In this document: piece after piece, positions 1-61,304 of the stretch
How the letters are laid out: the number at the start of each line of letters is the position of its first letter
Position numbering within the stretch: position 1 is the stretch's first letter
Virus record (IMG/VR): IMGVR_UViG_3300015155_000017
Strand: one strand, 5' to 3'
Origin: a virus
Lineage: Duplodnaviria > Heunggongvirae > Uroviricota > Caudoviricetes
Length of the DNA: 61,304 nucleotides
The notes under the pieces: generated by a model
Seen by the model: only the letters and a program-made list of their open reading frames with translations
Database searches by the model: none
What the model was told of the DNA's origin: nothing
Made by a program: the position numbers and the translations under genes

Positions 1-22858: not shown

Positions 22859-23034
22859 TGCGTGTGGTATGTATCAGCTTGTTACCGTACCCGACTCGTT
22901 TTTGGGCTTCTGCGCTAATTGCAAAGCCACATGTCCTGATGGCTGACAACATCATCCCGGCACCAAAGCGCCGCCATACCGGTATTGCAGCGGCACGACG
23001 AGCAGCAAAGAGACGCAGGAGAGCAAAGCGATGA
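22858..23034 (+). CDS. small basic protein (58 aa)
   Basis: GGAGGTGA SD with TAGTG overlap; below track cutoff. Confidence 0.3.
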   Translation: MRVVCISLLPYPTRFWASALIAKPHVLMADNIIPAPKRRHTGIAAARRAAKRRRRAKR

Positions 23035-23207
23035 AAAACCGTAAGGCAAAACGACTTTTTTTACAGCGGCCTGTGCGTGTGGTGGAGCTGGTTATTAGCA
23101 ACCATAAGATAGCGGTACTCCATCCATTTGGTCAGGTGGCTTTTGCCGCAAAGCGTAAGCCTACTGCGTCACAGAACAGGCGGAAGAAAGGGTACGCAGT
23201 AAGATGA
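23031..23207 (+). CDS. small basic protein (58 aa), paralog of the next gene
   Basis: ATGA overlaps at both ends; N-terminus MKNRKAK shared with 23204..23392. Confidence 0.35.
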   Translation: MKNRKAKRLFLQRPVRVVELVISNHKIAVLHPFGQVAFAAKRKPTASQNRRKKGYAVR

Positions 23208-23392
23208 AAAACCGTAAAGCAAAGATTCTGTTAGTTCGTAGAAACGCTCCTGGCGTCTGGCAGTGGGTGAGACTCAGCAACCGACGGATGGGGTTGATGA
23301 AATATTACGGGATGATGGATTGTGGTTTTTGCAAAAAGCCCAGCGCGGCGCAAAACCGCTGGAAAAACCATTTGCGCACTAAAGGAGAGTGA
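23204..23392 (+). CDS. small basic protein (62 aa)
   Basis: MKNRKAKILLVRRN...; tandem paralog. Confidence 0.4.
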   Translation: MKNRKAKILLVRRNAPGVWQWVRLSNRRMGLMKYYGMMDCGFCKKPSAAQNRWKNHLRTKGE

Positions 23393-23393
23393 T

Positions 23394-23909
23394 ATGGCGT
23401 TAACACACCGCGAACTCTGTCAAATTGCGTACAAGTTCCTTAAGCGCAACGGGTTCAAGGTTTGTTTTCATGACCGCTTTATAGCTGTAACCAGTACCGG
23501 AGAACAGCCAGATGCTATGGGGTTCAGAAATTCAGCATCATGCCTGATAGAGGCGAAGTGTTCTCGTGCTGACTTGTTGGCAGATAGAAAAAAGCGTTTC
23601 CGTAAAAATCCCTCACTTGGCATGGGCGACTGGCGATTCTTTATTAGTGAGCCGGGAATTATTTCAATTGAGGATTTACCACCTGGCTGGGGATTACTTC
23701 ACGTTGTTAACGGAAGAGTACGGAAAGTACATGGGTGGCCCAAGGGTAATTGCTGTTGGGGTAATCCTGACGATAAGCCATTTACTGGAAATAAGCAGGT
23801 TGAATGCGATTACATGTTATCTGCATTAAGGCGCATGGAGTTGAGAGGGCACCTTAATGAAATATATGACGGTGTAATTGTTAATAAGAAAGAAGGAAAC
23901 GCGGCATGA
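23394..23909 (+). CDS. hypothetical protein (171 aa)
   Basis: AAGGAGAG SD then ATG at 23394. Confidence 0.5.
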   Translation: MALTHRELCQIAYKFLKRNGFKVCFHDRFIAVTSTGEQPDAMGFRNSASCLIEAKCSRADLLADRKKRFRKNPSLGMGDWRFFISEPGIISIEDLPPGWGLLHVVNGRVRKVHGWPKGNCCWGNPDDKPFTGNKQVECDYMLSALRRMELRGHLNEIYDGVIVNKKEGNAA

Positions 23910-24769
23910 TCACTATTACCAAAGAGCGACTGCTGACAATCAAGCAGTGGCGCGAAACATACGGACCTGATAGCAACGTTGTACTGCCAGCAGAAGAAGC
24001 GGAAGAACTGGCACGAATTGCACTGGCATCGCTGGAAGCAGAGCCAGTTGCTTATATTTTCAAACATCCGGCCGGGAAATTATTCTGGGCTTTAACGGAT
24101 GAAAGCAATAAAGAGCAACCGGACGTTATTCCTGTTTATGCTGACTCACCTGCGCCGGTTGTGCCGGATGAAATAGACGTAAACGATGTACCAAGGGCGG
24201 TGACATATTTCAAGACACACAGAGATTGTTACGCAGATGGCTGGAACGCCTGCCGCGCCGCCATGCTTCAGTCCGGAAACTTTCGGGAAAACAAGAATTC
24301 GTCAACCAATAATTTTCGGGAAATCGCGGAAACGTCAACCAACTATCCGGTAATTCCTAGTGAGGTGTTGTCCGCAATCCGGGAGGTTGCCAAGATTCGT
24401 GCCGATTTCGATGATTTTGACGGTGACAGGCGAGGTATCGGTGATTGTCTGGATGAGGTCGAGCAAGAGCTAATCGTTACCATTAACAAATATGCCAGTC
24501 AGTTGGCAGCAGAACCTATAGCGCCTAATGACGTTCGAGAGCAGACAGCCATTCCGCAAGTTCCGGTAACTCAGGATGGTTGGATAAGCTGTAGTGAGCA
24601 AATGCCCGCTCAAGATGATTGGATTTTAATTTATTCAAAGCACGGTGAGTATATGGCAGGACAGGTGCAAGGGGAATACGTGGAGTTGAGCGACGGCACT
24701 TTATCCTGGTTAGGGAACGCCTTGTTCTGGATGCCTCTACCAGAACCGCCGAAGGAGGTGAATCAATGA
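23906..24769 (+). CDS. hypothetical protein (287 aa)
   Basis: ATGA overlap with upstream stop; internal short tandem repeat near 24290-24350. Confidence 0.5.
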   Translation: MITITKERLLTIKQWRETYGPDSNVVLPAEEAEELARIALASLEAEPVAYIFKHPAGKLFWALTDESNKEQPDVIPVYADSPAPVVPDEIDVNDVPRAVTYFKTHRDCYADGWNACRAAMLQSGNFRENKNSSTNNFREIAETSTNYPVIPSEVLSAIREVAKIRADFDDFDGDRRGIGDCLDEVEQELIVTINKYASQLAAEPIAPNDVREQTAIPQVPVTQDGWISCSEQMPAQDDWILIYSKHGEYMAGQVQGEYVELSDGTLSWLGNALFWMPLPEPPKEVNQ

Positions 24770-24849
24770 GCTGGCCTGAAGCATTCACCACGGTAGGAAT
24801 TGTGATGGCGGCAGCACTGGGTTTGTATTCAATTTGTCGCTGGTGGTAA
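24766..24849 (+). CDS. small hydrophobic peptide (27 aa)
   Basis: ATGA overlap, GGAGG SD; MSWPEAFTTVGIVMAAALGLYSICRWW. Confidence 0.3.
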   Translation: MSWPEAFTTVGIVMAAALGLYSICRWW

Positions 24850-24851
24850 CG

Positions 24852-25085
24852 ATGGGGAAAATAACTTTTGTAGTCGAATTTGAGGATGGTAAAGAGCCAC
24901 CTGTTAGCACCAATCTTGATGTTGCTGGTGGCAGGCTTGTTTCGGTTCTATTTGGTGACTACCGAGATGATTTCTTCCAACCAGAAGAAGTTGATGTGGT
25001 GCGAGAGGCATTAAACGAGTTAAGTGTTGATAACGATGATGCTCATGCGGAAATCATCCAAAAAATGGAACTGCTAACTCACTAA
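24852..25085 (+). CDS. hypothetical protein (77 aa)
   Basis: ATG two nt after the upstream stop. Confidence 0.4.
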   Translation: MGKITFVVEFEDGKEPPVSTNLDVAGGRLVSVLFGDYRDDFFQPEEVDVVREALNELSVDNDDAHAEIIQKMELLTH

Positions 25086-25133
25086 ATTATCAATTATGGT
25101 GCTATCACCTACGACACCGAGAGAAAATTTATA

Positions 25134-25256
25134 ATGTCAAAAGTAAATGTTTTGATTTTTTCAGTAATTGTAGGTTTTGGTTTTTCTGCTGGAGTGCATA
25201 TTTATATTACGTGGGAAAAAATCATCAACTACGTATGGAGTTGTTTTATTAAGTGA
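25134..25256 (+). CDS. small hydrophobic peptide (40 aa) in AT-rich islet
   Basis: MSKVNVLIFSVIVGFGFSAGVHIYITW...; below track cutoff. Confidence 0.3.
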   Translation: MSKVNVLIFSVIVGFGFSAGVHIYITWEKIINYVWSCFIK

Positions 25257-25263
25257 GGTAAGT

Positions 25264-25557
25264 ATGTGGAGAGGTAATAGTCATGGCAAAAGCCAGATGA
25301 TACTTACCGAATATCAGTTTGACCATAAAACCAATAAATCACGTTCAGTATATTTGCTTCGGCACAATAGCCGCGTAAGGAATACCGTGCTGGAGCAAAA
25401 TCTGACTGTTGAAATGGATAATTACGGGGGCTTCAAGCCAACAATTTCGCTTGATGATTTTCCTCGTGGTTTAAGCGAAAGAGAAGCAATGCTGAAATTA
25501 GCAGAATGGCTACAAAGATTAAGCATTGCTATTGAAGATAACTGGTCTGAACCTTAA
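25264..25557 (+). CDS. hypothetical protein (97 aa) in AT-rich islet
   Basis: GAGGT SD before ATG 25264. Confidence 0.45.
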   Translation: MWRGNSHGKSQMILTEYQFDHKTNKSRSVYLLRHNSRVRNTVLEQNLTVEMDNYGGFKPTISLDDFPRGLSEREAMLKLAEWLQRLSIAIEDNWSEP

Positions 25558-25563
25558 ATTTAT

Positions 25564-25938
25564 ATGATGACACTAAAACATTTTCTTGACCGCCCATTAT
25601 GGGCGGCAGCCGCAGGCTATGACTTTAATTATATGGATTGCATGTCTTATACCGCCAATGCATACGACCATTCCTTCAGTCTGCTGCTTAATTCTTTAAG
25701 AATATTGCCGCAAACAGAAGTTGGAGAGCTTCATTTATGGCTATTGGGCTTTATCGCGGCTGGAGTTGGTATTGCTGTATGGCCTTTTATTTTCTGGCTG
25801 GTGGCTGTTGTAGTGTGGTTTAAGTGCAAGACGTACCGGAGAAAGTATTTCTTAGGTGATGGAATGACTGATATTGCCAAAATGAACATTGAAAAATGGA
25901 CTAAGGAATGTGAAAAGAAATGGCGCAAAAAGAAATGA
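25564..25938 (+). CDS. membrane protein (124 aa)
   Basis: Hydrophobic core LWLLGFIAAGVGIAVWPFIFWLVAVVVWF with Lys-rich tail. Confidence 0.5.
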   Translation: MMTLKHFLDRPLWAAAAGYDFNYMDCMSYTANAYDHSFSLLLNSLRILPQTEVGELHLWLLGFIAAGVGIAVWPFIFWLVAVVVWFKCKTYRRKYFLGDGMTDIAKMNIEKWTKECEKKWRKKK

Positions 25939-26858
25939 CCAGAATCACTGAAGAGCGTATATCAGAGATTATTTCCCGTATCGAAATGTATGGTCACGGT
26001 GCTGGATATACGGCAGATGAAGTATTGGCACTTGCCCAAATGGCTTTGGCGGCTTGCAAAGATGATAAAAAAATGAAGTTTATCGACTTGTTAGTGAAGG
26101 AGCTGCCTAAGTGCGGCGGGTGGCCTGATGGAATGAGTTATTGTTACCTACCCAGTGTCAATTTAATGGCACCATGCGCGACTTTTGCTTTTGGCTCAGA
26201 CCACAAAAAAGACACTTTCTTTGGGCGCAATTTTTGTTGTGAGATTGAGCTTCCAATTGGTGACCTTGATAGCGATGAATACCAGTCAGTTGTCACTCGC
26301 GAACAATACGAATCAGCTCTCATAGCGTCGCAGAAAGTCGAGTTCAATGGTGATGAACTTGAAAGTAAGACTTACAGGTTGGATTTTGGGCAATGGCTGG
26401 AACAGCAACGCGGGAAAATCGATGTGGACTGTGGTTGTGTGTCCACTGAAACATTCATGCACTGGCTGCGGGTAGCTTACGAGGCTGGCAACTATCCGGA
26501 TATTCCGGATAGTTCGGTGCCAGCACCAGGAAAGGGCGTCACCGGTGAACGTATCCGAATTAAGCCGCATGTTTATCGCGAACTGGTTAACCGTCTCCAC
26601 GATACAGCGATCAAGTGTGCTGGCACCCAGCAATTACGAGAAAGAATAAGCCGTGTTTTGGGCGACGTTATTACACCAGATCATCATAAACAAGCCGAGA
26701 AAAGTGGCCTGGAAAGGTGTCGCCTTGAGGCGGCATTAAACATTAAGCCGGGGCATACGCTTGGCATTATTGATGCACTATTGGTTCATAAGATGGCCAG
26801 GGCTTTATTGCCGCTGGTGGCTGAAAAGCATGAGGTGGACCATGCCAACGAAAGCTGA
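25920..26858 (+). CDS. hypothetical protein (312 aa)
   Basis: Long ORF overlapping the upstream stop; Cys-rich. Confidence 0.5.
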   Translation: MAQKEMTRITEERISEIISRIEMYGHGAGYTADEVLALAQMALAACKDDKKMKFIDLLVKELPKCGGWPDGMSYCYLPSVNLMAPCATFAFGSDHKKDTFFGRNFCCEIELPIGDLDSDEYQSVVTREQYESALIASQKVEFNGDELESKTYRLDFGQWLEQQRGKIDVDCGCVSTETFMHWLRVAYEAGNYPDIPDSSVPAPGKGVTGERIRIKPHVYRELVNRLHDTAIKCAGTQQLRERISRVLGDVITPDHHKQAEKSGLERCRLEAALNIKPGHTLGIIDALLVHKMARALLPLVAEKHEVDHANES

Positions 26859-27126
26859 ATTACAGGTGCGCGTAGATGAGCTTGAAAAAGAGAACGCGAG
26901 CCTCAAAAAAATGCTGTCGCGGGCGGAAAGGGAATTATCAGGCAAATTATTGCCAGAAGAACTGCCACCAGCAGATATACCTGATCGAGTGTCCTGGTGG
27001 ATGAAGTATTTCCGTGCACCGTGGGAGGCGTTTTGGTGCTACGACCATCGCAGATGGTGTGATGAACTTGATAGCAATTTTCCCTACTTTGCGGAAGGGA
27101 ACACCTGCCCTCAATGCAGGGGATAG
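26842..27126 (+). CDS. coiled-coil / zinc-ribbon-like small protein (94 aa)
   Basis: GAGGTGG SD; CYDHRRWC...CPQC. Confidence 0.4.
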   Translation: MPTKAELQVRVDELEKENASLKKMLSRAERELSGKLLPEELPPADIPDRVSWWMKYFRAPWEAFWCYDHRRWCDELDSNFPYFAEGNTCPQCRG

Positions 27127-27461
27127 CATTTGACGAAATCGATCACCCTATCCTGAACTTCAGAAAGAAGGTCTTTTTCACGCGCCAGGACGTCAGGATA
27201 TTGACGTTCTGGCCTTACCAGATGCCGGAGCTTCCCATTAAGCAGAATGGCCTCAGAAAACACTTTTACGCTGTGCTTTATCCCCTCTGTTTCACTTTTC
27301 AGCGTCAAAATAAAGCGCAATTGCTTATTAGCCTGATTCGGATTCAATACACGAATTTGCAGTTCGTCTATGCTGTTCCGCAATGGGATTGATGCTACCA
27401 CACTGGTGCAGTCTCTGATTGTCTGAATTGAACGGCTAACATTGAGAACGTTATTGTGCAT
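27111..27461 (-). CDS. possible small protein (116 aa), uncertain
   Basis: Only sizeable ORF in the 27.1-27.5 kb gap, weak RBS; a plus-strand alternative exists. Confidence 0.25.
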   Translation of the reverse strand: MHNNVLNVSRSIQTIRDCTSVVASIPLRNSIDELQIRVLNPNQANKQLRFILTLKSETEGIKHSVKVFSEAILLNGKLRHLVRPERQYPDVLAREKDLLSEVQDRVIDFVKCYPLH

Positions 27462-27493
27462 GTGCCTGATCCACTAACTCCTGGAGGTTTCTT

Positions 27494-27745
27494 GTGTCAG
27501 ATCGAAATATAGCAGCTAAAAGCCAGGAAGAGCGAGACAAGGTGAACGTAGACCTTGCCGCCAGCGGCGTTGCTTACAAAGAACGGCTGAATATACCTGT
27601 GATTGCAGAGCAGGTGGCTCGTGAGCAACCGGAAAACCTGCGCGCCTATTTCATGGAACGGCTACGGCACTACCGGCAGTTAAGCCTCCAGTTGCCAAAA
27701 GGGAGCGATCCGGTGTATCAGAACGAGGATGCACCAAAAAAATAA
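27494..27745 (+). CDS. hot: DNA polymerase III theta subunit (HolE) homolog
   Basis: [43 protein letters not shown] aligns with HolE. Confidence 0.8.
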
Positions 27746-27830
27746 CGGCAAGATGGGGGAGAAATGTGATTAGCCCCCAGCGTGGCGCGCCTACAAACCC
27801 CGCTTTCACAAACTATGCCTTTTCAATGTA

Positions 27831-27850
27831 TACTGTATGAATAAACAGTA
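27831..27850 (+). promoter_or_regulatory. LexA (SOS) box
   Basis: TACTGTATGAATAAACAGTA = CTG-N10-CAG consensus, 18 bp upstream of humD. Confidence 0.8.
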
Positions 27851-27868
27851 TCATTGAGGTAAAACGCT

Positions 27869-28258
27869 ATGGGCTTCCCTTCTCCTGCGGCGGATTATGT
27901 TGAAAGCCGAATTTCTCTTGATCAGCAGATAATTAGACATCCTTCAGCGACCTACTTCATGCGGGCAGCTGATAGCCATCACCGTGAGGGAATATTGCAG
28001 GGTGCTTTGCTGGTGGTTGATTCCTCGCTTACTCCGGTTGATGGTTCTCTGCTTGTGTGCGCTATGGAGGGTGAATATCGCATAAAGAGATACAGGAAGT
28101 ATCCGCGCCAGCACCTGGAGGACTTAAGCACCGGGAAGAAAGAGGCGTTACCAGTAGATGACGATGGATACACGGGCAGTAATGCTGTTTTTGGTGTGAT
28201 CACTCATGTCATCAATGATGCCCGAAGTGGGGAATTTGATGATTGTCCGGTTATTTAA
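27869..28258 (+). CDS. humD: UmuD-like SOS mutagenesis protein homolog
   Basis: LexA/UmuD peptidase S24 fold; matches P1 HumD. Confidence 0.85.
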   Translation: MGFPSPAADYVESRISLDQQIIRHPSATYFMRAADSHHREGILQGALLVVDSSLTPVDGSLLVCAMEGEYRIKRYRKYPRQHLEDLSTGKKEALPVDDDGYTGSNAVFGVITHVINDARSGEFDDCPVI

Positions 28259-28330
28259 GCTGCAAAGTGCTGGTGCTTTATGCCTGTGAAGTTTATAATT
28301 GTGTACACATAACGAGTACACGAGGTGTTT

Positions 28331-28552
28331 ATGCAATCCATTAACTTCCGTACCGCGCGTGGCAACCTTTCTGAAGTGCTCAACAATGTTGAAGCCGGGG
28401 AAGAGGTTGAAATCACCCGCAGAGGCCGTGAGCCAGCAGTAATTGTCAGCAAGGCTACTTTCGAAGCCTACAAAAAAGCGGCGCTGGATGCTGAATTTGC
28501 ATCCCTGTTTGACACCCTGGACTCCACCAACAAGGAACTGGTTAACCGATAA
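28331..28552 (+). CDS. phd: Phd antitoxin (73 aa)
   Basis: [32 protein letters not shown]... matches P1 Phd as I recall it. Confidence 0.9.
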
Positions 28553-28932
28553 TGAGACATATATCACCGGAAGAACTTGTTGCGCTTCATGATGCGAATA
28601 TAAGCCGCTACGGCGGCCTGCCGGGAATGTCTGATCCGGGTAGGGCAGAGGCCATTATCGGGAGAGTTCAGGCCAGAGTTGCCTACGAAGAGATCACCGA
28701 CCTTTTCGAAGTCTCCGCCACCTACCTGGTGGCTACAGCGAGAGGGCATATATTCAATGATGCCAATAAGCGTACCGCGCTAAACAGTGCGCTGCTATTT
28801 CTACGCCGTAACGGGGTGCAGGTATTTGATTCACCTGAACTGGCAGACCTTACCGTAGGCGCTGCGACTGGCGAGATATCTGTATCTTCTGTCGCCGACA
28901 CGTTACGTAGATTGTATGGTTCTGCGGAGTAG
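28552..28932 (+). CDS. doc: Doc toxin, Fic-fold kinase (126 aa)
   Basis: [25 protein letters not shown]...[11 protein letters not shown]; TAATGA coupling to phd. Confidence 0.9.
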
Positions 28933-28936
28933 ATTA

Positions 28937-29116
28937 ATGGCACGTAAATACAACAAGTTGTCCCGTGAAGCGTTAAAGATGCTTCTTGATGGCGTGAGCC
29001 GCCGCAAGGTAAAGCAATACCTGGTTGGTAAGCAAATTGGAGTCAGGACCGCTATTGCTGTGTTATGCCGTCAGGAAATGGTTGTGCTTAAACAGAGAAT
29101 GCCGGGCAGCAGATAA
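28937..29116 (+). CDS. pdcA: small protein downstream of doc (59 aa)
   Basis: GGAG SD before ATG 28937; symbol from P1 position only. Confidence 0.4.
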   Translation: MARKYNKLSREALKMLLDGVSRRKVKQYLVGKQIGVRTAIAVLCRQEMVVLKQRMPGSR

Positions 29117-29143
29117 AGCCCAATCAGTGATTAAAGGTGTGAT

Positions 29144-30187
29144 GTGAAAGCCGTAATTACTCCCTTTGTACAGAAAGAGCTTGGCCTCGCCACGTTCAAA
29201 GTGGATCAGGAGGTCAGAAAGCTGGTGGAGGCTGGCCGTAAATTTATTATGGAGCCGGTGCCGCGTGAGTTAATCGAGCACATGGAAGACGGCCTCGTTG
29301 TTACCGAGCAAACCATGGCAACAAATGAGGCGTTGCAGCCGTTTTTTAACAGCGATGAACTGTTTCGCCGTATTGGTGGAATTGACGCGCTGGTGGCGTG
29401 GTTGCGTAGGAAAGAGGGTCAATGCCAGGCCGCAGATCGTAGTTGGTGTGACAACCATATTGTCCACGCTGAACGAGACAATAGCGCGGTGTTGTTGTGC
29501 TGGCATCACGATAACCATTACCGGATGCGTGGTTTTAATGAGCTGAAAGAAACGCTGCACAATAATCGCGTTAACTGGATACTGGATGTCGCCCGTCAGG
29601 AAATGGGCCTTTCAAATAGCCATGATTTAAGTATTCAGGAGCTGTGCTGGTGGGCTTTCATGCGCAACATGATGCACCTGATGCCGGAAGAAGTCTGCCG
29701 CATATCAATAAATAAGATGAAGGCTACTCCGCAGGATAGCGGACCTCTGAAAGAGGCGGATATTCGCCCGTATGACGATCGCGCTACAGCATATGTTCAG
29801 ATGATGGAAGAACGCGCCGCGCCGATGCGTGCAAAAGTATGCCCTGTGGATGTTGACGCCGACCCTGGCATGGCGCATTTCAAAATACCAAAACTTCAAT
29901 CGCTAAAATTGCCCGAGTACATGGATTTTGTGGCTTCCCGTCCATGCTGTGGCTGTGGAGCTGCGGGAGCTGGCGCTCACATTACGCCTTATATCGTTCG
30001 TCATAGTCGATTATGCGCGCATGACATTTATGCTATTCCTCTGTGCCAGTCATGCCAGCGTGATATTGAGCGTGACCGCGATAATTGGGAGAAGACGCAC
30101 GGTAGGCTGGCGATGCATCAACGATTGTTCTTTGATTACGCGCTTGGAGTCGGCGCTATCACAAGTCATTCGTCGAGCGTTAGATAA
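29144..30187 (+). CDS. pdcB: hypothetical protein (347 aa)
   Basis: AAAGGTG SD before GTG; Cys/His-rich; symbol from P1 position. Confidence 0.5.
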
Positions 30188-30188
30188 A

Positions 30189-30205
30189 ATTGCTCTAATG
30201 TATTG
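30189..30205 (+). promoter_or_regulatory. C1 operator upstream of lpa
   Basis: ATTGCTCTAATGTATTG. Confidence 0.55.
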
Positions 30206-30275
30206 CTATTTCTTTAATCGAGGGTATTATATTCGACGTTGATTAGTTGACATGGGCTAATCAGTAGGTGACAGG

Positions 30276-30728
30276 ATGTTACTTAACTGGCAGGGACGCC
30301 ACTTCATGGAAATAAATCACTCACGAATAACATCGTACGAGATTGCGGATTACATGATCCGCACTAAATCTCTTCTATCAGCGAAAGATCTCGCAGCAAT
30401 TCTTGAAAAGGAATACCCGCATCTGGATGTCGATAAGCGCGATGTTTATCTGCGCTTAAAGGCTATCGCTGTGTCTAAGTATTCGTCTGTTTTGATTGAT
30501 GACAGTACACGCCCACGTAGATTTCAGATCCACTCTCTGAATCCTGAATTCTTTCGCCGCAGCCGCGCTCCGCGCCGGTTTGATGAAAAACTCCAGAACG
30601 AACTCTATATGACGCAGGACGAAAAGGAACGCCGGGAGCACCAGCCTTGGGTGATGGCGCGTCAACTTTTCAATAAGGTGGTCCGTCAGCACCGTCATTA
30701 CGGTAATGCCACATCCGCACGTATCTGA
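30276..30728 (+). CDS. lpa: late promoter activator (150 aa)
   Basis: Position between pdcB and pacA under a C1 operator; AGGTGA SD. Confidence 0.7.
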   Translation: MLLNWQGRHFMEINHSRITSYEIADYMIRTKSLLSAKDLAAILEKEYPHLDVDKRDVYLRLKAIAVSKYSSVLIDDSTRPRRFQIHSLNPEFFRRSRAPRRFDEKLQNELYMTQDEKERREHQPWVMARQLFNKVVRQHRHYGNATSARI

Positions 30729-30754
30729 TTGATTGCTTGCCCGTTCCGGGCCTT

Positions 30755-30767
30755 TTGACATGTGACT
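30755..30767 (+). promoter_or_regulatory. candidate late promoter element TTGACATGTGACT upstream of pacA
   Basis: Member of the recurring motif family. Confidence 0.3.
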
Positions 30768-30814
30768 TTCGTTACCCTCGCGTCAAAAAGAGTTTTATAC
30801 GAAAGGAAGCATAA

Positions 30815-32008
30815 GTGACCTGGGACGATCACAAGAAGAATTTTGCTCGCCTGGCGCGAGATGGTGGTTACACCATCGCACAATATGCCGCCGAGTTTAA
30901 TCTCAACCCAAACACCGCACGTCGTTATCTCCGTGCATTCAAAGAAGACACCGGAACAGCGGACAGCCGTAAGCCAAATAAGCCTGTCAGGAAACCACTA
31001 AAAAGCATGATCATTGATCACGCTAATGATCAACGTGCAGGTGATCACGTTGTGGCTGAAATGGCTGAAAAACAAAGAGTTAATGCTGTTGTCAGTGCCG
31101 CAGTCGAGAACGCTAAGCGCCAAAATAAGCGCATAAATGATCGTTCTGATGATCATGACGTGATCACCCGCGCCCACCGTACCTTACGTGATCGCCTGGA
31201 ACGCGACACCCTGGATGATGATGGTGAACGCTTTGAATTCGAAGCTGGCGATTACCTGATAGATAACGTTGAAGCGCGGAAGGCCGCGCGCGCTATGTTG
31301 CGTCGGTCCGGGGCTGATGTTCTGGAAACCACTCTTCTGGAAAAGTCTCTCTCTCATCTCCTTATGCTGGAGAACGCCAGGGATACGTGTATTCGCTTGG
31401 TTCAGGAAATGCGCGATCAGCAAAAAGACGATGATGAAGGAACTCCGCCTGAATACCGTATCGCGAGCATGCTAAACAGCTGTTCCGCGCAGATAAGCAG
31501 CCTGATCAACACCATTTACAGCATCCGGAATAACTATCGAAAAGAAAGCCGGGAGGCGGAAAAGCACGCTTTGTCTATGGGGCAAGCTGGCATTGTTAAG
31601 CTGGCATACGAACGAAAGCGTGAAAACAACTGGTCAGTGCTGGAGGCAGCTGAATTCATCGAGGCGCATGGAGGGAAAGTACCGCCCCTGATGCTGGAGC
31701 AAATCAAAGCCGATCTGCGTGCTCCTAAGACCAATACCGATGATGAGGAAAGGCAAACAGCCGTCGGTGGCCCTTCTCTTGAAGATCTGGACAAAGTTGC
31801 GCGAGAACGGGCCGCCAACCGCCGCGCCGATGCCGCATTGTGGATTGAGCAGCGTAGGGAAGAAATCGCCGATATCGTTGATACAGGCGGTTATGGAGAT
31901 GTTGATACTGAAGGTGTATCAAACGACCCATGGCTGGAACAAGACCTGGACGAAGACGAGGAGGAAGACGAAGAAGTTACCCGCAAGCTATACGGGGATG
32001 ATGATTAA
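30815..32008 (+). CDS. pacA: terminase small subunit / pac-recognition protein (397 aa)
   Basis: Contains the pac site; acidic C-terminus; size matches P1 PacA. Confidence 0.85.
31008..31166 (+). other. pac packaging site: TGATCA/G hexamer clusters (four left, three right)
   Basis: TGATCATTGATCA, AATGATCAACG, GGTGATCACG at 31008-31049 and TGATCG, TGATCA, TGATCA at 31137-31166. Confidence 0.8.
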
Positions 32009-33492
32009 TGGCCAGAAGTTGCGTAACGGATCCACGTTGGCGCGAGCTGGTGGCGCTATATCGTTATGACTGGATTGCTGCCGCTGATGTTTTGTTCGGC
32101 AAAACACCTACCTGGCAGCAGGATCTGATTATTGAGTCTGTGCAGGAACAGGGTAGCAAGACATCTGTTTCGTCTGGTCACGGTACCGGGAAATCAGACA
32201 TGACTTCTATCATGATCATGTTGTTCATAATCATGTATCCAGGTGCCCGTGCCATTATCGTTGCGAACAAAATTCAGCAGGTAATGACCGGTATATTCAA
32301 GTACATCAAGATAAACTGGGCTACTGCCACCAGCCGTTTCCCATGGCTTGCTGATTATTTTGTTCTGACAGAAACCGCTTTCTATGAGATTACTGGTAAA
32401 GGTGTATGGACTGTAGTACCGAAGGGCTTTCGTCTGGGAAGTGAAGAAGCTCTCGCCGGTGAACACGCAGATCATCTTCTGTATATTATCGATGAAGCCT
32501 CCGGTGTCAGTGATAGAGCTTTCGGTATCATCACCGGTGCTCTTACCGGACAGGATAACCGCATCTTATTGCTGTCACAGCCTACACGCCCAAGCGGCTA
32601 TTTCTACGATACACACCATAAACTGGCCAAGCGTCCTGGTAACCCTGATGGCGTTTATACGGCGATCACGCTTAACAGTGAGGAATCACCGTTGGTAACG
32701 CCAGCATTTATCAAAATGAAGCTGGCGGAGTACGGCGGGCGTGATAACCCTATGTACATGATTAAGGTACGCGGCCTATTCCCTAAATCACAGGATGGCT
32801 TCCTTCTTGGACGTGATGAGGTTGAACGTGCAACGCGGCGGAAAGTCAAGATTGCAAAAGGATGGGGCTGGCTTGCATGTGTGGACGTTGCTGGTGGTAC
32901 GGGACGGGATAAGTCCGTTATCAATATCATGATGGTGTCCGGCCAGCGAAATAAACGCCGTGTAATCAACTATCGAATGCTGGAATACACAGACGTTACA
33001 GAAACGCAGCTTGCCGCCAAAATTTTCGCAGAATGTAATCCTGAGCGATTCCCAAATATCACCATAGCGATAGACGGCGATGGCCTGGGTAAAGCAACGG
33101 CGGATCTGATGTACGAGTATTATGGTATTACCGTACAGCGTATACGCTGGGGTAAAAAGATGCATAGCCGTGAAGATAAGAGCCTGTACTTTGATAAACG
33201 TGCTTATGCCAACGTTCAAGCCGCAGAGGCCGTAAAATCTGGTCGTATGAGACTGGATAAGGGTAATGAAACTATTGAGGAAGCGTCGAAAATCCCTGTA
33301 GGGATTAACTCCGCAGGTCAATGGAAGGTGATGAGTAAGGAGGATATGAAGAAAAAACTCAACCTGCACTCACCAGACCATTGGGATACATATTGTTTCG
33401 CTATGCTGGCTGATTATGTTCCCCAGGATGAAGTGCTTAGCGTCGAAGACGAAGCGCAGGTTGATGAAGCTCTGGCATGGCTTAATGAATAA
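32008..33492 (+). CDS. pacB: terminase large subunit (494 aa)
   Basis: Walker A-like [11 protein letters not shown]; ATGA-coupled to pacA. Confidence 0.85.
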
Positions 33493-33516
33493 CTCATTGA
33501 CCATGCCGGATAGAAA

Positions 33517-34368
33517 CTATTGCGCGCTTTCGGGGTTGTCGTTTACTGGCTGCCCCTTCTTAGTTTTACGGCTGCGCGTAACTGATGCGGCTGATTTGAC
33601 CTTTTTCTCTTCGCGAGTGATGGCAATTTGTTTTTTTACATTTTCAATATCTGCCAGGCGATATATTTTTGCCTGCGGCCAGCGGTCGCAGATGATCGGT
33701 TCTATAGAGTCATAAAGGCTAAATTTTGCTTTCTCGAATTCACCGTTGATGATGATTCCATCACGGAGAGTTTCATCGCAGATAAACACACCACACAGCG
33801 GCACATGGTAACTAACTGATTTACCATCATTGTAGTTAGGGCTACTGGAAATGTAGTGGACGCGCAGCATTGTTTCGCTAAAGCCGTGTACACGCATACG
33901 GAATTTTTCATCCTCCGGGTACTGCTTCATTAGCTCTTTTGTTGCTTCCAGGTTCTCTATGTATTTCGCACTGTGCTCATTGAACCCCGCGCTTTTCTGG
34001 ATGCGAATGTCCTTATCAATCAGATGAATAATGCGGCCAGCGGTCATGTTGACGCTGTTCACAGCTTCTGTCTGATAAGTCGTAACCTTACGCACACCGC
34101 GAAGGATGTTAGGCACAGGATATAAAATAGTCTTTGGGATATTGAGGTCTGGGTACTGTTCCAGTTCCCGCGCCATTAAAGTCCATTTATCAATTTCAGC
34201 CTGAATGCTGTCCGTTTCTTTGAACGGCAGAACGACAACCGGGCGTACAGGACGACCGTCGCTGGCGGCATCAACGTGTTGGGCGCGTGCAACAGCTTTT
34301 TTTAGAAAGAGATCCCTGAAGCTGACGAACTCCTGGTACAGTTGTTCGCCGTAGACATAATTTATCAT
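33517..34368 (-). CDS. c1: C1 repressor of lysis (283 aa)
   Basis: Length and sequence match P1 C1 as I recall it. Confidence 0.9.
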   Translation of the reverse strand: MINYVYGEQLYQEFVSFRDLFLKKAVARAQHVDAASDGRPVRPVVVLPFKETDSIQAEIDKWTLMARELEQYPDLNIPKTILYPVPNILRGVRKVTTYQTEAVNSVNMTAGRIIHLIDKDIRIQKSAGFNEHSAKYIENLEATKELMKQYPEDEKFRMRVHGFSETMLRVHYISSSPNYNDGKSVSYHVPLCGVFICDETLRDGIIINGEFEKAKFSLYDSIEPIICDRWPQAKIYRLADIENVKKQIAITREEKKVKSAASVTRSRKTKKGQPVNDNPESAQ

Positions 34369-34390
34369 TGATCCTCCTCCAGAATTGACA

Positions 34391-34433
34391 TGGCCAACAA
34401 CTCACAGCGGATTACACTGGGAGTTGTTGGCCA
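34391..34433 (-). other. 13-bp perfect inverted repeat in the c1 leader
   Basis: TGGCCAACAACTC ... GAGTTGTTGGCCA immediately upstream of the c1 RBS. Confidence 0.5.
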
Positions 34434-34464
34434 CCATTATAGAAGGATCCAACGAAAATAATAG

Positions 34465-34478
34465 ATTTATTAGTGCAT
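34465..34478 (-). promoter_or_regulatory. C1 operator-like variant between coi and c1
   Basis: ATTTATTAGTGCAT, one or two mismatches to consensus. Confidence 0.35.
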
Positions 34479-34688
34479 TTATTGTGAGTCTGGCTGGTTA
34501 GTGGCCATGAGATATTCGATTGTGTCAGTGAGATCATCCAGGTCGTCTTGGGTGATGCGGTACTCCTGATTGGATATCTTTGAGTAGTGTTCAGCAATGG
34601 CGCGGGCAGCGTCGGTTTCGGCGGGGTCTACAGATAAAGCGTTAGAGCAATGTCTAACGTCGTCGATGGTTGGTGGAATGAAAGCCAT
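34479..34688 (-). CDS. coi: C1 inactivator (69 aa)
   Basis: 69-aa acidic protein directly upstream of c1, as in the P1 ImmC region. Confidence 0.8.
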   Translation of the reverse strand: MAFIPPTIDDVRHCSNALSVDPAETDAARAIAEHYSKISNQEYRITQDDLDDLTDTIEYLMATNQPDSQ

Positions 34689-34926
34689 AATTATGCCTCA
34701 CTGTATTGACAACACAGAGCCTGAAGCTCTGACCTACTGTTTCACCCATGATCCATGCTGGGGTAATCTAACAACATTGCGCTGTGTGTAAGATGAGCAA
34801 TGCATAGCTGTAATGCCGTTGTATAAGGTTTCCCTGTTTGCTCATTTCCTTCTGAGCCGCTCTACAACGCTGAAGACACATTAAATAGTGAATCCAAAGT
34901 CGTATTACGAAACGGCGGCAAAACTA

Positions 34927-34943
34927 TAATTTATTAGAGCAAT
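34927..34943 (-). promoter_or_regulatory. C1 operator (inverted)
   Basis: AATTTATTAGAGCAAT. Confidence 0.6.
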
Positions 34944-35009
34944 TGTCAAACAACTATGAAAAACAATCCAGTTTTTGGCTGGTGGAGTGGGATTTTTCTC
35001 TCAAAATTT

Positions 35010-35026
35010 ATTGCTCTAATAATTCT
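35010..35026 (+). promoter_or_regulatory. C1 operator
   Basis: ATTGCTCTAATAATTCT. Confidence 0.6.
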
Positions 35027-35069
35027 TGATTTTTATGCGCAGCTGGACGTAAACTCCTCTTCAGACCTA

Positions 35070-35103
35070 ATAACTTCGTATAGCATACATTATACGAAGT
35101 TAT
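35070..35103 (+). other. loxP site-specific recombination site
   Basis: Exact ATAACTTCGTATAGCATACATTATACGAAGTTAT. Confidence 0.98.
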
Positions 35104-35292
35104 CTTAAGGGTTATTGAACATGATCAATTTACCTGTAAATCCATACAGTTCAATACCTTATCAGGTCAAATAGTGATCACTTGATCATTTGATCAAGGT
35201 TGCGCTACGTAAAATCTGCGAAATGTTGGCAGTGTTAGTGCTCCAGATTTCGCGTAGCGCACTTAGCACCACCAATCAATCAGAGGTGAAAA

Positions 35293-35514
35293 ATGGGATA
35301 TTCAGCTGCTAAAGTGTCCACTCATATTGAGCTTGAGAAAAACCGTGGCTACTGGCGGGCAAAAGGGTTTGATCGTGATAGTTGTCAACTGTCATTATCG
35401 CGCGGTGAAGAGAAAATAGAACGCACGCGCGGTCGCTGGCGTTTCTATGACGAGAACCATAAACAGGTAAAGGCAGAGCCGATCCTGTACACTTTACTTA
35501 AAACCATTATCTGA
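35293..35514 (+). CDS. possible small protein in the cre leader (73 aa)
   Basis: GAGGTG SD before ATG; may only be the leader region carrying the cre promoters. Confidence 0.3.
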   Translation: MGYSAAKVSTHIELEKNRGYWRAKGFDRDSCQLSLSRGEEKIERTRGRWRFYDENHKQVKAEPILYTLLKTII

Positions 35515-35521
35515 GTGTTAA

Positions 35522-36553
35522 ATGTCCAATTTACTGACCGTACACCAAAATTTGCCTGCATTACCGGTCGATGCAACGAGTGATGAGGTTCGCAAGAACC
35601 TGATGGACATGTTCAGGGATCGCCAGGCGTTTTCTGAGCATACCTGGAAAATGCTTCTGTCCGTTTGCCGGTCGTGGGCGGCATGGTGCAAGTTGAATAA
35701 CCGGAAATGGTTTCCCGCAGAACCTGAAGATGTTCGCGATTATCTTCTATATCTTCAGGCGCGCGGTCTGGCAGTAAAAACTATCCAGCAACATTTGGGC
35801 CAGCTAAACATGCTTCATCGTCGGTCCGGGCTGCCACGACCAAGTGACAGTAATGCTGTTTCACTGGTCATGCGACGGATCCGAAAAGAAAACGTTGATG
35901 CCGGTGAACGTGCAAAACAGGCACTGGCGTTCGAACGCACTGATTTCGACCAGGTTCGTTCACTCATGGAAAATAGCGATCGCTGCCAGGATATACGTAA
36001 TCTGGCATTTCTGGGGATTGCTTATAACACCCTGTTACGTATAGCCGAAATTGCCAGGATCAGGGTTAAAGATATCTCACGTACAGACGGTGGGAGAATG
36101 TTAATCCATATTGGCAGAACGAAAACGCTGGTTAGTACCGCTGGTGTAGAGAAGGCACTTAGCCTGGGGGTAACTAAACTGGTCGAGCGATGGATTTCTG
36201 TCTCTGGTGTGGCTGATGATCCGAATAACTACTTGCTTTGCCGTGTCAGAAAAAATGGCGTAGCTGCGCCATCTGCCACCAGCCAGCTATCAACTCGCGC
36301 CCTGGAAGGGATTTTTGAAGCAACTCATCGATTGATTTACGGCGCTAAGGATGACTCTGGTCAGAGATACCTGGCCTGGTCTGGACACAGTGCCCGTGTC
36401 GGAGCCGCGCGAGATATGGCCCGCGCCGGAGTTTCAATACCGGAGATCATGCAAGCTGGTGGCTGGACCAACGTAAATATTGTCATGAACTATATCCGTA
36501 ACCTGGATAGTGAAACAGGGGCAATGGTGCGCCTGCTGGAAGATGGCGATTAG
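35522..36553 (+). CDS. cre: Cre tyrosine recombinase (343 aa)
   Basis: MSNLLTVHQNLPALPVDATSDEVRKNLMDMFRDRQAFSEHTWK... matches Cre. Confidence 0.98.
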   Translation: MSNLLTVHQNLPALPVDATSDEVRKNLMDMFRDRQAFSEHTWKMLLSVCRSWAAWCKLNNRKWFPAEPEDVRDYLLYLQARGLAVKTIQQHLGQLNMLHRRSGLPRPSDSNAVSLVMRRIRKENVDAGERAKQALAFERTDFDQVRSLMENSDRCQDIRNLAFLGIAYNTLLRIAEIARIRVKDISRTDGGRMLIHIGRTKTLVSTAGVEKALSLGVTKLVERWISVSGVADDPNNYLLCRVRKNGVAAPSATSQLSTRALEGIFEATHRLIYGAKDDSGQRYLAWSGHSARVGAARDMARAGVSIPEIMQAGGWTNVNIVMNYIRNLDSETGAMVRLLEDGD

Positions 36554-36570
36554 CCATTAACGTGTAAATG

Positions 36571-36587
36571 ATTGCTCTAATACTTTG
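36571..36587 (+). promoter_or_regulatory. C1 operator upstream of cra
   Basis: ATTGCTCTAATACTTTG. Confidence 0.55.
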
Positions 36588-36603
36588 ATATTTATGGCGA
36601 CAT

Positions 36604-36915
36604 ATGAGAAAGAATTTCAACATCGACGGAAAATATGTAGTGCTGTCAGTGAGCACTAATATTCAGTCGCCAGCCGTCATTGTCACTGTAAAGCTGAGCG
36701 ATAGAATGCCTGATATTGACTCAATATCCGTTGCGTTCCCTGTCAGAAGTATGCGTAGTGCTGAACATTTCGTGATGAATGCCACCGAGGAAGAAGCACG
36801 GCGCGGTTTTGCTAAAGTGATGTCTGAGTTTGGCGAATTTTTGGGGCACGTTGACAAAGCCCTCTCAATCAGTTCAGCAAGGTCCAAAGCATTAACAGCT
36901 TCCATGATGAAATAA
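36604..36915 (+). CDS. cra: cre-associated function protein (103 aa)
   Basis: Position directly after cre; symbol from P1 order. Confidence 0.6.
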   Translation: MRKNFNIDGKYVVLSVSTNIQSPAVIVTVKLSDRMPDIDSISVAFPVRSMRSAEHFVMNATEEEARRGFAKVMSEFGEFLGHVDKALSISSARSKALTASMMK

Positions 36916-36921
36916 AAAAAA

Positions 36922-36949
36922 GCCTGGCAAGGAGCCAGGCTGCACAAAA
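36922..36949. terminator. hairpin after cra (A-tract upstream, so intrinsic terminator for the minus strand)
   Basis: AAAAAAAA GCCTGGC AAGGA GCCAGGC. Confidence 0.45.
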
Positions 36950-37047
36950 GAGCGGGTTTGTATTCCGCATCCAATCAATCAAGAAGGAGTATAGCACACA
37001 GGTACTGAAGTGAAAAAATGTGATTCGCGATAAACAAAATATCTACC

Positions 37048-37077
37048 ATTGCTCTAATTGATTGCTATAATTGAGCC
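37048..37077 (+). promoter_or_regulatory. two overlapping C1 operators upstream of ref
   Basis: ATTGCTCTAATTGATTG and ATTGCTATAATTGAGCC. Confidence 0.6.
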
Positions 37078-37131
37078 GCAGTTTTTGTCAACTACGAAGA
37101 CGTTGCCATTACTTAACTCCTTGACATCATT

Positions 37132-37158
37132 GGCGGCCATCAGGCCGCCTTTTTTTTG
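37132..37158 (+). terminator. terminator/attenuator hairpin immediately upstream of ref
   Basis: GGCGGCC ATCA GGCCGCC TTTTTTTTG, 4 bp before the ref ATG. Confidence 0.6.
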
Positions 37159-37162
37159 CCAT

Positions 37163-37723
37163 ATGAAAACAATCGAACAAAAAATTGAACAGCACCGTAA
37201 GTGGCAGAAGGCAGCCAGAGAACGAGCGATCGCTCGGCAACGGGAGAAGTTGGCTGATCCGGCCTGGCGAGAATCGCAATATCAGAAAATGCGGAATACT
37301 ATCGACCGCCGTATCGCTAAACAGAAAGAGCGCCCACCAGCCAGCAAAACGCGGAAAAGCGCGGTAAAAATAAAATCTCGTGGCTTGAAGGGGCGAACAC
37401 CGACGGCAGAGGAACGGCACATAGCCAATGCTCTTGGCGCTCTCCCCTGCATTGCGTGCTATATGCATGGAGTAATATCTGAAGAGGTGTCTCTGCACCA
37501 TATCTCCGGTCGTACCGCGCCGGGTTGTCACAAAAAGCAATTGCCCCTTTGTAGATGGCACCACCAGCATGCAGCACCGGCTGAAGTAAGAGAAAAATAC
37601 CCCTGGCTGGTCCCTGTTCATGCCGATGGTGTGGTTGGAGGCAAGAAAGAATTCACCCTGCTGAACAAGTCAGAGATGGAGTTACTGGCTGACGCCTATG
37701 AGCTGGCAAACATCATGCACTAA
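37163..37723 (+). CDS. ref: Ref, HNH-type recombination enhancement endonuclease (186 aa)
   Basis: Cys/His HNH core CIACYMHG...HHISGR...CRWHH. Confidence 0.8.
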   Translation: MKTIEQKIEQHRKWQKAARERAIARQREKLADPAWRESQYQKMRNTIDRRIAKQKERPPASKTRKSAVKIKSRGLKGRTPTAEERHIANALGALPCIACYMHGVISEEVSLHHISGRTAPGCHKKQLPLCRWHHQHAAPAEVREKYPWLVPVHADGVVGGKKEFTLLNKSEMELLADAYELANIMH

Positions 37724-37759
37724 TAAATATATTATTTTTAATAATAAATGATTGACAAC

Positions 37760-37771
37760 TGACAAGTGACT
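37760..37771 (+). promoter_or_regulatory. candidate late promoter element TGACAAGTGACT upstream of mat
   Basis: Motif family member. Confidence 0.3.
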
Positions 37772-37872
37772 TCAGTCAGAATCATCACACGCCCGGTACG
37801 GATGGATCCCTTTTCAAATATTCCATGGACGGCACAGTCTGAGTACCGGGCGCTACCTTCAGTTGTATTGCT

Positions 37873-37900
37873 AAGCCGCCGCTGGTGGCTTTTCTTTTTT
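37873..37900 (+). terminator. terminator-like hairpin directly upstream of the mat RBS
   Basis: AAGCCGCC GCT GGTGGCTT then TTCTTTTTT. Confidence 0.5.
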
Positions 37901-37912
37901 GTAGGGGGCGCT

Positions 37913-38554
37913 ATGGATAAGAAAATATGCGTTGTTTCGATGAGCGTCGGCAAACCGGCATCAATGACTGCTGCATGGATCAATAACGAGCTGATAATGG
38001 CTGAGCGGACCAGCTACCCTGAACGCCGCCGCGATATGGAACTCCAGCTGCTGCGCGAATTGCGAGAAAAAGAGGAAAAGGGTTTTATCGTGCTGGTGGA
38101 AGAGGAAAACAGCTTTATTACTGGTCGAGTTGGCCAGCGTGTAAGGTTGCGCGATCCCTTCATGAACGGCAGGCCGGTACTAATTGAGGCAATGCAGATT
38201 TATAAGGAGCTGGAACGCCAGAAAGCAATCAAGTTACCGCGCAAGGAATCCGGCAAATACATCCTCCACCAAAGCATCTTCGATTCCGAACACGATAAAA
38301 AAGGCGATGAATTTTTCAACATCAACTGGAGCGAAATAACGACAGAGCATGTTCTGACGTTACTATGTTGCTTTGCGACGGAATACAACAACGTTGCCAG
38401 CGCCGACTACATCAGGGCAATGGCTTGTGAAGTGGATAGTCGTGATGACTCATCGCTGATAGCGTCATATATAAACATCATCAAGAAAACTCAAATTATG
38501 GGATGCGCTAGAGTTCCTCAAGGAATACTCACCGGAAAGAATAATATTCTATAA
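37913..38554 (+). CDS. mat: particle maturation protein (213 aa)
   Basis: AGGGGG SD before ATG 37913; P1 position after ref. Confidence 0.65.
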   Translation: MDKKICVVSMSVGKPASMTAAWINNELIMAERTSYPERRRDMELQLLRELREKEEKGFIVLVEEENSFITGRVGQRVRLRDPFMNGRPVLIEAMQIYKELERQKAIKLPRKESGKYILHQSIFDSEHDKKGDEFFNINWSEITTEHVLTLLCCFATEYNNVASADYIRAMACEVDSRDDSSLIASYINIIKKTQIMGCARVPQGILTGKNNIL

Positions 38555-38597
38555 CCTACGAAGGTTATTTGTTACTTTCTGCGTAAACCCACAACTC

Positions 38598-38619
38598 ACC
38601 TTCCTAAGTTAAGGAAGGT
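38598..38619. other. hairpin in the mat / 346-aa ORF convergent intergenic
   Basis: ACCTTCC TAAGTTAA GGAAGGT. Confidence 0.4.
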
Positions 38620-38651
38620 ATTTATCATGAAGTGTAGACATAAGCGTATTA

Positions 38652-39692
38652 TTACATGGGATTAACCACAACCTTTCCATATATATCAAGTTTTGATTGT
38701 AATACGTTGACGTGAGACAATTCTTTATTCGAACTAACTTTATCTAAAATTATATTTTTATCTTTTTCAGTCATGTTATACCCTAAGGTAATTTGCTTGA
38801 ATGCAGAAAAAGGAATTTTCTTTAAGTTAATTTCATGATAGTCATGAAAAACATTAGGATACTCATTTAATAGGCAATCATCAATCGATGGAGAGACAAT
38901 GCTTCCTATTTTTCTCTCGCAATCAGCCAATGGAAAAATAATTCTACTTTCATTTTCAGGAAGCCACTCTTCACCTTTTGTATAAAGAAGCCTATTAATA
39001 AAAAGCTCGCGAACTGAATCTCGATTTAAGATCCCATGCAATGTATTATCTTTATTCTTTATATCTATATTCCTCGATGGCGCAGGATAGCCATTAAATC
39101 GCACTGCGCCTTTATAATAGGTTACAGATGCTCTATCTTCTGGATTATAACTAACATCACACGGCCGATATATTTTGAAAAAATCGTGTGTTTCATCGAA
39201 AACTACAGCAAACCCCTTTCCTATCGATGCATAATGAGTCCACATGTGTAGATTGCAATCACTTTTTGATAGAGAGAACACACCAAGATGACAGCTTACG
39301 GCTTCTACTAAATAATCGTTAAGGCGCGTTACTATTTCTTGGAGTTTAGATTCATCATATGAATCCATTGAGGTAAAACCTTCATTGATTAACAAGTGTG
39401 GAAAATCCTCTCCGTATCGTTTCCCGCAAGGTTTTAAATAATACTCTAACTCTTGTATAGATGGGACATAAGATGGATCTCGTTGCATTTTCTTAAATTC
39501 ATTTCTAGCCCATGCGTAATCGGCTGGTGAAAATTTATTAAAAAATGGAAGAAGTCGCGACTCACTCGACGGATCATTAAGATACTTTGGTTGCGTTGCT
39601 CTAAAGAAACCATCCTCCAGACAAGATGTTCGAATGTGCATGCCCGGCCAAGGTTTTTCCATATAACTCTCGCCTATATATTTAACTAACAC
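38652..39692 (-). CDS. hypothetical protein of unknown function (346 aa from GTG; 336 aa from ATG at 39662); candidate defence/exclusion gene at the P1 res-mod position
   Basis: AT-rich ORF unlike the flanking P1 backbone; sits where P1 carries res-mod; contains GVFSLSKSDCNLHMWTHYASIGKGFAVVFD, which I tentatively recall as the DUF2971 signature. Confidence 0.7.
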   Translation of the reverse strand: MLVKYIGESYMEKPWPGMHIRTSCLEDGFFRATQPKYLNDPSSESRLLPFFNKFSPADYAWARNEFKKMQRDPSYVPSIQELEYYLKPCGKRYGEDFPHLLINEGFTSMDSYDESKLQEIVTRLNDYLVEAVSCHLGVFSLSKSDCNLHMWTHYASIGKGFAVVFDETHDFFKIYRPCDVSYNPEDRASVTYYKGAVRFNGYPAPSRNIDIKNKDNTLHGILNRDSVRELFINRLLYTKGEEWLPENESRIIFPLADCERKIGSIVSPSIDDCLLNEYPNVFHDYHEINLKKIPFSAFKQITLGYNMTEKDKNIILDKVSSNKELSHVNVLQSKLDIYGKVVVNPM

Positions 39693-39713
39693 TGTATATC
39701 GTTCCTGTTGTTT

Positions 39714-39734
39714 AAGCCCATATCATATGGGCTT
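39714..39734. other. near-perfect 21-bp palindrome between lxc and the 346-aa ORF
   Basis: AAGCCCATAT C ATATGGGCTT. Confidence 0.5.
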
Positions 39735-39744
39735 TAAATGATTA

Positions 39745-39993
39745 TTAATCAGCATTCAGAAGCAATGCGTTATCTATGATGATCTGCTCCCATTCTTCGA
39801 ATGCCCGGTCACGGACGCCCTGGGGAACGCTGTTAGTTTTGAAATCGACGACCGTCCGCCATTTTCCGTCCGGACGGTACATGCGCAGAGCTTTACTTCC
39901 CCCTTCCCTGCGCACCTCAACGTTATGCTTATCAGCAAACTCTTGTAATGCTCGTAGCGTCCCATGCTTTACTGTGTAGTATCGCTTTTTCAA
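39745..39993 (-). CDS. lxc: Lxc, C1 co-repressor (82 aa)
   Basis: Size and position downstream of ulx/darB as in P1. Confidence 0.7.
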   Translation of the reverse strand: MKKRYYTVKHGTLRALQEFADKHNVEVRREGGSKALRMYRPDGKWRTVVDFKTNSVPQGVRDRAFEEWEQIIIDNALLLNAD

Positions 39994-40430
39994 GTTTTCT
40001 CTCCAGCCTGTGCTAAGGCTTCAACTTCCAAATCGTAAGACTCAAACTCATAGTCCTGGTCGTCAACCTCTTCAGGCACTGGCAGTAAATGCCAGGCTGA
40101 GTATATCTGACCATTATCAAAACGCTCCTGGCTGTAGAGCGTCGCAGCTATGAGCGTCAGCGCCGGGCGGTCATAACGGTAAATTTTGCGAACGTCACGG
40201 TCAACGAGACGACCGAAATTACCATAACCGCGCTCCAGTAATAATTTTTTAATTTCCGGCCAGTATGGACCATAGCTGCGGTACAGGCGGGGATTTTTCA
40301 GTAATCGCCCGCGTAGCCCTGACAGGAAGAAATCAACGTATTCGTCTTCTGTCTTTCCTAACAACGCTGTACGGAGTACCGCCTCAAGATATGTTTTATT
40401 CGGTTTTATTGTATCAGATAGTGTGGCCAT
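39990..40430 (-). CDS. ulx: Ulx (146 aa)
   Basis: Overlapping-stop operon with darB and lxc. Confidence 0.65.
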   Translation of the reverse strand: MATLSDTIKPNKTYLEAVLRTALLGKTEDEYVDFFLSGLRGRLLKNPRLYRSYGPYWPEIKKLLLERGYGNFGRLVDRDVRKIYRYDRPALTLIAATLYSQERFDNGQIYSAWHLLPVPEEVDDQDYEFESYDLEVEALAQAGEKT

Positions 40431-40463
40431 ATTATGCGACGCCCGGCGAACCGGGCGCTCCTG

Positions 40464-43400
40464 TTATGCGTATTGTTGGATGACGGCCAGAACGTCCGCC
40501 ACGTTGTGTTTTGTCTCGATAATCCACCAGTTACCCGGGAAATCGCTGTTCTTCGCCTTCGCTGGCAGCCAGCGAGCGCCGAATTTCGCCTTGATTGCGT
40601 CTTTGGCACGGAAAAGAACGCCTTTCATGCCTGAGGCTTCCTGAAGCCCAAATACCTCGCCAGCGGCGAATTTTGGTGCGTACATCATCTTCAGGTCGGC
40701 GGTGGATACGCGATAATTCAGACCAAGAGACTGAGCTATGCTGGTGGCATCACCCTGTATTGATGATAACTCTTCTTGTTTCTCGTTTCTGGCGGCAATT
40801 TCTTCCTCCGTGATGTTGCCAAGGGCCAGGTTTATCCGATCAGCGTCGGCCTGTTTCTCTTCATCGGTGCGCCCGGCAAGAACCGTGTTAATTCTCTGCA
40901 ATATCTCCACATGATTCTTGCGCATGCTGAGCAATTCCGGCGTAACCTCGTTAAGATCCACCAGCCCAAGGATGGCAAGGTCGGAAAACATTGATACCAG
41001 GTTGTAGGTCATGCGATAGCTGAGTTGGCCATAGGCTGATGGCAACTGCACCGAATCCATTTTATAGGCATCCATAAATTTAGAGCCGTCGTTTACGACA
41101 TCCGCAATTGCAGGTGTGATTTTCCCTGTGGTGGCGGCCTCCCTGATTGCTGTTACCCACGATTGAGTCAGTGCGGCGACTGCATGATTCAGATTGGCTT
41201 CCCGTTCTGCTGCGATGCGCGCGCTTGCTGCGTCCATTGCCTGCTTGATATCGGCTTTATTGCTGTAAATGCCAATAGTGCCAAACTGTGCTGTGGTGAT
41301 CTCATAATCTGACGCCCGGAACTCATGGGTACCGAAAATGGCATTGGTGACCTCAAGTTCAGAATCCCCGTTACGAGTAGCCCCCTGGCTTGTTTTCTCC
41401 GGCATTTTTGCGATCGCATCCACTATTTTCTCCTGAATTGCTTCAGGGGATAGCGTATCTCCGTATGACGCGATTACATCGCCATAATTGGAGCCAAACA
41501 ATTCAACCAGGAATGTTTCTGCCGAACGGATCTGGCGGTTATTCCCTTCCGACATCATACCAAGCACCCATTTTGCAATTGACGACTTCAGCGCGCCGTC
41601 ACGGCGATCCGGGTAAACCGCATGCTTCAGTGGGGCCGTATAGGTACCAACAAAATCAATGCTATAGCCTGACTCTGTAGTCTGAACGCCGTATGAGTCA
41701 GTGATTTTGATCATGCCGCGCTGCTGGAAACGGTAGAAATCGTCACAGGAAATGATGTCGTTAATCCCGGCGATGGAGACGCCACCACTGATTTTCTGCA
41801 TAACAGCATCTTCATCGGGAGTTACATCCACCTGTTTATCCAGCGTCTTCACATCCCAGTTACCCGATTTGGTGCCTTTGAAGGTAAAGATGATCTCCAC
41901 GTCTGCGCGCTGGCTGTCGAAGTCCAGCGACTTAATGCGAACGATATCACCGGCACAATCGTAGTATTGGCCTACACGCCATGAGCGATCGCCGATAACA
42001 AGGAACTTATTCGCATGGTTAACCAGATCAGGATCAACATCCAGAATGCCTTTATTTATTGCATCCTCCACCAGCGGGCGCAGGCGTTTGATATCCGTCG
42101 CGGCCTTCTGAGTACGGTTCAATAATTTCTCATAGCGGGAGATGGCTTGAGAGATATTAGCCTTGCGCTGAATGGCGCTTTTCAACGACGCGCGATACTG
42201 TGCTAACAACGTACGGTCTGTGTGATGGACGCTACCCCAGCGGGCCTTCCAGTCTGCGTTATCAGCTGCTTTGGCCATTACCGTCTGTTTGAATTTAGCT
42301 ACCTCGGCGGTGGTCTTTTCAAGTTCCGCTTTGCTTCGCTCTAATTCAGCGGTAAGTACCTCCACATCCTCGCCAGCTGCGTGCTGCGCCTTGATGTAGT
42401 TCTGAAGGTCGATAGTAGCCTGTTCTTTCTGGCGAGCGCGTTGCGCGGCTTTCGCCTTATCCATTTGAACCTGCATCATTGCCAGACGTTCGCCATCATC
42501 CTTAGCGGTATACATCTGCATTTCGATCATATCGTTGGCGTCGGCGTTCTCCATTTCTGACTTATCTGAACGGAGGATATCGGAGATCCAGCCTGCTTTA
42601 CGCTTCAGCGTCTTCAGTCGGTATTCATCGAAAGAACCTTTGCCGCAGTAGTAGTGAACGCGTACGCTTGCACGGTTGGAGCCAACTCGGGCACCGCGAC
42701 CGTTACGCTGTGCGATACTGGCTGGTGTCCATGGCAACGTCAGATGATGGATGTCAGTCGTTCCTCGATGCAGGTTGATACCCACCTCTGCCTTTTTGTT
42801 GCAGATGATGATCGGGGTCCGGCCCTCCTGGAAGTCGGCAGCAATCTTTTCCAGACCGCCCAACGACATTTCATTTTGCTGCGCGATATAGGCGTCATAC
42901 AGAGCCATTTGCTCGTTGTATTTCGCTATCTGTGCATCTGTTGGTTCATCCGGTAACTCTTTCGGCGGTTTAACCGCTTTCAGTTTCTTACCGGTTTTAC
43001 CTGCCTCGGCAACCGTCTGAGCATTCAGGATCCCCACCTTTGAAGGTTCAAGGTTAAGAGCATTGCAGATAATGCGCTTGAGCTTCTGGTGCTGCGTTTT
43101 TTCGTCCGTGAAGATGATTTGCTTACCTTCCGGGAAAAACTCCTTCAGCGTGGCGATCAGCTTCGCGTATTTGGGTGTAACGGGGTGAGTTACGGTCTGT
43201 TCGTCAATGCCAAACCTGGCCAGGCGCTTATTCACTTCCTGCTCGAACGCTTCCGGAACCTGCAACTGAATAAACTCGCCCTTATCTATCAGGGAGTATT
43301 GCGATTGCTGCGTGATTGAATCATCACTGTCGTCGTCTTCGCTGGTGGCTTGTTTAGGCAAACTGTCCGCCAGCTGCTGCACCGCATCGGCGTACTCCGG

Positions 43401-46400
43401 CAGGAAACGATAGGTGATCCGGCGATAGTACAGGTCCATGTCAGTACATACGCGGTCCATATCCCTGATTATTGAGAAGATCGGACGGGCTTTCTCGTGC
43501 TCAATCACGCCGTCTTCATTGACCGAGGTCGTTACGCCATTGTTGGCTTTGGCCGCCGCTTCCGCCTGCTGACGCAATTCTTCATACGCCGCCAGTTGTT
43601 CTTCAGTAAGTGGTGCATCCTGCTGGTGTTCGTCCAGCTCCGGGATCTCCACGGTATCCTTAACGTCTTCCGCCGTTTTAAGCGTTACCCAGCGATGGAA
43701 TATACCGCGCAGCGCATCAAGGTTTTCAAAGCCCACCAGCGCCATTTTTTCTTCAACTTCACCGCTGATTTTCTGTACCGTTTCCAGCCTGGTCTTGCCG
43801 AAGAATTTAACGAAGTCATCAGGACCGTAGATCCCCATGTTCTGCCAGTATTCCTTCGGCAGAACATGAGAAAGCATGTTGTATGCATCGATCGGGGTGT
43901 TAACGACTGGCGTTGCAGTCAGGAGAACCGGCCCGCGCCCGCCATTCTTTTTCATCAGGTACGCGTTTTTAATTGCCATATCTCGCGCCGATTGCGCCAC
44001 CGCGCTGGTGGGCAGATAGGCCAGTTGTGACGCTTCGCGACCATTTTTATAGCTATTGCGGTAGTTGTGACCTTCGTCAGCGATCACACTATCGAAGCCC
44101 ATATCCTCAAAGTACGGATACTTCTCTGCTTTTTCGGTGCCGGTATCTGAATACTCCGACAATACCCGGCGACGCGCGGCCTCTTTGCGGTGGGAGTCGG
44201 AGTCCATTGCGCTGGCTACGCGTCCGGCGGCAACGAAGTCATAAAGCATATCCTGTGCATGCTCATCTACGGTGTCATCACGTAGCGGAATGCGGGCGTA
44301 TTGTTCTTTGGTAAACACGACTGCACGGTAATTTGAGTGCGGGATCGCGTTCATCCGCGCCGTGATAGTGGCTTCATCTGCCAGTTTTAGGGCATCGCGC
44401 ATAACTGGAGTGCCATCAGTACCAAGAACAGGTTTACCGTTCTCATCGAGCACCGGCACCTGGCGAATCTGATCGCCATCCATCAGCACATCAAGACCGA
44501 CGAACAGGTAGTTACTGAATGCCTCTTCACTCAGGAATTCTTTTGCTTCGTAATACCAGTTTTCCAGCACTGATTTAGGCACTACATACGCAGTACGGGT
44601 GGAGCGACCGTTCTCATAGTTGAACGCCTCAAGCGCCAGCGCGGTCGTAGTTTTACCCAGCCCGGTGCCGAAGCCCAGGATGCCGCGCCCATCTTCGGAC
44701 AGTCGGCGCACTTCGCTATTCTGGTAATCAAATGGCTGGCGCTTACCGCTTAATCCCTTCAACCCAAGCGGATCGCCAGAGTGTTCATACGGGATATTGC
44801 TATTGAACACATCGTTGTATTTGGCAACCAGTTCATCGTAGCGATCGTGCGTCTTGATCCACTTATTGAACTGGTCCTCAAGCAGTGCCATCTGCTCGCG
44901 GTAGCCGTTCGCCGTCGCGCTATCTTTGCCACCGATACGCGCACCATTGAGATACTTTTCCAGCTGTGCCGGGAACCCGGTCGCGTTTTCACCTGATTTA
45001 CGGTCCCACTCGTAGCGGATCTCGCCTGTTTCTTTATCCTTGCGCTGGACGACACCGTATCGGTGCCCGACGAACAGACCATCACCACCGTGATAGGTGT
45101 CAGAAACCATTTCGTCGCCTTCCAGCTGCACTGACTGCACATAGCGAAGATCCGGATAGCCGTTTTCCTGCAAAAATTCCAGAATGACGGAACGGTCGAA
45201 CCAACGGCTATTGAGCTTAAAGCGGATATTCTCTGCTGGCGTCTTGATGCGCTTCTCTTCGATCGCTGCCAGCTGATTAAGGACGTTGTTCTTTACTGGA
45301 CCGTCGGGGAGTGTGGCAAGGAATTCCTGTTTTGGTGCCACTATCTCGTTAATGTCTCCGCTGGTGGCGCGGGCGAACGGAACAATCCCGCCATACGGTG
45401 AAACCGCAATGCCAGGGGTGCTGGCCAATAAATTAAGCAACTCGTCATCACTGGCTGGCAGTTCGCCGGTAAACGCAAGGCGGAAATCATCGAGCTGGAT
45501 TGGATCGCGAGTGAGATCACTGTAGAGATAACGCAGGGTGTCCTGATAGCTGGTGGAGTCATAACTGGCGCTGGAATCATGCGTAACCAGTTTTCCTGTC
45601 AGCTCGTCAGAAATAGTGCCATCCAGCTTAATTGCACCACGGAAAGCAAACCAGGCGCGCGCACCGCTCCCCGATAATTTCGCTATCGGACCGCGACCGG
45701 GGTTACCAAAACGGTCAATCTCTGCCTGCAAACGGGATACCAGAGAAAGGCGCTGCTGTTCGATTTGTTCAGCACTATGCCCGGCGGCCTTCATGTCCTG
45801 ATATTCAATTAACATCCGGCCAATCATCGCCCCGCGATACAAGCGTTCACGGTATTTTTCAGGCTGGCTGTTAATCCAGTCCACCAGCTGCACCATATCG
45901 TCGCTGATTGATGTGGTGTATTTATCGCGGACATTTGCCATCTGGGTAAATGTCATACCGAGACGGCCTTCTGTTGTAGTCAGGTTACGCTGAAGAGCCT
46001 CCCAGCTATCCGCGCCATAACTGGCAGCATCAATTTTAAGTTCCTTCCCGGCATCAGCTTCAATCCAGCGACCACCAGCATATTTTTGCCATACGCCATT
46101 AATCAGGCGCATTTCCCCTTCACCAACAACGTCTGCGGTCGGTGACGGTTCAGCCATATCGAGCAAAGACCAGTCGATACGGCTTTCGAAACGATGAATC
46201 AGCTTCGCTTTAAGAGCCTGGTTATCAATCTGACCGTCGGCACGAACCTCAATACGCCCCTGGAAGCCCTTTTCCTGGGTGCCATGAACAAACCGGCGGC
46301 CATCCTTTTCAAACCACTTGCCAGAAATAAACGTTGGCCAAAGCACATTTGCCGATTCAAGAGTGCTTTCATCCACCAGGGGGATTTTCTCAGCCATCTC

Positions 46401-47231
46401 TGCCGGATGTTTGCGCATCAGCACCACATCTACGACCGTACTGGTCCCGTTTGCGTCAAAAGTACCGGTAGGCAAGCGGTGGGCACCAAGAAATTCAGCT
46501 TTCCGTGATAGGCGCAGGCGTAACCGCTTCATGTTTGAACCTGAAACAATGGACGGCGGCACAATCACGCACATGAATCCGCCTGGCTTTATCTTGTCCA
46601 GCATGCGGAGCATGAAGTAAGAACCCATGTCCGTTTCTTCTGCGTAAGGCTTATCGATGTTGCGTGTGTTATCACGACCGCCGAACGGAACGTTACCCAC
46701 AACATGGTCGAATGAATCGTTAGGTGTGCTTACAGCCAGCTGTTCGAACGGGGAAATCTGTACGCTGTCTTCCGGGTGTAACAACTGGTTTATACGACCG
46801 GAAACACTGCTGATCTCAGTCGCGGTCATCACCGTACCAACCGGTTTTGTCTCATTAAAAACGCCGGTTCCCGCCGATGGTTCCAGAGTGTTACCTACGT
46901 CCGCGCCGTAGAGCTTCATGATCTCCCAGACACCTTCAGCGATCGGCTTTGGTGTGTAATATTCGGAGACGGACCCGCCAATGCCGCCTTCACCGGTGTA
47001 CCCAGCCAGGATCTGGCGCTGTTCATCTGTCAGTGTCGCGCCGTCCACCAGTGAATTAAGCAAATCTATCGCCTTCTGATTCGCCTCCCGGCGCAGTCGG
47101 TCATAGCTTTTGCCTTCCACCTTTTCCACGCCGTATTTAATCGGCGCTCGGTGAGATGTTATTGCCCTAATGTATTTCAATATTTCGCTGACACTTGAAC
47201 AGCGAAACACCCCCATAGATAGCTTGTTCAT
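40464..47231 (-). CDS. darB: DarB antirestriction protein, methyltransferase-helicase fusion (2255 aa)
   Basis: Length matches P1 DarB; Walker A GFGTGLGKTT, DEGH box, N-terminal MTase-like region. Confidence 0.9.
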   Translation of the reverse strand: MNKLSMGVFRCSSVSEILKYIRAITSHRAPIKYGVEKVEGKSYDRLRREANQKAIDLLNSLVDGATLTDEQRQILAGYTGEGGIGGSVSEYYTPKPIAEGVWEIMKLYGADVGNTLEPSAGTGVFNETKPVGTVMTATEISSVSGRINQLLHPEDSVQISPFEQLAVSTPNDSFDHVVGNVPFGGRDNTRNIDKPYAEETDMGSYFMLRMLDKIKPGGFMCVIVPPSIVSGSNMKRLRLRLSRKAEFLGAHRLPTGTFDANGTSTVVDVVLMRKHPAEMAEKIPLVDESTLESANVLWPTFISGKWFEKDGRRFVHGTQEKGFQGRIEVRADGQIDNQALKAKLIHRFESRIDWSLLDMAEPSPTADVVGEGEMRLINGVWQKYAGGRWIEADAGKELKIDAASYGADSWEALQRNLTTTEGRLGMTFTQMANVRDKYTTSISDDMVQLVDWINSQPEKYRERLYRGAMIGRMLIEYQDMKAAGHSAEQIEQQRLSLVSRLQAEIDRFGNPGRGPIAKLSGSGARAWFAFRGAIKLDGTISDELTGKLVTHDSSASYDSTSYQDTLRYLYSDLTRDPIQLDDFRLAFTGELPASDDELLNLLASTPGIAVSPYGGIVPFARATSGDINEIVAPKQEFLATLPDGPVKNNVLNQLAAIEEKRIKTPAENIRFKLNSRWFDRSVILEFLQENGYPDLRYVQSVQLEGDEMVSDTYHGGDGLFVGHRYGVVQRKDKETGEIRYEWDRKSGENATGFPAQLEKYLNGARIGGKDSATANGYREQMALLEDQFNKWIKTHDRYDELVAKYNDVFNSNIPYEHSGDPLGLKGLSGKRQPFDYQNSEVRRLSEDGRGILGFGTGLGKTTTALALEAFNYENGRSTRTAYVVPKSVLENWYYEAKEFLSEEAFSNYLFVGLDVLMDGDQIRQVPVLDENGKPVLGTDGTPVMRDALKLADEATITARMNAIPHSNYRAVVFTKEQYARIPLRDDTVDEHAQDMLYDFVAAGRVASAMDSDSHRKEAARRRVLSEYSDTGTEKAEKYPYFEDMGFDSVIADEGHNYRNSYKNGREASQLAYLPTSAVAQSARDMAIKNAYLMKKNGGRGPVLLTATPVVNTPIDAYNMLSHVLPKEYWQNMGIYGPDDFVKFFGKTRLETVQKISGEVEEKMALVGFENLDALRGIFHRWVTLKTAEDVKDTVEIPELDEHQQDAPLTEEQLAAYEELRQQAEAAAKANNGVTTSVNEDGVIEHEKARPIFSIIRDMDRVCTDMDLYYRRITYRFLPEYADAVQQLADSLPKQATSEDDDSDDSITQQSQYSLIDKGEFIQLQVPEAFEQEVNKRLARFGIDEQTVTHPVTPKYAKLIATLKEFFPEGKQIIFTDEKTQHQKLKRIICNALNLEPSKVGILNAQTVAEAGKTGKKLKAVKPPKELPDEPTDAQIAKYNEQMALYDAYIAQQNEMSLGGLEKIAADFQEGRTPIIICNKKAEVGINLHRGTTDIHHLTLPWTPASIAQRNGRGARVGSNRASVRVHYYCGKGSFDEYRLKTLKRKAGWISDILRSDKSEMENADANDMIEMQMYTAKDDGERLAMMQVQMDKAKAAQRARQKEQATIDLQNYIKAQHAAGEDVEVLTAELERSKAELEKTTAEVAKFKQTVMAKAADNADWKARWGSVHHTDRTLLAQYRASLKSAIQRKANISQAISRYEKLLNRTQKAATDIKRLRPLVEDAINKGILDVDPDLVNHANKFLVIGDRSWRVGQYYDCAGDIVRIKSLDFDSQRADVEIIFTFKGTKSGNWDVKTLDKQVDVTPDEDAVMQKISGGVSIAGINDIISCDDFYRFQQRGMIKITDSYGVQTTESGYSIDFVGTYTAPLKHAVYPDRRDGALKSSIAKWVLGMMSEGNNRQIRSAETFLVELFGSNYGDVIASYGDTLSPEAIQEKIVDAIAKMPEKTSQGATRNGDSELEVTNAIFGTHEFRASDYEITTAQFGTIGIYSNKADIKQAMDAASARIAAEREANLNHAVAALTQSWVTAIREAATTGKITPAIADVVNDGSKFMDAYKMDSVQLPSAYGQLSYRMTYNLVSMFSDLAILGLVDLNEVTPELLSMRKNHVEILQRINTVLAGRTDEEKQADADRINLALGNITEEEIAARNEKQEELSSIQGDATSIAQSLGLNYRVSTADLKMMYAPKFAAGEVFGLQEASGMKGVLFRAKDAIKAKFGARWLPAKAKNSDFPGNWWIIETKHNVADVLAVIQQYA

Positions 47232-47242
47232 TGGTAATCCTT

Positions 47243-47257
47243 AACAAGTGACTAGTG
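47243..47257 (+). promoter_or_regulatory. candidate late promoter element AACAAGTGACTAGTG in the darB/prt divergent region
   Basis: Strongest instance of the recurring motif. Confidence 0.35.
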
Positions 47258-47297
47258 TTAAATTCCGTTCAAACACGATGTGAATTATTCTAATTAA

Positions 47298-50028
<2,731 letters not shown>

Positions 50029-50040
50029 CCACCAAAAATA

Positions 50041-50066
50041 ACCCCGGCGGCTGCCGGGGTTCTCGT
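50041..50066. terminator. bidirectional terminator between pro and the lysis genes
   Basis: ACCCCGGC GGCT GCCGGGGT. Confidence 0.6.
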
Positions 50067-50072
50067 TAACTA

Positions 50073-50327
50073 TTATCGCCTTCGCCTGCGTGCCATATAT
50101 TTGCGCACCGCGCGGCGTGGACAATCTGAAGCGGTTTCTTTCTGCTGCATCAATCTTGCAGCCATGCTCAAAAATGTCAGGCACAGCCGAAGCCCAGCAT
50201 ACAATAGCGGTTCCAGTGGCCACGTCTCATTGAGCACATATACCGCCATGAAAATCGAGTCGAAAACTATCGCCGCCAGCGATAACTTCATTGTCGAAAG
50301 TCGGCGGAGCTGCCGGAGTTTATTCAT
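50073..50327 (-). CDS. small membrane protein downstream of lyz (84 aa)
   Basis: ATG overlaps the lyz stop region; hydrophobic segment. Confidence 0.45.
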   Translation of the reverse strand: MNKLRQLRRLSTMKLSLAAIVFDSIFMAVYVLNETWPLEPLLYAGLRLCLTFLSMAARLMQQKETASDCPRRAVRKYMARRRRR

Positions 50328-50877
50328 TGACCAGTCCTGTCAGGCAAAGCTGGCGTTCTTTTTCACGGCGAATCTTTAAACCTCGCAGGGGCACGCCGTT
50401 ACTGTTCACGAAATCAGGGAGATGGTTACACATATTCACCCATTCCCCTTTCTGCGCCCACTTGTGGATGGACGTTTCTACTCGCATGCCTCGCGCTTTG
50501 CTGTAGTAGGTTCGTAAGCTATTGCATCCCATATTGAATGCCGCGCTTGTCATTGCACTGAAGGCATTATCGGGCATGTCTTTGCCCCGGAAGTGCTGAT
50601 TAATACAGCGTTCAGCGATCAGGATATTCTTTTCCCAATCAGCGGCGATTTGCTGGTCTGTTTTTCGCACACCCGGCGTTACCCCGTGTGTATTACCGAT
50701 CCCGTCAGTCCATACCCCTGCCGGACACATGTATGGATCACGTCGGCAACCTTCAGCGTTTCCGATAAGCTCAAGCCCCGCCTGGTTGGTTCGCACATTG
50801 CCATTACCCATCACGATGGTAATCATCACCGCGATAGCGCAAATTGCACCGCCTCCTGCGGCTGTTTTTCCCTTCAT
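50320..50877 (-). CDS. lyz: SAR (signal-arrest-release) endolysin, lysozyme (185 aa)
   Basis: MKGKTAAGGGAICAIAVMITIVMGNGNVRTNQAGLELIGNAEGC matches the P1 Lyz SAR domain as I recall it. Confidence 0.9.
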   Translation of the reverse strand: MKGKTAAGGGAICAIAVMITIVMGNGNVRTNQAGLELIGNAEGCRRDPYMCPAGVWTDGIGNTHGVTPGVRKTDQQIAADWEKNILIAERCINQHFRGKDMPDNAFSAMTSAAFNMGCNSLRTYYSKARGMRVETSIHKWAQKGEWVNMCNHLPDFVNSNGVPLRGLKIRREKERQLCLTGLVNE

Positions 50878-50975
50878 AAAGACCTCATAAGCGAATTTTT
50901 TACGCTCCAGGACAAACACCCATTCACAGCCAATACCGACTGACTCGATCCCTTTAGAAGGCACAGGATAATGCA

Positions 50976-50988
50976 AATCACTTGTTAG
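50976..50988 (-). promoter_or_regulatory. candidate late promoter element (CTAACAAGTGATT on minus strand) upstream of lyz
   Basis: Motif family member. Confidence 0.3.
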
Positions 50989-51010
50989 CTACGTTTCAAA
51001 GATATACATT

Positions 51011-51027
51011 ATTGCTCTAATTAATTT
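51011..51027 (+). promoter_or_regulatory. C1 operator upstream of ssb
   Basis: ATTGCTCTAATTAATTT. Confidence 0.6.
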
Positions 51028-51046
51028 ATTTTATTAGGTAAGACAA

Positions 51047-51535
51047 GTGGCACAACGCGGTGTAAACAAAGTCATCCTGATTGGTACCCTGGGGCAAGAC
51101 CCGGAGATCAGGTATATACCAAATGGCGGCGCGGTCGGAAGACTAAGCATCGCAACGAATGAATCATGGCGCGACAAGCAAACGGGCCAACAGAAAGAGC
51201 AAACAGAATGGCATAAAGTCGTTTTGTTCGGGAAACTTGCTGAAATTGCGAGTGAGTATTTACGAAAAGGTTCTCAGGTCTACATCGAAGGGAAACTTAA
51301 AACCCGTAAGTGGACAGATGACGCCGGTGTAGAACGTTACACGACGGAAATTATCGTCAGCCAGGGCGGCACCATGCAAATGATCGGCGCTCGCCGTGAC
51401 GATTCACAGTCCTCAAATGGCTGGGGGCAATCAAACCAACCTCAAAACCACCAGCAATACAGTGGTGGCGGTAAACCTCAGAGCAACGCCAATAACGAAC
51501 CTCCAATGGACTTTGACGACGATATTCCGTTTTGA
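51047..51535 (+). CDS. ssb: single-stranded DNA-binding protein (162 aa)
   Basis: OB-fold N-terminus, Gly/Gln-rich linker, C-terminal DFDDDIPF tail. Confidence 0.95.
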
Positions 51536-51732
51536 ATGTGTAAAAAACGACTGAAAGAAAAGCGGTGGTCCAGACGCCGACAAAAGCACGAACTCGCAAA
51601 CAAACGCCAAAGTTGGCAATGGCACGCGCTTTTCACGAAAAGAACACCCCGAGATATTGCTTTCGCTGGTGGGAAAACATTCCTGACCCACCTGAAGGCG
51701 CAAGACATCAGGTTTTAAGCAGAGGAAAGACT

Positions 51733-52410
51733 ATGAATAACATGACAACGAAAGAGCTTTTGACGGCACTTCCAAAATACAAAAGCCATAAAACAGTTCG
51801 CGCCTCAAAAATCAAAGATATCGAAATTATCGCCCTAATGGATGTGGTCCTTCTTTGCAACATCGAAGTCGTTGAGCCAGAAGGGGTAAAAGTCCATGTT
51901 GATAAAATGTTTTTGCAAAAACACCGACCAGAAATTGGCGGATATCTGGTCGCTTATGAGGACGGATCTCTGTCCTATTCACCAGAAAAAACATTTGAAG
52001 AAGGCTTTAGTCGGACTAACGACTTCTTCGAAAATGGGGTATCGCTCAGCATTGAAGGTCACAATGGGGTGACATTCATTACAGCCAGGGACGTAACTAT
52101 TTCTGCTGGCGGTATCGCTACTCTACAAGAAGAAATCGACCTTGAAGCAGCCGACTTTTCTGACGCGCTGATGTGGCTGAAGGATGGCAAGAAAGTTGCT
52201 CGACGCGGGTGGAACGGCGAAAACCAATTCTGCTGGCTGGTTCCTGAAGGACAGTACCCGGCACGAATGGAAGCCATTAAGGGATATTTCCCCGGCGACC
52301 TCGTTCCGTATGGTGCTTATTTCGCCTTAAAAAATGCACAAGGTGTAGTTGTTCCGTGGGTTCCTTCTGTAGGCGACTTACTGGCATGTGACTGGTTTGT
52401 AGTGGAGTGA
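51733..52410 (+). CDS. two-domain protein with C-terminal DUF2829/Tad2-like domain (225 aa)
   Basis: FSDALMWLKDGKKVARRGWNG...VPWVPSVGDLLACDWFVVE fits the DUF2829 pattern as I recall it; AGAGGAAAG SD. Confidence 0.6.
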   Translation: MNNMTTKELLTALPKYKSHKTVRASKIKDIEIIALMDVVLLCNIEVVEPEGVKVHVDKMFLQKHRPEIGGYLVAYEDGSLSYSPEKTFEEGFSRTNDFFENGVSLSIEGHNGVTFITARDVTISAGGIATLQEEIDLEAADFSDALMWLKDGKKVARRGWNGENQFCWLVPEGQYPARMEAIKGYFPGDLVPYGAYFALKNAQGVVVPWVPSVGDLLACDWFVVE

Positions 52411-52416
52411 TTTAAC

Positions 52417-53205
52417 GTGGAAAATACTAAAGCAATTCAATACCGCCTGCGTAATGGTCAGAGTGTCGAAGTGACCATCAATAATGATGGTGTGCCTGGC
52501 GAAAAGGTTTCGATCTCTGATCTGGCTATCGAAAAAACCATCATGTGCCACCTTGGCTTTACTGAAGAAGTGAGCAAAAAGCATGGTGTAGCTATCTGGC
52601 GCACAATGGATACTGGCATGCGCAGATTCATTACTGCTCGTACCCCTGGTATGACCATGATGGACCTCATGCAGATTGCGCCGCTGTTTGAGTGTGAACC
52701 TTTGGATGTATTCAGCAATCCAGCTATCTGCCAGCAGTTATATGGTGAGATGAAACTCGCGGTTACCCCCATTGTGCTGCATGAAGGATCGCTTGCTGGC
52801 GTGTGGAAAGTAGAGCGTATTTCAAGCTACATGCCCTTCCATTTCCATGTCAACGGCATAATCACTGGTGAAAACCAACCTGTTTCCGTTACAAAGTCAG
52901 ACCTCAAGCGCGCAATTCTTGAAGCAAGTTGTCGAGTTATCGGCCTGGGCAAACAGTCTTATGTTTCCTTCCCGGCTGGCCCTGAAGGCCCGGCAGAAAT
53001 TCTGATTATGGATGCCGATCTGCTCTGGCAAATACAGTTTCTGATTGGCAAAAGCATCATCCGCGCTGAAGAACTCGATCAGTACATTACCTGCACGATG
53101 ACGGATGAAGTCAAAAGTGTGGCTATAGCCAATGCCCGGAACCTATGTCGTGCTGCATTAACAGAACTGCAAGAAAACACCACGGAAGAAGTGGAAAGCG
53201 ATTAA
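52417..53205 (+). CDS. hypothetical protein (262 aa)
   Basis: GTG start after upstream stop. Confidence 0.5.
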   Translation: MENTKAIQYRLRNGQSVEVTINNDGVPGEKVSISDLAIEKTIMCHLGFTEEVSKKHGVAIWRTMDTGMRRFITARTPGMTMMDLMQIAPLFECEPLDVFSNPAICQQLYGEMKLAVTPIVLHEGSLAGVWKVERISSYMPFHFHVNGIITGENQPVSVTKSDLKRAILEASCRVIGLGKQSYVSFPAGPEGPAEILIMDADLLWQIQFLIGKSIIRAEELDQYITCTMTDEVKSVAIANARNLCRAALTELQENTTEEVESD

Positions 53206-53235
53206 AAAAATCCCGCCAATCGGCGGGATTTCTTC
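53203..53235. terminator. bidirectional terminator
   Basis: AAAAAAA TCCCGCC AATC GGCGGGA TTTCTTC between convergent genes. Confidence 0.65.
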
Positions 53236-53545
53236 AATATACGATCTGGTCTACATGATCACCAAAATCATCGTCGTCGTCGTCCTCATCGCCACCATCT
53301 ACTGCTGGCCAATCAACAAACCAGCCAGCGTAAAGATGCAGCGTTCGGAGAACATCACTTGCGGGAGCATCAAGGGTGTTAACGAATCCCATATAGCTAT
53401 TGGGATTTGCCCCAGCTATGGCTTCAGCGATCATGTCCTCGGTAATGTCACCGGAGATAATGCTTAAACGCCCGGAAACTTCTTCATTATCATCAAATTC
53501 GATAATGGCATCTCCGCCTAATGGCGCTGCGATTTTAATCTGCAT
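53234..53545 (-). CDS. iddB: acidic small protein, last gene of dar operon (103 aa)
   Basis: C-terminal poly-Asp run; symbol from P1 position. Confidence 0.5.
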   Translation of the reverse strand: MQIKIAAPLGGDAIIEFDDNEEVSGRLSIISGDITEDMIAEAIAGANPNSYMGFVNTLDAPASDVLRTLHLYAGWFVDWPAVDGGDEDDDDDDFGDHVDQIVY

Positions 53546-56522
53546 TATTTAGCTCCTTTGCCACACCTAATAACAGTTCCAGCAATCCGTCACCATTCAT
53601 CAGTGATGCGGCAGCGGCCTCTTTGTCATGATACAACTGAAGAGCCATAGAGAATACTTCCGTTGCTGACGTTTTGGAAATAGTCGGTGATTTCTGCCGA
53701 ATTTTCCCGGTGTTACTTACTGAGGCTGGCGGGTATACCTTCGCCATATAAATATTACTCAATCGAGATCTGAAGCACCATTCAGGCTTGCCACGCCCAC
53801 CGATATTAACGAAAGATGGCTTATCCCCTTCAACATTGGCCTTCAGGAATGACCGGGCTTTCTCTAACAAACCAGGGTTACTGTACTCAAGATGATGACC
53901 CAGCTCGTGCCACAGTGCACTTGCATTTTCATCGTTCAAATTGACAGCAACAACACCATTAAGATTTGCATATGCCCTTCCCTGGTGGTGAACCACCTTT
54001 GATAAGGTCGAAATTTTACCGCCGGTCAGGCGATAAATATCAGCAAGTTCCTTGCGCAGGTCTATCCCACCATTCTGTCCAGCGCGGGCTTCTTCCACTT
54101 CTTCCGTGATAAAAGAGTCGGCCCACTCAAGAGCTTTTTCTTCAGATACGGATGAGTTTGCGATCGCACTGTTCATGGCAGATAACACTTTCTCGTGGAC
54201 CGAACCCATACTTCGCTGATTCATTTGCCAGCGTGTCTGCGGGTTATATGAGAATCGCTTAAGTAGTTGGTCAAGCTGCTCAAGTTCTTCTTCGCTGACA
54301 TACTTTTTAGCCTCACCAATAATGCCGGGGAGAATATTGCCGTTAGGATTAAACGCTCGCGAAAGGAAGAGTTTCAGCGCCCCCATGCCCTCCGATGCTT
54401 CAATATCACCAATAACACGGTTAACAATGGCCGCACTCTTCGGATTAGCATCCGCCAACGCTCTGGCTACGATTTGCAGTGACGATACGACCTCACGCTG
54501 CATATCAGTCCTGATCTCATCAATAAACTCTGGCGTTATGCCGTGCTCTTTAAGGATATCCCTGCCTTCCGCCGTTACCCCATCGATATCACCGACATGT
54601 TTATTAATCTGACTTTGCAATGCCTTAAATGCCTTCAGAATTCCACGGGCATCATCAGCTTTACTAACGGCCTTCCTGAATGCTGGCAAGAAGTCTGAGT
54701 TAACCTCATTTTGTTGATCGGCCCACTGAATGGAGGCTTCCTTCATCTCGTCCAGAGTCAGATCTCCCAACGCGGTATGGTCTGTGAATATGAGCGATAA
54801 CCTCTGAACCATTTCTGCCAATGGTGATACTGATTGCGCCGCGCTAAGGAATGCTTTCACCCTGGTTGGGCGAATGGAAAACCAGTCAATAGCTGGTGGC
54901 ATATCTCCGTTTTTTATCGCCTGCGCTATCTCGTCAAAGCCATCGCGCCCAAGGGAGGATGCGTGATTTAACAAGCCGCGAAGTAACGAATTGCTGATAC
55001 CGAATAATCGGCACCATTTTTTCACGTCGGCAACAGGCATTCGAACAAAATGCGCAAGCACTTGAACAAGCTGTTCATCCTGGGGATCTGTACGGGAAAG
55101 CAGCCTGATCAGATGAATAATGTCTTTGATGCCGGATGCCCGATGTAATAGCAAGCTGGTATATGGAGCAACACCGTTGTAACTACCGCCAGAAGCTGAC
55201 TCGAAAAGACCGCCAGATATCCCTTGCATACCTTCGTTTTCCAGTTCCTGAGATACTTGGCGAAGGATATCCTGTAACGACACATCGCCGCCGCCAAACA
55301 TATCCCCGAGCGCCTGGCCCTGGTGCTGTAACTCATCATTGATACGTTGCGCCATCAACTTAAAGGCGGTGGCCATACGCTTCGCACTACGGTTATTCGC
55401 GACGATGAACAACGCGAGTGCTTTCACTTCCGGGGCCGTTTCGCTGAACATATCCCCCTGAGCAATAACATCGGTAATATGCTGGCCTGACTCCTTCGAT
55501 TGCCTTACCAGGTCTACCGCATCTTTCAATGCCGCCAGCGCCTTTTTATCGAGGCTATCCGCTGTCTCAATGCCATCAACAATAGTTGTCACAGCCTGCT
55601 TGTGCGCTTCTCCTGATAAAGCCTGCATCTGGACAAAATCATTGGCTGCCGCATTAAGCGCCGTCAGAACATTACGCATATCCGGATCAGGTTCTTCTGC
55701 AACCATCCTTACCAGGCGCGCATCCTTATATGCCTTGGCAAAGATCGCGTTTTGTATACGGTCTACAAGTTGCCGTGTTGGTCGCCCATCTTCAGTTACA
55801 AGGCCAGCCGCCTGTGTGGCACCAACTTGCGTCATAAATCCGCGAATAAACGCGTCATTACTGCGGCTAAGCAGATCTCCGCTTTCTGACGGGTTAAAAA
55901 GCGCCATCATCGCCGGTGTTATGCTGTCGGCATCAACAAAAGCCTTTTCACTGGCTGCCATTTCCTGGAGATCAGAAATATTTGAGTCCTTGGCAAACTG
56001 AACACGGTCAACCTTCGTTAACCGGCGGCGCACCAGTACCGGAGCCGTCATTGATTCAACCTTTTCAGGCCGTATGCCGAATTCGGTCGCATGTTCAATC
56101 AGGTACTCCCGATACCGATCCGCATTACCGTCCTGATAGGCTTTAATGATCCCCATGGTCCGCCCATTACCTGACTCAACGGCATTGTCCTCACCAATTA
56201 TTGGCGCGCCATGGCTGGATAAACCGGAATCGGTAAGCTGGGCAGGACGCAAATCCTTGGATATCTGGTTGACCTGAAGAAGGCTGGATGCGCGGGTCCG
56301 GTCGCGCGGCTGAAGTTCCTGGGGATAGTCTGGATTAATTTTCCCATCCAGAGTATTGGATACCAAAAGAACTGAGGCATCGACGATATCAAACGCTGTT
56401 TTTACCTCGTCTCCCTTCGCTGTCACCACATACGAAACCCGCCCATAATCGGGCAGGTTCTTTAGCAGCTCGATCAGCGTTTCTATGCTGGTGGCCATTA
56501 CCACCTGATCGCTTAAGCTCAT
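53535..56522 (-). CDS. ddrB: DdrB, Dar-operon internal virion protein (995 aa)
   Basis: Large ORF downstream of ddrA in the dar operon. Confidence 0.65.
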   Translation of the reverse strand: MSLSDQVVMATSIETLIELLKNLPDYGRVSYVVTAKGDEVKTAFDIVDASVLLVSNTLDGKINPDYPQELQPRDRTRASSLLQVNQISKDLRPAQLTDSGLSSHGAPIIGEDNAVESGNGRTMGIIKAYQDGNADRYREYLIEHATEFGIRPEKVESMTAPVLVRRRLTKVDRVQFAKDSNISDLQEMAASEKAFVDADSITPAMMALFNPSESGDLLSRSNDAFIRGFMTQVGATQAAGLVTEDGRPTRQLVDRIQNAIFAKAYKDARLVRMVAEEPDPDMRNVLTALNAAANDFVQMQALSGEAHKQAVTTIVDGIETADSLDKKALAALKDAVDLVRQSKESGQHITDVIAQGDMFSETAPEVKALALFIVANNRSAKRMATAFKLMAQRINDELQHQGQALGDMFGGGDVSLQDILRQVSQELENEGMQGISGGLFESASGGSYNGVAPYTSLLLHRASGIKDIIHLIRLLSRTDPQDEQLVQVLAHFVRMPVADVKKWCRLFGISNSLLRGLLNHASSLGRDGFDEIAQAIKNGDMPPAIDWFSIRPTRVKAFLSAAQSVSPLAEMVQRLSLIFTDHTALGDLTLDEMKEASIQWADQQNEVNSDFLPAFRKAVSKADDARGILKAFKALQSQINKHVGDIDGVTAEGRDILKEHGITPEFIDEIRTDMQREVVSSLQIVARALADANPKSAAIVNRVIGDIEASEGMGALKLFLSRAFNPNGNILPGIIGEAKKYVSEEELEQLDQLLKRFSYNPQTRWQMNQRSMGSVHEKVLSAMNSAIANSSVSEEKALEWADSFITEEVEEARAGQNGGIDLRKELADIYRLTGGKISTLSKVVHHQGRAYANLNGVVAVNLNDENASALWHELGHHLEYSNPGLLEKARSFLKANVEGDKPSFVNIGGRGKPEWCFRSRLSNIYMAKVYPPASVSNTGKIRQKSPTISKTSATEVFSMALQLYHDKEAAAASLMNGDGLLELLLGVAKELNNAD

Positions 56523-56534
56523 CCCTGTTACGCC

Positions 56535-56900
56535 TTATGCTGCCTCTTTAATGTTGGCGGCTATCCATGCCGCCGTGTGCTGTTTAACCTGGTCCAGGTC
56601 GATGTATGTGCCAACATATTGACTCAAATCCTGCAAGGTACCGATAAATGCATCGGTGCTCTGATCGACGAATTTATCAGCCAGGAAATCAGCAACCAGT
56701 TTTGGCACACCATCATGTACCGCAGGTTGTTTTTCCTCGCCACTACTGCCGCCGGACACACCGTACCCCATCTGTTGCATGATCTGGTCAATTTCATCGC
56801 TGATATCCAGCAACTCCATGCCACTCGCGGTAGCCGCTTTGGACATCAGAGCATCCAACTTATCGCTGAGATCCATTAACTCAATAGCTGATAGTGTCAT
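56535..56900 (-). CDS. ddrA: DdrA (121 aa)
   Basis: Overlapping-stop ORF immediately downstream of darA. Confidence 0.6.
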   Translation of the reverse strand: MTLSAIELMDLSDKLDALMSKAATASGMELLDISDEIDQIMQQMGYGVSGGSSGEEKQPAVHDGVPKLVADFLADKFVDQSTDAFIGTLQDLSQYVGTYIDLDQVKQHTAAWIAANIKEAA

Positions 56901-58816
56901 GCCGCTACCCCCGCTTTCTGGATTGCTACCAGCAGATCAGCCAGGTGGCGAGCAGCGCCATTAACCAGCTCTTCGTTTTCCTCAAAACGCCCGGCAGCCT
57001 GAAGGGCTGCAATCGCTTCCCGGACATTACCCCGGGCGTTACGGATCTCCGCCATGTCAGTGCTTTGCATATCCATCACGTTATTGAGATATTCAATGGC
57101 TTTATTAGCCTCTGCATCTGCTTCGCTAACCGTTTCATCAGGCTGTGCCGGGGCAGGTTCTGGCTGAGTAATCTCACCGACTTCGGCCTGCAATGCATTG
57201 ATCATGCTCTGCACCATTTTCTCGGTGCCTGCGCCCCCCGGAAACGCAATATTGGGGAAAGTTTTTTGAAACTGAGTTTTCAGCATTACGCGGAACTCGT
57301 CTGGTGAGCTGGTGGCCAGATCCAGAGCTTTTTGTGCATATTTGCCAAACGGACCATTAGTAAGTGTCTTCGCCAGGAAGTCGAAAGAATCCTCGCGAGG
57401 CAATAACTTCAGGTCGTACTCACTCATTTGCTGATCAGAAAGCGGGGTATCGTAAGTAGCAATGCCGTAGCGTGCATATTCATAATACGGGTCACCTTCA
57501 TCAGGGCGCGGCAGAATTGCTTTGTTACCTTCAGGTATTGCGCCAGGGGCCGCCGGACGCATTTGCAAGGCATATCGATATGCACCTACAGAGACTTCTG
57601 GTTCAGGCGAAGAGCTACCGGTATCCTCCGCTGGTTCAGGTTCGACGTTTTCCGGTTTATGTTCTTCTGGTTGGACCAGATATTCCGATACATTACCCGC
57701 TTTATAGGCTTTAAACAGCTTGCCGATCGCATCTGCCATGTCCACACCCTGTATGGATTTAGCCTTGATCATGTACACGCTGCCATCCGAATCGGTTAAC
57801 TGGATATACCCTTCGCCGTCCTCAATGAATTGCTTCATTGATGCTCCATTACTGAGCGTCACTTCCCCGTTCATATGCATACGATTTTTGATACTGGCAA
57901 GGCGATCCGTCAGCGCGCGAGAGTGCCCACCAGTCATCCCCGCTGGAGCAATGGTATCGCGCCCACCAGTGCGATTGAGCTGATCAATCTCCGTCTGCAA
58001 ACGCTCATTCTCTTCATAAAGAGAATCCGCTTCCGATGCAACAGCGTTAATTTTCTGCTCCAGATCTGCCTTCTGCCCTTCTACCGCTGCCACCTGATCC
58101 GCGAGGTCGCTCATGGCATCCTCTTTCTGGTCACTGTCAGCCTGTAGTTGGGTTATTTCATCAACAAGGGCTTTTTTCTTCTTCTGCGCACGCTGGAATT
58201 TTGCCGAGTTTTTCTCTGCAAGGTTGGCAAGTTTCATGGTGACCTGCGCCAGCGTCATATCACGTCCACTCATCGGAGCAACGGTGTGAGTAACGTCTTT
58301 TTTATTCAGTAAGAACTGGAAAGCAACCAGCGTATCGCTATTGGTGATCCGGTTTTCCGCTGTCGGGCTATGAAACAGAATGCTGATAGTCTGACCATCA
58401 CTGAGCGGAATAATGGCTGGCAGGACCGGCAGCCCGTTAACGTTACGTGCCCGGCCAATTTCAGCGCCGCCGATCGCGCGCGCGCCGCTCTGGGCCACAT
58501 CCCCCGTTTTATCACTCCCCGCAGAGATTCCGGTACCATTCAGCTTCTGGTTCAATGCCCGGACAAATGCCTGCATGGTCCGGTGTAACTGCAAACGAGT
58601 AGAACTAATCGCCTCCAGTAAATCCGTAGCACACCAGTGGATCGGCGTGTCATAGAAGAACGTAGCCTCGATTTCCTCCAGGGTGTTGGATTCCGTCATC
58701 AGATAGCGGTCCTCACCGGCCATTAATGCGCGATATTCATCATCAGTCACTGGCGGGGGAAGCACGTCAAGCCCAGGCTTGATCGTCACCCCTTTATTGA
58801 TATTGAACTGTTCCAT
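56897..58816 (-). CDS. darA: DarA antirestriction/head protein (639 aa)
   Basis: Shares the LxDGQ...KNSAKFQ segment with the upstream Hdf; P1 order. Confidence 0.8.
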   Translation of the reverse strand: MEQFNINKGVTIKPGLDVLPPPVTDDEYRALMAGEDRYLMTESNTLEEIEATFFYDTPIHWCATDLLEAISSTRLQLHRTMQAFVRALNQKLNGTGISAGSDKTGDVAQSGARAIGGAEIGRARNVNGLPVLPAIIPLSDGQTISILFHSPTAENRITNSDTLVAFQFLLNKKDVTHTVAPMSGRDMTLAQVTMKLANLAEKNSAKFQRAQKKKKALVDEITQLQADSDQKEDAMSDLADQVAAVEGQKADLEQKINAVASEADSLYEENERLQTEIDQLNRTGGRDTIAPAGMTGGHSRALTDRLASIKNRMHMNGEVTLSNGASMKQFIEDGEGYIQLTDSDGSVYMIKAKSIQGVDMADAIGKLFKAYKAGNVSEYLVQPEEHKPENVEPEPAEDTGSSSPEPEVSVGAYRYALQMRPAAPGAIPEGNKAILPRPDEGDPYYEYARYGIATYDTPLSDQQMSEYDLKLLPREDSFDFLAKTLTNGPFGKYAQKALDLATSSPDEFRVMLKTQFQKTFPNIAFPGGAGTEKMVQSMINALQAEVGEITQPEPAPAQPDETVSEADAEANKAIEYLNNVMDMQSTDMAEIRNARGNVREAIAALQAAGRFEENEELVNGAARHLADLLVAIQKAGVAA

Positions 58817-58817
58817 G

Positions 58818-59429
58818 TTAATTTCCTGCTTTCAGTTGCTTAAGACGACGTTTGAGTTCGCCATTCCGTGCCTTTTCGTTATTGAGTCGGCCCGTCTCCT
58901 TATCCAGCTTCGCCCGCAAATCAGTGATCTGCTGTTGATTGAAAGACACCGAATTCTGCGCGGACTTATAAGCGGCAACCACCTGAGCATTCCGCTGTTT
59001 TGCTTCTTGCAGGCGCTGAAAGTTGGATTTAACTGCCGGTTTCTTGTCTACCGGATTGGCAACACGCTTCGCTTTGGCGATCAGTGATTTCTGGAATTTT
59101 GCGGAGTTTTTGCGGGCCGCCTGTCCCATGACGGTACCAAGCGTCTTGATATCCGGCGACTGAGCGTTAGGAATAGCTTTTCCATTCAGCTTCACAGACG
59201 ATATATCGCCAGTATCGTTTACCTGTATGGCAAGAATTTGTCCGTCGTTAAGAACCAGCTTTGCGGTTTTAACTTTAACGCCATCTTTCGTTGTTGCGCG
59301 GTTGCTGGAGTCAACCTCAATTACCGTAACACCGGTTTTATTGATCGCCGCGATAAGGGATTTCAGCCCCTTTTCATTAACCTGGTCAAAATCGACCGTT
59401 GCATACTTATTTTTCGTCATCTGACACAT
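58818..59429 (-). CDS. hdf: Hdf, homolog of a DarA fragment (203 aa)
   Basis: LNDGQILAIQVND...AARKNSAKFQKSL parallels DarA LSDGQTISILFHS...AEKNSAKFQRAQ. Confidence 0.7.
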   Translation of the reverse strand: MCQMTKNKYATVDFDQVNEKGLKSLIAAINKTGVTVIEVDSSNRATTKDGVKVKTAKLVLNDGQILAIQVNDTGDISSVKLNGKAIPNAQSPDIKTLGTVMGQAARKNSAKFQKSLIAKAKRVANPVDKKPAVKSNFQRLQEAKQRNAQVVAAYKSAQNSVSFNQQQITDLRAKLDKETGRLNNEKARNGELKRRLKQLKAGN

Positions 59430-59850
59430 CCTGTGCGAGATTTATTACGTAACTTCTGCGGATTTGCTGAGTAACAGGGAAAATCCGATACAACGGGTTA
59501 ATGAACGAGTCGCCATGCGTAACCATGACGTTGAAATGCCACAGTCGCTCTCCTTTACCCATATATTCAGTGGGTATGTACAACCATTCACTGTTTTCGC
59601 CCTGTTCAGCCGACGTCAGACAACGTTGTTCACCTTCAATCACTGTCGTCGGCTTCTGAACATCGCGGATCCAATATCTGACCGTTGCGCCGCGCAAAAA
59701 CGGGAATTTAGACCGGTACTTGAACGGCACCCGGATGAAACCCGGTTTAATTTCCACATCACCAAGTTCTAAATGCGTGATGTCCTTGCGTTTTAGCAAA
59801 TAGCGATCGGCTAAGGCTAACGCAAGAACGCATACACCCCAGCCAATCAT
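59407..59850 (-). CDS. lydB: putative antiholin (147 aa)
   Basis: N-terminal TM segment; follows lydA. Confidence 0.55.
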   Translation of the reverse strand: MIGWGVCVLALALADRYLLKRKDITHLELGDVEIKPGFIRVPFKYRSKFPFLRGATVRYWIRDVQKPTTVIEGEQRCLTSAEQGENSEWLYIPTEYMGKGERLWHFNVMVTHGDSFINPLYRIFPVTQQIRRSYVINLAQDVSDDEK

Positions 59851-60176
59851 TTCCCGCCTCCCTTTTTCACCAAACTTGTAAGAACATTCAGAATGCTATC
59901 GATATTCACTCGTTTCATCCCTGAAATCACCTCATGACCGTTATTGCTGGCTATCGTTACCATTAAGTACGTAATTGATAACTCCCAGCCCTCGTGTTGC
60001 CCCAATAGGTACGCCACCGCGCCAGCTGTCACTGCAACAAAGATCTCCGTAACCAATCCCAACAAATTGCCAGACTGGCGACCGTCTCGGACATCCATCA
60101 GGAACGTGCCTATCCCACCAATTACTGAAAGCAGGAGCGCAATAGCAACTGGAGCTAATTCCTGTGTGTCAAGCAC
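59847..60176 (-). CDS. lydA: holin (109 aa)
   Basis: Multi-TM small protein at head of dar operon. Confidence 0.65.
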   Translation of the reverse strand: MLDTQELAPVAIALLLSVIGGIGTFLMDVRDGRQSGNLLGLVTEIFVAVTAGAVAYLLGQHEGWELSITYLMVTIASNNGHEVISGMKRVNIDSILNVLTSLVKKGGGK

Positions 60177-60230
60177 AAGTTCCCTCCTACGTTGTCAGGA
60201 GGTAATGGTATGCAAAGTAACTTCTCAACC

Positions 60231-60243
60231 GGTCATTTGTTGC
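60231..60243 (-). promoter_or_regulatory. candidate late promoter element (GCAACAAATGACC on minus strand) upstream of lydA
   Basis: Motif family member, ~55 nt upstream of the lydA start. Confidence 0.3.
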
Positions 60244-60525
60244 TTAAGAGGCATTTCTATTGAGGTACGAATCGATAATCCTTTGTAACTTTTCAAGAAT
60301 GAGCCTGTTATTGATGCTGCAAATAATAGTCACGCAATTCTGAAGACTTTCATCCATACCCTTATATTCCGCGAAATACATGCCTATAAAGCCTGCAAGT
60401 ACGGCAGCAATACACTCGGCCATCAATTGCCTGCATGACGCTTCGTAACGTTTTTCACGAACCCCATTCAGAAACGAATGCACCCCGCCAAGGATGGAGA
60501 GGAGCATTATTGTGAAATCACACAT
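60244..60525 (-). CDS. holin-like membrane protein, paralog of LydA (93 aa)
   Basis: LLSILGGVHSFLNGVREKR...AAVLAGFIGMY parallels LydA. Confidence 0.5.
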   Translation of the reverse strand: MCDFTIMLLSILGGVHSFLNGVREKRYEASCRQLMAECIAAVLAGFIGMYFAEYKGMDESLQNCVTIICSINNRLILEKLQRIIDSYLNRNAS

Positions 60526-60652
60526 AACTATTTCCTTAATAGTGAATTAAATATCATTGGGAAACGGTATGTACTTTGTGATTTCCACACATACTGGTTT
60601 TTGTTAATTAAAATCCGCAGCTTGCTATAAATAACGATAGTGAGCAGAAAAT

Positions 60653-61213
60653 ATGCTAATAGGCTATGTACGCGTATCAACAAATGAACAAAACACTGCT
60701 TTACAACGAAACGCTCTTGAAAGCGCAGGATGTGAGCTAATTTTTGAGGACAAGGCGAGCGGCAAAAAGGCTGAACGCCCTGGGTTAAAAAAGGTTCTCC
60801 GTATGCTTTCCAGAGGTGACACCCTAGTCGTATGGAAGTTAGATCGTCTTGGGCGCAGCATGCGTCACTTAGTTGTGCTGGTGGAAGAGCTGCGTGACAG
60901 AGGCATTAACTTCCGGAGTCTCACTGACTCCATCGACACCAGTACACCAATGGGGCGCTTTTTCTTTCACGTAATGGGGGCGCTGGCAGAAATGGAACGT
61001 GAGCTTATCGTTGAACGTACACGCGCTGGACTTGATGCAGCTCGCGCAGAAGGTCGTATAGGTGGACGTCGGCCTAAATACCAAGAAGAAACATGGCAGC
61101 AAATGCGGCGATTGCTCGAGAAGGGCATCCCCCGTAAGCAGGTTGCAATCATCTATGATGTGGCTGTTTCCACGCTTTATAAGAAGTTTCCGGCGTCATC
61201 ATTTCAATCCTAA
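60653..61213 (+). CDS. cin: Cin serine DNA invertase (186 aa)
   Basis: MLIGYVRVSTNEQNTALQ...; resolvase/invertase catalytic Ser and C-terminal HTH. Confidence 0.9.
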   Translation: MLIGYVRVSTNEQNTALQRNALESAGCELIFEDKASGKKAERPGLKKVLRMLSRGDTLVVWKLDRLGRSMRHLVVLVEELRDRGINFRSLTDSIDTSTPMGRFFFHVMGALAEMERELIVERTRAGLDAARAEGRIGGRRPKYQEETWQQMRRLLEKGIPRKQVAIIYDVAVSTLYKKFPASSFQS

Positions 61214-61232
61214 ACCTTGGTTTAAGAGAACT
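61207..61232 (+). other. cix inversion crossover site
   Basis: CAATCCTAAACCTTGGTTTAAGAGAA, imperfect dyad with 2-bp core, overlapping the cin stop. Confidence 0.6.
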
Positions 61233-61304
61233 CGGTACCAGCGGTGAAAAGATCCCCCTGTTGAGCACGGCTAACACATGGAGTGCGCGCCAGACTTTCA
61301 ACGG

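What the first reader, a model, noticed from the sequence alone, without database searches (positions are those of the whole stretch)
25090..25940. AT-rich islet of three small genes including two hydrophobic proteins
Within the otherwise ~50% GC early-gene block, 25.1-25.9 kb is markedly AT-rich and encodes a 40-aa hydrophobic peptide (25134..25256), a 97-aa soluble protein (25264..25557) and a 124-aa membrane protein (25564..25938). The composition and small membrane proteins suggest an accessory cargo module (toxin/immunity, exclusion or membrane-acting function) rather than core replication or morphogenesis.
Basis: inference. Interest (0 to 1): 0.45.

Follow-up and report, generated by a model that had tools for sequence, protein, structure and literature searches.

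The report
Small accessory genes in P1-like early operon
The AT-rich stretch is real and holds three (really four to five) small genes, two of them membrane proteins, but it is an ordinary, dispensable piece of an already described variable region of P1-like phage-plasmids, its genes are of unknown function, and nothing supports a toxin/immunity module.

Summary
Observation confirmed. The three ORFs sit at the stated coordinates. GC is 38.5% against 48.7% for the window (1.6th percentile). The 40-aa and 124-aa products each have a clear hydrophobic span. The window is an SJ46-type P1-like phage-plasmid, and the islet lies in the pap–hot interval, a published variable, low-GC region whose P1 genes are non-essential. 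Classical P1 and P7 lack these genes. About 40–46% of P1-like elements in complete E. coli genomes carry them. They sit inside a roughly 7-kb same-strand gene array downstream of the conserved C1 operator OpmgT (19862–19878). I found no convincing internal promoter or terminator, so I infer expression on derepression rather than from the prophage. Each gene belongs to a PHROG of unknown function. The 97-aa protein is the N15 gp44 / phiKO2 gp43 family and also occurs in lambdoid nin regions. The 124-aa family is rare and sits next to Dam in N15-like phages. The 40-aa peptide follows ea22/eaa genes in epsilon15-like phages. The genes assort separately, and there are no TA, defence, Pfam, Rfam or informative fold matches. 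Verdict: ordinary early accessory genes, function unknown, low interest.

The parts
19862..19878 (+). C1 repressor operator OpmgT (Op88), overlapping the PpmgT promoters; presumed control point of the downstream + strand array that contains the islet
   Evidence: ATTGCTCTAATAAATCT is one mismatch from the operator pattern I searched, and the pattern is enriched in the window (15 matches against 0.28 expected). The 17-mer is identical to the P1 operator, is annotated as such in NC_005856 and P7, and lies in a segment about 98-99% identical between the three. No other operator match occurs before 30189.
24766..24849 (+). 27-aa hydrophobic ORF (MSWPEAFTTVGIVMAAALGLYSICRWW) whose start overlaps the stop of the DUF551 gene
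   Evidence: Translation; KD19 maximum 1.85; recurs upstream of orf77 in many P1-like contigs. No family match. Coding status unproven.
24852..25085 (+). orf77: acidic 77-aa protein (pI 4.2), phrog_3876; first gene of the AT-rich trough; always travels with the 40-aa gene
   Evidence: PHROG match E 2e-52; 18 D/E against 6 K/R; pN/pS 0.07; co-occurs with pep40; distant homologues next to eaA in P22-like phages.
25134..25256 (+). pep40: 40-aa single-span membrane peptide, phrog_5525
   Evidence: ORF; PHROG E 2.4e-22 over the full length; hydrophobic span 5-26; 40-aa homologues at 47-50% identity directly after ea22/eaa genes in epsilon15-like phages; intact in 118 copies but pN/pS 0.56.
25264..25557 (+). 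orf97: soluble 97-aa protein of the N15 gp44 / phiKO2 gp43 family, phrog_1258; predicted four-strand beta meander plus a C-terminal helix
   Evidence: GAGG Shine-Dalgarno 6 nt upstream; PHROG E 1e-49; 55-67% identity to N15 gp44 and phiKO2 gp43; 128 homologue clusters; AF2 pLDDT 80; pN/pS 0.22.
25564..25938 (+). orf124: membrane protein with a conserved ~55-aa N-terminal domain (F-x-D-x-P-x2-A-x3-G-Y), a ~30-aa hydrophobic span with a central Pro, and a basic C-tail; phrog_2638
   Evidence: PHROG E 5e-63; only 38 cluster representatives among 1.84 billion proteins; alignments; hydropathy and charge; AF2 all-helical but low confidence, pLDDT 63; pN/pS 0.26. Its stop overlaps the ATG at 25935 of the next gene (ATGA).
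25920..26858 (+). orf312: downstream gene whose C-terminal third is homologous to P1 PmgU; marks the return to ~47-50% GC
   Evidence: ORF. The P1 PmgU sequence matches orf312 residues ~205-312 by my own visual comparison of the two translations; no alignment was run. GC 0.473.

Best explanation
The islet is a string of independent, dispensable accessory genes (orf77, pep40, orf97, orf124, perhaps also the 27-aa ORF). It lies in the pap-hot variable region of an SJ46-type P1-like phage-plasmid.

Shown:
- The genes lie in a tightly packed same-strand array that starts just downstream of the conserved C1 operator OpmgT at 19862-19878 and ends near 27.1 kb.
- Each gene belongs to a family that elsewhere sits in the non-essential delayed-early 'nin/ea-type' arrays of lambdoid, P22-like, epsilon15-like and N15-like temperate phages.
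- They are exchanged gene by gene between P1-like elements.
- orf77, orf97 and orf124 are under purifying selection.

Inferred:
- They were imported by recombination from that shared phage gene pool, which accounts for the foreign, AT-rich composition.
- They are transcribed as part of the C1-repressed early operon, that is after infection or induction and not in the stable lysogen.
- They act early in lytic development as optional host-modifying or competition factors. orf97 would act in the cytoplasm. pep40 and orf124 would act at the inner membrane, with the basic tail of orf124 in the cytoplasm by the positive-inside rule.

The molecular targets are unknown.
For: - Identity of the element: 97.7-98.9% DNA identity to SJ46 and vB_EcoM-813R1; 310 mostly non-mobilizable ~95-kb plasmids of Escherichia, Salmonella, Shigella and Klebsiella.
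- Position between pmgS/pap and hot/humD/phd/doc.
- P1 and P7 carry other genes in this interval.
- Conserved C1 operator and promoter region, annotated in P1 as OpmgT with P1pmgT/P2pmgT and in P7 as the operator of the 'hea operon'.
- No + strand promoter-like site between 24415 and 27805 and no + strand terminator-like site between 24048 and 26747. Totals are at or below the shuffle expectation.
- Gene gaps of 48 nt or less, including ATGA overlaps.
- Carried by 313 of 676 P1-like records, 267 of them with at least 80% of the islet.
- Breakpoints coincide with gene borders, with several alternative architectures.
- Homologue contexts: the nin region between ninF and HNH/rusA; N15 gp44 and phiKO2 gp43 beside a methyltransferase; orf124 homologues between an RNase_T exonuclease and Dam, overlapping the Dam start; pep40 after ea22/eaa; orf77 next to eaA.
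- Purifying selection.
- Literature: variable region 8 and the link with low GC (PMC9603915); hot-spots at AT-rich boundaries (PMC6906374); P1 pmgT/U/V and upfN/O non-essential (PMC10695390).
Against: - There are no expression data for this element. AT-rich DNA can hold weak promoters that the consensus scan misses, so prophage-state expression is not excluded.
- Read-through from PpmgT over ~5 kb to the islet is inferred from gene packing, not shown. The interval 22858-23322 was not examined for signals.
- No function is known for any member of the four families, so 'host-modifying early factor' is a class assignment by context, not a mechanism.
- pep40 shows weak sequence constraint (pN/pS 0.56).
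- Within P1-like elements that carry orf124, orf97 is almost always its upstream neighbour (76 of 77 contigs). This could reflect functional coupling rather than recent common descent.
Confidence: 0.62

Rival explanations
1. Lysogenic-conversion cargo: the small membrane proteins are made in the prophage state and protect the lysogen, by superinfection exclusion or a membrane-level anti-phage function.
For: - AT-rich, variable, small inner-membrane proteins fit the general profile of known exclusion proteins (background knowledge: T4 Imm/Sp, P22 SieA/SieB, HK97 gp15).
- P1-like variable regions do carry defence-type cargo. The deeper AT-rich trough of this same window encodes a DUF2971 protein that matches the PADLOC candidate PDC-S31.
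- Weak internal promoters cannot be excluded.
Against: - Same strand and tight coupling inside an array behind a conserved C1 operator; no own promoter or terminator found.
- No PADLOC hit for any of the eight proteins tested.
- Homologues elsewhere sit in delayed-early lytic operons (nin region, N15 early right-arm operon next to its Q-like gene), not in typical moron positions with their own promoter and terminator.
Confidence: 0.15
2. A toxin/antitoxin or toxin/immunity pair: a hydrophobic toxin (pep40 or orf124) neutralised by the soluble orf97, or a type I toxin with an antisense RNA.
For: - Small hydrophobic peptides are typical type I toxins.
- Two membrane proteins flank a small soluble one.
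- orf97 and orf124 are adjacent in 76 of 77 P1-like contigs that carry orf124.
Against: - The partners occur without each other. orf97 is found alone with other neighbours. orf124 is alone in N15-like phages, and orf97 alone in N15, phiKO2 and nin regions. In Proteus phages the two lie ~6 kb apart. pep40 is replaced by ASCH in RCS47-type elements.
- No Rfam family on either strand.
- No TA or defence profile hit.
- No autonomous promoter.
- The element already carries phd-doc 3 kb downstream.
Confidence: 0.04
3. Lysis-related membrane proteins: orf124 or pep40 acts as a holin, antiholin or lysis-timing modulator.
For: Architecture of a short soluble N-domain, a hydrophobic span and a highly basic C-tail. 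There is a sub-threshold match of residues 84-123 to holin phrog_20 (E 0.09).
Against: - The PHROG hit is not significant and covers only the basic tail.
- Homologues never lie beside endolysin or spanin genes. In N15-like phages they are about 3-4 kb upstream of the lysis genes, in the early operon.
- No lysis gene was seen in the pmgS-to-doc interval examined. That the P1-type lysis genes lie elsewhere in the genome is background knowledge, not checked here.
Confidence: 0.05
4. The 40-aa (and 27-aa) ORFs are not genes, only open frames in AT-rich or spacer DNA. The islet then contains just the 77-, 97- and 124-aa genes.
For: pep40 pN/pS is 0.56, with variable sites spread evenly over codon positions (3/6/6) and 12 DNA alleles giving 11 protein alleles. 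Its Shine-Dalgarno is weak. The 27-aa ORF has no family match.
Against: - pep40 is intact in all 118 copies.
- A 40-aa homologue of the same length at 47-50% identity, with 17 invariant positions, is kept in epsilon15-like phages and overlaps both neighbouring genes there.
- Full-length match to phrog_5525, E 2.4e-22.
- The substitutions are conservative hydrophobic exchanges.
Confidence: 0.12

Closest known systems
Variable region between pap/pmgS and hot of P1-like phage-plasmids ('highly variable region 8' of PMC9603915; RD hot-spots of PMC6906374; P1 pmgT-pmgU-pmgV-upfM/N/O; P7 'hea operon')
   Same: Same genomic slot, same C1 operator upstream, same strand, low-GC stretches, non-essential occupants, different gene sets in different elements (PMC9603915; PMC6906374; PMC10695390).
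   Different: The gene content differs from P1 and P7. Apart from a PmgU-like C-terminus in the next gene (orf312), none of the islet proteins has a homologue in P1 or P7.
N15 gp44 / phiKO2 Gp43 (phrog_1258), uncharacterised delayed-early proteins of telomere phages and of lambdoid nin regions
   Same: orf97 aligns over its full length at 55-67% identity, 42% to the nin-region members. Same size and same conserved C-terminal helix motif FP.GLSERE.MLKLADWL.
   Different: Here it sits in a P1-type C1-controlled operon rather than beside nin genes or in the N15-type early right-arm operon. No member has a known function.
Lambdoid/P22 'ea' and 'nin' accessory genes, and the phage 'accessory regions' concept (bioRxiv 10.1101/2023.04.06.535777)
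   Same: Clusters of small, fast-shuffling, non-essential early genes that are exchanged gene by gene. The flanking 20.9-24.6 kb is ~96% identical to the ea regions of Stx phages. orf77 and pep40 homologues sit next to eaA/ea22.
   Different: That paper reports counter-defence or cell-death-trigger roles for some accessory genes. None of the present families was tested there (no P1 or N15 mention).
Small membrane exclusion or toxin proteins (T4 Imm/Sp, P22 SieA/B, Hok-type type I toxins)
   Same: Only size and hydrophobicity.
   Different: No sequence, profile or RNA-family similarity. No own promoter. Embedded in a repressor-controlled lytic operon.

Membership tests
P1-like (Punavirus) pap-hot variable region / C1-controlled pmgT-type operon | Located between pmgS-pap and hot-humD-phd-doc on the same strand | tested here: met
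   Synteny with SJ46, RCS47, P1 and P7.
P1-like (Punavirus) pap-hot variable region / C1-controlled pmgT-type operon | C1 operator OpmgT/Op88 with overlapping promoters immediately upstream of the array | tested here: met
   The 17-bp operator at 19862-19878 is identical to that of P1, and the surrounding ~230 bp are about 98-99% identical to P1 and P7.
P1-like (Punavirus) pap-hot variable region / C1-controlled pmgT-type operon | Islet genes actually co-transcribed from that promoter and repressed by C1 | not testable with these tools
   Inferred only, from gene packing and the absence of promoter- or terminator-like sites.
phrog_1258 / N15 gp44 family (orf97) | Full-length sequence similarity to family members | tested here: met
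   PHROG E 1.1e-49 over 97/97 positions; 55% identity to N15 gp44 and 67% to phiKO2 gp43.
phrog_2638 (orf124) | Full-length profile match, with the N-terminal motif, hydrophobic span and basic tail shared by members | tested here: met
   PHROG E 4.9e-63; alignment of 28 representatives with P11, A14 and G18 invariant.
phrog_5525 (pep40) | Full-length profile match, same length | tested here: met
   E 2.4e-22 over 40/40 positions; 40-aa homologues in epsilon15-like phages.
Type II toxin-antitoxin or toxin-immunity pair | Obligate co-occurrence of the two partners | tested here: not met
   orf97 occurs without orf124 and the reverse; pep40 is replaced by ASCH.
Type II toxin-antitoxin or toxin-immunity pair | Match to known TA or defence protein profiles | tested here: not met
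   No PADLOC, Pfam or NCBIfam hit.
Type II toxin-antitoxin or toxin-immunity pair | Toxicity of one product, rescued by the other | not testable with these tools
   Needs expression experiments.
Type I toxin (Hok/Ldr/TisB-like) with antisense RNA | Known toxin mRNA or antisense RNA family, own promoter | tested here: not met
   No Rfam match at E<=1 in 24500-26300 on either strand; no + strand promoter-like site.
Holin / antiholin | Significant profile match and location in a lysis cassette | tested here: not met
   phrog_20 E 0.09 on the basic tail only; neighbours are never endolysin or spanin genes.
Known anti-phage defence systems (PADLOC-DB 2.0) | Profile match of any islet protein | tested here: not met
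   Zero families for all eight proteins tested at E<=1.

The most novel reading that the evidence does not exclude
One or more of these uncharacterised families is a new kind of early phage effector. The best candidates are two.

(a) orf124. It is a rare, membrane-anchored protein with a conserved N-terminal motif, and in N15-like phages it is translationally coupled to Dam. It could act at the inner membrane against a host defence or against competing phage DNA entry.

(b) The orf77-pep40 pair, which always travels together. It combines a strongly acidic 77-aa protein, with DNA-mimic-like composition and under the strongest constraint, and a membrane peptide. It could be a counter-defence or trigger pair.

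None of the evidence excludes these readings, and none points to them specifically.
Probability: 0.12. Interest if true: 0.45.

Novelty: already known. Interest (0 to 1): 0.15.

Why it matters
As it stands this matters little. The sequence is identical or nearly so in hundreds of sequenced plasmids. The interval is a published variable region of P1-like phage-plasmids, and the genes are annotated hypothetical proteins that belong to existing PHROG families.

The modest value lies in four points:
- It places the genes in a C1-controlled early operon, which argues against prophage-expressed cargo.
- It shows that the 'module' is really a set of separately exchangeable cassettes, drawn from the nin/ea-type gene pool shared by lambdoid, P22-like, epsilon15-like and N15-like phages.
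- It identifies orf97 as the N15 gp44 family.
- It flags orf124 and the orf77-pep40 pair as cheap candidates for accessory-gene screens.

P1-like phage-plasmids are common carriers of resistance genes in Enterobacteriaceae. Knowing which parts are dispensable and recombinogenic has some practical use.

Tried and rejected
- Pfam, NCBIfam and PADLOC scans of eight proteins gave nothing above noise. Scanning all members of the orf97 and orf124 alignments against Pfam also gave nothing.
- PDB sequence searches with the profiles of orf97 and orf124 and with orf77 gave no meaningful hit.
- The AF2 model of orf124 had pLDDT 63 from a six-sequence alignment, which I submitted before the wider family was known. 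It is too poor for a fold search, so none was run.
- The afdb50 library was unavailable.
- Rfam at gathering threshold over the whole window found only three tRNAs. At E<=1 over the islet it found nothing.
- A search for a P1 late-promoter -22 box like that of LPhot gave no + strand site in the islet, and the overall count was not above chance.
- The search for related loci failed with the broad orf124 alignment because no stretch was conserved enough. It worked with the narrower one.
- Literature searches for N15 gp44 / phiKO2 gp43 function and for accessory-gene screens that include P1 or N15 found nothing specific.
- The third homologous-protein search was not spent on pep40, because the PHROG match and the viral-contig scan already answered the question.
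- The TA, type I toxin and holin readings were considered and rejected, as listed under rivals.
Full report
**Observation**

The three ORFs are present exactly as described, all on the + strand: 25134..25256 (40 aa), 25264..25557 (97 aa) and 25564..25938 (124 aa). The gaps between them are 7 and 6 nt. The stop of the 124-aa gene overlaps an in-frame ATG of the next gene (ATGA at 25935-25938).

GC of 25090-25940 is 0.385 against 0.487 for the whole window. Among 851-nt sliding windows (sd 0.032) only 1.6% are as AT-rich or more (profile). The trough really runs from about 24.85 to 26.15 kb. It therefore also covers an acidic 77-aa gene (24852..25085, GC 0.42, GC3 0.33) and the 5' part of the following 312-aa gene. 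It is the second AT-richest stretch of the window.

Kyte-Doolittle analysis confirms one hydrophobic span in the 40-aa peptide (residues 5-26). The 124-aa protein has a ~30-residue span (57-87, with a central Pro), a mildly acidic 56-residue N-terminal part and a strongly basic C-terminal tail (13 K/R against 5 D/E). The 97-aa protein is hydrophilic. A further 27-aa hydrophobic ORF (24766..24849) overlaps the stop of the upstream DUF551 gene.

**Are they genes?**

I compared all distinct alleles found in about 160 related viral contigs. Summed pairwise pN/pS is 0.07 for orf77, 0.22 for orf97 and 0.26 for orf124, with third-position variation dominating. No copy has a premature stop. Copy counts are inflated because some contigs were fetched in both scans; the allele counts are of distinct sequences.

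pep40 is intact in all 118 copies. Its pN/pS is 0.56, and its variable sites are spread evenly over codon positions. On the other hand, a 40-aa homologue of identical length at 47-50% identity, with 17 invariant positions, is kept in epsilon15-like (Uetakevirus) phages, where it overlaps both neighbouring genes. It also matches phrog_5525 over its full length (E 2.4e-22). I take pep40 as probably coding.

The conserved N-terminus (W2 R3 G4) across distant homologues and the GAGG 6 nt upstream support the 97-aa start over the shorter SJ46 annotation.

**What the element is and where the islet sits**

The region is 97.7-98.9% identical to Salmonella phage SJ46 and Escherichia phage vB_EcoM-813R1. 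It is 93-100% identical to 310 PLSDB plasmids, mostly ~95-kb non-mobilizable E. coli plasmids, plus some from Salmonella, Shigella and Klebsiella. The window is therefore an SJ46-type P1-like phage-plasmid.

The islet lies between pmgS/pap (3'-phosphatase) and hot/humD/phd/doc. [quoted passage not shown] P7 carries a different set that its annotators call the 'hea operon'. Neither encodes a homologue of any islet protein. The only link is that the C-terminal third of the downstream 312-aa gene appears PmgU-like, which I judged by eye from the two translations.

**Frequency and mosaicism**

In 5,426 complete E. coli genomes, pmgS-bearing (P1-like) records number 676. Islet DNA occurs in 313 of them, and at least 80% of it in 267. 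That makes it a feature of roughly 40-46% of P1-like elements, almost always on plasmids: 314 of 318 places.

Partial matches break at gene borders: window 25258 (start of orf97), 25557 (its stop) and ~25832. Fetched examples show these architectures:
- ASCH-orf97-[69-aa gene]-..., without orf124.
- Eaa-ASCH-orf97-orf124, the RCS47 type.
- orf97-[54-aa insert]-orf124.
- A natural deletion that fuses orf77 residues 1-28 to orf124 residues 91-124.

Among 77 P1-like viral contigs that carry orf124, orf97 is its upstream neighbour in 76. The position upstream of orf97 is occupied either by orf77-pep40, which always occur together, or by ASCH.

**Published context**

This interval is already described. 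[quoted passage not shown] PMC6906374 places the common regions of difference at boundaries between average-GC and AT-rich loci. PMC10695390 reports P1 pmgT, pmgU, pmgV, upfN and upfO as non-essential by CRISPRi and by a cited deletion survey.

**Regulatory setting**

The 17-bp C1 operator OpmgT (former Op88) is identical to that of P1 at window 19862-19878. The overlapping PpmgT promoter region and the ~230 bp around it are about 98-99% identical to P1 and P7. The next operator-like sequence is at 30189.

From 20057 to 27126 the + strand carries a continuous array of roughly 15 ORFs, most with overlapping or nearly abutting ends. The consensus scan finds no + strand promoter-like site between 24415 and 27805 and no + strand terminator-like site between 24048 and 26747. 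Counts are at or below shuffle expectation. No LPhot-like late-promoter box lies in the islet.

My inference, not shown, is that the islet is transcribed as part of a C1-repressed early operon. It would then be expressed after infection or induction and be silent in the stable lysogen. This is the main argument against prophage-expressed exclusion or immunity cargo.

**Relatives and their contexts**

All four proteins match PHROGs of unknown function: phrog_3876, 5525, 1258 and 2638. None matches Pfam, NCBIfam or PADLOC.

- orf97 is a member of the N15 gp44 / phiKO2 Gp43 family, at 55% and 67% identity over its full length. There it sits in the early right-arm operon next to the Q-like antiterminator gene, near an exonuclease and a DNA methyltransferase. 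More distant members (42%) sit in the nin regions of lambdoid and P22-like phages, between ninF and HNH/rusA. Many others are in Klebsiella, Citrobacter, Salmonella and Erwinia prophages.
- orf124 belongs to a rare family, with 38 representatives at E<=1e-3 among 1.84 billion clustered proteins. All members are ~105-130 aa and share the N-terminal motif (F7, P11, A14, G18, Y19 nearly or fully invariant), the Pro-containing hydrophobic span and, in the closer members, a W..ECEKKW tail. In N15/PY54-like genomes the homologue lies between an RNase_T-type exonuclease and Dam, overlapping the Dam start.
- N15-like genomes carry either the orf97 or the orf124 family, not both, in the loci examined. 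Proteus phages carry both, about 6 kb apart.
- pep40 homologues follow ea22/eaa genes. orf77 homologues lie next to eaA in P22-like phages.
- The flanking 20.9-24.6 kb of the window is ~96% identical to the ea regions of Stx-converting phages.

All of this places the islet genes in the pool of small, non-essential delayed-early 'nin/ea-type' genes that temperate enterobacterial phages exchange gene by gene. Import from that pool is the simplest explanation for the deviant composition.

**Structure**

**Mechanism: what I commit to**

The most likely account (confidence about 0.6) is that these are optional early-operon accessory genes that act during lytic development. orf97 would act in the cytoplasm. 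pep40 and orf124 would act at the inner membrane, with the basic tail of orf124 cytoplasmic by the positive-inside rule. Their job would be to modify the host or to compete with other elements.

Shown:
- location, and the conserved operator;
- mosaic assortment;
- accessory status;
- purifying selection;
- family membership.

Inferred:
- co-transcription from PpmgT;
- timing of expression;
- topology;
- the functional class.

Rivals:
- Prophage-expressed exclusion or defence cargo, 0.15.
- pep40 not being a gene, 0.12.
- Holin-like function, 0.05.
- TA pair, 0.04.

The TA reading fails the co-occurrence test and has no profile, RNA or promoter support.

**Novelty and score**

Nothing here is new as sequence, as gene families or as a genomic region. 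The functions remain unknown, as for most phage accessory genes. Its 'accessory' inference is right, while its 'module' and 'toxin/immunity or exclusion' suggestions are unsupported. Interest is 0.15.

The residual novel reading has a probability of about 0.12. Under it, orf124 or the orf77-pep40 pair would be a new early effector, for example counter-defence. That would be of moderate interest if true.

Noticed in passing
window 38652-39692 (- strand), within the AT-rich trough at ~38.0-39.9 kb: This is the deepest AT-rich trough of the window (GC minimum 0.336). It encodes a 346-aa DUF2971 protein that matches the PADLOC candidate defence system PDC-S31 (E 7.7e-17). It is a better candidate for prophage-borne defence cargo than the islet under review.
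   Followed up: partly
window 24852-25085: orf77 is strongly acidic (pI 4.2; 18 D/E against 6 K/R) and shows the strongest purifying selection in the islet (pN/pS 0.07). It always travels with the 40-aa membrane peptide. The composition is reminiscent of DNA-mimic anti-restriction proteins, but no family or PDB match was found.
   Followed up: partly
window 19961-20047: A 28-aa hydrophobic ORF (MNTAFKIIMAAIYFWLFSITFGGIVAHG) with a good Shine-Dalgarno lies just downstream of the C1 operator OpmgT. Its protein is identical in P1 and P7 (one synonymous change in P1). It is not annotated in P1 NC_005856 but is called 'membrane protein' (a longer 44-aa version) in SJ46.
   Followed up: partly
window 24766-24849: A 27-aa hydrophobic ORF overlaps the stop of the DUF551 gene. 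It alternates with an Eaa-type gene at this position among P1-like contigs.
   Followed up: partly
L015 (NZ_JBSWAS010000004.1, plasmid pCR-0543_3) 2334-2604: A natural deletion variant: the 27-aa ORF and orf77 residues 1-28 are joined directly to orf124 residues 91-124. This removes pep40, orf97 and most of orf124, evidence that the islet is dispensable for plasmid maintenance.
   Followed up: partly
window ~20874-24607: This stretch is about 96% identical at DNA level to the early 'ea' regions (Ead/Ea22, DUF551 genes) of Stx-converting lambdoid phages. That points to recent exchange between P1-like plasmids and Stx prophages.
   Followed up: no
L003 (Yersinia phage vB_YenS-P840) 4001-4360: The orf124 homologue (41% identity) is annotated 'conotoxin' in GenBank. 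This looks like a spurious annotation, probably driven by the Cys/Lys-rich tail.
   Followed up: no
window 4917-4989, 4995-5067, 6502-6574: Three tRNA genes on the + strand, the only Rfam hits at gathering threshold in the window.
   Followed up: no
L006 (P1) 3487-4136; L007 (P7) 6557-7187: P1 and P7 have their own AT-rich stretches of tiny ORFs in the same variable region (upfM-upfO, GC 0.375; upf91.3-91.7, GC 0.404). AT-rich runs of very small ORFs thus recur in this slot.
   Followed up: partly

What the first reader, a model, noticed from the sequence alone, without database searches (positions are those of the whole stretch)
27831..28932. SOS-controlled humD followed by the phd-doc addiction module
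A textbook LexA box (CTG-N10-CAG) lies 18 bp upstream of humD, which is followed by the Phd antitoxin and Doc toxin with a TAATGA-coupled junction. This wires host SOS signalling and plasmid-style post-segregational killing into the prophage.
Basis: partly seen in the sequence, partly recalled or inferred. Interest (0 to 1): 0.35.

Follow-up and report, generated by a model that had tools for sequence, protein, structure and literature searches.

The report
Phage P1 humD and phd-doc locus
This is the well-known phage P1 stretch where a DNA-damage-inducible repair gene (humD) sits next to the classic Phd/Doc plasmid-addiction toxin-antitoxin pair; it is found almost unchanged in hundreds of E. 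coli plasmids, so it is ordinary.

Summary
A strong LexA box (TACTGTATGAATAAACAGTA, 27831-27850) lies 18 bp before humD (27869-28258). phd (28331-28552) and doc (28552-28932) follow, joined by a TAATG overlap.

The window is a P1-like phage-plasmid. Phd is identical to P1 Phd, Doc differs at one residue and HumD at two. The P1 GenBank record already annotates this LexA site, humD, Pphd, phd and doc.

New here is comparative support. All 84 P1-like loci keep CTG-N10-CAG at the same place while the centre of the box varies. Six unrelated phages with humD homologues also carry a LexA box upstream.

humD and phd-doc are two independent mosaic modules, not one SOS operon:
- phd-doc has its own promoter region, identical to P1.
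- About two thirds of plasmids carrying this cassette lack humD.
- humD occurs elsewhere without phd-doc.
- Phage D6 has a gene inserted between them.

The only difference from reference P1 is that the divergent lxr gene is missing and hot lies directly upstream. About half of the relatives share this arrangement.

Verdict: already known, low interest. No terminator separates humD from phd, so SOS read-through into phd-doc is not excluded but is unsupported.

The parts
27494..27745 (+). hot, a homologue of the DNA polymerase III theta subunit. It is context only. It lies directly upstream of humD here, where reference P1 has the divergent lxr gene.
   Evidence: Pfam PF06440 at E 2.8e-33. P1 and RCS47 annotations. 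Alignment with P1 Hot.
27805..27834 (+). Predicted sigma-70 promoter of humD, TTCACA-18-TATACT. The -10 hexamer shares 4 nt with the LexA box.
   Evidence: It is the only promoter-like site in 27400-29200 and matches 10 of 12 positions. TATACT is present in 82 of 83 P1-like upstream sequences. A TT(G/T)CAC element sits at a fixed position in three otherwise different upstream contexts. Use of this promoter is inferred, not shown.
27831..27850 (.). LexA (SOS) box TACTGTATGAATAAACAGTA.
   Evidence: The homologous site is annotated as a LexA binding site in P1 AF234172. CTG and CAG are invariant in 84/84 relatives while the centre varies. A box is also present upstream of humD homologues in Cyrano, N15, phiKO2, HK140, HK639 and BTP1.
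27856..27859 (+). Shine-Dalgarno GAGG of humD, 9 nt before the ATG.
   Evidence: Read from the sequence.
27869..28258 (+). humD, a stand-alone, already-shortened UmuD' homologue of 129 aa.
   Evidence: NCBIfam NF051876 HumD equivalog at 220 bits over the full length. Pfam Peptidase_S24. PDB UmuD' 1umu at E 4.5e-23, with HumD Gly2 aligned to UmuD Gly25. Two substitutions relative to P1 HumD, L21I and C103G.
28271..28299 (+). Pphd, the phd-doc promoter. The -35 is TGGTGC at 28271-28276 and the -10 is TATAAT at 28294-28299.
   Evidence: Coordinates transferred from the P1 record's 'sigma 70 promoter Pphd'. The whole 72-bp humD-phd spacer is identical to P1.
28299..28326 (.). Palindrome-containing stretch (TTGTGTACACA ... 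GAGTACACGAGG) between the -10 and the phd start. This is the presumed Phd/Doc operator region.
   Evidence: The sequence is identical to P1. The operator assignment rests on my recollection of the P1 literature and on the general description of Phd binding its operator in PMC4803016. It was not tested here.
28331..28552 (+). phd, the antitoxin (73 aa).
   Evidence: 73/73 identical to P1 Phd, PDB 3hry and 3k33. Pfam PF02604 and NCBIfam TIGR01552.
28552..28932 (+). doc, the toxin (126 aa). It is a Fic-fold kinase with the motif HIFNDANKR at residues 66-74.
   Evidence: 125/126 identical to P1 Doc, PDB 3k33, with the single change I10V. Pfam PF02661 and NCBIfam TIGR01550.
28937..29116 (+). pdcA, a small ORF of unknown function that travels with the phd-doc cassette.
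   Evidence: P1, 813R1 and RCS47 annotations. An ORF in the same position follows doc on an IncF plasmid and in phi456, where homology runs from window 28249 to 29421 or beyond. It has no Pfam or NCBIfam family.

Best explanation
The region holds two neighbouring but independent and already characterised modules of a P1-family phage-plasmid.

Module 1 (about 27800-28258) is a promoter whose -10 overlaps a LexA box, followed by humD. In undamaged cells host LexA sits on the box and blocks RNA polymerase. When DNA damage activates RecA and LexA cleaves itself, humD is transcribed. HumD is a UmuD' look-alike that starts exactly at the position where UmuD is normally cut. It therefore needs no RecA-dependent processing and can team up with the host's UmuC to support translesion synthesis.

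Module 2 (about 28249-29116 and beyond) is the phd-doc operon with its own promoter and operator. Phd and Doc are made together through the TAATG overlap. Phd neutralises Doc and, together with Doc, represses Pphd. Phd is unstable (ClpXP). A cell that loses the plasmid prophage therefore runs out of Phd, and Doc phosphorylates EF-Tu and stops translation, which is post-segregational killing.

Shown here: the sequences, identities, module boundaries and conservation. Taken from the literature on P1: the HumD, Phd and Doc activities. Inferred: LexA binding and which promoter is used.
For: Identity of the parts:
- Megablast gives 97.6-99.4% identity to P1, P7, RCS47 and 813R1.
- The P1 record annotates the LexA site, humD, Pphd, phd and doc in this order.
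- Phd is 73/73 and Doc 125/126 identical to the crystallised P1 proteins.
- HumD matches the NCBIfam HumD equivalog and aligns to UmuD' from its first residue.

LexA box:
- It is the unique near-consensus match in 61 kb, with 0 of 100 shuffles giving any.
- It overlaps the only promoter-like site in the region.
- It is conserved in 84/84 P1-like loci, with the variable positions confined to outside CTG and CAG.
- It is present upstream of 62-93% identical humD homologues in six unrelated phages whose flanks do not align. In phiKO2 the site is annotated as a LexA site.

Independence of the modules:
- The humD-phd spacer with Pphd is identical to P1.
- Of 1427 plasmid records with a match, only 475 cover 80% or more of the query. 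Most of the others carry phd-doc only, starting at window 28249-28255. About 190 carry humD only, at 80-90% identity.
- An IncF plasmid and phage phi456 have phd-doc-pdcA without humD.
- D6 has an extra ORF between humD and phd.
- Cyrano, N15, phiKO2, HK140, HK639 and BTP1 have humD without phd-doc.

Mechanism of Phd/Doc: review PMC4803016.
Against: No experiment on LexA binding at this site was found in the held literature. The P1 genome paper and the HumD paper could not be read. The P1 record places its predicted PhumD about 480 bp upstream inside lxr, not at the box, so the promoter I propose differs from that annotation. No terminator or stable hairpin separates humD from phd, so the two modules may not be fully insulated transcriptionally. 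I did not search the window for a umuC-like gene; only the genes flanking humD were checked. The need for host UmuC rests on my knowledge of the P1 literature.
Confidence: 0.9

Rival explanations
1. humD, phd and doc form one SOS-controlled transcription unit. After LexA cleavage, transcripts from the humD promoter run through the 72-bp spacer into phd-doc, so DNA damage changes toxin-antitoxin levels.
For: The genes are on the same strand with a 72-bp gap. There is no terminator-like site. The spacer folds no better than shuffled sequence, z = +1.26. In N15 and phiKO2 the humD homologue is followed by an annotated terminator, whereas here it is not.
Against: phd-doc has its own promoter and operator region, identical to P1. 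The cassette works as a unit on hundreds of plasmids without humD. D6 tolerates a 140-aa ORF inserted between the two. The mosaic boundary falls exactly at the humD stop. Read-through would raise Phd and Doc together because they are translationally coupled, so a functional effect is not obvious.
Confidence: 0.12
2. The CTG-N10-CAG motif is a chance palindrome or a relic, and humD is expressed constitutively or from an upstream promoter such as read-through from hot.
For: LexA binding has not been measured. The P1 record's predicted PhumD lies elsewhere. No terminator was found between hot and humD.
Against: 0 of 100 shuffles give a match with 3 or fewer mismatches. CTG and CAG are invariant in 84/84 relatives while 9 other box positions vary. 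Boxes occur at 14-17 bp from the start codon in Cyrano, N15, HK639 and BTP1, at 44 bp in phiKO2, and further upstream at the head of a two-gene unit in HK140, with otherwise unrelated flanks.
Confidence: 0.03
3. HumD's main role is not mutagenic translesion synthesis. Instead it modulates host RecA or UmuD/UmuC in the phage's interest, for example by dampening recombination or titrating UmuC.
For: humD has no umuC partner next to it; its flanks are hot and phd. Stand-alone humD genes sit in many temperate phages next to dinI-like genes. The Ser36/Lys73 dyad positions are kept although no cleavage is needed.
Against: From my knowledge of McLenigan et al. 1999, which I could not read here, HumD complements UmuD' for mutagenesis and binds UmuC and RecA filaments. 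A CRISPRi screen found humD non-essential for P1 lytic growth (PMC10695390), which does not discriminate between the two roles.
Confidence: 0.1

Closest known systems
Bacteriophage P1 lxr-humD-phd-doc-pdcA region (GenBank AF234172 / NC_005856, positions about 86.8-88.8 kb)
   Same: The LexA box is in the same position, 18-19 bp before humD. Gene order is the same. The Pphd spacer is identical, Phd is identical, Doc differs at 1 of 126 residues and HumD at 2 of 129. DNA identity from window 27821 onward is 97.6%.
   Different: The divergent lxr gene, whose regulatory region shares the LexA site in P1, is absent, and hot lies 123 bp upstream instead. The box centre differs at two positions (ATGAATAAA versus ATAAATGAA). 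The predicted -10 is TATACT here and TGTACT in the lab P1 sequence.
P1-like phage-plasmids RCS47 and vB_EcoM-813R1, and E. coli plasmids such as NC_017653 (O55:H7 RM12579)
   Same: They share the hot-humD-phd-doc arrangement without lxr. Identity across the region is 98.3-100%.
   Different: Nothing of note. Several records are 100% identical over 27746-28932.
LexA-controlled stand-alone umuD' homologues of N15, phiKO2, HK639, HK140, BTP1 and Cyrano
   Same: Each has a pre-shortened UmuD'-like gene with a consensus LexA box just upstream. In phiKO2 the box is annotated and shared with a divergent dinI, much as P1 shares its box with lxr.
   Different: Protein identity is 62-93%. None is followed by phd-doc; partition genes, an integrase or a terminator follow instead.
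E. coli umuDC operon
   Same: It is LexA-repressed with the SOS box at the promoter, and the S24-family UmuD fold is shared. The umuDC regulation is from established knowledge.
   Different: UmuD needs RecA-mediated removal of 24 N-terminal residues and is co-transcribed with umuC. HumD starts at the cleavage point and has no umuC next to it.
phd-doc(-pdcA) cassettes on IncF and other conjugative plasmids
   Same: They are about 98% identical from window 28249 onward and include the promoter region.
   Different: They have no humD or LexA box upstream. IS26 and resistance genes or hsd genes are the neighbours.

Membership tests
E. coli-type LexA (SOS) box | 16-bp palindromic core CTGT-N8-ACAG with an A/T-rich centre, close to the 20-mer consensus TACTGTATATATATACAGTA | tested here: met
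   TACTGTATGAATAAACAGTA has 3 central mismatches, and 7 of the 8 spacer bases are A or T. It is the unique match in the window, with 0 of 100 shuffles giving any.
E. coli-type LexA (SOS) box | Position overlapping or next to the promoter of the regulated gene | tested here: met
   The box overlaps the -10 of the only promoter-like site, TTCACA-18-TATACT at 27805-27834. Promoter use itself is inferred.
E. coli-type LexA (SOS) box | Conservation of the contact bases across orthologous loci | tested here: met
   84/84 P1-like loci keep CTG and CAG while other box positions vary. Six distant phage humD loci also have a box.
E. coli-type LexA (SOS) box | LexA binding and damage-inducible expression | not testable with these tools
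   This needs EMSA or footprinting and expression assays. Only the P1 record's annotation is available.
HumD family (stand-alone UmuD'-like protein) | Full-length match to the family model above its cut-off | tested here: met
   NCBIfam NF051876 equivalog: 220.3 bits against a cut-off of 120, residues 1-129 of 129.
HumD family (stand-alone UmuD'-like protein) | Lacks the N-terminal pro-segment and starts at the UmuD Cys24/Gly25 cleavage point | tested here: met
   HumD residues 2-116 align to UmuD residues 25-136 (8gmt_B) and to UmuD' from its residue 1 (1umu).
HumD family (stand-alone UmuD'-like protein) | No cognate umuC in the same operon | tested here: met
   The flanking genes are hot and phd. 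The whole window was not searched for umuC.
HumD family (stand-alone UmuD'-like protein) | Complements UmuD' and binds UmuC and RecA filaments | not testable with these tools
   This was reported for P1 HumD (McLenigan et al. 1999, cited in PMC4713147). The paper itself is not held.
Phd-Doc type II toxin-antitoxin system | Phd/YefM-fold antitoxin encoded first, with its stop overlapping the toxin start | tested here: met
   Pfam PF02604 and NCBIfam TIGR01552 match. Phd is 73/73 identical to P1 Phd. The TAATG overlap is at 28550-28554.
Phd-Doc type II toxin-antitoxin system | Doc toxin with a Fic fold and the motif HxFx(D/N)(A/G)NKR | tested here: met
   Pfam PF02661 and NCBIfam TIGR01550 match. 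Doc is 125/126 identical to P1 Doc (3k33). HIFNDANKR is at residues 66-74.
Phd-Doc type II toxin-antitoxin system | Own autoregulated promoter and operator upstream of phd | tested here: met
   The 72-bp spacer is identical to P1, where Pphd is annotated. Autoregulation itself is taken from the literature (PMC4803016).
Phd-Doc type II toxin-antitoxin system | Doc toxicity, neutralisation by Phd, and killing on plasmid loss | not testable with these tools
   This was shown for the P1 proteins in the literature (Lehnherr 1993 and others, summarised in PMC4803016). It is expected to hold for a 1-residue variant.

The most novel reading that the evidence does not exclude
humD is followed by no terminator, unlike its homologues in N15 and phiKO2. 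SOS-induced transcription from the humD promoter could therefore read through Pphd. That would transiently override Phd/Doc autorepression, coupling DNA damage to toxin-antitoxin dosage in P1-type lysogens.
Probability: 0.1. Interest if true: 0.4.

Novelty: already known. Interest (0 to 1): 0.07.

Why it matters
It matters little as a discovery. The locus is annotated in the P1 reference genome, and its proteins have been studied genetically, biochemically and structurally. Sequence covering at least 80% of the region occurs in 484 of 5426 complete E. coli genomes. The useful by-products are three. The humD LexA box is well supported by conservation. The LexA-box-plus-humD unit and the phd-doc(-pdcA) unit are separate mosaic modules with sharp boundaries. 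The lxr-less arrangement is a common natural variant, not a peculiarity of this window.

Tried and rejected
- I tried to read the two primary papers, McLenigan et al. 1999 (PMC94175) and Lobocka et al. 2004 (PMC523184). Neither is held, so statements about HumD biochemistry rest on citations and my own knowledge.
- I looked for a terminator or stable hairpin between humD and phd and between hot and humD. None was found. The only terminator-like hit lies inside doc (28776-28791) and is at chance level.
- I looked for the P1 late promoter LPhot upstream of hot. Its -22 box is absent there.
- An Rfam scan of the whole window found only three tRNAs.
- I considered a third CTGT-N8-ACAG at 4297-4312 as a LexA site. 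I rejected it as chance because the centre is GC-rich and 0.62 such matches are expected.
- I considered that megablast homology to P1 starting at 27821 marks a recombination joint right at the box. I rejected this because alignment shows weaker similarity continuing about 25 bp further upstream, including the -35-like TT(G/T)CAC.
- I did not compute a formal heterology index for the box, because I do not hold the published matrix.

Full report
**Observation**

Reading the sequence confirms every element of the finding.
- The 20-mer TACTGTATGAATAAACAGTA lies at 27831-27850, with CTG at 27833-27835 and CAG at 27846-27848.
- It is followed after 18 bp by an ATG at 27869. A GAGG Shine-Dalgarno sits 9 nt before that ATG.
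- The ORF 27869-28258 encodes 129 aa.
- After a 72-bp spacer come a 73-aa ORF (28331-28552) and a 126-aa ORF (28552-28932).
- Their junction reads GATAATGAGA, so the TAA stop and the ATG start share one A.

The box has three mismatches to the consensus TACTGTATATATATACAGTA, all in the variable centre. It is the only match with 3 or fewer mismatches in the 61-kb window, and none of 100 dinucleotide-preserving shuffles produced one. The looser pattern CTGT-N8-ACAG occurs three times against 0.62 expected.

**What it is**

The window is a P1-family phage-plasmid.
- The 1.45 kb around the finding is 99.4% identical to phage vB_EcoM-813R1 and 98.3% to RCS47. From window 27821 onward it is 97.6% identical to P1 and P7.
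- The rest of the window matches P1, P7 and SJ46 at about 98%.
- The P1 GenBank record (AF234172) annotates, in the same order and spacing, a 'LexA binding site in the regulatory region of lxr and humD', then humD, the sigma-70 promoter Pphd, phd, doc and pdcA.

The proteins match as follows.
- The 129-aa protein hits the NCBIfam equivalog 'HumD family translesion DNA polymerase' over its full length, at 220 bits against a cut-off of 120. It also hits Pfam Peptidase_S24.
- Against solved structures it aligns to UmuD' (1umu, E 4.5e-23). HumD Gly2 aligns with UmuD Gly25, the first residue left after RecA-mediated cleavage. HumD is therefore born already 'activated'.
- The positions of the UmuD Ser60/Lys97 dyad are kept as Ser36 and Lys73.
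- It differs from P1 HumD at two residues, L21I and C103G.
- Phd is 73/73 identical to crystallised P1 Phd.
- Doc is 125/126 identical to P1 Doc (I10V) and keeps the Fic-type motif HIFNDANKR.

**Is the LexA box real?**

Conservation says yes. I fetched 80 IMG/VR loci encoding close HumD relatives and added P1, 813R1, RCS47 and the window.
- All 84 have CTG-N10-CAG, with the 20-mer ending 18 or 19 bp before the ATG.
- Fourteen different box sequences occur. They vary at nine positions, but never in CTG or CAG.

More telling are phage genomes that carry 62-93% identical HumD homologues in otherwise unrelated contexts. Cyrano, N15, phiKO2, HK140, HK639 and BTP1 each have a near-consensus LexA box upstream.
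- The box lies 14-17 bp from the start codon in Cyrano, N15, HK639 and BTP1.
- It lies 44 bp away in phiKO2.
- In HK140 it lies further upstream, ahead of a two-gene unit.
- In phiKO2 the site is annotated as a LexA site shared with a divergent dinI.

The only promoter-like site in 27400-29200 is TTCACA-18-TATACT at 27805-27834, and its -10 shares four bases with the box. TATACT is present in 82 of 83 P1-like sequences. A TT(G/T)CAC element sits at a fixed distance in three different upstream contexts. The simplest mechanism is promoter occlusion by LexA. This is inferred, because I found no binding experiment in the held literature and the two primary P1 papers could not be read.

**One unit or two?**

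The evidence points to two independent modules.
- The 72-bp humD-phd spacer, which holds Pphd and the palindromes downstream of its -10, is identical to P1.
- Of 1427 plasmid records with a match to 27746-28932, only 475 cover 80% or more. In an evenly spaced sample of the ranking, about half carry only the part from query 504-510 onward (window 28249-28255), that is phd-doc. About an eighth carry only the LexA box plus humD, at about 86% identity.
- An IncF conjugative plasmid and the P1-type phage phi456 have phd-doc-pdcA, and part of pdcB, without humD. Homology starts at window 28249.
- Phage D6 has a 140-aa ORF inserted between humD and phd. Its homology resumes at 28294, the -10 of Pphd.
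- None of the six distant phage humD loci has phd-doc downstream. In N15 and phiKO2 an annotated terminator follows the humD homologue.

The humD-phd-doc adjacency is therefore a mosaic juxtaposition typical of P1-like elements, not an obligatory SOS-toxin circuit. Here no terminator-like site or stable hairpin lies between humD and phd: the promoter/terminator scan found none, and the spacer folds no better than shuffled sequence, z = +1.26. Some read-through after SOS induction cannot be excluded. I rate a functional role for it at about 10%.

**Mechanism**

Steps shown here and steps inferred are kept apart.
- Shown here: the sequences, protein identities, module boundaries and conservation.
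- From the literature on P1: Phd binds its operator and, with Doc, regulates the operon by conditional cooperativity. Doc phosphorylates EF-Tu at Thr382. Phd is a ClpXP substrate. The pair causes death on curing of the plasmid prophage (review PMC4803016).
- From the literature on HumD: it is reported to complement UmuD' (McLenigan et al. 1999, cited; not read).
- From a CRISPRi screen: lxr, humD, phd and doc are non-essential for P1 lytic growth (PMC10695390).
- Inferred: LexA binds 27831-27850 and represses a promoter whose -10 is TATACT, and HumD uses the host's UmuC.

**Differences from reference P1**

In P1 the LexA site lies between the divergent lxr ('LexA regulated function') and humD. 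Here lxr is absent and hot ends 123 bp upstream of humD. This is not unusual. Of the 84 loci, 41 have hot and no lxr, 37 have lxr-like sequence, and 6 have neither within the flank. RCS47, 813R1 and D6 share the arrangement.

In complete E. coli genomes, 1399 of 5426 hold some part of the region and 484 hold at least 80% of it. Several are 100% identical. A survey of P1-like phage-plasmids already lists the pmgT-to-humD stretch (including hot and lxr) among eight highly variable regions and humD-phd-doc as a shared cluster (PMC9603915).

**Verdict**

Everything is already known, so interest is low.

Noticed in passing
window 35070-35151: A perfect loxP site (ATAACTTCGTATAGCATACATTATACGAAGTTAT, 35070-35103) is followed by a second LexA box, ACCTGTAAATCCATACAGTT, at 35132-35151. 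The box is identical to the LexA site that the P1 record places over promoter P2coi. This is the link usually cited between SOS and P1 induction through the Coi anti-repressor.
   Followed up: yes
L001 (P1 AF234172) 2505-2512, compared with window 27829-27834: The lab P1 sequence is the only one of 83 P1-like sequences with TGTACT instead of TATACT in the predicted -10 that overlaps the humD LexA box. If this promoter is real, lab P1 carries a down-mutation. That might relate to reports that HumD is poorly expressed from P1 (my recollection of McLenigan et al. 1999).
   Followed up: partly
window 27111-27745: The region upstream of humD differs from P1. upfM, upfN, upfO and lxr are missing. 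A 116-aa ORF on the minus strand (27111-27461) has no NCBIfam family but is conserved in RCS47 (p0100) and D6 (orf106). hot starts at a GTG with a different N-terminus. The P1 late promoter LPhot is not found upstream of it.
   Followed up: partly
window 28249-29421; L094 2501-3673; L093 1501-2859: The mobile phd-doc cassette shared with IncF plasmids and phi456 starts within the last 10 nt of humD. It extends through the small ORF pdcA into the 5' part of pdcB, so pdcA (unknown function) travels with the toxin-antitoxin pair.
   Followed up: partly
L092 (phage D6) 1220-1642: D6 has a 140-aa hypothetical gene (orf109) inserted between humD and phd, and its hot gene is truncated to 48 aa.
   Followed up: no
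window 4917-5070 and 6502-6577: Three tRNA genes are present: Asn(GTT), Thr(TGT) and one with a CAT anticodon called Met by ARAGORN.
   Followed up: no
window 4297-4312: A third CTGT-N8-ACAG match, CTGTTAGCCGCGACAG, has a GC-rich centre. It is consistent with the roughly 0.6 chance matches expected per window and is unlikely to be a LexA site.
   Followed up: no
window 29144-30187: pdcB (347 aa) carries Pfam DUF968 at E 8.9e-50. Its function is unknown.
   Followed up: no

What the first reader, a model, noticed from the sequence alone, without database searches (positions are those of the whole stretch)
37132..37915. Intrinsic-terminator-like hairpins placed directly upstream of ref and mat
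A GC-rich hairpin with a T-tract ends 4 bp before the ref ATG (37132..37158), downstream of the overlapping C1 operators at 37048..37077. A second hairpin plus TTCTTTTTT ends about 12 bp before the mat start (37873..37900), downstream of a late-promoter-like motif. Terminators sitting inside 5' leaders suggest attenuation or antitermination control layered on repressor and late-activator control.
Basis: partly seen in the sequence, partly recalled or inferred. Interest (0 to 1): 0.4.

Follow-up and report, generated by a model that had tools for sequence, protein, structure and literature searches.

The report
Terminator hairpins in ref and mat leaders
Two terminator-type hairpins sit just before the start codons of the phage P1 genes ref and mat: the ref one was already proposed as an attenuator in 1988, while the mat one belongs to a conserved, structured leader RNA that the reference P1 annotation hides inside an over-long mat gene.

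Summary
The window is a P1-family phage-plasmid, 97.5% identical to P1 in this region. Both hairpins are at the stated coordinates. They rank among about 9 strong terminator-like sites in 61 kb, where shuffled sequence gives fewer than 1.

Hairpin 1 (37132-37157) has a 7-bp all-GC stem and U8, and ends 5 nt before an AUG with no Shine-Dalgarno (SD) sequence. It lies downstream of the C1-repressed promoter P2ref. A 1988 paper title already reports "attenuator-antiterminator control" of ref, so this half is known.

Hairpin 2 (37873-37900) is the more interesting half. AF234172 starts mat at 37802, which would put the hairpin inside the gene. That frame is broken in 45 of 86 distinct relatives, and homologues down to 39% identity start at MDKKIC (37913). 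Hairpin 2 is therefore in a leader.

That leader is conserved (pi 0.010, against 0.067 at adjacent third-codon positions). Its 5' domain is closed by a 10-bp stem with compensatory changes at 4 pairs. A hairpin plus T-tract precedes mat in every lineage examined. The motif has no Rfam match and occurs only upstream of mat (104 of 104 hits).

Neither leader has a convincing antiterminator fold, so how RNA polymerase reads through remains open. I found no transcript data for either leader.

The parts
36921..36941 (-). Terminator-like hairpin just 3' of c8. Its T-tract is only on the minus strand, so it is not a canonical terminator for cre-c8 (+) transcripts.
   Evidence: (-16.2 kcal/mol)
37043..37071 (+). 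P2ref. The -35 is at 37043-37048 and the -10 TATAAT is at 37066-37071, preceded by TGn. It overlaps the single C1 operator Oref (37048-37064). Predicted start site about 37078.
   Evidence: AF234172 annotation; operator search; sequence
37078..37131 (+). 5' part of the ref leader. Its predicted 5' hairpin is not maintained in the most diverged variants.
37103..37130 (+). Predicted promoter P1ref (TTGCCA-16-TGaCATCAT). Its start site (about 37136-37139) falls inside the 5' arm of hairpin 1.
   Evidence: RNAs from these starts cannot form the hairpin
37132..37157 (+). Hairpin 1: 7-bp all-GC stem, 4-nt loop and U8. This is the ref leader terminator (attenuator).
   Evidence: 1988 paper title
37163..37723 (+). 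ref CDS (186 aa, RecA-dependent nuclease). No SD sequence upstream.
37714..37731 (-). C1 operator Omat, as annotated. It overlaps the ref stop codon.
37752..37782 (+). Pmat/LPmat: -35 TTGACA at 37752-37757, late -22 box AAGTGACTT at 37764-37772, -10 CAGAAT at 37777-37782. Predicted start site about 37789.
   Evidence: the same three elements are kept at fixed spacing in diverged lineages
37790..37853 (+). Structured 5' domain of the mat leader. A 10-bp closing stem (37790-37799 with 37844-37853) encloses small helices and invariant unpaired blocks (GAUGG, CUUUYCAAA, UUCCAYGGACGG).
   Evidence: covariation; 71-74% identity against about 40% at CDS third positions
37854..37872 (+). Linker of variable length and sequence.
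37873..37900 (+). Hairpin 2: 8-bp stem, 3-nt loop and UUCUUUUUU. This is the mat leader terminator.
37903..37908 (+). SD-like AGGGGG for mat. The G-run varies in length among relatives.
37913..38554 (+). mat CDS as supported here (213 aa, MDKKIC...). The AF234172 start at 37802 is not supported.

Best explanation
Both features are genuine terminator-type hairpins of the Rho-independent kind, embedded in 5' leaders. They act as attenuators and insulators.

Hairpin 1 is the ref attenuator already proposed in 1988. RNA started at the C1-repressed promoter P2ref (about 37078) folds by default into a 7-bp GC hairpin followed by U8, 5 nt before an AUG with no SD. Most transcripts from P2ref, and read-through from cre-c8, should stop there as a leader RNA of about 80 nt. 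ref mRNA would then come from read-through, from the predicted promoter P1ref, or from both. P1ref would start inside the 5' arm, so its RNA cannot form the hairpin.

Hairpin 2 is the 3' module of a conserved mat leader of about 110 nt. The order is: Pmat/LPmat start (about 37789), a 64-nt domain closed by a covarying 10-bp stem, a linker, the hairpin and U-tract, the SD, then AUG 37913. By default it also folds as a terminator, with no competing structure. Mat synthesis would therefore depend on read-through. That read-through could be passive leakiness, or it could be set by a factor acting through the conserved 5' domain. The hairpin would also shield mat from transcription coming out of ref or the variable cargo upstream.

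What is shown: the sequences, the folds, the conservation, the covariation, and the non-coding status of the leader.
What is inferred: the start sites (taken from predicted promoters), actual termination, and the read-through mechanism.
For: - Fold strength and rarity.
- Promoter and operator positions.
- Terminator pair probabilities of 0.96-1.0 for hairpin 1 and 0.94-0.98 for all but the outermost pair (0.61) of hairpin 2 in leader-length RNAs.
- RNAs starting at 37136-37139 cannot form hairpin 1 (dG -3.8 kcal/mol or weaker).
- Hairpin 1 stem is almost invariant in 33-52 distinct leaders. Nearly all stem changes (G.U, or a terminal C replaced by the first T of the tract) keep pairing; one locus, L207, has an unpaired G-to-T change. 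The loop varies at 3 of 4 positions.
- The c8 hairpin has no plus-strand T-tract, so hairpin 1 is the first canonical plus-strand terminator after cre-c8.
- The 1988 title reports 'attenuator-antiterminator control' of ref.
- mat start at 37913: PGAP calls it there; the upstream ATG is out of frame in 45 of 86 distinct loci; homologues at 53-71% identity are 213 aa and the one at 39% identity is 210 aa.
- mat leader pi is 0.0096 against 0.067 at adjacent third-codon positions. Segregating sites are 8 of 83 against 37 of 100, Fisher p = 1.4e-5.
- There is no codon periodicity, and the conserved block is read in different frames in different lineages.
- Closing stem is 97% paired, with 4 of 10 pairs changed on both sides. 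No shuffle of 500 reaches the covariation score, and slid controls pair at 32-49%.
- A hairpin plus T-tract precedes mat in E. coli, E. albertii, Salmonella, Pantoea and Erwinia, and in a 39%-identity metagenomic lineage. Loops are 3-8 nt.
- The leader travels with mat where ref is absent.
- The motif is single-copy in the window and lies upstream of mat in 104 of 104 evaluable IMG/VR hits.
Against: - No transcript 5' or 3' end data were available. The promoters are annotated as 'predicted'.
- Conservation of the hairpin 1 stem cannot be separated statistically from background, because all ref-bearing relatives are at least 94% identical (Fisher p = 0.76).
- ref RNA rises 73-fold after C1 inactivation (PMC4713147), so termination at hairpin 1 cannot be complete, or P1ref is not the main source.
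- The Salmonella L166 variant of hairpin 2 is degenerate (-4.6 kcal/mol). Loci L230-L233 keep hairpin 2 but have lost the 5' domain. The two modules are therefore separable, and the hairpin is not absolutely required.
- There is no alternative antiterminator fold for hairpin 2, and only a weak, non-conserved one for hairpin 1.
- A distant Ref homologue has a normal SD and no hairpin.
Confidence: 0.6

Rival explanations
1. The hairpins are only the 3'-end terminators of the upstream genes: hairpin 1 for cre-c8 and hairpin 2 for ref. They do not regulate the downstream gene. ref and mat would be transcribed from starts that bypass them, such as P1ref inside hairpin 1.
For: - The c8 hairpin lacks a plus-strand T-tract.
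- The predicted P1ref start lies inside hairpin 1, and RNAs from it cannot form the hairpin.
- Hairpin 2 is the first plus-strand terminator after the ref stop codon.
- Other strong terminators in the window sit at gene 3' ends.
Against: - Hairpin 2 and its leader are kept, at the same distance from a conserved -35 / -22 box / -10, in genomes where ref is absent and different genes lie upstream.
- No promoter-like site lies between hairpin 2 and the mat ATG, which are only 12 nt apart.
- P2ref, the C1-controlled promoter, lies upstream of hairpin 1, and ref is C1-regulated.
Confidence: 0.15
2. The leaders are small-RNA genes in their own right. Transcripts of about 80 nt (P2ref to hairpin 1) and about 110 nt (LPmat to hairpin 2), each ending in a hairpin and U-tail, would be stable trans-acting or Hfq-binding RNAs. 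Downstream expression would be a by-product of read-through.
For: - Both have the layout of a promoter, structured RNA, intrinsic terminator and U-tail.
- The mat leader has invariant unpaired blocks that could act as seed sequences.
- Its conservation is at the level of non-synonymous sites.
Against: - No Rfam match.
- The terminator is always tightly joined to the mat SD and ATG, 8-27 nt away.
- The motif never occurs apart from mat.
- The 5' part of the ref leader is not conserved in structure.
- No target search was attempted.
Confidence: 0.12
3. The elements act after transcription rather than as terminators. The 5'-terminal stem of the mat leader would protect the mRNA from 5'-end-dependent decay. 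The U-tracts next to the start codons would act as ribosomal protein S1 binding sites or translational enhancers, especially for the ref AUG, which has no SD.
For: - The closing stem begins at about +1 of the predicted transcript in all lineages.
- ref lacks an SD in all 33 leader variants and has U7-U10 located 5-6 nt upstream.
- That U-rich tracts bind S1, and that 5' stem-loops stabilise mRNAs, is established knowledge and was not tested here.
Against: A GC-rich hairpin immediately followed by a U-tract is the defining signature of an intrinsic terminator, and it is not needed for either proposed role. The two explanations are also not mutually exclusive.
Confidence: 0.1
4. Hairpin 2 is coding sequence, namely the N-terminal 37 residues of a 250-aa Mat as annotated in AF234172, and has no RNA-level role.
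For: - AF234172 annotates mat from window position 37802.
- The frame is open in the window and in P1.
- Some gene callers produce products of 247-262 aa.
Against: - The distance from ATG 37802 to ATG 37913 is 111 nt in 41 distinct loci, 110 nt in 37, 109 nt in 4 and 112 nt in 4. The extension is therefore out of frame in 45 of 86.
- There is no third-position excess of variation.
- The conserved nucleotide block is read in different frames in different lineages.
- Homologues at 53-71% identity are 213 aa and the 39%-identity homologue is 210 aa, all starting MDKKIC.
- PGAP starts the gene at 37913.
- SD motifs precede that ATG in every lineage.
Confidence: 0.03

Closest known systems
P1 ref attenuator (Windle, Laufer and Hays 1988, J Bacteriol 170:4881)
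   Same: Same gene and same leader. [quoted passage not shown] Hairpin 1 is the only terminator-like structure between the operator and the ATG.
   Different: The paper is not held in the library, so only its title was seen. I could not check which antiterminator it proposed. My folds show only a weak candidate (GUUGCCA 37102-37108 with UGGCGGC 37131-37137), and that pairing is not maintained in diverged variants.
Lambda late promoter PR' with 6S RNA and terminator tR', read through by Q (from general knowledge)
   Same: A late promoter is followed within about 100-200 nt by a strong intrinsic terminator ahead of the late gene, so the default product is a short leader RNA. This matches LPmat, the leader and hairpin 2.
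   Different: In P1 the arrangement is found only at mat and not at other late operons, since the leader model is single-copy in the window. P1's late factor Lpa is described as a promoter activator (PMC8546580); to my knowledge no Q-like antiterminator has been described in P1. The conserved element here is an RNA structure downstream of the start site, not a DNA site within the promoter.
HK022 put RNAs, cis-acting processive antitermination (from general knowledge)
   Same: A structured RNA of about 65 nt is made immediately after the promoter and lies upstream of a terminator. It does not compete with the terminator for base pairing.
   Different: Function was not tested.
Classical leader attenuators and riboswitch expression platforms (trp, pyrBI, T-box)
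   Same: An intrinsic terminator lies between the transcription start and the start codon.
   Different: These rely on a mutually exclusive antiterminator and a sensor such as a leader peptide, tRNA or ligand. Neither was found for hairpin 2.

Membership tests
Intrinsic (Rho-independent) terminator | GC-rich stem of about 5-12 bp with a 3-8 nt loop | tested here: met
   Hairpin 1 has 7 GC pairs and a 4-nt loop, at -16.2 kcal/mol. Hairpin 2 has 8 pairs (5 GC) and a 3-nt loop, at -11.6 kcal/mol.
Intrinsic (Rho-independent) terminator | U-rich tract immediately 3' of the stem, on the transcribed strand only | tested here: met
   U8 follows hairpin 1 and UUCUUUUUU follows hairpin 2. Neither has a T-tract on the minus strand.
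Intrinsic (Rho-independent) terminator | RNA 3' ends and release of RNA polymerase at the U-tract | not testable with these tools
   No transcript data were accessible.
Transcription attenuator (leader terminator with regulated read-through) | Terminator located between the transcription start and the start codon | tested here: met
   This rests on annotated or predicted promoters, on promoter elements conserved in diverged lineages, and on the supported mat start at 37913. The start sites themselves were not measured.
Transcription attenuator (leader terminator with regulated read-through) | Mutually exclusive antiterminator structure | tested here: not met
   For hairpin 2 there is no competitor, and the 5' domain folds independently. 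For hairpin 1 there is only a weak 7-bp candidate that includes 2 G.U pairs and is not maintained in L082 and L143.
Transcription attenuator (leader terminator with regulated read-through) | Leader peptide whose translation controls the terminator | tested here: not met
   The upstream ORF from 37802 has variable length and frame, shows no codon periodicity, and has no SD. The frame upstream of ref is broken by T-tract length variation.
put-type cis-acting antiterminator RNA | Structured RNA made just after the promoter and upstream of the terminator it suppresses | tested here: inconclusive
   The architecture fits for mat, but this is positional resemblance only.
put-type cis-acting antiterminator RNA | The RNA modifies RNA polymerase so that it reads through terminators | not testable with these tools
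   Needs in vitro transcription or reporter assays.
Any curated Rfam family | Covariance-model match | tested here: not met
   There is no hit at E <= 1 over 37788-37915. Only a chance-level hit (suhB/mmgR, 21.8 bits against a gathering score of 41) overlaps hairpin 1.
Mat N-terminal coding extension (AF234172 annotation) | Conserved open frame from ATG 37802 into mat | tested here: not met
   Out of frame in 45 of 86 distinct loci. Homologues at 53-71% identity are 213 aa and the 39%-identity homologue is 210 aa.

The most novel reading that the evidence does not exclude
The conserved 5' domain of the mat leader could be a cis-acting RNA that makes RNA polymerase started at Pmat/LPmat resistant to hairpin 2. 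It might do this directly, as put RNA does, or by recruiting a phage or host factor. Transcripts entering from ref or from inserted cargo would then be terminated, giving a promoter-specific terminator bypass. The same unknown factor might also act at the ref attenuator, where the antiterminator implied by the 1988 title does not, as far as I could find, seem to have been identified.
Probability: 0.12. Interest if true: 0.7.

Novelty: new member of a known kind. Interest (0 to 1): 0.4.

Why it matters
1. It corrects the mat gene model in the reference genome of a model phage from 250 to 213 aa. The segment removed from the CDS turns out to be a conserved non-coding RNA element.
2. It defines a candidate cis-regulatory leader RNA, a covarying 5' domain plus terminator, that has no match in Rfam release 15 and is specific to mat across P1-like elements of several enterobacterial genera.
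3. It puts the 1988 ref attenuator back on the table. The ref gene matters for phage-antibiotic synergy (PMC4713147), and its read-through mechanism appears unresolved.
4. The spacer between ref and mat is a recurrent insertion site for transposons and resistance cargo. Terminators on both sides would insulate phage genes from cargo transcription, which is relevant to engineering P1 vectors.

Tried and rejected
- Rfam scan at E <= 1: nothing for the mat leader, and only a chance-level hit at hairpin 1.
- Primary papers (Lobocka 2004; Windle 1988; Lehnherr 2001; Schaefer 1990; Lu 1989) are not held in the library. P1 transcriptome papers report gene-level data only and say nothing about these leaders.
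- Leader-peptide model for mat: rejected, because the frame is not conserved and there is no codon periodicity.
- Antiterminator folds: none for hairpin 2, and one weak, non-conserved candidate for hairpin 1.
- The 5' hairpin of the ref leader (37081-37101) is not maintained in L082 and L143.
- Test of whether a leader hairpin is general to Ref genes: a homologue at 70% nucleotide identity has an SD and no hairpin, so the feature is specific to the P1 lineage.
- Covariance model of the mat leader: no second copy in the window, and the 39%-identity lineage is not detected.
- Mat as a possible antiterminator: the NusG sequence hit (E = 0.3) is to the Thermotoga-specific domain II only. The AlphaFold model is poor (pLDDT 57). 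Foldseek gives only non-significant matches to terminase nuclease domains. There is no support for this idea.
- AF234172 lists no terminator feature at the two other strong sites I checked, so the lack of annotation at these hairpins is uninformative.
- The hairpin at 4425 (+), downstream of a C1 operator pair, was looked at as a possible third example but lies after dmt and was not pursued.
Full report
**Identity of the region.** The window encodes Cre (35522-36553), followed by c8, ref and mat. Positions 36900-38000 are 97.5% identical to phage P1 AF234172 and 100% identical over 37000-38000 to E. coli plasmid NZ_CP103660. Window coordinate = AF234172 coordinate + 35086.

**The observation.** Hairpin 1 (hp1) is GGCGGCC-ATCA-GGCCGCC at 37132-37149, followed by T8 at 37150-37157. 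The ref ATG is at 37163. Hairpin 2 (hp2) is AAGCCGCC-GCT-GGTGGCTT at 37873-37891, followed by TTCTTTTTT to 37900. AGGGGG lies at 37903-37908 and an ATG at 37913.

As RNA the hairpins fold at -16.2 kcal/mol (z = -3.8) and -11.6 kcal/mol (z = -2.5). The lenient consensus scan of 35-40 kb is not enriched (6 found, 4.6 expected). An energy-filtered scan of the full 61 kb is enriched. It gives about 9 distinct strong sites. The raw counts at dG <= -11, with nested versions counted in both real and shuffled sequence, are 23 against a shuffle mean of 0.5. hp1 and hp2 are among them. So is a third site at 36941..36921, whose T-tract is on the minus strand.

Two other strong sites that I checked lie between gene ends: pmgS|pap and lydD|pro. 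hp1 and hp2 differ in that each lies between a promoter and a start codon.

**Annotation context.** AF234172 lists the following, in window coordinates:
- a single, monovalent C1 operator Oref at 37048-37064;
- P2ref, with its -10 at 37066-37071;
- a predicted P1ref, with -35 at 37103-37108 and -10 at 37125-37130;
- operator Omat at 37714-37731;
- Pmat/LPmat, with -35 at 37752-37757, -22 box at 37764-37772 and -10 at 37777-37782;
- a mat CDS that begins at 37802.

A consensus search finds only 37048-37064 at ref within 3 mismatches.

[quoted passage not shown] The paper itself is not held, so I rely on its title.

What I could add:
- In 33-52 distinct leader variants the stem is almost invariant. 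Nearly all stem changes keep pairing, either as G.U or by replacing the terminal C with the first T of the tract; one locus (L207) has an unpaired G-to-T change. The loop varies at 3 of 4 positions. The T-tract ranges from T7 to T10, which also shows that the open frame upstream of the ATG is not coding.
- All ref-bearing relatives are at least 94% identical. The stem's lower diversity (pi 0.013 against 0.059 at ref third positions) is therefore not statistically separable from background (Fisher p = 0.76).
- In an RNA running from 37078, the terminator has pair probabilities of at least 0.96. The only antiterminator candidate pairs GUUGCCA (37102-37108) with UGGCGGC (37131-37137). It is weak and is not maintained in the most diverged leaders. 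The predicted 5' hairpin of the leader is not maintained there either.
- The annotated P1ref would start at about 37136-37139, inside the 5' arm. RNAs from those starts cannot form hp1 (dG -3.8 kcal/mol or weaker). A two-promoter bypass is therefore a simple alternative to antitermination.
- The c8 hairpin has no plus-strand T-tract, so hp1 is also the first canonical plus-strand terminator after cre-c8.
- No variant has an SD before the ref ATG.
- A distant Ref homologue has an SD and no hairpin.
- ref RNA rises 73-fold after C1 inactivation (PMC4713147), so termination cannot be complete.

**Hairpin 2: is it in a leader or in the gene?** AF234172 starts mat at 37802, which would make hp2 coding. 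Several results argue against this.
- PGAP starts mat at 37913 (213 aa), both in the identical plasmid and in an E. albertii plasmid.
- Among 86 distinct loci, the distance between the two ATGs is 111 nt in 41, 110 nt in 37, 109 nt in 4 and 112 nt in 4. The extension is out of frame in 45 of 86. The variation comes mainly from the G-run at 37904-37908 and the T-tract.
- Homologues at 71%, 57% and 53% identity are 213 aa and the 39%-identity homologue is 210 aa; all begin MDKKIC. Each has its own SD.
- The upstream ORF shows no third-position excess of variation. The conserved block TTCCAYGGACGGCAC is read in different frames in the window and in L171.

hp2 therefore lies in a 5' leader.

**Hairpin 2: conservation.** Within the P1 clade the leader (37790-37872) has pi 0.0096 and the hp2 arms 0.003. 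Adjacent mat third positions have pi 0.067. Segregating sites are 8 of 83 against 37 of 100, p = 1.4e-5.

The leader and hp2 are retained where ref is absent and unrelated genes lie upstream. In those loci homology begins at about 37715.

Diverged lineages from Salmonella/Citrobacter, Pantoea, Erwinia, S. diarizonae and IMG/VR (L259, L289, L290) keep four things at fixed spacing: a -35 / -22 box / -10, the 5' domain, a GC hairpin plus T-tract, and an SD with ATG. A 39%-identity metagenomic lineage keeps at least the hairpin, T-tract, SD and ATG. Loops are 3-8 nt and hairpin energies are -10.5 to -15.3 kcal/mol. The exception is one degenerate Salmonella variant at -4.6 kcal/mol.

Between lineages the 5' domain is 71-74% identical, while mat third positions are about 40% identical.

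**Structure of the leader.** RNAalifold and explicit pair counting on 17 sequences give the following:
- The 10-bp closing stem (37790-37799 with 37844-37853) is 97% paired. Four pairs have changes on both sides: CG5/AU4/UA4/UG1, GC12/AU3/GU2, UA11/CG3/UG3 and GC8/AU7/GU2.
- No shuffle of 500 reaches the observed covariation score, and slid registers pair at only 32-49%.
- The measure "pairs with a change on both sides" is not exceptional on its own (139 of 500 shuffles reach it). The structure was also derived from these same sequences. I therefore regard the closing stem as well supported and the inner helices as tentative.
- The hp2 stem is 95% paired and shows only G.U to G-C or A-U changes.

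The 5' domain and hp2 fold independently, and nothing competes with hp2. A covariance model finds one copy in the window (139.7 bits; the next hit has E > 0.1). All 104 evaluable occurrences of the conserved core in IMG/VR lie 70-88 nt upstream of a mat start. Rfam has no match.

**Interpretation.** Both hairpins are best read as intrinsic terminators placed in leaders. For ref this is the published attenuator, with a possible bypass through P1ref. For mat it is the 3' module of a conserved leader RNA that begins at about +1 of the Pmat/LPmat transcript.

The default fold is the terminator, so Mat expression needs read-through. That read-through is either passive or mediated by a factor through the conserved 5' domain. 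The hairpin would also insulate mat from upstream transcription.

The closest analogues, from general knowledge, are lambda PR'-6S-tR' with Q and the HK022 put RNAs. I tested neither function. Rivals are listed separately: upstream-gene terminators only, sRNA genes, post-transcriptional elements, and coding sequence. Only the last is effectively excluded.

**Mat itself.** It has no Pfam domain. The weak NusG hit is to a Thermotoga-specific domain. The structure model is poor, and its best fold matches, to terminase nuclease domains, are not significant. Nothing suggests that Mat acts on its own leader.

**Verdict.** The ref half is already known. The mat half is a new, well-conserved example of a known kind of element, and it brings a correction to the reference gene model. 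Function rests on inference until transcript ends and termination are measured.

Noticed in passing
window 36921-36941 (-) and 37731-37758 (-): A strong hairpin just 3' of c8 has its T8 only on the minus strand (-16.2 kcal/mol). A minus-strand sigma-70-like promoter (TTGTCA-16-AATAAT, 10 of 12 matches) abuts the annotated C1 operator Omat (37714-37731). Together they would bracket an RNA of about 800 nt antisense to ref.
   Followed up: no
window 37150-37165: The ref AUG has no SD sequence in any of 33 distinct leader variants. A U7-U10 tract lies 5-6 nt upstream, and the coding sequence downstream is A-rich.
   Followed up: partly
window 37802-37912, compared with AF234172 2716-2826: The reference P1 record annotates mat as 250 aa starting at 37802. 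Conservation and PGAP support a 213-aa protein starting at 37913.
   Followed up: yes
window 36571-36587: A C1-operator-like 17-mer (ATTGCTCTAATACTTTG, 3 mismatches) lies just upstream of c8. P1 and P7 have ATTGCTATAATTATTTG at this position, and AF234172 annotates no operator there.
   Followed up: partly
window 37701-37751: The ref-mat spacer is the most variable stretch of the region (pi 0.12). It is also a recombination and insertion hot spot: Tn3 in P7, Tn1721-blaCTX-M-27 in P1-CTX (PMC11117986), and homology breakpoints at about 37701-37715 in many plasmids.
   Followed up: partly
window 38652-39692 (-): Downstream of mat the window carries a 346-aa minus-strand ORF with a DUF2971 match (E = 5e-6). 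P1 has the EcoPI res/mod genes at this position.
   Followed up: no
window 37913-38554 (Mat protein): Mat has no Pfam domain. A low-confidence AlphaFold model (pLDDT 57) gives its best, non-significant Foldseek matches to large-terminase nuclease domains (E about 0.02, TM 0.35-0.40).
   Followed up: partly
L230-L233 (metagenome contigs), about 115 nt upstream of mat: The 5' domain of the mat leader is replaced by unrelated AT-rich DNA, with the junction at hairpin 2. The hairpin itself is kept as AAGCCAC-GAATG-GTGGCTT.
   Followed up: no
L175 (Salmonella diarizonae) and L176 (Erwinia), chromosomal contigs: mat is truncated to 21 and 53 codons, but the leader and hairpin are intact. These look like prophage remnants.
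   Followed up: no
window 4232-4259 and 4425-4452: A pair of C1 operators (one a perfect match) overlaps the 3' end of dmt. A strong plus-strand terminator-like hairpin follows about 170 nt downstream, before any sizeable ORF.
   Followed up: partly

What the first reader, a model, noticed from the sequence alone, without database searches (positions are those of the whole stretch)
38555..39744. res-mod slot between mat and lxc holds a single AT-rich 346-aa ORF of unknown function
Everything from cre to darB is colinear with P1 except this interval. Where P1 has the ~5 kb type III res-mod genes (between mat and lxc), this window has ~1.1 kb with one minus-strand ORF (38652..39692). It is conspicuously AT-rich, has no C1 operator or late-promoter motif, and is bracketed by a hairpin (38598..38619) and a 21-bp palindrome (39714..39734). 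It sits at the tail of the lxc-ulx-darB antirestriction operon. Its central motif GVFSLSKSDCNLHMWTHYASIGKGFAVVFD matches what I recall as the DUF2971 signature. I expect it to be a defence or superinfection-exclusion gene, and the best candidate for an undescribed system here.
Basis: partly seen in the sequence, partly recalled or inferred. Interest (0 to 1): 0.88.

Follow-up and report, generated by a model that had tools for sequence, protein, structure and literature searches.

The report
P1 hotspot gene: DUF2971 ADP-ribosyltransferase-like defence candidate
In this P1-like phage-plasmid the restriction-modification genes are replaced by one intact gene of the DUF2971 family, an ADP-ribosyltransferase-like protein that is most likely a stand-alone anti-phage defence gene, but both the gene family and the swap site are already described, so it is a reasonable test candidate and not a new kind of system.

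Summary
Window 38434-39744 replaces P1's res-mod::IS5 segment and carries one intact minus-strand ORF (38652-39692, 346 aa, GTG start). It is AT-rich and flanked by a hairpin and a palindrome, with no C1 operator or late-promoter box in front of it.

No partner gene is conserved across 20 loci. Homologues sit in other mobile-element cargo sites (P2-like prophage, P4-like island, prophage end, conjugative plasmid). In sister P1-like plasmids the same mat-lxc slot holds EcoP1I, CapRelSJ46, SIR2 and PDC-S34 genes.

My best explanation is a self-contained abortive-infection-type ADP-ribosyltransferase, probably acting on nucleic acid.

It is not undescribed. The slot is the published RD-1 hotspot. 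A DUF2971 protein (Aristaios) is a validated lactococcal defence. This exact cassette is in at least 88 plasmids and 63 of 5,426 complete E. coli genomes. I rate it a new member of a known kind, of moderate interest.

The parts
38434..39744 (.). Variable cassette that replaces P1 res-mod::IS5 (P1 3348-9749). It includes a diverged 3' end of mat, the DUF2971 gene and both flanking stem-loops.
   Evidence: blastn against P1 NC_005856. The same 1190-bp interval occurs at 98.8-99.2% identity in 88 plasmids and in 63 of 5,426 complete E. coli genomes.
38652..39692 (-). DUF2971 / PDC-S31 gene, 346 aa with a GTG start, predicted to have an ADP-ribosyltransferase fold.
39600..39602 (-). Codon of R31, the candidate motif I of the ADP-ribosyltransferase core (F-R-x-T-Q-P...L-N-D).
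   Evidence: Invariant in A1 and in relatives at 25-31% identity. It lies on predicted strand 29-31.
39231..39281 (-). Codons 138-154 (VFSLSKSDCNLHMWTHY): the S140-L-S142 stretch on predicted strand 136-142 plus the MW..Y154 helix, the candidate motif II.
   Evidence: S140, M150, W151 and Y154 are invariant in A1. L141 and Y154 are invariant, and M150 and W151 nearly so, in distant relatives.
38943..38957 (-). Codons 246-250 (E-N-E-S-R): the E-x-E motif at the start of predicted strand 248-254, the candidate catalytic motif III.
   Evidence: E246, E248 and R250 are invariant in A1. E248 and R250 are invariant, and E246 nearly so, in distant relatives.
39693..39744 (-). 52-nt leader between the lxc stop and the GTG start. 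It holds the palindrome 39711-39737 and an AGGA Shine-Dalgarno-like motif (39703-39706), with 10 nt between the motif and the GTG.
   Evidence: Sequence, inverted repeat and fold. The consensus scan finds no sigma-70 promoter on this strand.
38598..38619 (.). Stem-loop between the convergent mat and DUF2971 genes. It is terminator-like for mat on the + strand and also folds on the - strand.
37913..38554 (+). mat, the left flank. Its last ~120 nt are a diverged allele that travels with the cassette.
39745..39993 (-). lxc, the right flank and conserved P1 backbone. Homology to P1 resumes exactly at its stop codon.

Best explanation
The gene is the cargo of the known P1 mat-lxc (res-mod, 'RD-1') accessory hotspot. 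It encodes a stand-alone, partner-less enzyme of the ADP-ribosyltransferase (ART) superfamily (DUF2971 / PADLOC PDC-S31, the family of the lactococcal Aristaios system).

The most likely mode of action is abortive-infection-type immunity for the P1 lysogen. The protein is made in the lysogen, either by read-through from the lxc-ulx-darB transcripts or from a weak promoter at the lxc end. It is kept inactive by its own helical inserts or C-terminal region. On infection by another phage it is switched on and uses NAD+ to ADP-ribosylate a target, most probably nucleic acid (DNA or RNA) given its nearest structural neighbours. This blocks phage transcription or replication.

What is shown here: the replacement, gene integrity and purifying selection, family membership, the ART fold, conserved catalytic-type residues, the absence of a conserved partner, and the defence-type neighbourhood. 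What is inferred: the defence phenotype, autoinhibition, the trigger, NAD+ use and the target.
For: Replacement of res-mod. Intact ORF under purifying selection.

Pfam DUF2971 above threshold for all 33 aligned members, and PADLOC PDC-S31 for all 33.

R31, Y154, E248 and R250 are invariant, and E246 nearly invariant, down to 25% identity.

The same slot in sister P1-like elements holds EcoP1I, CapRelSJ46 (identical to PDB 7ZTB; validated in PMC9712102), a SIR2/ThsA-like gene matching PDC-S25, and a PDC-S34 gene.

Homologues at 40-50% identity are single-gene inserts: in a P2-like prophage between gpV and gpS, next to Ogr/Psu with UvrD and RT genes, at a prophage end, beside an AbiLi/HEC-04-like ATPase, and on a conjugative plasmid.

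No flanking family is shared beyond close relatives in 20 loci, and the shared neighbours are housekeeping genes (guaA, nrdAB).

Literature: DUF2971 is a predicted ART close to DarT and AbiGi (PMC12522546). Aristaios is a 316-aa single-gene DUF2971 system with an abortive-infection-like phenotype that impairs phage transcription.
Against: There is no experimental datum for this protein or for any enterobacterial relative.

PDC-S31 is only a candidate class. The PADLOC matches are partial: the best model covers residues 118-183.

I could not measure sequence similarity to Aristaios. My catalytic residue assignment rests on sequence and predicted secondary structure, not on a superposition. PMC12522546 describes DUF2971 as a modified H-Y-E family, whereas this clade looks R-S/Y-ExE.

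No promoter was detected in front of the gene, so expression in the lysogen is unproven.

A toxic ART without an antitoxin needs an autoinhibition mechanism for which I have no direct evidence. The C-terminal region has no recognisable fold.
Confidence: 0.6

Rival explanations
1. It is a phage-offensive or counter-defence ADP-ribosyltransferase: a host-takeover or anti-defence enzyme used by P1 itself (compare T4 Alt/ModA/ModB), co-expressed with the Dar antirestriction genes.
For: The gene is co-oriented with lxc-ulx-darB and lies only 52 nt downstream of lxc, with no detected promoter of its own. It has an ART fold.
Against: There is no late-promoter box or C1 operator in front of it. Cargo in this slot occurs on either strand and includes bona fide defences. 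Homologues occur outside phages: a chromosomal islet between nrdA and nrdB, a site next to guaA, and a conjugative plasmid. PADLOC lists the family among its candidate defence classes, and Aristaios is a host-protective system.
Confidence: 0.12
2. It is a selfish toxin used for plasmid maintenance or competition between mobile elements, taking over the addiction role of res-mod rather than providing anti-phage immunity.
For: It replaces res-mod, which contributes to P1 plasmid stability (PMC6906374). It has a toxin-like fold. It is almost always on plasmids in E. coli (64 of 65 places).
Against: No antitoxin gene, RNA family or repeat array is present in the cassette, and no partner is conserved in 20 loci. 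Without these a post-segregational killing circuit cannot work. Many homologues are chromosomal single-gene inserts.
Confidence: 0.1
3. It is a secreted or host-directed virulence effector, as proposed for a minority of DUF2971 proteins in Legionella and other pathogens.
Against: The gene has a mobile-element cargo context in non-pathogenic and environmental bacteria such as Psychrobacter, Shewanella and Oceanobacter. No secretion system is linked in any locus. The nearest folds are the nucleic-acid-acting ARTs.
Confidence: 0.05
4. It is an inert passenger or a catalytically dead ART-like protein with no current function.
For: There are no functional data, no detected promoter, and a foreign AT-rich composition.
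Against: All seven copies compared are full-length, with pN/pS 0.1-0.2 for the most diverged pairs. The family is full-length at 36-53% identity across genera. Catalytic-type residues are invariant.
Confidence: 0.05

Closest known systems
Aristaios (Lactococcus plasmid pUCCL641_199; Grafakou et al. 2024, PMC11381338)
   Different: The host is Gram-positive. Pairwise similarity could not be measured because the sequence was not retrievable. The window protein belongs to a small ~346-aa gammaproteobacterial clade: only 39 of 8,718 superfamily clusters score E<=1e-30. It has not been tested experimentally.
PADLOC PDC-S31 (single-gene phage-defence candidate)
   Same: All 33 clade members match four PDC-S31 HMMs, with best E 2e-22. 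The architecture is single-gene.
   Different: The matches are partial: the best model covers residues 118-183 and another covers 115-332. PDC-S31 is a prediction, not a characterised system.
DarT of DarTG (ssDNA thymidine ADP-ribosyltransferase toxin)
   Different: There is no DarG macrodomain antitoxin or any other conserved partner. There is no Pfam DarT hit. The protein has two large helical inserts and an extra C-terminal region of about 90 aa.
CapRelSJ46 (fused toxin-antitoxin, tRNA pyrophosphokinase)
   Same: It occupies exactly the same mat-lxc slot in sister P1-like elements. It is a single polypeptide without a separate antitoxin, and it is the model for self-inhibited, directly triggered abortive-infection proteins (PMC9712102).
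   Different: The fold and chemistry are unrelated (RelA/SpoT against ART). It lies on the opposite strand in the slot.
EcoP1I type III restriction-modification (P1 res/mod)
   Same: Same locus, and the same presumed role of protecting the lysogen from incoming DNA or phage.
   Different: It is a two-gene, ~5-kb DNA-cleaving system. There is no homology.
Tpt1/KptA RNA 2'-phosphotransferase
   Different: There is no Pfam match to the Tpt1 family. The window protein carries an invariant E-x-E motif typical of transferases of the R-S-E type (from my own knowledge of ART classes, not tested structurally).

Membership tests
Pfam DUF2971 (PF11185) | Score above the curated gathering threshold (22 bits) | tested here: met
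   28.2 bits, E 4.9e-6, residues 150-251 covering the whole 89-position profile. All 33 clade members match.
PADLOC PDC-S31 | Match to the PDC-S31 HMMs as a single-gene locus | tested here: met
   PDLC04994 E 7.8e-17 and PDLC04990 E 7e-15 (residues 115-332). All 33 members match. No conserved neighbour. Coverage of the best model is only partial.
ADP-ribosyltransferase superfamily | ART split beta-sheet fold | tested here: met
ADP-ribosyltransferase superfamily | Conserved catalytic triad (H/R on strand 1; Y or S-x-S on strand 2; E or E-x-E on strand 5) | tested here: inconclusive
   R31, S140-x-S142/Y154 and E246-x-E248 sit on the expected predicted strands and are invariant or nearly so. No residue-level superposition on a solved ART was possible.
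ADP-ribosyltransferase superfamily | NAD+-dependent ADP-ribosyl transfer | not testable with these tools
   This needs biochemistry.
DarTG toxin-antitoxin | Adjacent DarG (macrodomain) antitoxin | tested here: not met
   The cassette holds a single ORF. No partner family is conserved in 20 homologue loci.
DarTG toxin-antitoxin | Sequence membership in the DarT family | tested here: not met
   Pfam scans of 33 members at E<=5 return only DUF2971 as a consistent hit. Profile search of PDB sequences finds no DarT. The similarity is structural only.
Aristaios | Single DUF2971 protein sufficient for an abortive-infection-like phage resistance phenotype | not testable with these tools
   The domain and the single-gene architecture are shared. 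The phenotype needs experiment.
Aristaios | Significant pairwise similarity to pUCCL641_199 | not tested
   The sequence is not in the searchable collections: tblastn of plasmids gave no Lactococcus hit, and cluster look-up of ~316-aa relatives gave none.
P1 RD-1 (res-mod) variable hotspot cargo | Lies between conserved mat and lxc and is replaced by unrelated genes in sister elements | tested here: met
   Described in PMC6906374.
Tpt1/KptA | Sequence membership in the family | tested here: not met

The most novel reading that the evidence does not exclude
This clade is an antitoxin-free ADP-ribosyltransferase that is held off by its own helical inserts or C-terminal region. It is switched on directly by a phage component (CapRel-like logic) and then ADP-ribosylates DNA or RNA. 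That would be a third nucleic-acid ADP-ribosylation immunity mechanism beside DarTG and CmdTAC, and the first mechanism assigned to the very large DUF2971 superfamily (8,718 clusters at 50% identity).
Probability: 0.3. Interest if true: 0.62.

Novelty: new member of a known kind. Interest (0 to 1): 0.4.

Why it matters
DUF2971 is a very large family (8,718 clusters at 50% identity with E<=1e-3), and no biochemical mechanism has been demonstrated for it in the literature I could search. Its one validated member is in Lactococcus.

This P1-borne copy sits in E. coli's best-known phage-plasmid, in the same slot as CapRelSJ46 and EcoP1I. It is found in about 1% of complete E. coli genomes. It is therefore a convenient, genetically tractable entry point for three questions: what the family's target and trigger are, how a toxic ADP-ribosyltransferase is controlled without an antitoxin, and how the P1 mat-lxc slot works as a defence-gene exchange site.

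It does not change current concepts. It extends them to one more family member and documents the hotspot's repertoire.

Tried and rejected
- NCBIfam: no hit.
- Profile search of PDB sequences: no hit at E<=10.
- Foldseek against the PDB: nothing significant. The best hit was E 0.7, a ~53-residue stretch of tRNA-splicing endonuclease.
- AFDB50 fold search: the library was unavailable.
- RNA antitoxin or other RNA element in the cassette: Rfam found none at E<=1. The only tandem repeat is a trivial 7-mer.
- Sigma-70 promoter upstream of the ORF: none in the consensus scan. The equivalent of P1's annotated P2mod promoter straddles the junction (the -10 position reads TAATAA here), which is suggestive only.
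- Conserved partner gene: rejected. The recurring neighbours are guaA and nrdA/nrdB, housekeeping genes in related genera. A PIN_12 gene lies 43-52 bp downstream in only two loci.
- Retrieving the Aristaios sequence for direct comparison failed.
- The text of the recent P2/P4 hotspot paper does not mention this family, and 'PDC-S31' occurs in no searchable paper.

Full report
**1. Observation.** The window is a P1-like phage-plasmid. ORF listing gives cre (35522-36553), c8, ref and mat (ending at 38554) on the + strand, and lxc (39745-39993), ulx (39990-40430) and darB (40464-47231) on the - strand. Between mat and lxc there is a single long ORF, 38652-39692 on the - strand, of 346 aa. GC falls to 0.29-0.39 over the ORF, against about 0.47-0.55 on both sides.

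blastn against the P1 reference (NC_005856, fetched) aligns window 35087-38433 to P1 1-3347 and window 39745-41000 to P1 9750-11005. Nothing aligns in between. The replaced segment is therefore 38434-39744 (1311 bp) against P1 3348-9749, which holds res, mod and IS5. The left break lies about 120 nt inside the 3' end of mat, so the cassette carries its own diverged mat C-terminus. The right break is exactly at the lxc stop codon.

The flanking stem-loops are real. The one at 38598-38619 has an 8-bp stem, is terminator-like on the + strand, and lies between the convergent mat and the ORF. The second is a palindrome with 13-nt arms at 39711-39737, between the lxc stop and the ORF start. None of the window's 15 C1 operator matches falls in the cassette. 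The only exact copies of the late-promoter -22 box are at 37764 (LPmat) and 60215.

**2. The gene.** The near-invariant N-terminus MLVKY in 32 homologues shows that translation starts at the GTG at 39692. An AGGA motif lies upstream, with 10 nt between it and the GTG. PGAP instead calls the ATG at codon 11, and the phage record MH422554 does not annotate the gene at all.

Seven copies from different plasmids are all full-length. pN/pS is 0.1-0.2 for the most diverged pairs. The two window-specific substitutions (Y123R, D280N) fall in variable columns. The gene is therefore intact and under purifying selection.

**3. Family.**
- Pfam: DUF2971 (PF11185), 28.2 bits against a threshold of 22, covering residues 150-251.
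- PADLOC: four PDC-S31 models, best E 7.8e-17.
- PHROG 1762, unknown function. NCBIfam gives nothing.

The word-indexed protein search finds a 99%-identical cluster of 839 sequences. The next tier is at only 36-53% identity: proteins of ~346-350 aa in Klebsiella, Serratia, Salmonella, Enterobacter, Vibrio, Shewanella, Oceanobacter and others. A full HMMER scan with that clade's profile finds 8,718 clusters at E<=1e-3 but only 39 at E<=1e-30. This is a small clade inside a very large superfamily whose typical length is 260-320 aa. All 33 aligned clade members hit both PF11185 and PDC-S31.

- CteC, TreX, scabin and heat-labile enterotoxin

The scores are modest. Foldseek against the PDB finds nothing significant, and a sequence profile finds no PDB relative, so the relationship is distant.

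The predicted topology has two large helical inserts (about 56-135 and 214-246). This agrees with the published description of DUF2971 as an ART with inserts between strands 1/2 and 4/5 (PMC12522546).

Residues invariant in the clade, most of them still invariant in relatives at 25-31% identity, sit where ART motifs are expected:
- R31, on strand 29-31
- S140-L141-S142, on strand 136-142, followed by M150-W151-x-x-Y154
- K239...W243..E246-x-E248-x-R250, at the start of strand 248-254

I read this as an R / S(Y) / ExE arrangement. That reading is inferred from sequence and predicted secondary structure, not from a superposition, and the published paper calls the family a modified H-Y-E type. 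The last ~90 residues are less conserved. Modelled alone, they match no known fold.

**5. Context and partner test.** The cassette contains no second credible gene, no Rfam RNA and no repeat array. Homologues occupy a range of sites:
- Salmonella: a lone, opposite-strand insert between gpV and gpS of a P2-like prophage.
- Raoultella: beside Ogr/Delta and Psu (P4-like), with SymE, UvrD-helicase and reverse-transcriptase genes nearby.
- Serratia: the end of a prophage next to smpB.
- Klebsiella: an islet next to an AAA_15/21 ATPase that matches PADLOC HEC-04/AbiLi/AriA-type models.
- Vibrio: a conjugative plasmid.

I clustered all ORFs within 3 kb of the gene in 20 loci from different genera. 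No family was shared by more than 3-4 loci, and the shared families are guaA and nrdA/nrdB in related genera. In those cases the gene is a single-gene insertion next to housekeeping genes. A PIN_12 gene follows at 43-52 bp in two loci only. The protein therefore works without a dedicated partner.

**6. The slot.** Of 708 PLSDB records that match the mat/lxc flanks, 85 carry this cassette across the whole flank query, and 88 match the 1190-bp interval alone. An evenly spaced sample of the rest shows other cargo in the same position:
- RelA/SpoT genes
- SIR2-family genes
- YaaC-family genes plus a small ORF
- EAL fragment plus HTH genes
- GNAT and PIN genes
- short or empty intervals
- larger inserts such as res-mod

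The SJ46 RelA/SpoT gene is identical to PDB 7ZTB, that is CapRelSJ46, an experimentally established anti-phage fused toxin-antitoxin. It also matches PADLOC PDC-S33. The SIR2 gene matches PDC-S25/ThsA-type models, and JL22 gp7 matches PDC-S34. Cargo lies on either strand, and each brings its own hairpin next to the lxc stop.

The slot is thus a defence-gene exchange site. [quoted passage not shown] The cassette is in 63 of 5,426 complete E. coli genomes, and 64 of its 65 places there are on plasmids.

**7. Mechanism.** The best-supported reading is a self-contained, abortive-infection-type ADP-ribosyltransferase that protects the P1 lysogen. Its closest structural relatives act on nucleic acids (Tpt1/KptA on RNA phosphates, DarT on ssDNA thymidine, scabin on guanine). 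The one validated family member, Aristaios, is a single-gene abortive-infection-like system that impairs phage transcription. I therefore favour a nucleic-acid target, at about 40% given that it is an active ART.

Because there is no antitoxin, activity must be gated within the protein and released by an infection cue, as in CapRel. This step is inference.

Expression is also unproven. No sigma-70 consensus promoter lies upstream, and only 52 nt with a hairpin that lacks a U-tract separate the gene from lxc. Read-through from the lxc/ulx promoters annotated in P1 is the likeliest source.

The rivals are less well supported, for the reasons given under each: a phage-offensive ART, an addiction toxin, a secreted effector, and an inert passenger.

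**8. Comparison and novelty.** By sequence the protein is a member of Pfam DUF2971 and of PADLOC's PDC-S31 candidate class. By fold it belongs to the ART superfamily. It is not a DarTG member (no DarG, no DarT-family sequence match) and not a Tpt1-family member. Whether it is close to Aristaios in sequence could not be tested.

The hotspot, the family's ART assignment and a validated defence member are all published, and the gene is routinely annotated. The finding is therefore a new (untested, enterobacterial, P1-borne) member of a known kind. Its interest is moderate: the mechanism of this very large family is still unknown, and this copy is an easy one to test.

Noticed in passing
window 38434-38554: The last ~120 nt of mat are a diverged allele that travels with the cassette. 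P1, SJ46 and JL22 share a different mat 3' end. Cargo exchange therefore seems to happen by recombination inside mat, not at its stop codon.
   Followed up: partly
window 39662 vs 39692: PGAP annotates this gene from the ATG at codon 11 (336 aa) in plasmid records. The near-invariant MLVKY N-terminus of homologues indicates the upstream GTG (346 aa). The phage record MH422554 leaves the ORF unannotated.
   Followed up: yes
L004:2584-2622, L005:2347-2409, window 39711-39737: Each different cargo (CapRel in SJ46, gp7 in JL22, DUF2971 here) brings its own unrelated GC-containing hairpin immediately next to the lxc stop codon. P1 with res-mod has the P2mod promoter there instead. These may be terminators or insulators that come with the cassettes.
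   Followed up: partly
plasmid hits H141-H177, e.g. LT904880.1 29822-30205: Non-mobilizable plasmids of about 106-128 kb (most 106-115 kb) from Klebsiella, Enterobacter, Citrobacter and Salmonella carry a distant DUF2971 gene (24-26% identity). By size and hosts they resemble SSU5/pHCM2-type phage-plasmids (my recollection). A second phage-plasmid lineage may therefore carry this family.
   Followed up: no
L033:2602-7906; L040:5001-7698: In Psychrobacter the homologue is inserted between nrdA and nrdB. In Acinetobacter it sits next to guaA, whose GATase domain also hits Pfam Peptidase_C26. This may explain the 'DUF2971-peptidase C26 operon' association discussed in PMC12522546 as mere adjacency to guaA.
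   Followed up: partly
L015:8093-9100 and L029:6093-7097: A PIN_12-domain protein of 334-335 aa lies 43-52 bp downstream on the same strand in a Vibrio plasmid and a Shewanella contig. It could be a two-gene variant or simply a neighbouring defence gene.
   Followed up: partly
L004:1463-2584 (SJ46): PADLOC-DB v2.0.0 model PDC-S33 matches CapRelSJ46 at E 7e-87. That 'candidate' class therefore corresponds to a system that has since been validated. The P1 slot cargos hit PDC-S25, S31, S33 and S34.
   Followed up: yes
L025:946-2495; L026:908-2553; L027:1055-1663: Other cargos of the same slot have no PADLOC match: a YaaC-family protein plus a 169-aa ORF, an EAL fragment plus a 240-aa HTH protein, and a 202-aa GNAT acetyltransferase. 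They may be further untested defence candidates.
   Followed up: partly
window, 15 sites (e.g. 4232-4248, 19862-19878, 34927-34943, 51011-51027): There are fifteen matches to the P1 C1 operator consensus within 3 mismatches, against 0.28 expected by chance. This is consistent with an intact P1 immunity network in this element.
   Followed up: no

What the first reader, a model, noticed from the sequence alone, without database searches (positions are those of the whole stretch)
51733..52410. DUF2829/Tad2-like domain fused to an N-terminal extension, just after ssb
The C-terminal ~85 aa (FSDALMWLKDGKKVARRGWNG...VPWVPSVGDLLACDWFVVE) fit the DUF2829 pattern I recall, the fold of the anti-Thoeris protein Tad2, which sequesters Thoeris signalling nucleotides. 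Here it follows a ~140-aa N-terminal domain of unknown function. A signal-sponge anti-defence gene next to ssb in a P1-like phage would be noteworthy.
Basis: partly seen in the sequence, partly recalled or inferred. Interest (0 to 1): 0.6.

Follow-up and report, generated by a model that had tools for sequence, protein, structure and literature searches.

The report
Tad2 sponge fused to Dec-like domain
This P1-like phage-plasmid gene encodes a predicted "sponge" for bacterial immune alarm molecules (Tad2 family, a known kind) joined to a second, untested domain related to a phage capsid-decoration protein; that partner domain is the only new question.

Summary
Window 51733-52410 (+) is a 225-aa ORF 197 nt downstream of ssb. 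Residues 141-224 match Pfam Tad2-like/DUF2829 (E=1.6e-22). The closest solved relative is Myroides ModTad2, a His-ADPR sponge (46% identity).

The N-terminal part is not unknown. Residues ~12-95 form an OB fold homologous to the capsid-binding domain of the phage L decoration protein Dec (profile E=1.1e-5).

The window is a P1-like phage-plasmid. Phage P1 lacks exactly this gene, so it is an accessory cassette. It lies downstream of ssb, whose promoters are C1-repressed in P1.

The most likely function is sequestration of a TIR-derived ADP-ribose signal. The exact ligand cannot be called, because the pocket signature differs from both characterised Tad2 proteins.

This is not a new discovery. 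The gene is annotated as DUF2829, and a 2025 survey reports Tad2 in 56% of P1-type and 93% of D6-type elements.

What is untested is the OB domain. It defines about 2,700 protein clusters. In a sample of 147, its only recurrent Pfam partners are validated sponge families (Sequestin, Tad2, Acb4), plus one Acb2/Tad1 hairpin. A 2025 sponge screen excluded such fusions. I rate it a new variant of a known kind, of moderate interest.

The parts
51011..51027 (+). C1 repressor operator (P1 Op21/Ossb equivalent), ATTGCTCTAATTAATTT, overlapping the ssb promoters
   Evidence: Window 51000-51736 aligns 98.9% with P1. P1 annotates the monovalent C1 operator Ossb and promoters P1ssb/P2ssb at the corresponding positions. 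The sequence was read directly. That the operator works in this element is inferred from P1.
51047..51535 (+). ssb, single-stranded DNA-binding protein; first gene of the presumed early operon
   Evidence: 162-aa ORF. NCBIfam SSB models match at 2e-81. Annotated as ssb in SJ46 and P1.
51536..51732 (+). 197-nt spacer between ssb and the gene, conserved in P1; holds the RBS AGAGGAAAG at 51721-51729
   Evidence: No + strand terminator-like site was found. No Rfam match reached threshold. The fold z-score is -0.94, which is not special. SJ46 and P1 annotate this stretch as coding from a GTG. The last 12 codons carry 4 amino-acid changes between P1 and the window, which fits non-coding sequence.
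51733..52410 (+). The gene: 225-aa Dec-like OB + linker + Tad2 fusion protein
51766..52017 (+). Residues 12-95: OB-fold domain homologous to the capsid-binding domain of phage L Dec; no Pfam family
52018..52134 (+). Residues 96-134: variable linker with low model confidence, possibly a remnant of a Dec-like beta-helix stalk
   Evidence: pLDDT is below 50. 'ITARDVTISAGG' resembles Dec 'STARTITLTGAV'. The linker is absent or replaced in several homologues: P0104, P0116, P0118.
52135..52407 (+). Residues 135-225: Tad2-like (DUF2829) domain, including the variable beta2-beta3 insertion at residues 168-195
   Evidence: PF11195 E=1.6e-22. ModTad2 9eib at 46% identity, Foldseek E=1e-9. Pocket residues are W160, N161, L199, N201, Q203, V207, W209, S212, G214, D215.
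52417..53205 (+). isaA homologue (262 aa, function unknown), the conserved downstream partner of the gene
   Evidence: PHROG 2326 at 5.6e-151, function unknown. No Pfam, NCBIfam or PDB match. The OB-Tad2 + IsaA pair also occurs together at a different locus in D6-like elements.

Best explanation
The gene encodes an accessory anti-defence protein of a P1-like phage-plasmid.

Expression (inferred). It is probably transcribed with ssb from the C1-repressed early promoters. The protein would then appear as soon as the repressor is absent, on infection or induction.

Tad2 domain (inferred from homology; the fold and core pocket residues are shown). The C-terminal domain would assemble like its solved relatives into a homotetramer. 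It would bind and sequester a TIR-derived ADP-ribose signal of a Thoeris-type system. The beta2-beta3 insertion may form a second pocket for a cyclic nucleotide, as in ModTad2 and HgmTad2. Sequestration would keep the host effector from being triggered.

Ligand (unresolved). The exact ligand cannot be assigned. The domain is closest to ModTad2 (His-ADPR, cUMP/cCMP), but its adenine-side pocket signature N201/Q203/V207/G214 is its own.

OB domain (inferred). The N-terminal Dec-like OB domain is a separate, independently exchanged module. I consider it most likely an accessory ligand- or target-binding module that belongs to the same counter-defence function, not a capsid cement. Its actual role is unknown.
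For: Shown:
- The Tad2 domain is well above the Pfam threshold.
- It is 46% identical to ModTad2 with an insertion of the same length, and the fold matches.
- The core contact residues of SPO1 Tad2 listed in Yirmiya et al. are conserved here and in 37 homologues, apart from a W-K allele.
- The gene is an exact cassette. P1 matches the window up to 51736 and again from 52421, and P1 uses the same RBS and ATG for isaA.
- Of 620 P1-like plasmid records with a match, 106 carry the full ssb-gene-isaA arrangement. Many others show the P1-type gap.
- 213 of 5,426 complete E. coli genomes hold a relative, almost always on plasmids.
- The C1 operator and ssb promoters are annotated upstream in P1, and no terminator-like site separates ssb from the gene.
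- Segments recombine independently. The N-domain is 54-67% identical where the linker and Tad2 are 89-100% identical (P0004-P0011). The Tad2 insertion is swapped on its own in P0003. This pattern fits specificity modules in an arms race.

From the literature:
- Tad2 proteins sequester 3'cADPR, His-ADPR, N7-cADPR, cyclic dinucleotides or cUMP/cCMP.
- Fused sponge domains are common and functional, e.g. Acb4-Tad2.

For the OB domain:
- Among 147 cluster representatives, the only recurrent Pfam partners are Sequestin (7), Tad2 (6) and Acb4 (4). One further member carries an Acb2/Tad1 hairpin.
- About 25 positions are nearly invariant across these representatives, many of them polar or aromatic. 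Dec lacks 11 of them.
Against: - No experiment exists for this protein or for any Dec-like/Tad2 fusion. The 2025 sponge screen removed proteins carrying a 6E3C-like domain, and 19 of its 84 tested sponge homologues inhibited none of seven systems.
- Pocket residues on the adenine side differ from both SPO1 Tad2 and ModTad2, so binding of any known signal is not assured.
- Tetramer formation with a 135-residue N-terminal extension was not modelled.
- Co-transcription with ssb is inferred from P1 annotation and from the lack of a predicted terminator. It is not shown.
- The only characterised relative of the N-domain is a capsid decoration protein.
- Stand-alone OB genes sit in mixed contexts. 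These include the portal-to-capsid interval of Ralstonia phage GP4 and the lysis-to-packaging gap, as well as early regions.
- The window allele has S79 and F92 where the family has near-invariant Tyr, and other P1-like alleles have lost more of the conserved positions. This could mean relaxed constraint on the N-domain.
Confidence: 0.62

Rival explanations
1. Double sponge. The Dec-like OB domain is itself an uncharacterised signal-binding (sponge) family. The protein would then neutralise two different immune signals, as Acb4-Tad2 and Tad2-Sequestin fusions do.
For: - In 147 OB-domain cluster representatives, the Pfam partners are Sequestin (7), Tad2 (6), Acb4 (4) and one Acb2/Tad1 hairpin. 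The two other single hits have weak E-values (examples).
- The OB domain occurs in either order relative to Tad2 (P0169, P0258), in tandem (P0129, P0158), and as OB+Acb4+Sequestin (P0271).
- Sequestin was discovered by exactly this fusion logic, but through Pfam. The OB domain has no Pfam family, so it could not be picked up that way.
- Near-invariant His, Lys, Tyr, Ser and Asp positions occur across phages of many hosts, and most are absent from Dec.
- Most members are small stand-alone proteins. The median length in the sample is 139 aa.
Against: - No oligomer or pocket was modelled.
- OB folds are generic binders.
- The one studied homologue binds capsids.
- The structure-guided sponge pipeline of Tal et al. 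did not report this family. It may have been excluded because of its HHpred hit to Dec.
- Conserved positions are eroded in several P1-like alleles.
Confidence: 0.25
2. Capsid-associated protein. The OB domain binds the phage head as in Dec. The protein would be either a decoration protein carrying a Tad2-like head, or a sponge or shield tethered to capsids, the structures that several signalling defences sense.
For: - The N-domain is homologous to the Dec capsid-binding OB domain.
- The linker has a short match to the Dec stalk motif.
- Some stand-alone homologues lie among head genes or in the same lysis-to-packaging gap as dec itself.
- One paper reports that a capsid-vertex mutation lets T6 escape type IV Thoeris (abstract).
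Against: - The gene sits in a presumed early, C1-controlled operon with ssb, not behind an annotated late promoter.
- P1, which shares the ~3.7 kb of flanking sequence compared here at 96-99% identity, lacks the gene. Proteomics also indicate that P1 virions have no decoration protein.
- N-domain alleles differ by 35-45% on ~90-kb P1-like contigs. That is hard to reconcile with binding a conserved capsid lattice, although capsid genes were not compared.
- Dec lacks 11 of the family's near-invariant residues and falls in a different PHROG.
- A D2 tetramer (Tad2) and a capsid-templated trimer (Dec) do not fit together simply.
Confidence: 0.1
3. Anti-CRISPR (AcrIIA7-like) or toxin (the RefSeq name 'MW1434 family type I TA system toxin'). 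On this reading the DUF2829 domain acts on Cas9 or as a toxin.
For: DefenseFinder labels the family 'Tad2 AcrIIA7'. HgmTad2 (8kbi) was first described as AcrIIA7. One RefSeq record gives the toxin name to a 98%-identical copy.
Against: - Li et al. could not reproduce any Cas9 inhibition by HgmTad2 or other Tad2 proteins.
- Type II-A CRISPR is not a feature of E. coli or Salmonella (general knowledge).
- No NCBIfam model, toxin or otherwise, matches the protein.
- Carriage is stable in 213 complete genomes, and no antitoxin-like small RNA or ORF was seen.
Confidence: 0.03

Closest known systems
ModTad2 (Myroides odoratus prophage Tad2; PDB 9EIB, 8V3E)
   Same: - DUF2829 fold, 46% identity over 88 residues, with a beta2-beta3 insertion of the same length.
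- The core W-N...W..S..D pocket motif is conserved.
- ModTad2 sequesters His-ADPR (type II Thoeris), and cUMP/cCMP in a second pocket.
   Different: - ModTad2 is an 89-aa single-domain protein. This one carries about 135 extra N-terminal residues.
- Pocket positions equivalent to SPO1 T65/D67/H71/T78 are N/Q/V/G here and T/D/A/S in ModTad2.
- Activity has not been tested here.
SPO1 Tad2 (gp34.65; PDB 8SME-8SMG), founder of the Tad2 family
   Same: Same family. W25, N26, W73, S76 and D79 are conserved here. Tetrameric sponge mechanism for 3'cADPR/2'cADPR.
   Different: About 33-35% identity. The insertion is short, and F44 occludes the second pocket. Single domain. Bacillus phage.
Phage L Dec decoration protein (PDB 6E3C)
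   Same: The N-terminal OB fold is homologous (profile E=1.1e-5, 26-29% identity). The shared core is P-E-x-G-G-Y-L...F-E-x-x-Y.
   Different: - Dec lacks 11 of about 25 near-invariant residues of the wider OB family.
- Dec has a 57-residue trimeric stalk and no sponge domain.
- Dec is encoded after the lysis genes, at the end of the genome record, and belongs to a different PHROG.
Multi-sponge fusion proteins (Acb4-Tad2 of Pasteurella phage Pm86; Tad2-Sequestin; Sequestin-Acb4), Tal et al. 2025
   Same: Same design principle. A Tad2 domain is joined by a flexible linker to another small phage domain, and P1-like relatives of this very gene carry Sequestin at the C-terminus (P0061, P0073, P0099).
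   Different: The partner here is the Dec-like OB domain. It has no Pfam family and no demonstrated activity, and it was deliberately excluded from the follow-up screen.

Membership tests
Tad2 / DUF2829 (PF11195) immune-signal sponges | Sequence match to the family model above the curated threshold | tested here: met
   80.3 bits against a cut-off of 25, E=1.6e-22, profile positions 2-73 of 73.
Tad2 / DUF2829 (PF11195) immune-signal sponges | Tad2 protomer fold | tested here: met
   AF2 pLDDT is mostly 77-92 per 10-residue block over residues 141-225. Foldseek to 9eib gives E=1e-9, and target-normalised TM-scores reach 0.75-0.89 against ModTad2 chains.
Tad2 / DUF2829 (PF11195) immune-signal sponges | Conserved ligand-pocket residues (SPO1 W25, N26, W73, S76, D79; HgmTad2 W21/N22, S90/T92/D93) | tested here: met
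   W160, N161, W209, S212 and D215 by alignment. The adenine-side and water-coordinating positions differ (T65N, D67Q, H71V, T78G), so specificity is undetermined.
Tad2 / DUF2829 (PF11195) immune-signal sponges | Homotetramer with pockets at protomer interfaces | not testable with these tools
   Only monomer prediction was available.
Tad2 / DUF2829 (PF11195) immune-signal sponges | Binds and sequesters an immune signal and rescues phage from Thoeris, CBASS or Pycsar | not testable with these tools
   Needs biochemistry and infection assays. Fusions with a 6E3C-like domain were excluded from the published screen.
Dec-type capsid decoration proteins (phage L Dec) | N-terminal Dec-like OB fold | tested here: met
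Dec-type capsid decoration proteins (phage L Dec) | C-terminal three-stranded beta-helix stalk that trimerises | tested here: inconclusive
   Only a match of about 11 residues (ITARDVTISAG against STARTITLTGA). pLDDT is below 50. The linker is missing in several homologues.
Dec-type capsid decoration proteins (phage L Dec) | Same orthologous group and late (structural/lysis) gene context | tested here: not met
   Dec is in phrog_3018 (head decoration). The N-domain is in phrog_11049, 872 and 9467, all of unknown function. The gene lies downstream of the C1-controlled ssb promoters.
Dec-type capsid decoration proteins (phage L Dec) | Binds assembled capsids | not testable with these tools
   P1 virions have no decoration protein, but P1 lacks this gene, so that result says nothing about this element.
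AcrIIA7 anti-CRISPR | Inhibition of Cas9 | not tested
   Not reproducible for HgmTad2/AcrIIA7 in Li et al.. Not pursued further.

The most novel reading that the evidence does not exclude
The Dec-like OB domain would define a large, unnamed family of phage counter-defence modules: about 2,700 clusters at 50% identity, with no Pfam entry. It would be either a fifth immune-signal sponge, or a module that targets sponges to the structure the host senses. It would be the common fusion partner of up to four unrelated sponge families (Tad2, Acb4 and Sequestin recurrently; Acb2/Tad1 once). On this reading the phage L decoration protein Dec would be a derived member that lost the ligand site. The P1-like gene would then be a two-activity inhibitor whose two specificity modules (the OB domain and the Tad2 insertion) are shuffled by recombination.
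Probability: 0.3. Interest if true: 0.8.

Novelty: new variant of a known kind. Interest (0 to 1): 0.5.

Why it matters
The Tad2 part only adds a predicted anti-Thoeris function to a clinically common class of E. coli and Salmonella phage-plasmids, and a survey has already reported that.

The useful outcome is a sharply defined, testable question: what does the Dec-like OB domain do? In the sample examined, its only recurrent Pfam partners are validated immune-signal sponges, and it has been left out of the published screens.

P1 gives a natural control, because at this locus it differs from the window only by lacking exactly this gene. If the OB domain proves to be a sponge or a targeting module, three things follow:
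- a new anti-defence family of thousands of proteins would be added;
- the ancestry of the Dec decoration protein would be re-read;
- as with earlier sponges, a new reagent for capturing unknown immune signals could become available.

Tried and rejected
- Upstream GTG start (51565, 281 aa, as annotated in SJ46 and as the start of P1 isaA). Rejected in favour of the ATG at 51733.
- A structured RNA, promoter or terminator in the conserved 197-nt ssb-gene spacer. Nothing was found: no + strand terminator-like or sigma-70-like site, no Rfam hit, and a fold z-score of -0.94.
- NCBIfam. No model matches the protein.
- The word-indexed search with the N-domain returned only close P1-like relatives. 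The exhaustive phmmer search was needed to see the wider family.
- Pfam on 24 N-domains gave no family.
- Genomic context of stand-alone OB genes was sampled in annotated phages and metagenome contigs. The contexts are mixed (early region near RecT/SSB, lysis-to-portal gap, portal-to-capsid interval), so context does not decide between the sponge and capsid readings.
- BFVD fold search of the N-domain found only uncharacterised viral proteins.
- Lockin as the identity of the N-domain. Rejected. Lockin is described as an elongated, curved beta protein that forms hexamers and is absent from INPHARED genomes. This OB domain occurs in 36 INPHARED records.
- P0023 (tail-fibre repeat + truncated OB + Tad2) looks like a recombinant or an assembly artefact, and I did not use it.
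- ModTad2 His-ADPR and cUMP contact residues could not be extracted. The available preprints do not name them.
- IsaA: no Pfam, NCBIfam or PDB relative.

Full report
**What is there.** Window 51733-52410 (+) is a 225-aa ORF. It has a good Shine-Dalgarno sequence (AGAGGAAAG, 51721-51729). It starts 197 nt after the stop of ssb, which is 51047-51535 and matches SSB models at 2e-81. Pfam places residues 141-224 in PF11195, Tad2-like/DUF2829, at E=1.6e-22 (80.3 bits against a cut-off of 25), covering essentially the whole model. The sequence search of PDB chains returns ModTad2 (9eib, 6e-20), HgmTad2/AcrIIA7 (8kbi, 4e-10), SPO1 Tad2 (8sme, 7e-9) and SptTad2. An AlphaFold2 model built on 38 full-length homologues has two confident domains, residues 4-96 and 138-225, and a low-confidence linker at 97-137. 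Foldseek puts the C-terminal domain on ModTad2 at E=1e-9 with 46% identity.

**Which genome, and how the gene sits in it.** Window 51000-53300 (ssb to isaA, including the gene) is 98.3% identical to Salmonella phage SJ46 (genus Punavirus). Window 51047-53205 is 100% identical to the 96-kb E. coli plasmid NZ_CP103660.1, so this is a P1-like phage-plasmid.

- Phage P1 itself matches the window up to 51736 and again from 52421. It therefore lacks exactly this gene.
- At the junction, P1 keeps the same ribosome-binding site and ATG and runs straight into isaA. In the window the OB-Tad2 cassette lies between that ATG and codon 3 of isaA.
- This also argues that the ATG at 51733 is the true start, not the upstream GTG annotated in SJ46 and P1. 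PGAP, the 453-member cluster P0001 and PHROG 872 agree.
- Of 620 P1-like plasmid records with a match, 106 carry the full ssb-gene-isaA arrangement. Many others show the P1-type gap.
- 213 of 5,426 complete E. coli genomes hold a DNA-level relative, almost always on plasmids.
- In D6-like elements the same gene plus isaA lies elsewhere, after dut and next to phd/doc.
- P1 annotates two ssb promoters and the C1 operator Op21 at positions that correspond to window 51011-51027. I found no terminator-like site on the + strand between ssb and the gene. Early, repressor-controlled co-transcription with ssb is thus inferred, not shown.

**The Tad2 domain.** Yirmiya et al. list the contacts of SPO1 Tad2 with 3'cADPR: W25, N26, W73 and D79, plus S76, T78, I63, T65, D67 and H71.

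- By alignment, the core set is conserved here as W160, N161, W209, S212 and D215.
- The adenine-side and water-coordinating positions are L199, N201, Q203, V207 and G214. ModTad2 has L/T/D/A/S at those positions.
- The signature W-N-L-N-Q-V-W-S-G-D holds in most of the 38 family members, from Escherichia to Klebsiella phages. A second allele has Lys in place of N161.
- The domain shares with ModTad2 the long beta2-beta3 insertion. In ModTad2 and HgmTad2 that insertion forms a second pocket, for cUMP/cCMP or for cyclic dinucleotides.
- I conclude that a nucleotide-signal sponge function is likely and that the ligand cannot be named. Tad2 proteins are known that bind 3'cADPR, His-ADPR, N7-cADPR, cyclic dinucleotides or cUMP/cCMP.

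**The N-terminal domain is not 'unknown'.**

- A profile of 24 N-domains hits the phage L decoration protein Dec (6e3c) at E=1.1e-5, aligned 13-92 to 13-92. The shared core is P-E-x-G-G-Y-L ... F-E-x-x-Y.
- Foldseek gives E=1.1e-3.
- Dec's OB domain is its capsid-binding leg, and its C-terminus forms a trimeric stalk. The linker here has only a short resemblance to that stalk, and it is dispensable in several homologues.

**How wide the OB family is, and what it keeps company with.**

- An exhaustive phmmer search with residues 1-100 finds 2,699 cluster representatives at E<=1e-3 and 130 at E<=1e-10. Most are small proteins.
- The domain has no Pfam family.
- I scanned the 147 best representatives against Pfam. 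The recurrent partners are PF21825 (7 members), PF11195/Tad2 (6) and PF13876 (4). One member has the Acb2/Tad1 hairpin PF24729.
- PF13876 is Acb4 and PF21825 is Sequestin. Both are experimentally validated sponges. Sequestin was itself discovered because it is fused to Tad2 and Acb4 in Pfam.
- Architectures include OB-Tad2, Tad2-OB, OB-Acb4, OB-OB-Acb4 and OB-Acb4-Sequestin.
- Hadary et al. state in their Methods that sponge homologues carrying 'PF21825 or PDB 6E3C' domains were removed before their 84-protein screen. Such fusions are therefore known to exist but are untested.
- I found no paper in the library that links an OB fold with immune-signal sponges.

**Sponge-like module or capsid binder?**

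Points for a ligand- or target-binding role:
- About 25 positions are nearly invariant across the 147 representatives: Y16, H19, K20, V22, A24, K26, I27, K63, H64, P66, G69, G70, Y71, V73, Y75, D77, G78, Y79, S81, S83, P84, F88, E89, G91 and Y92. Many are polar or aromatic, which is unexpected for a surface that must fit unrelated capsids.
- Dec lacks 11 of them and belongs to a different PHROG.
- The window gene sits in a presumed early operon.
- On ~90-kb P1-like contigs the N-domain alleles are only 54-67% identical, while the linker and Tad2 domain are 89-100% identical.

Points for a capsid role:
- The only studied homologue binds capsids.
- Some stand-alone OB genes lie among head genes (Ralstonia GP4) or in the same lysis-to-packaging gap as dec. 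Others are in early regions next to RecT and SSB.

Caveats:
- The window allele keeps 23 of the 25 consensus positions, with S79 and F92 instead of Tyr. Other P1-like alleles keep as few as 11. Relaxed constraint in this lineage cannot be excluded.
- P1 virions have no decoration protein, but P1 lacks the gene, so this does not decide the matter.

**Novelty.** RefSeq names the protein 'DUF2829 domain-containing protein' and UniRef names it 'Thoeris anti-defense Tad2 family protein'. One RefSeq record calls a 98%-identical copy 'MW1434 family type I TA system toxin'. A 2025 survey of 2,304 phage-plasmid contigs reports DefenseFinder 'Tad2 AcrIIA7 (anti-Thoeris)' hits in 93% of D6-group and 56% of P1-group elements. 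The presence of a Tad2 gene in P1-like phages is therefore already known. The anti-CRISPR label is not supported, because Li et al. could not reproduce Cas9 inhibition. What is not known is the activity of this fusion class and of its OB partner.

- The best explanation, at about 0.6, is an early-expressed Tad2-family sponge against a TIR-type (Thoeris-like) signal, carried as an exchangeable cassette and joined to an accessory Dec-like OB module.
- The most novel reading that remains open, at about 0.3, is that the OB domain is a large uncharacterised counter-defence family in its own right.
- I rate the finding a new variant of a known kind. Interest is moderate and rests on the OB domain, not on the Tad2 call.

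Noticed in passing
window 52417-53205 (isaA); L008 3706-4482: The 262-aa IsaA homologue (PHROG 2326; no Pfam, NCBIfam or PDB relative) follows the OB-Tad2 gene both here and at a different locus in D6-like phage-plasmids (after dut, next to phd/doc). The two genes seem to travel as a pair, so IsaA may be functionally linked to counter-defence.
   Followed up: partly
window 51565-51732; P1 NC_005856 21569-22531: P1 isaA and SJ46 J46_0048 are annotated from an upstream GTG. This adds 56 Arg/Lys/Thr/Pro-rich codons that are open in frame. The RBS + ATG at 51733 (P1: AGAGAAAAGACTATG) is the more likely start, so the P1 reference annotation of isaA is probably too long at its 5' end.
   Followed up: partly
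window 53206-53236 compared with P1 locus L002 5529-7242: The window, like SJ46, lacks the IS1 copy and isaB that lie between isaA and hxr in P1. The ssb-hxr interval is therefore a variable accessory region with at least three presence/absence units: OB-Tad2, IS1 and isaB.
   Followed up: partly
L007 1187-1861 (NZ_CP148988.1): RefSeq names a 98%-identical copy of this gene 'MW1434 family type I TA system toxin', while other records say 'DUF2829 domain-containing protein'. The toxin name looks like an annotation artefact, since no NCBIfam model matches the protein.
   Followed up: partly
P0056 (241 aa); L008 2513-3699: A dUTPase-Tad2 fusion protein exists in E. coli. It has 98% identity to the window's Tad2 domain from the linker onward. 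In D6-like elements dut lies immediately upstream of the OB-Tad2 gene. A deletion that removes the OB domain would create this fusion.
   Followed up: no
alignment A1, residues 160-215 of the window protein: A second Tad2 pocket allele circulates in P1-like elements. It has K instead of N161, D201, S/N207 and D/A214, always with a short beta2-beta3 insertion (for example P0021, P0031, P0047). This suggests a different ligand specificity.
   Followed up: no
window 53176-53333: Several sub-threshold Rfam 'leader' hits (E 0.1-0.4) pile up between the convergent isaA and hxr genes. They most likely reflect a bidirectional terminator hairpin, not any riboswitch or leader.
   Followed up: no
P0057, P0067, P0073, P0105 (relatives found): Other P1-size contigs carry Tad2 domains 80-85% identical to this one but with different N-terminal modules. 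These include a 'W-x-K-P-x-E...G-D-W-I-x...F-x-x-x-Y-E' beta module with no Pfam hit at E<=0.01, and C-terminal Sequestin (PF21825). The locus behaves as a mix-and-match array of small counter-defence domains.
   Followed up: partly
BFVD hit A0A384WK77 (Vibrio phage vB_VpaS_KF6): The OB-domain fold also matches part of a 394-aa protein annotated as a putative MazG pyrophosphatase. This would be another nucleotide-related fusion partner.
   Followed up: no
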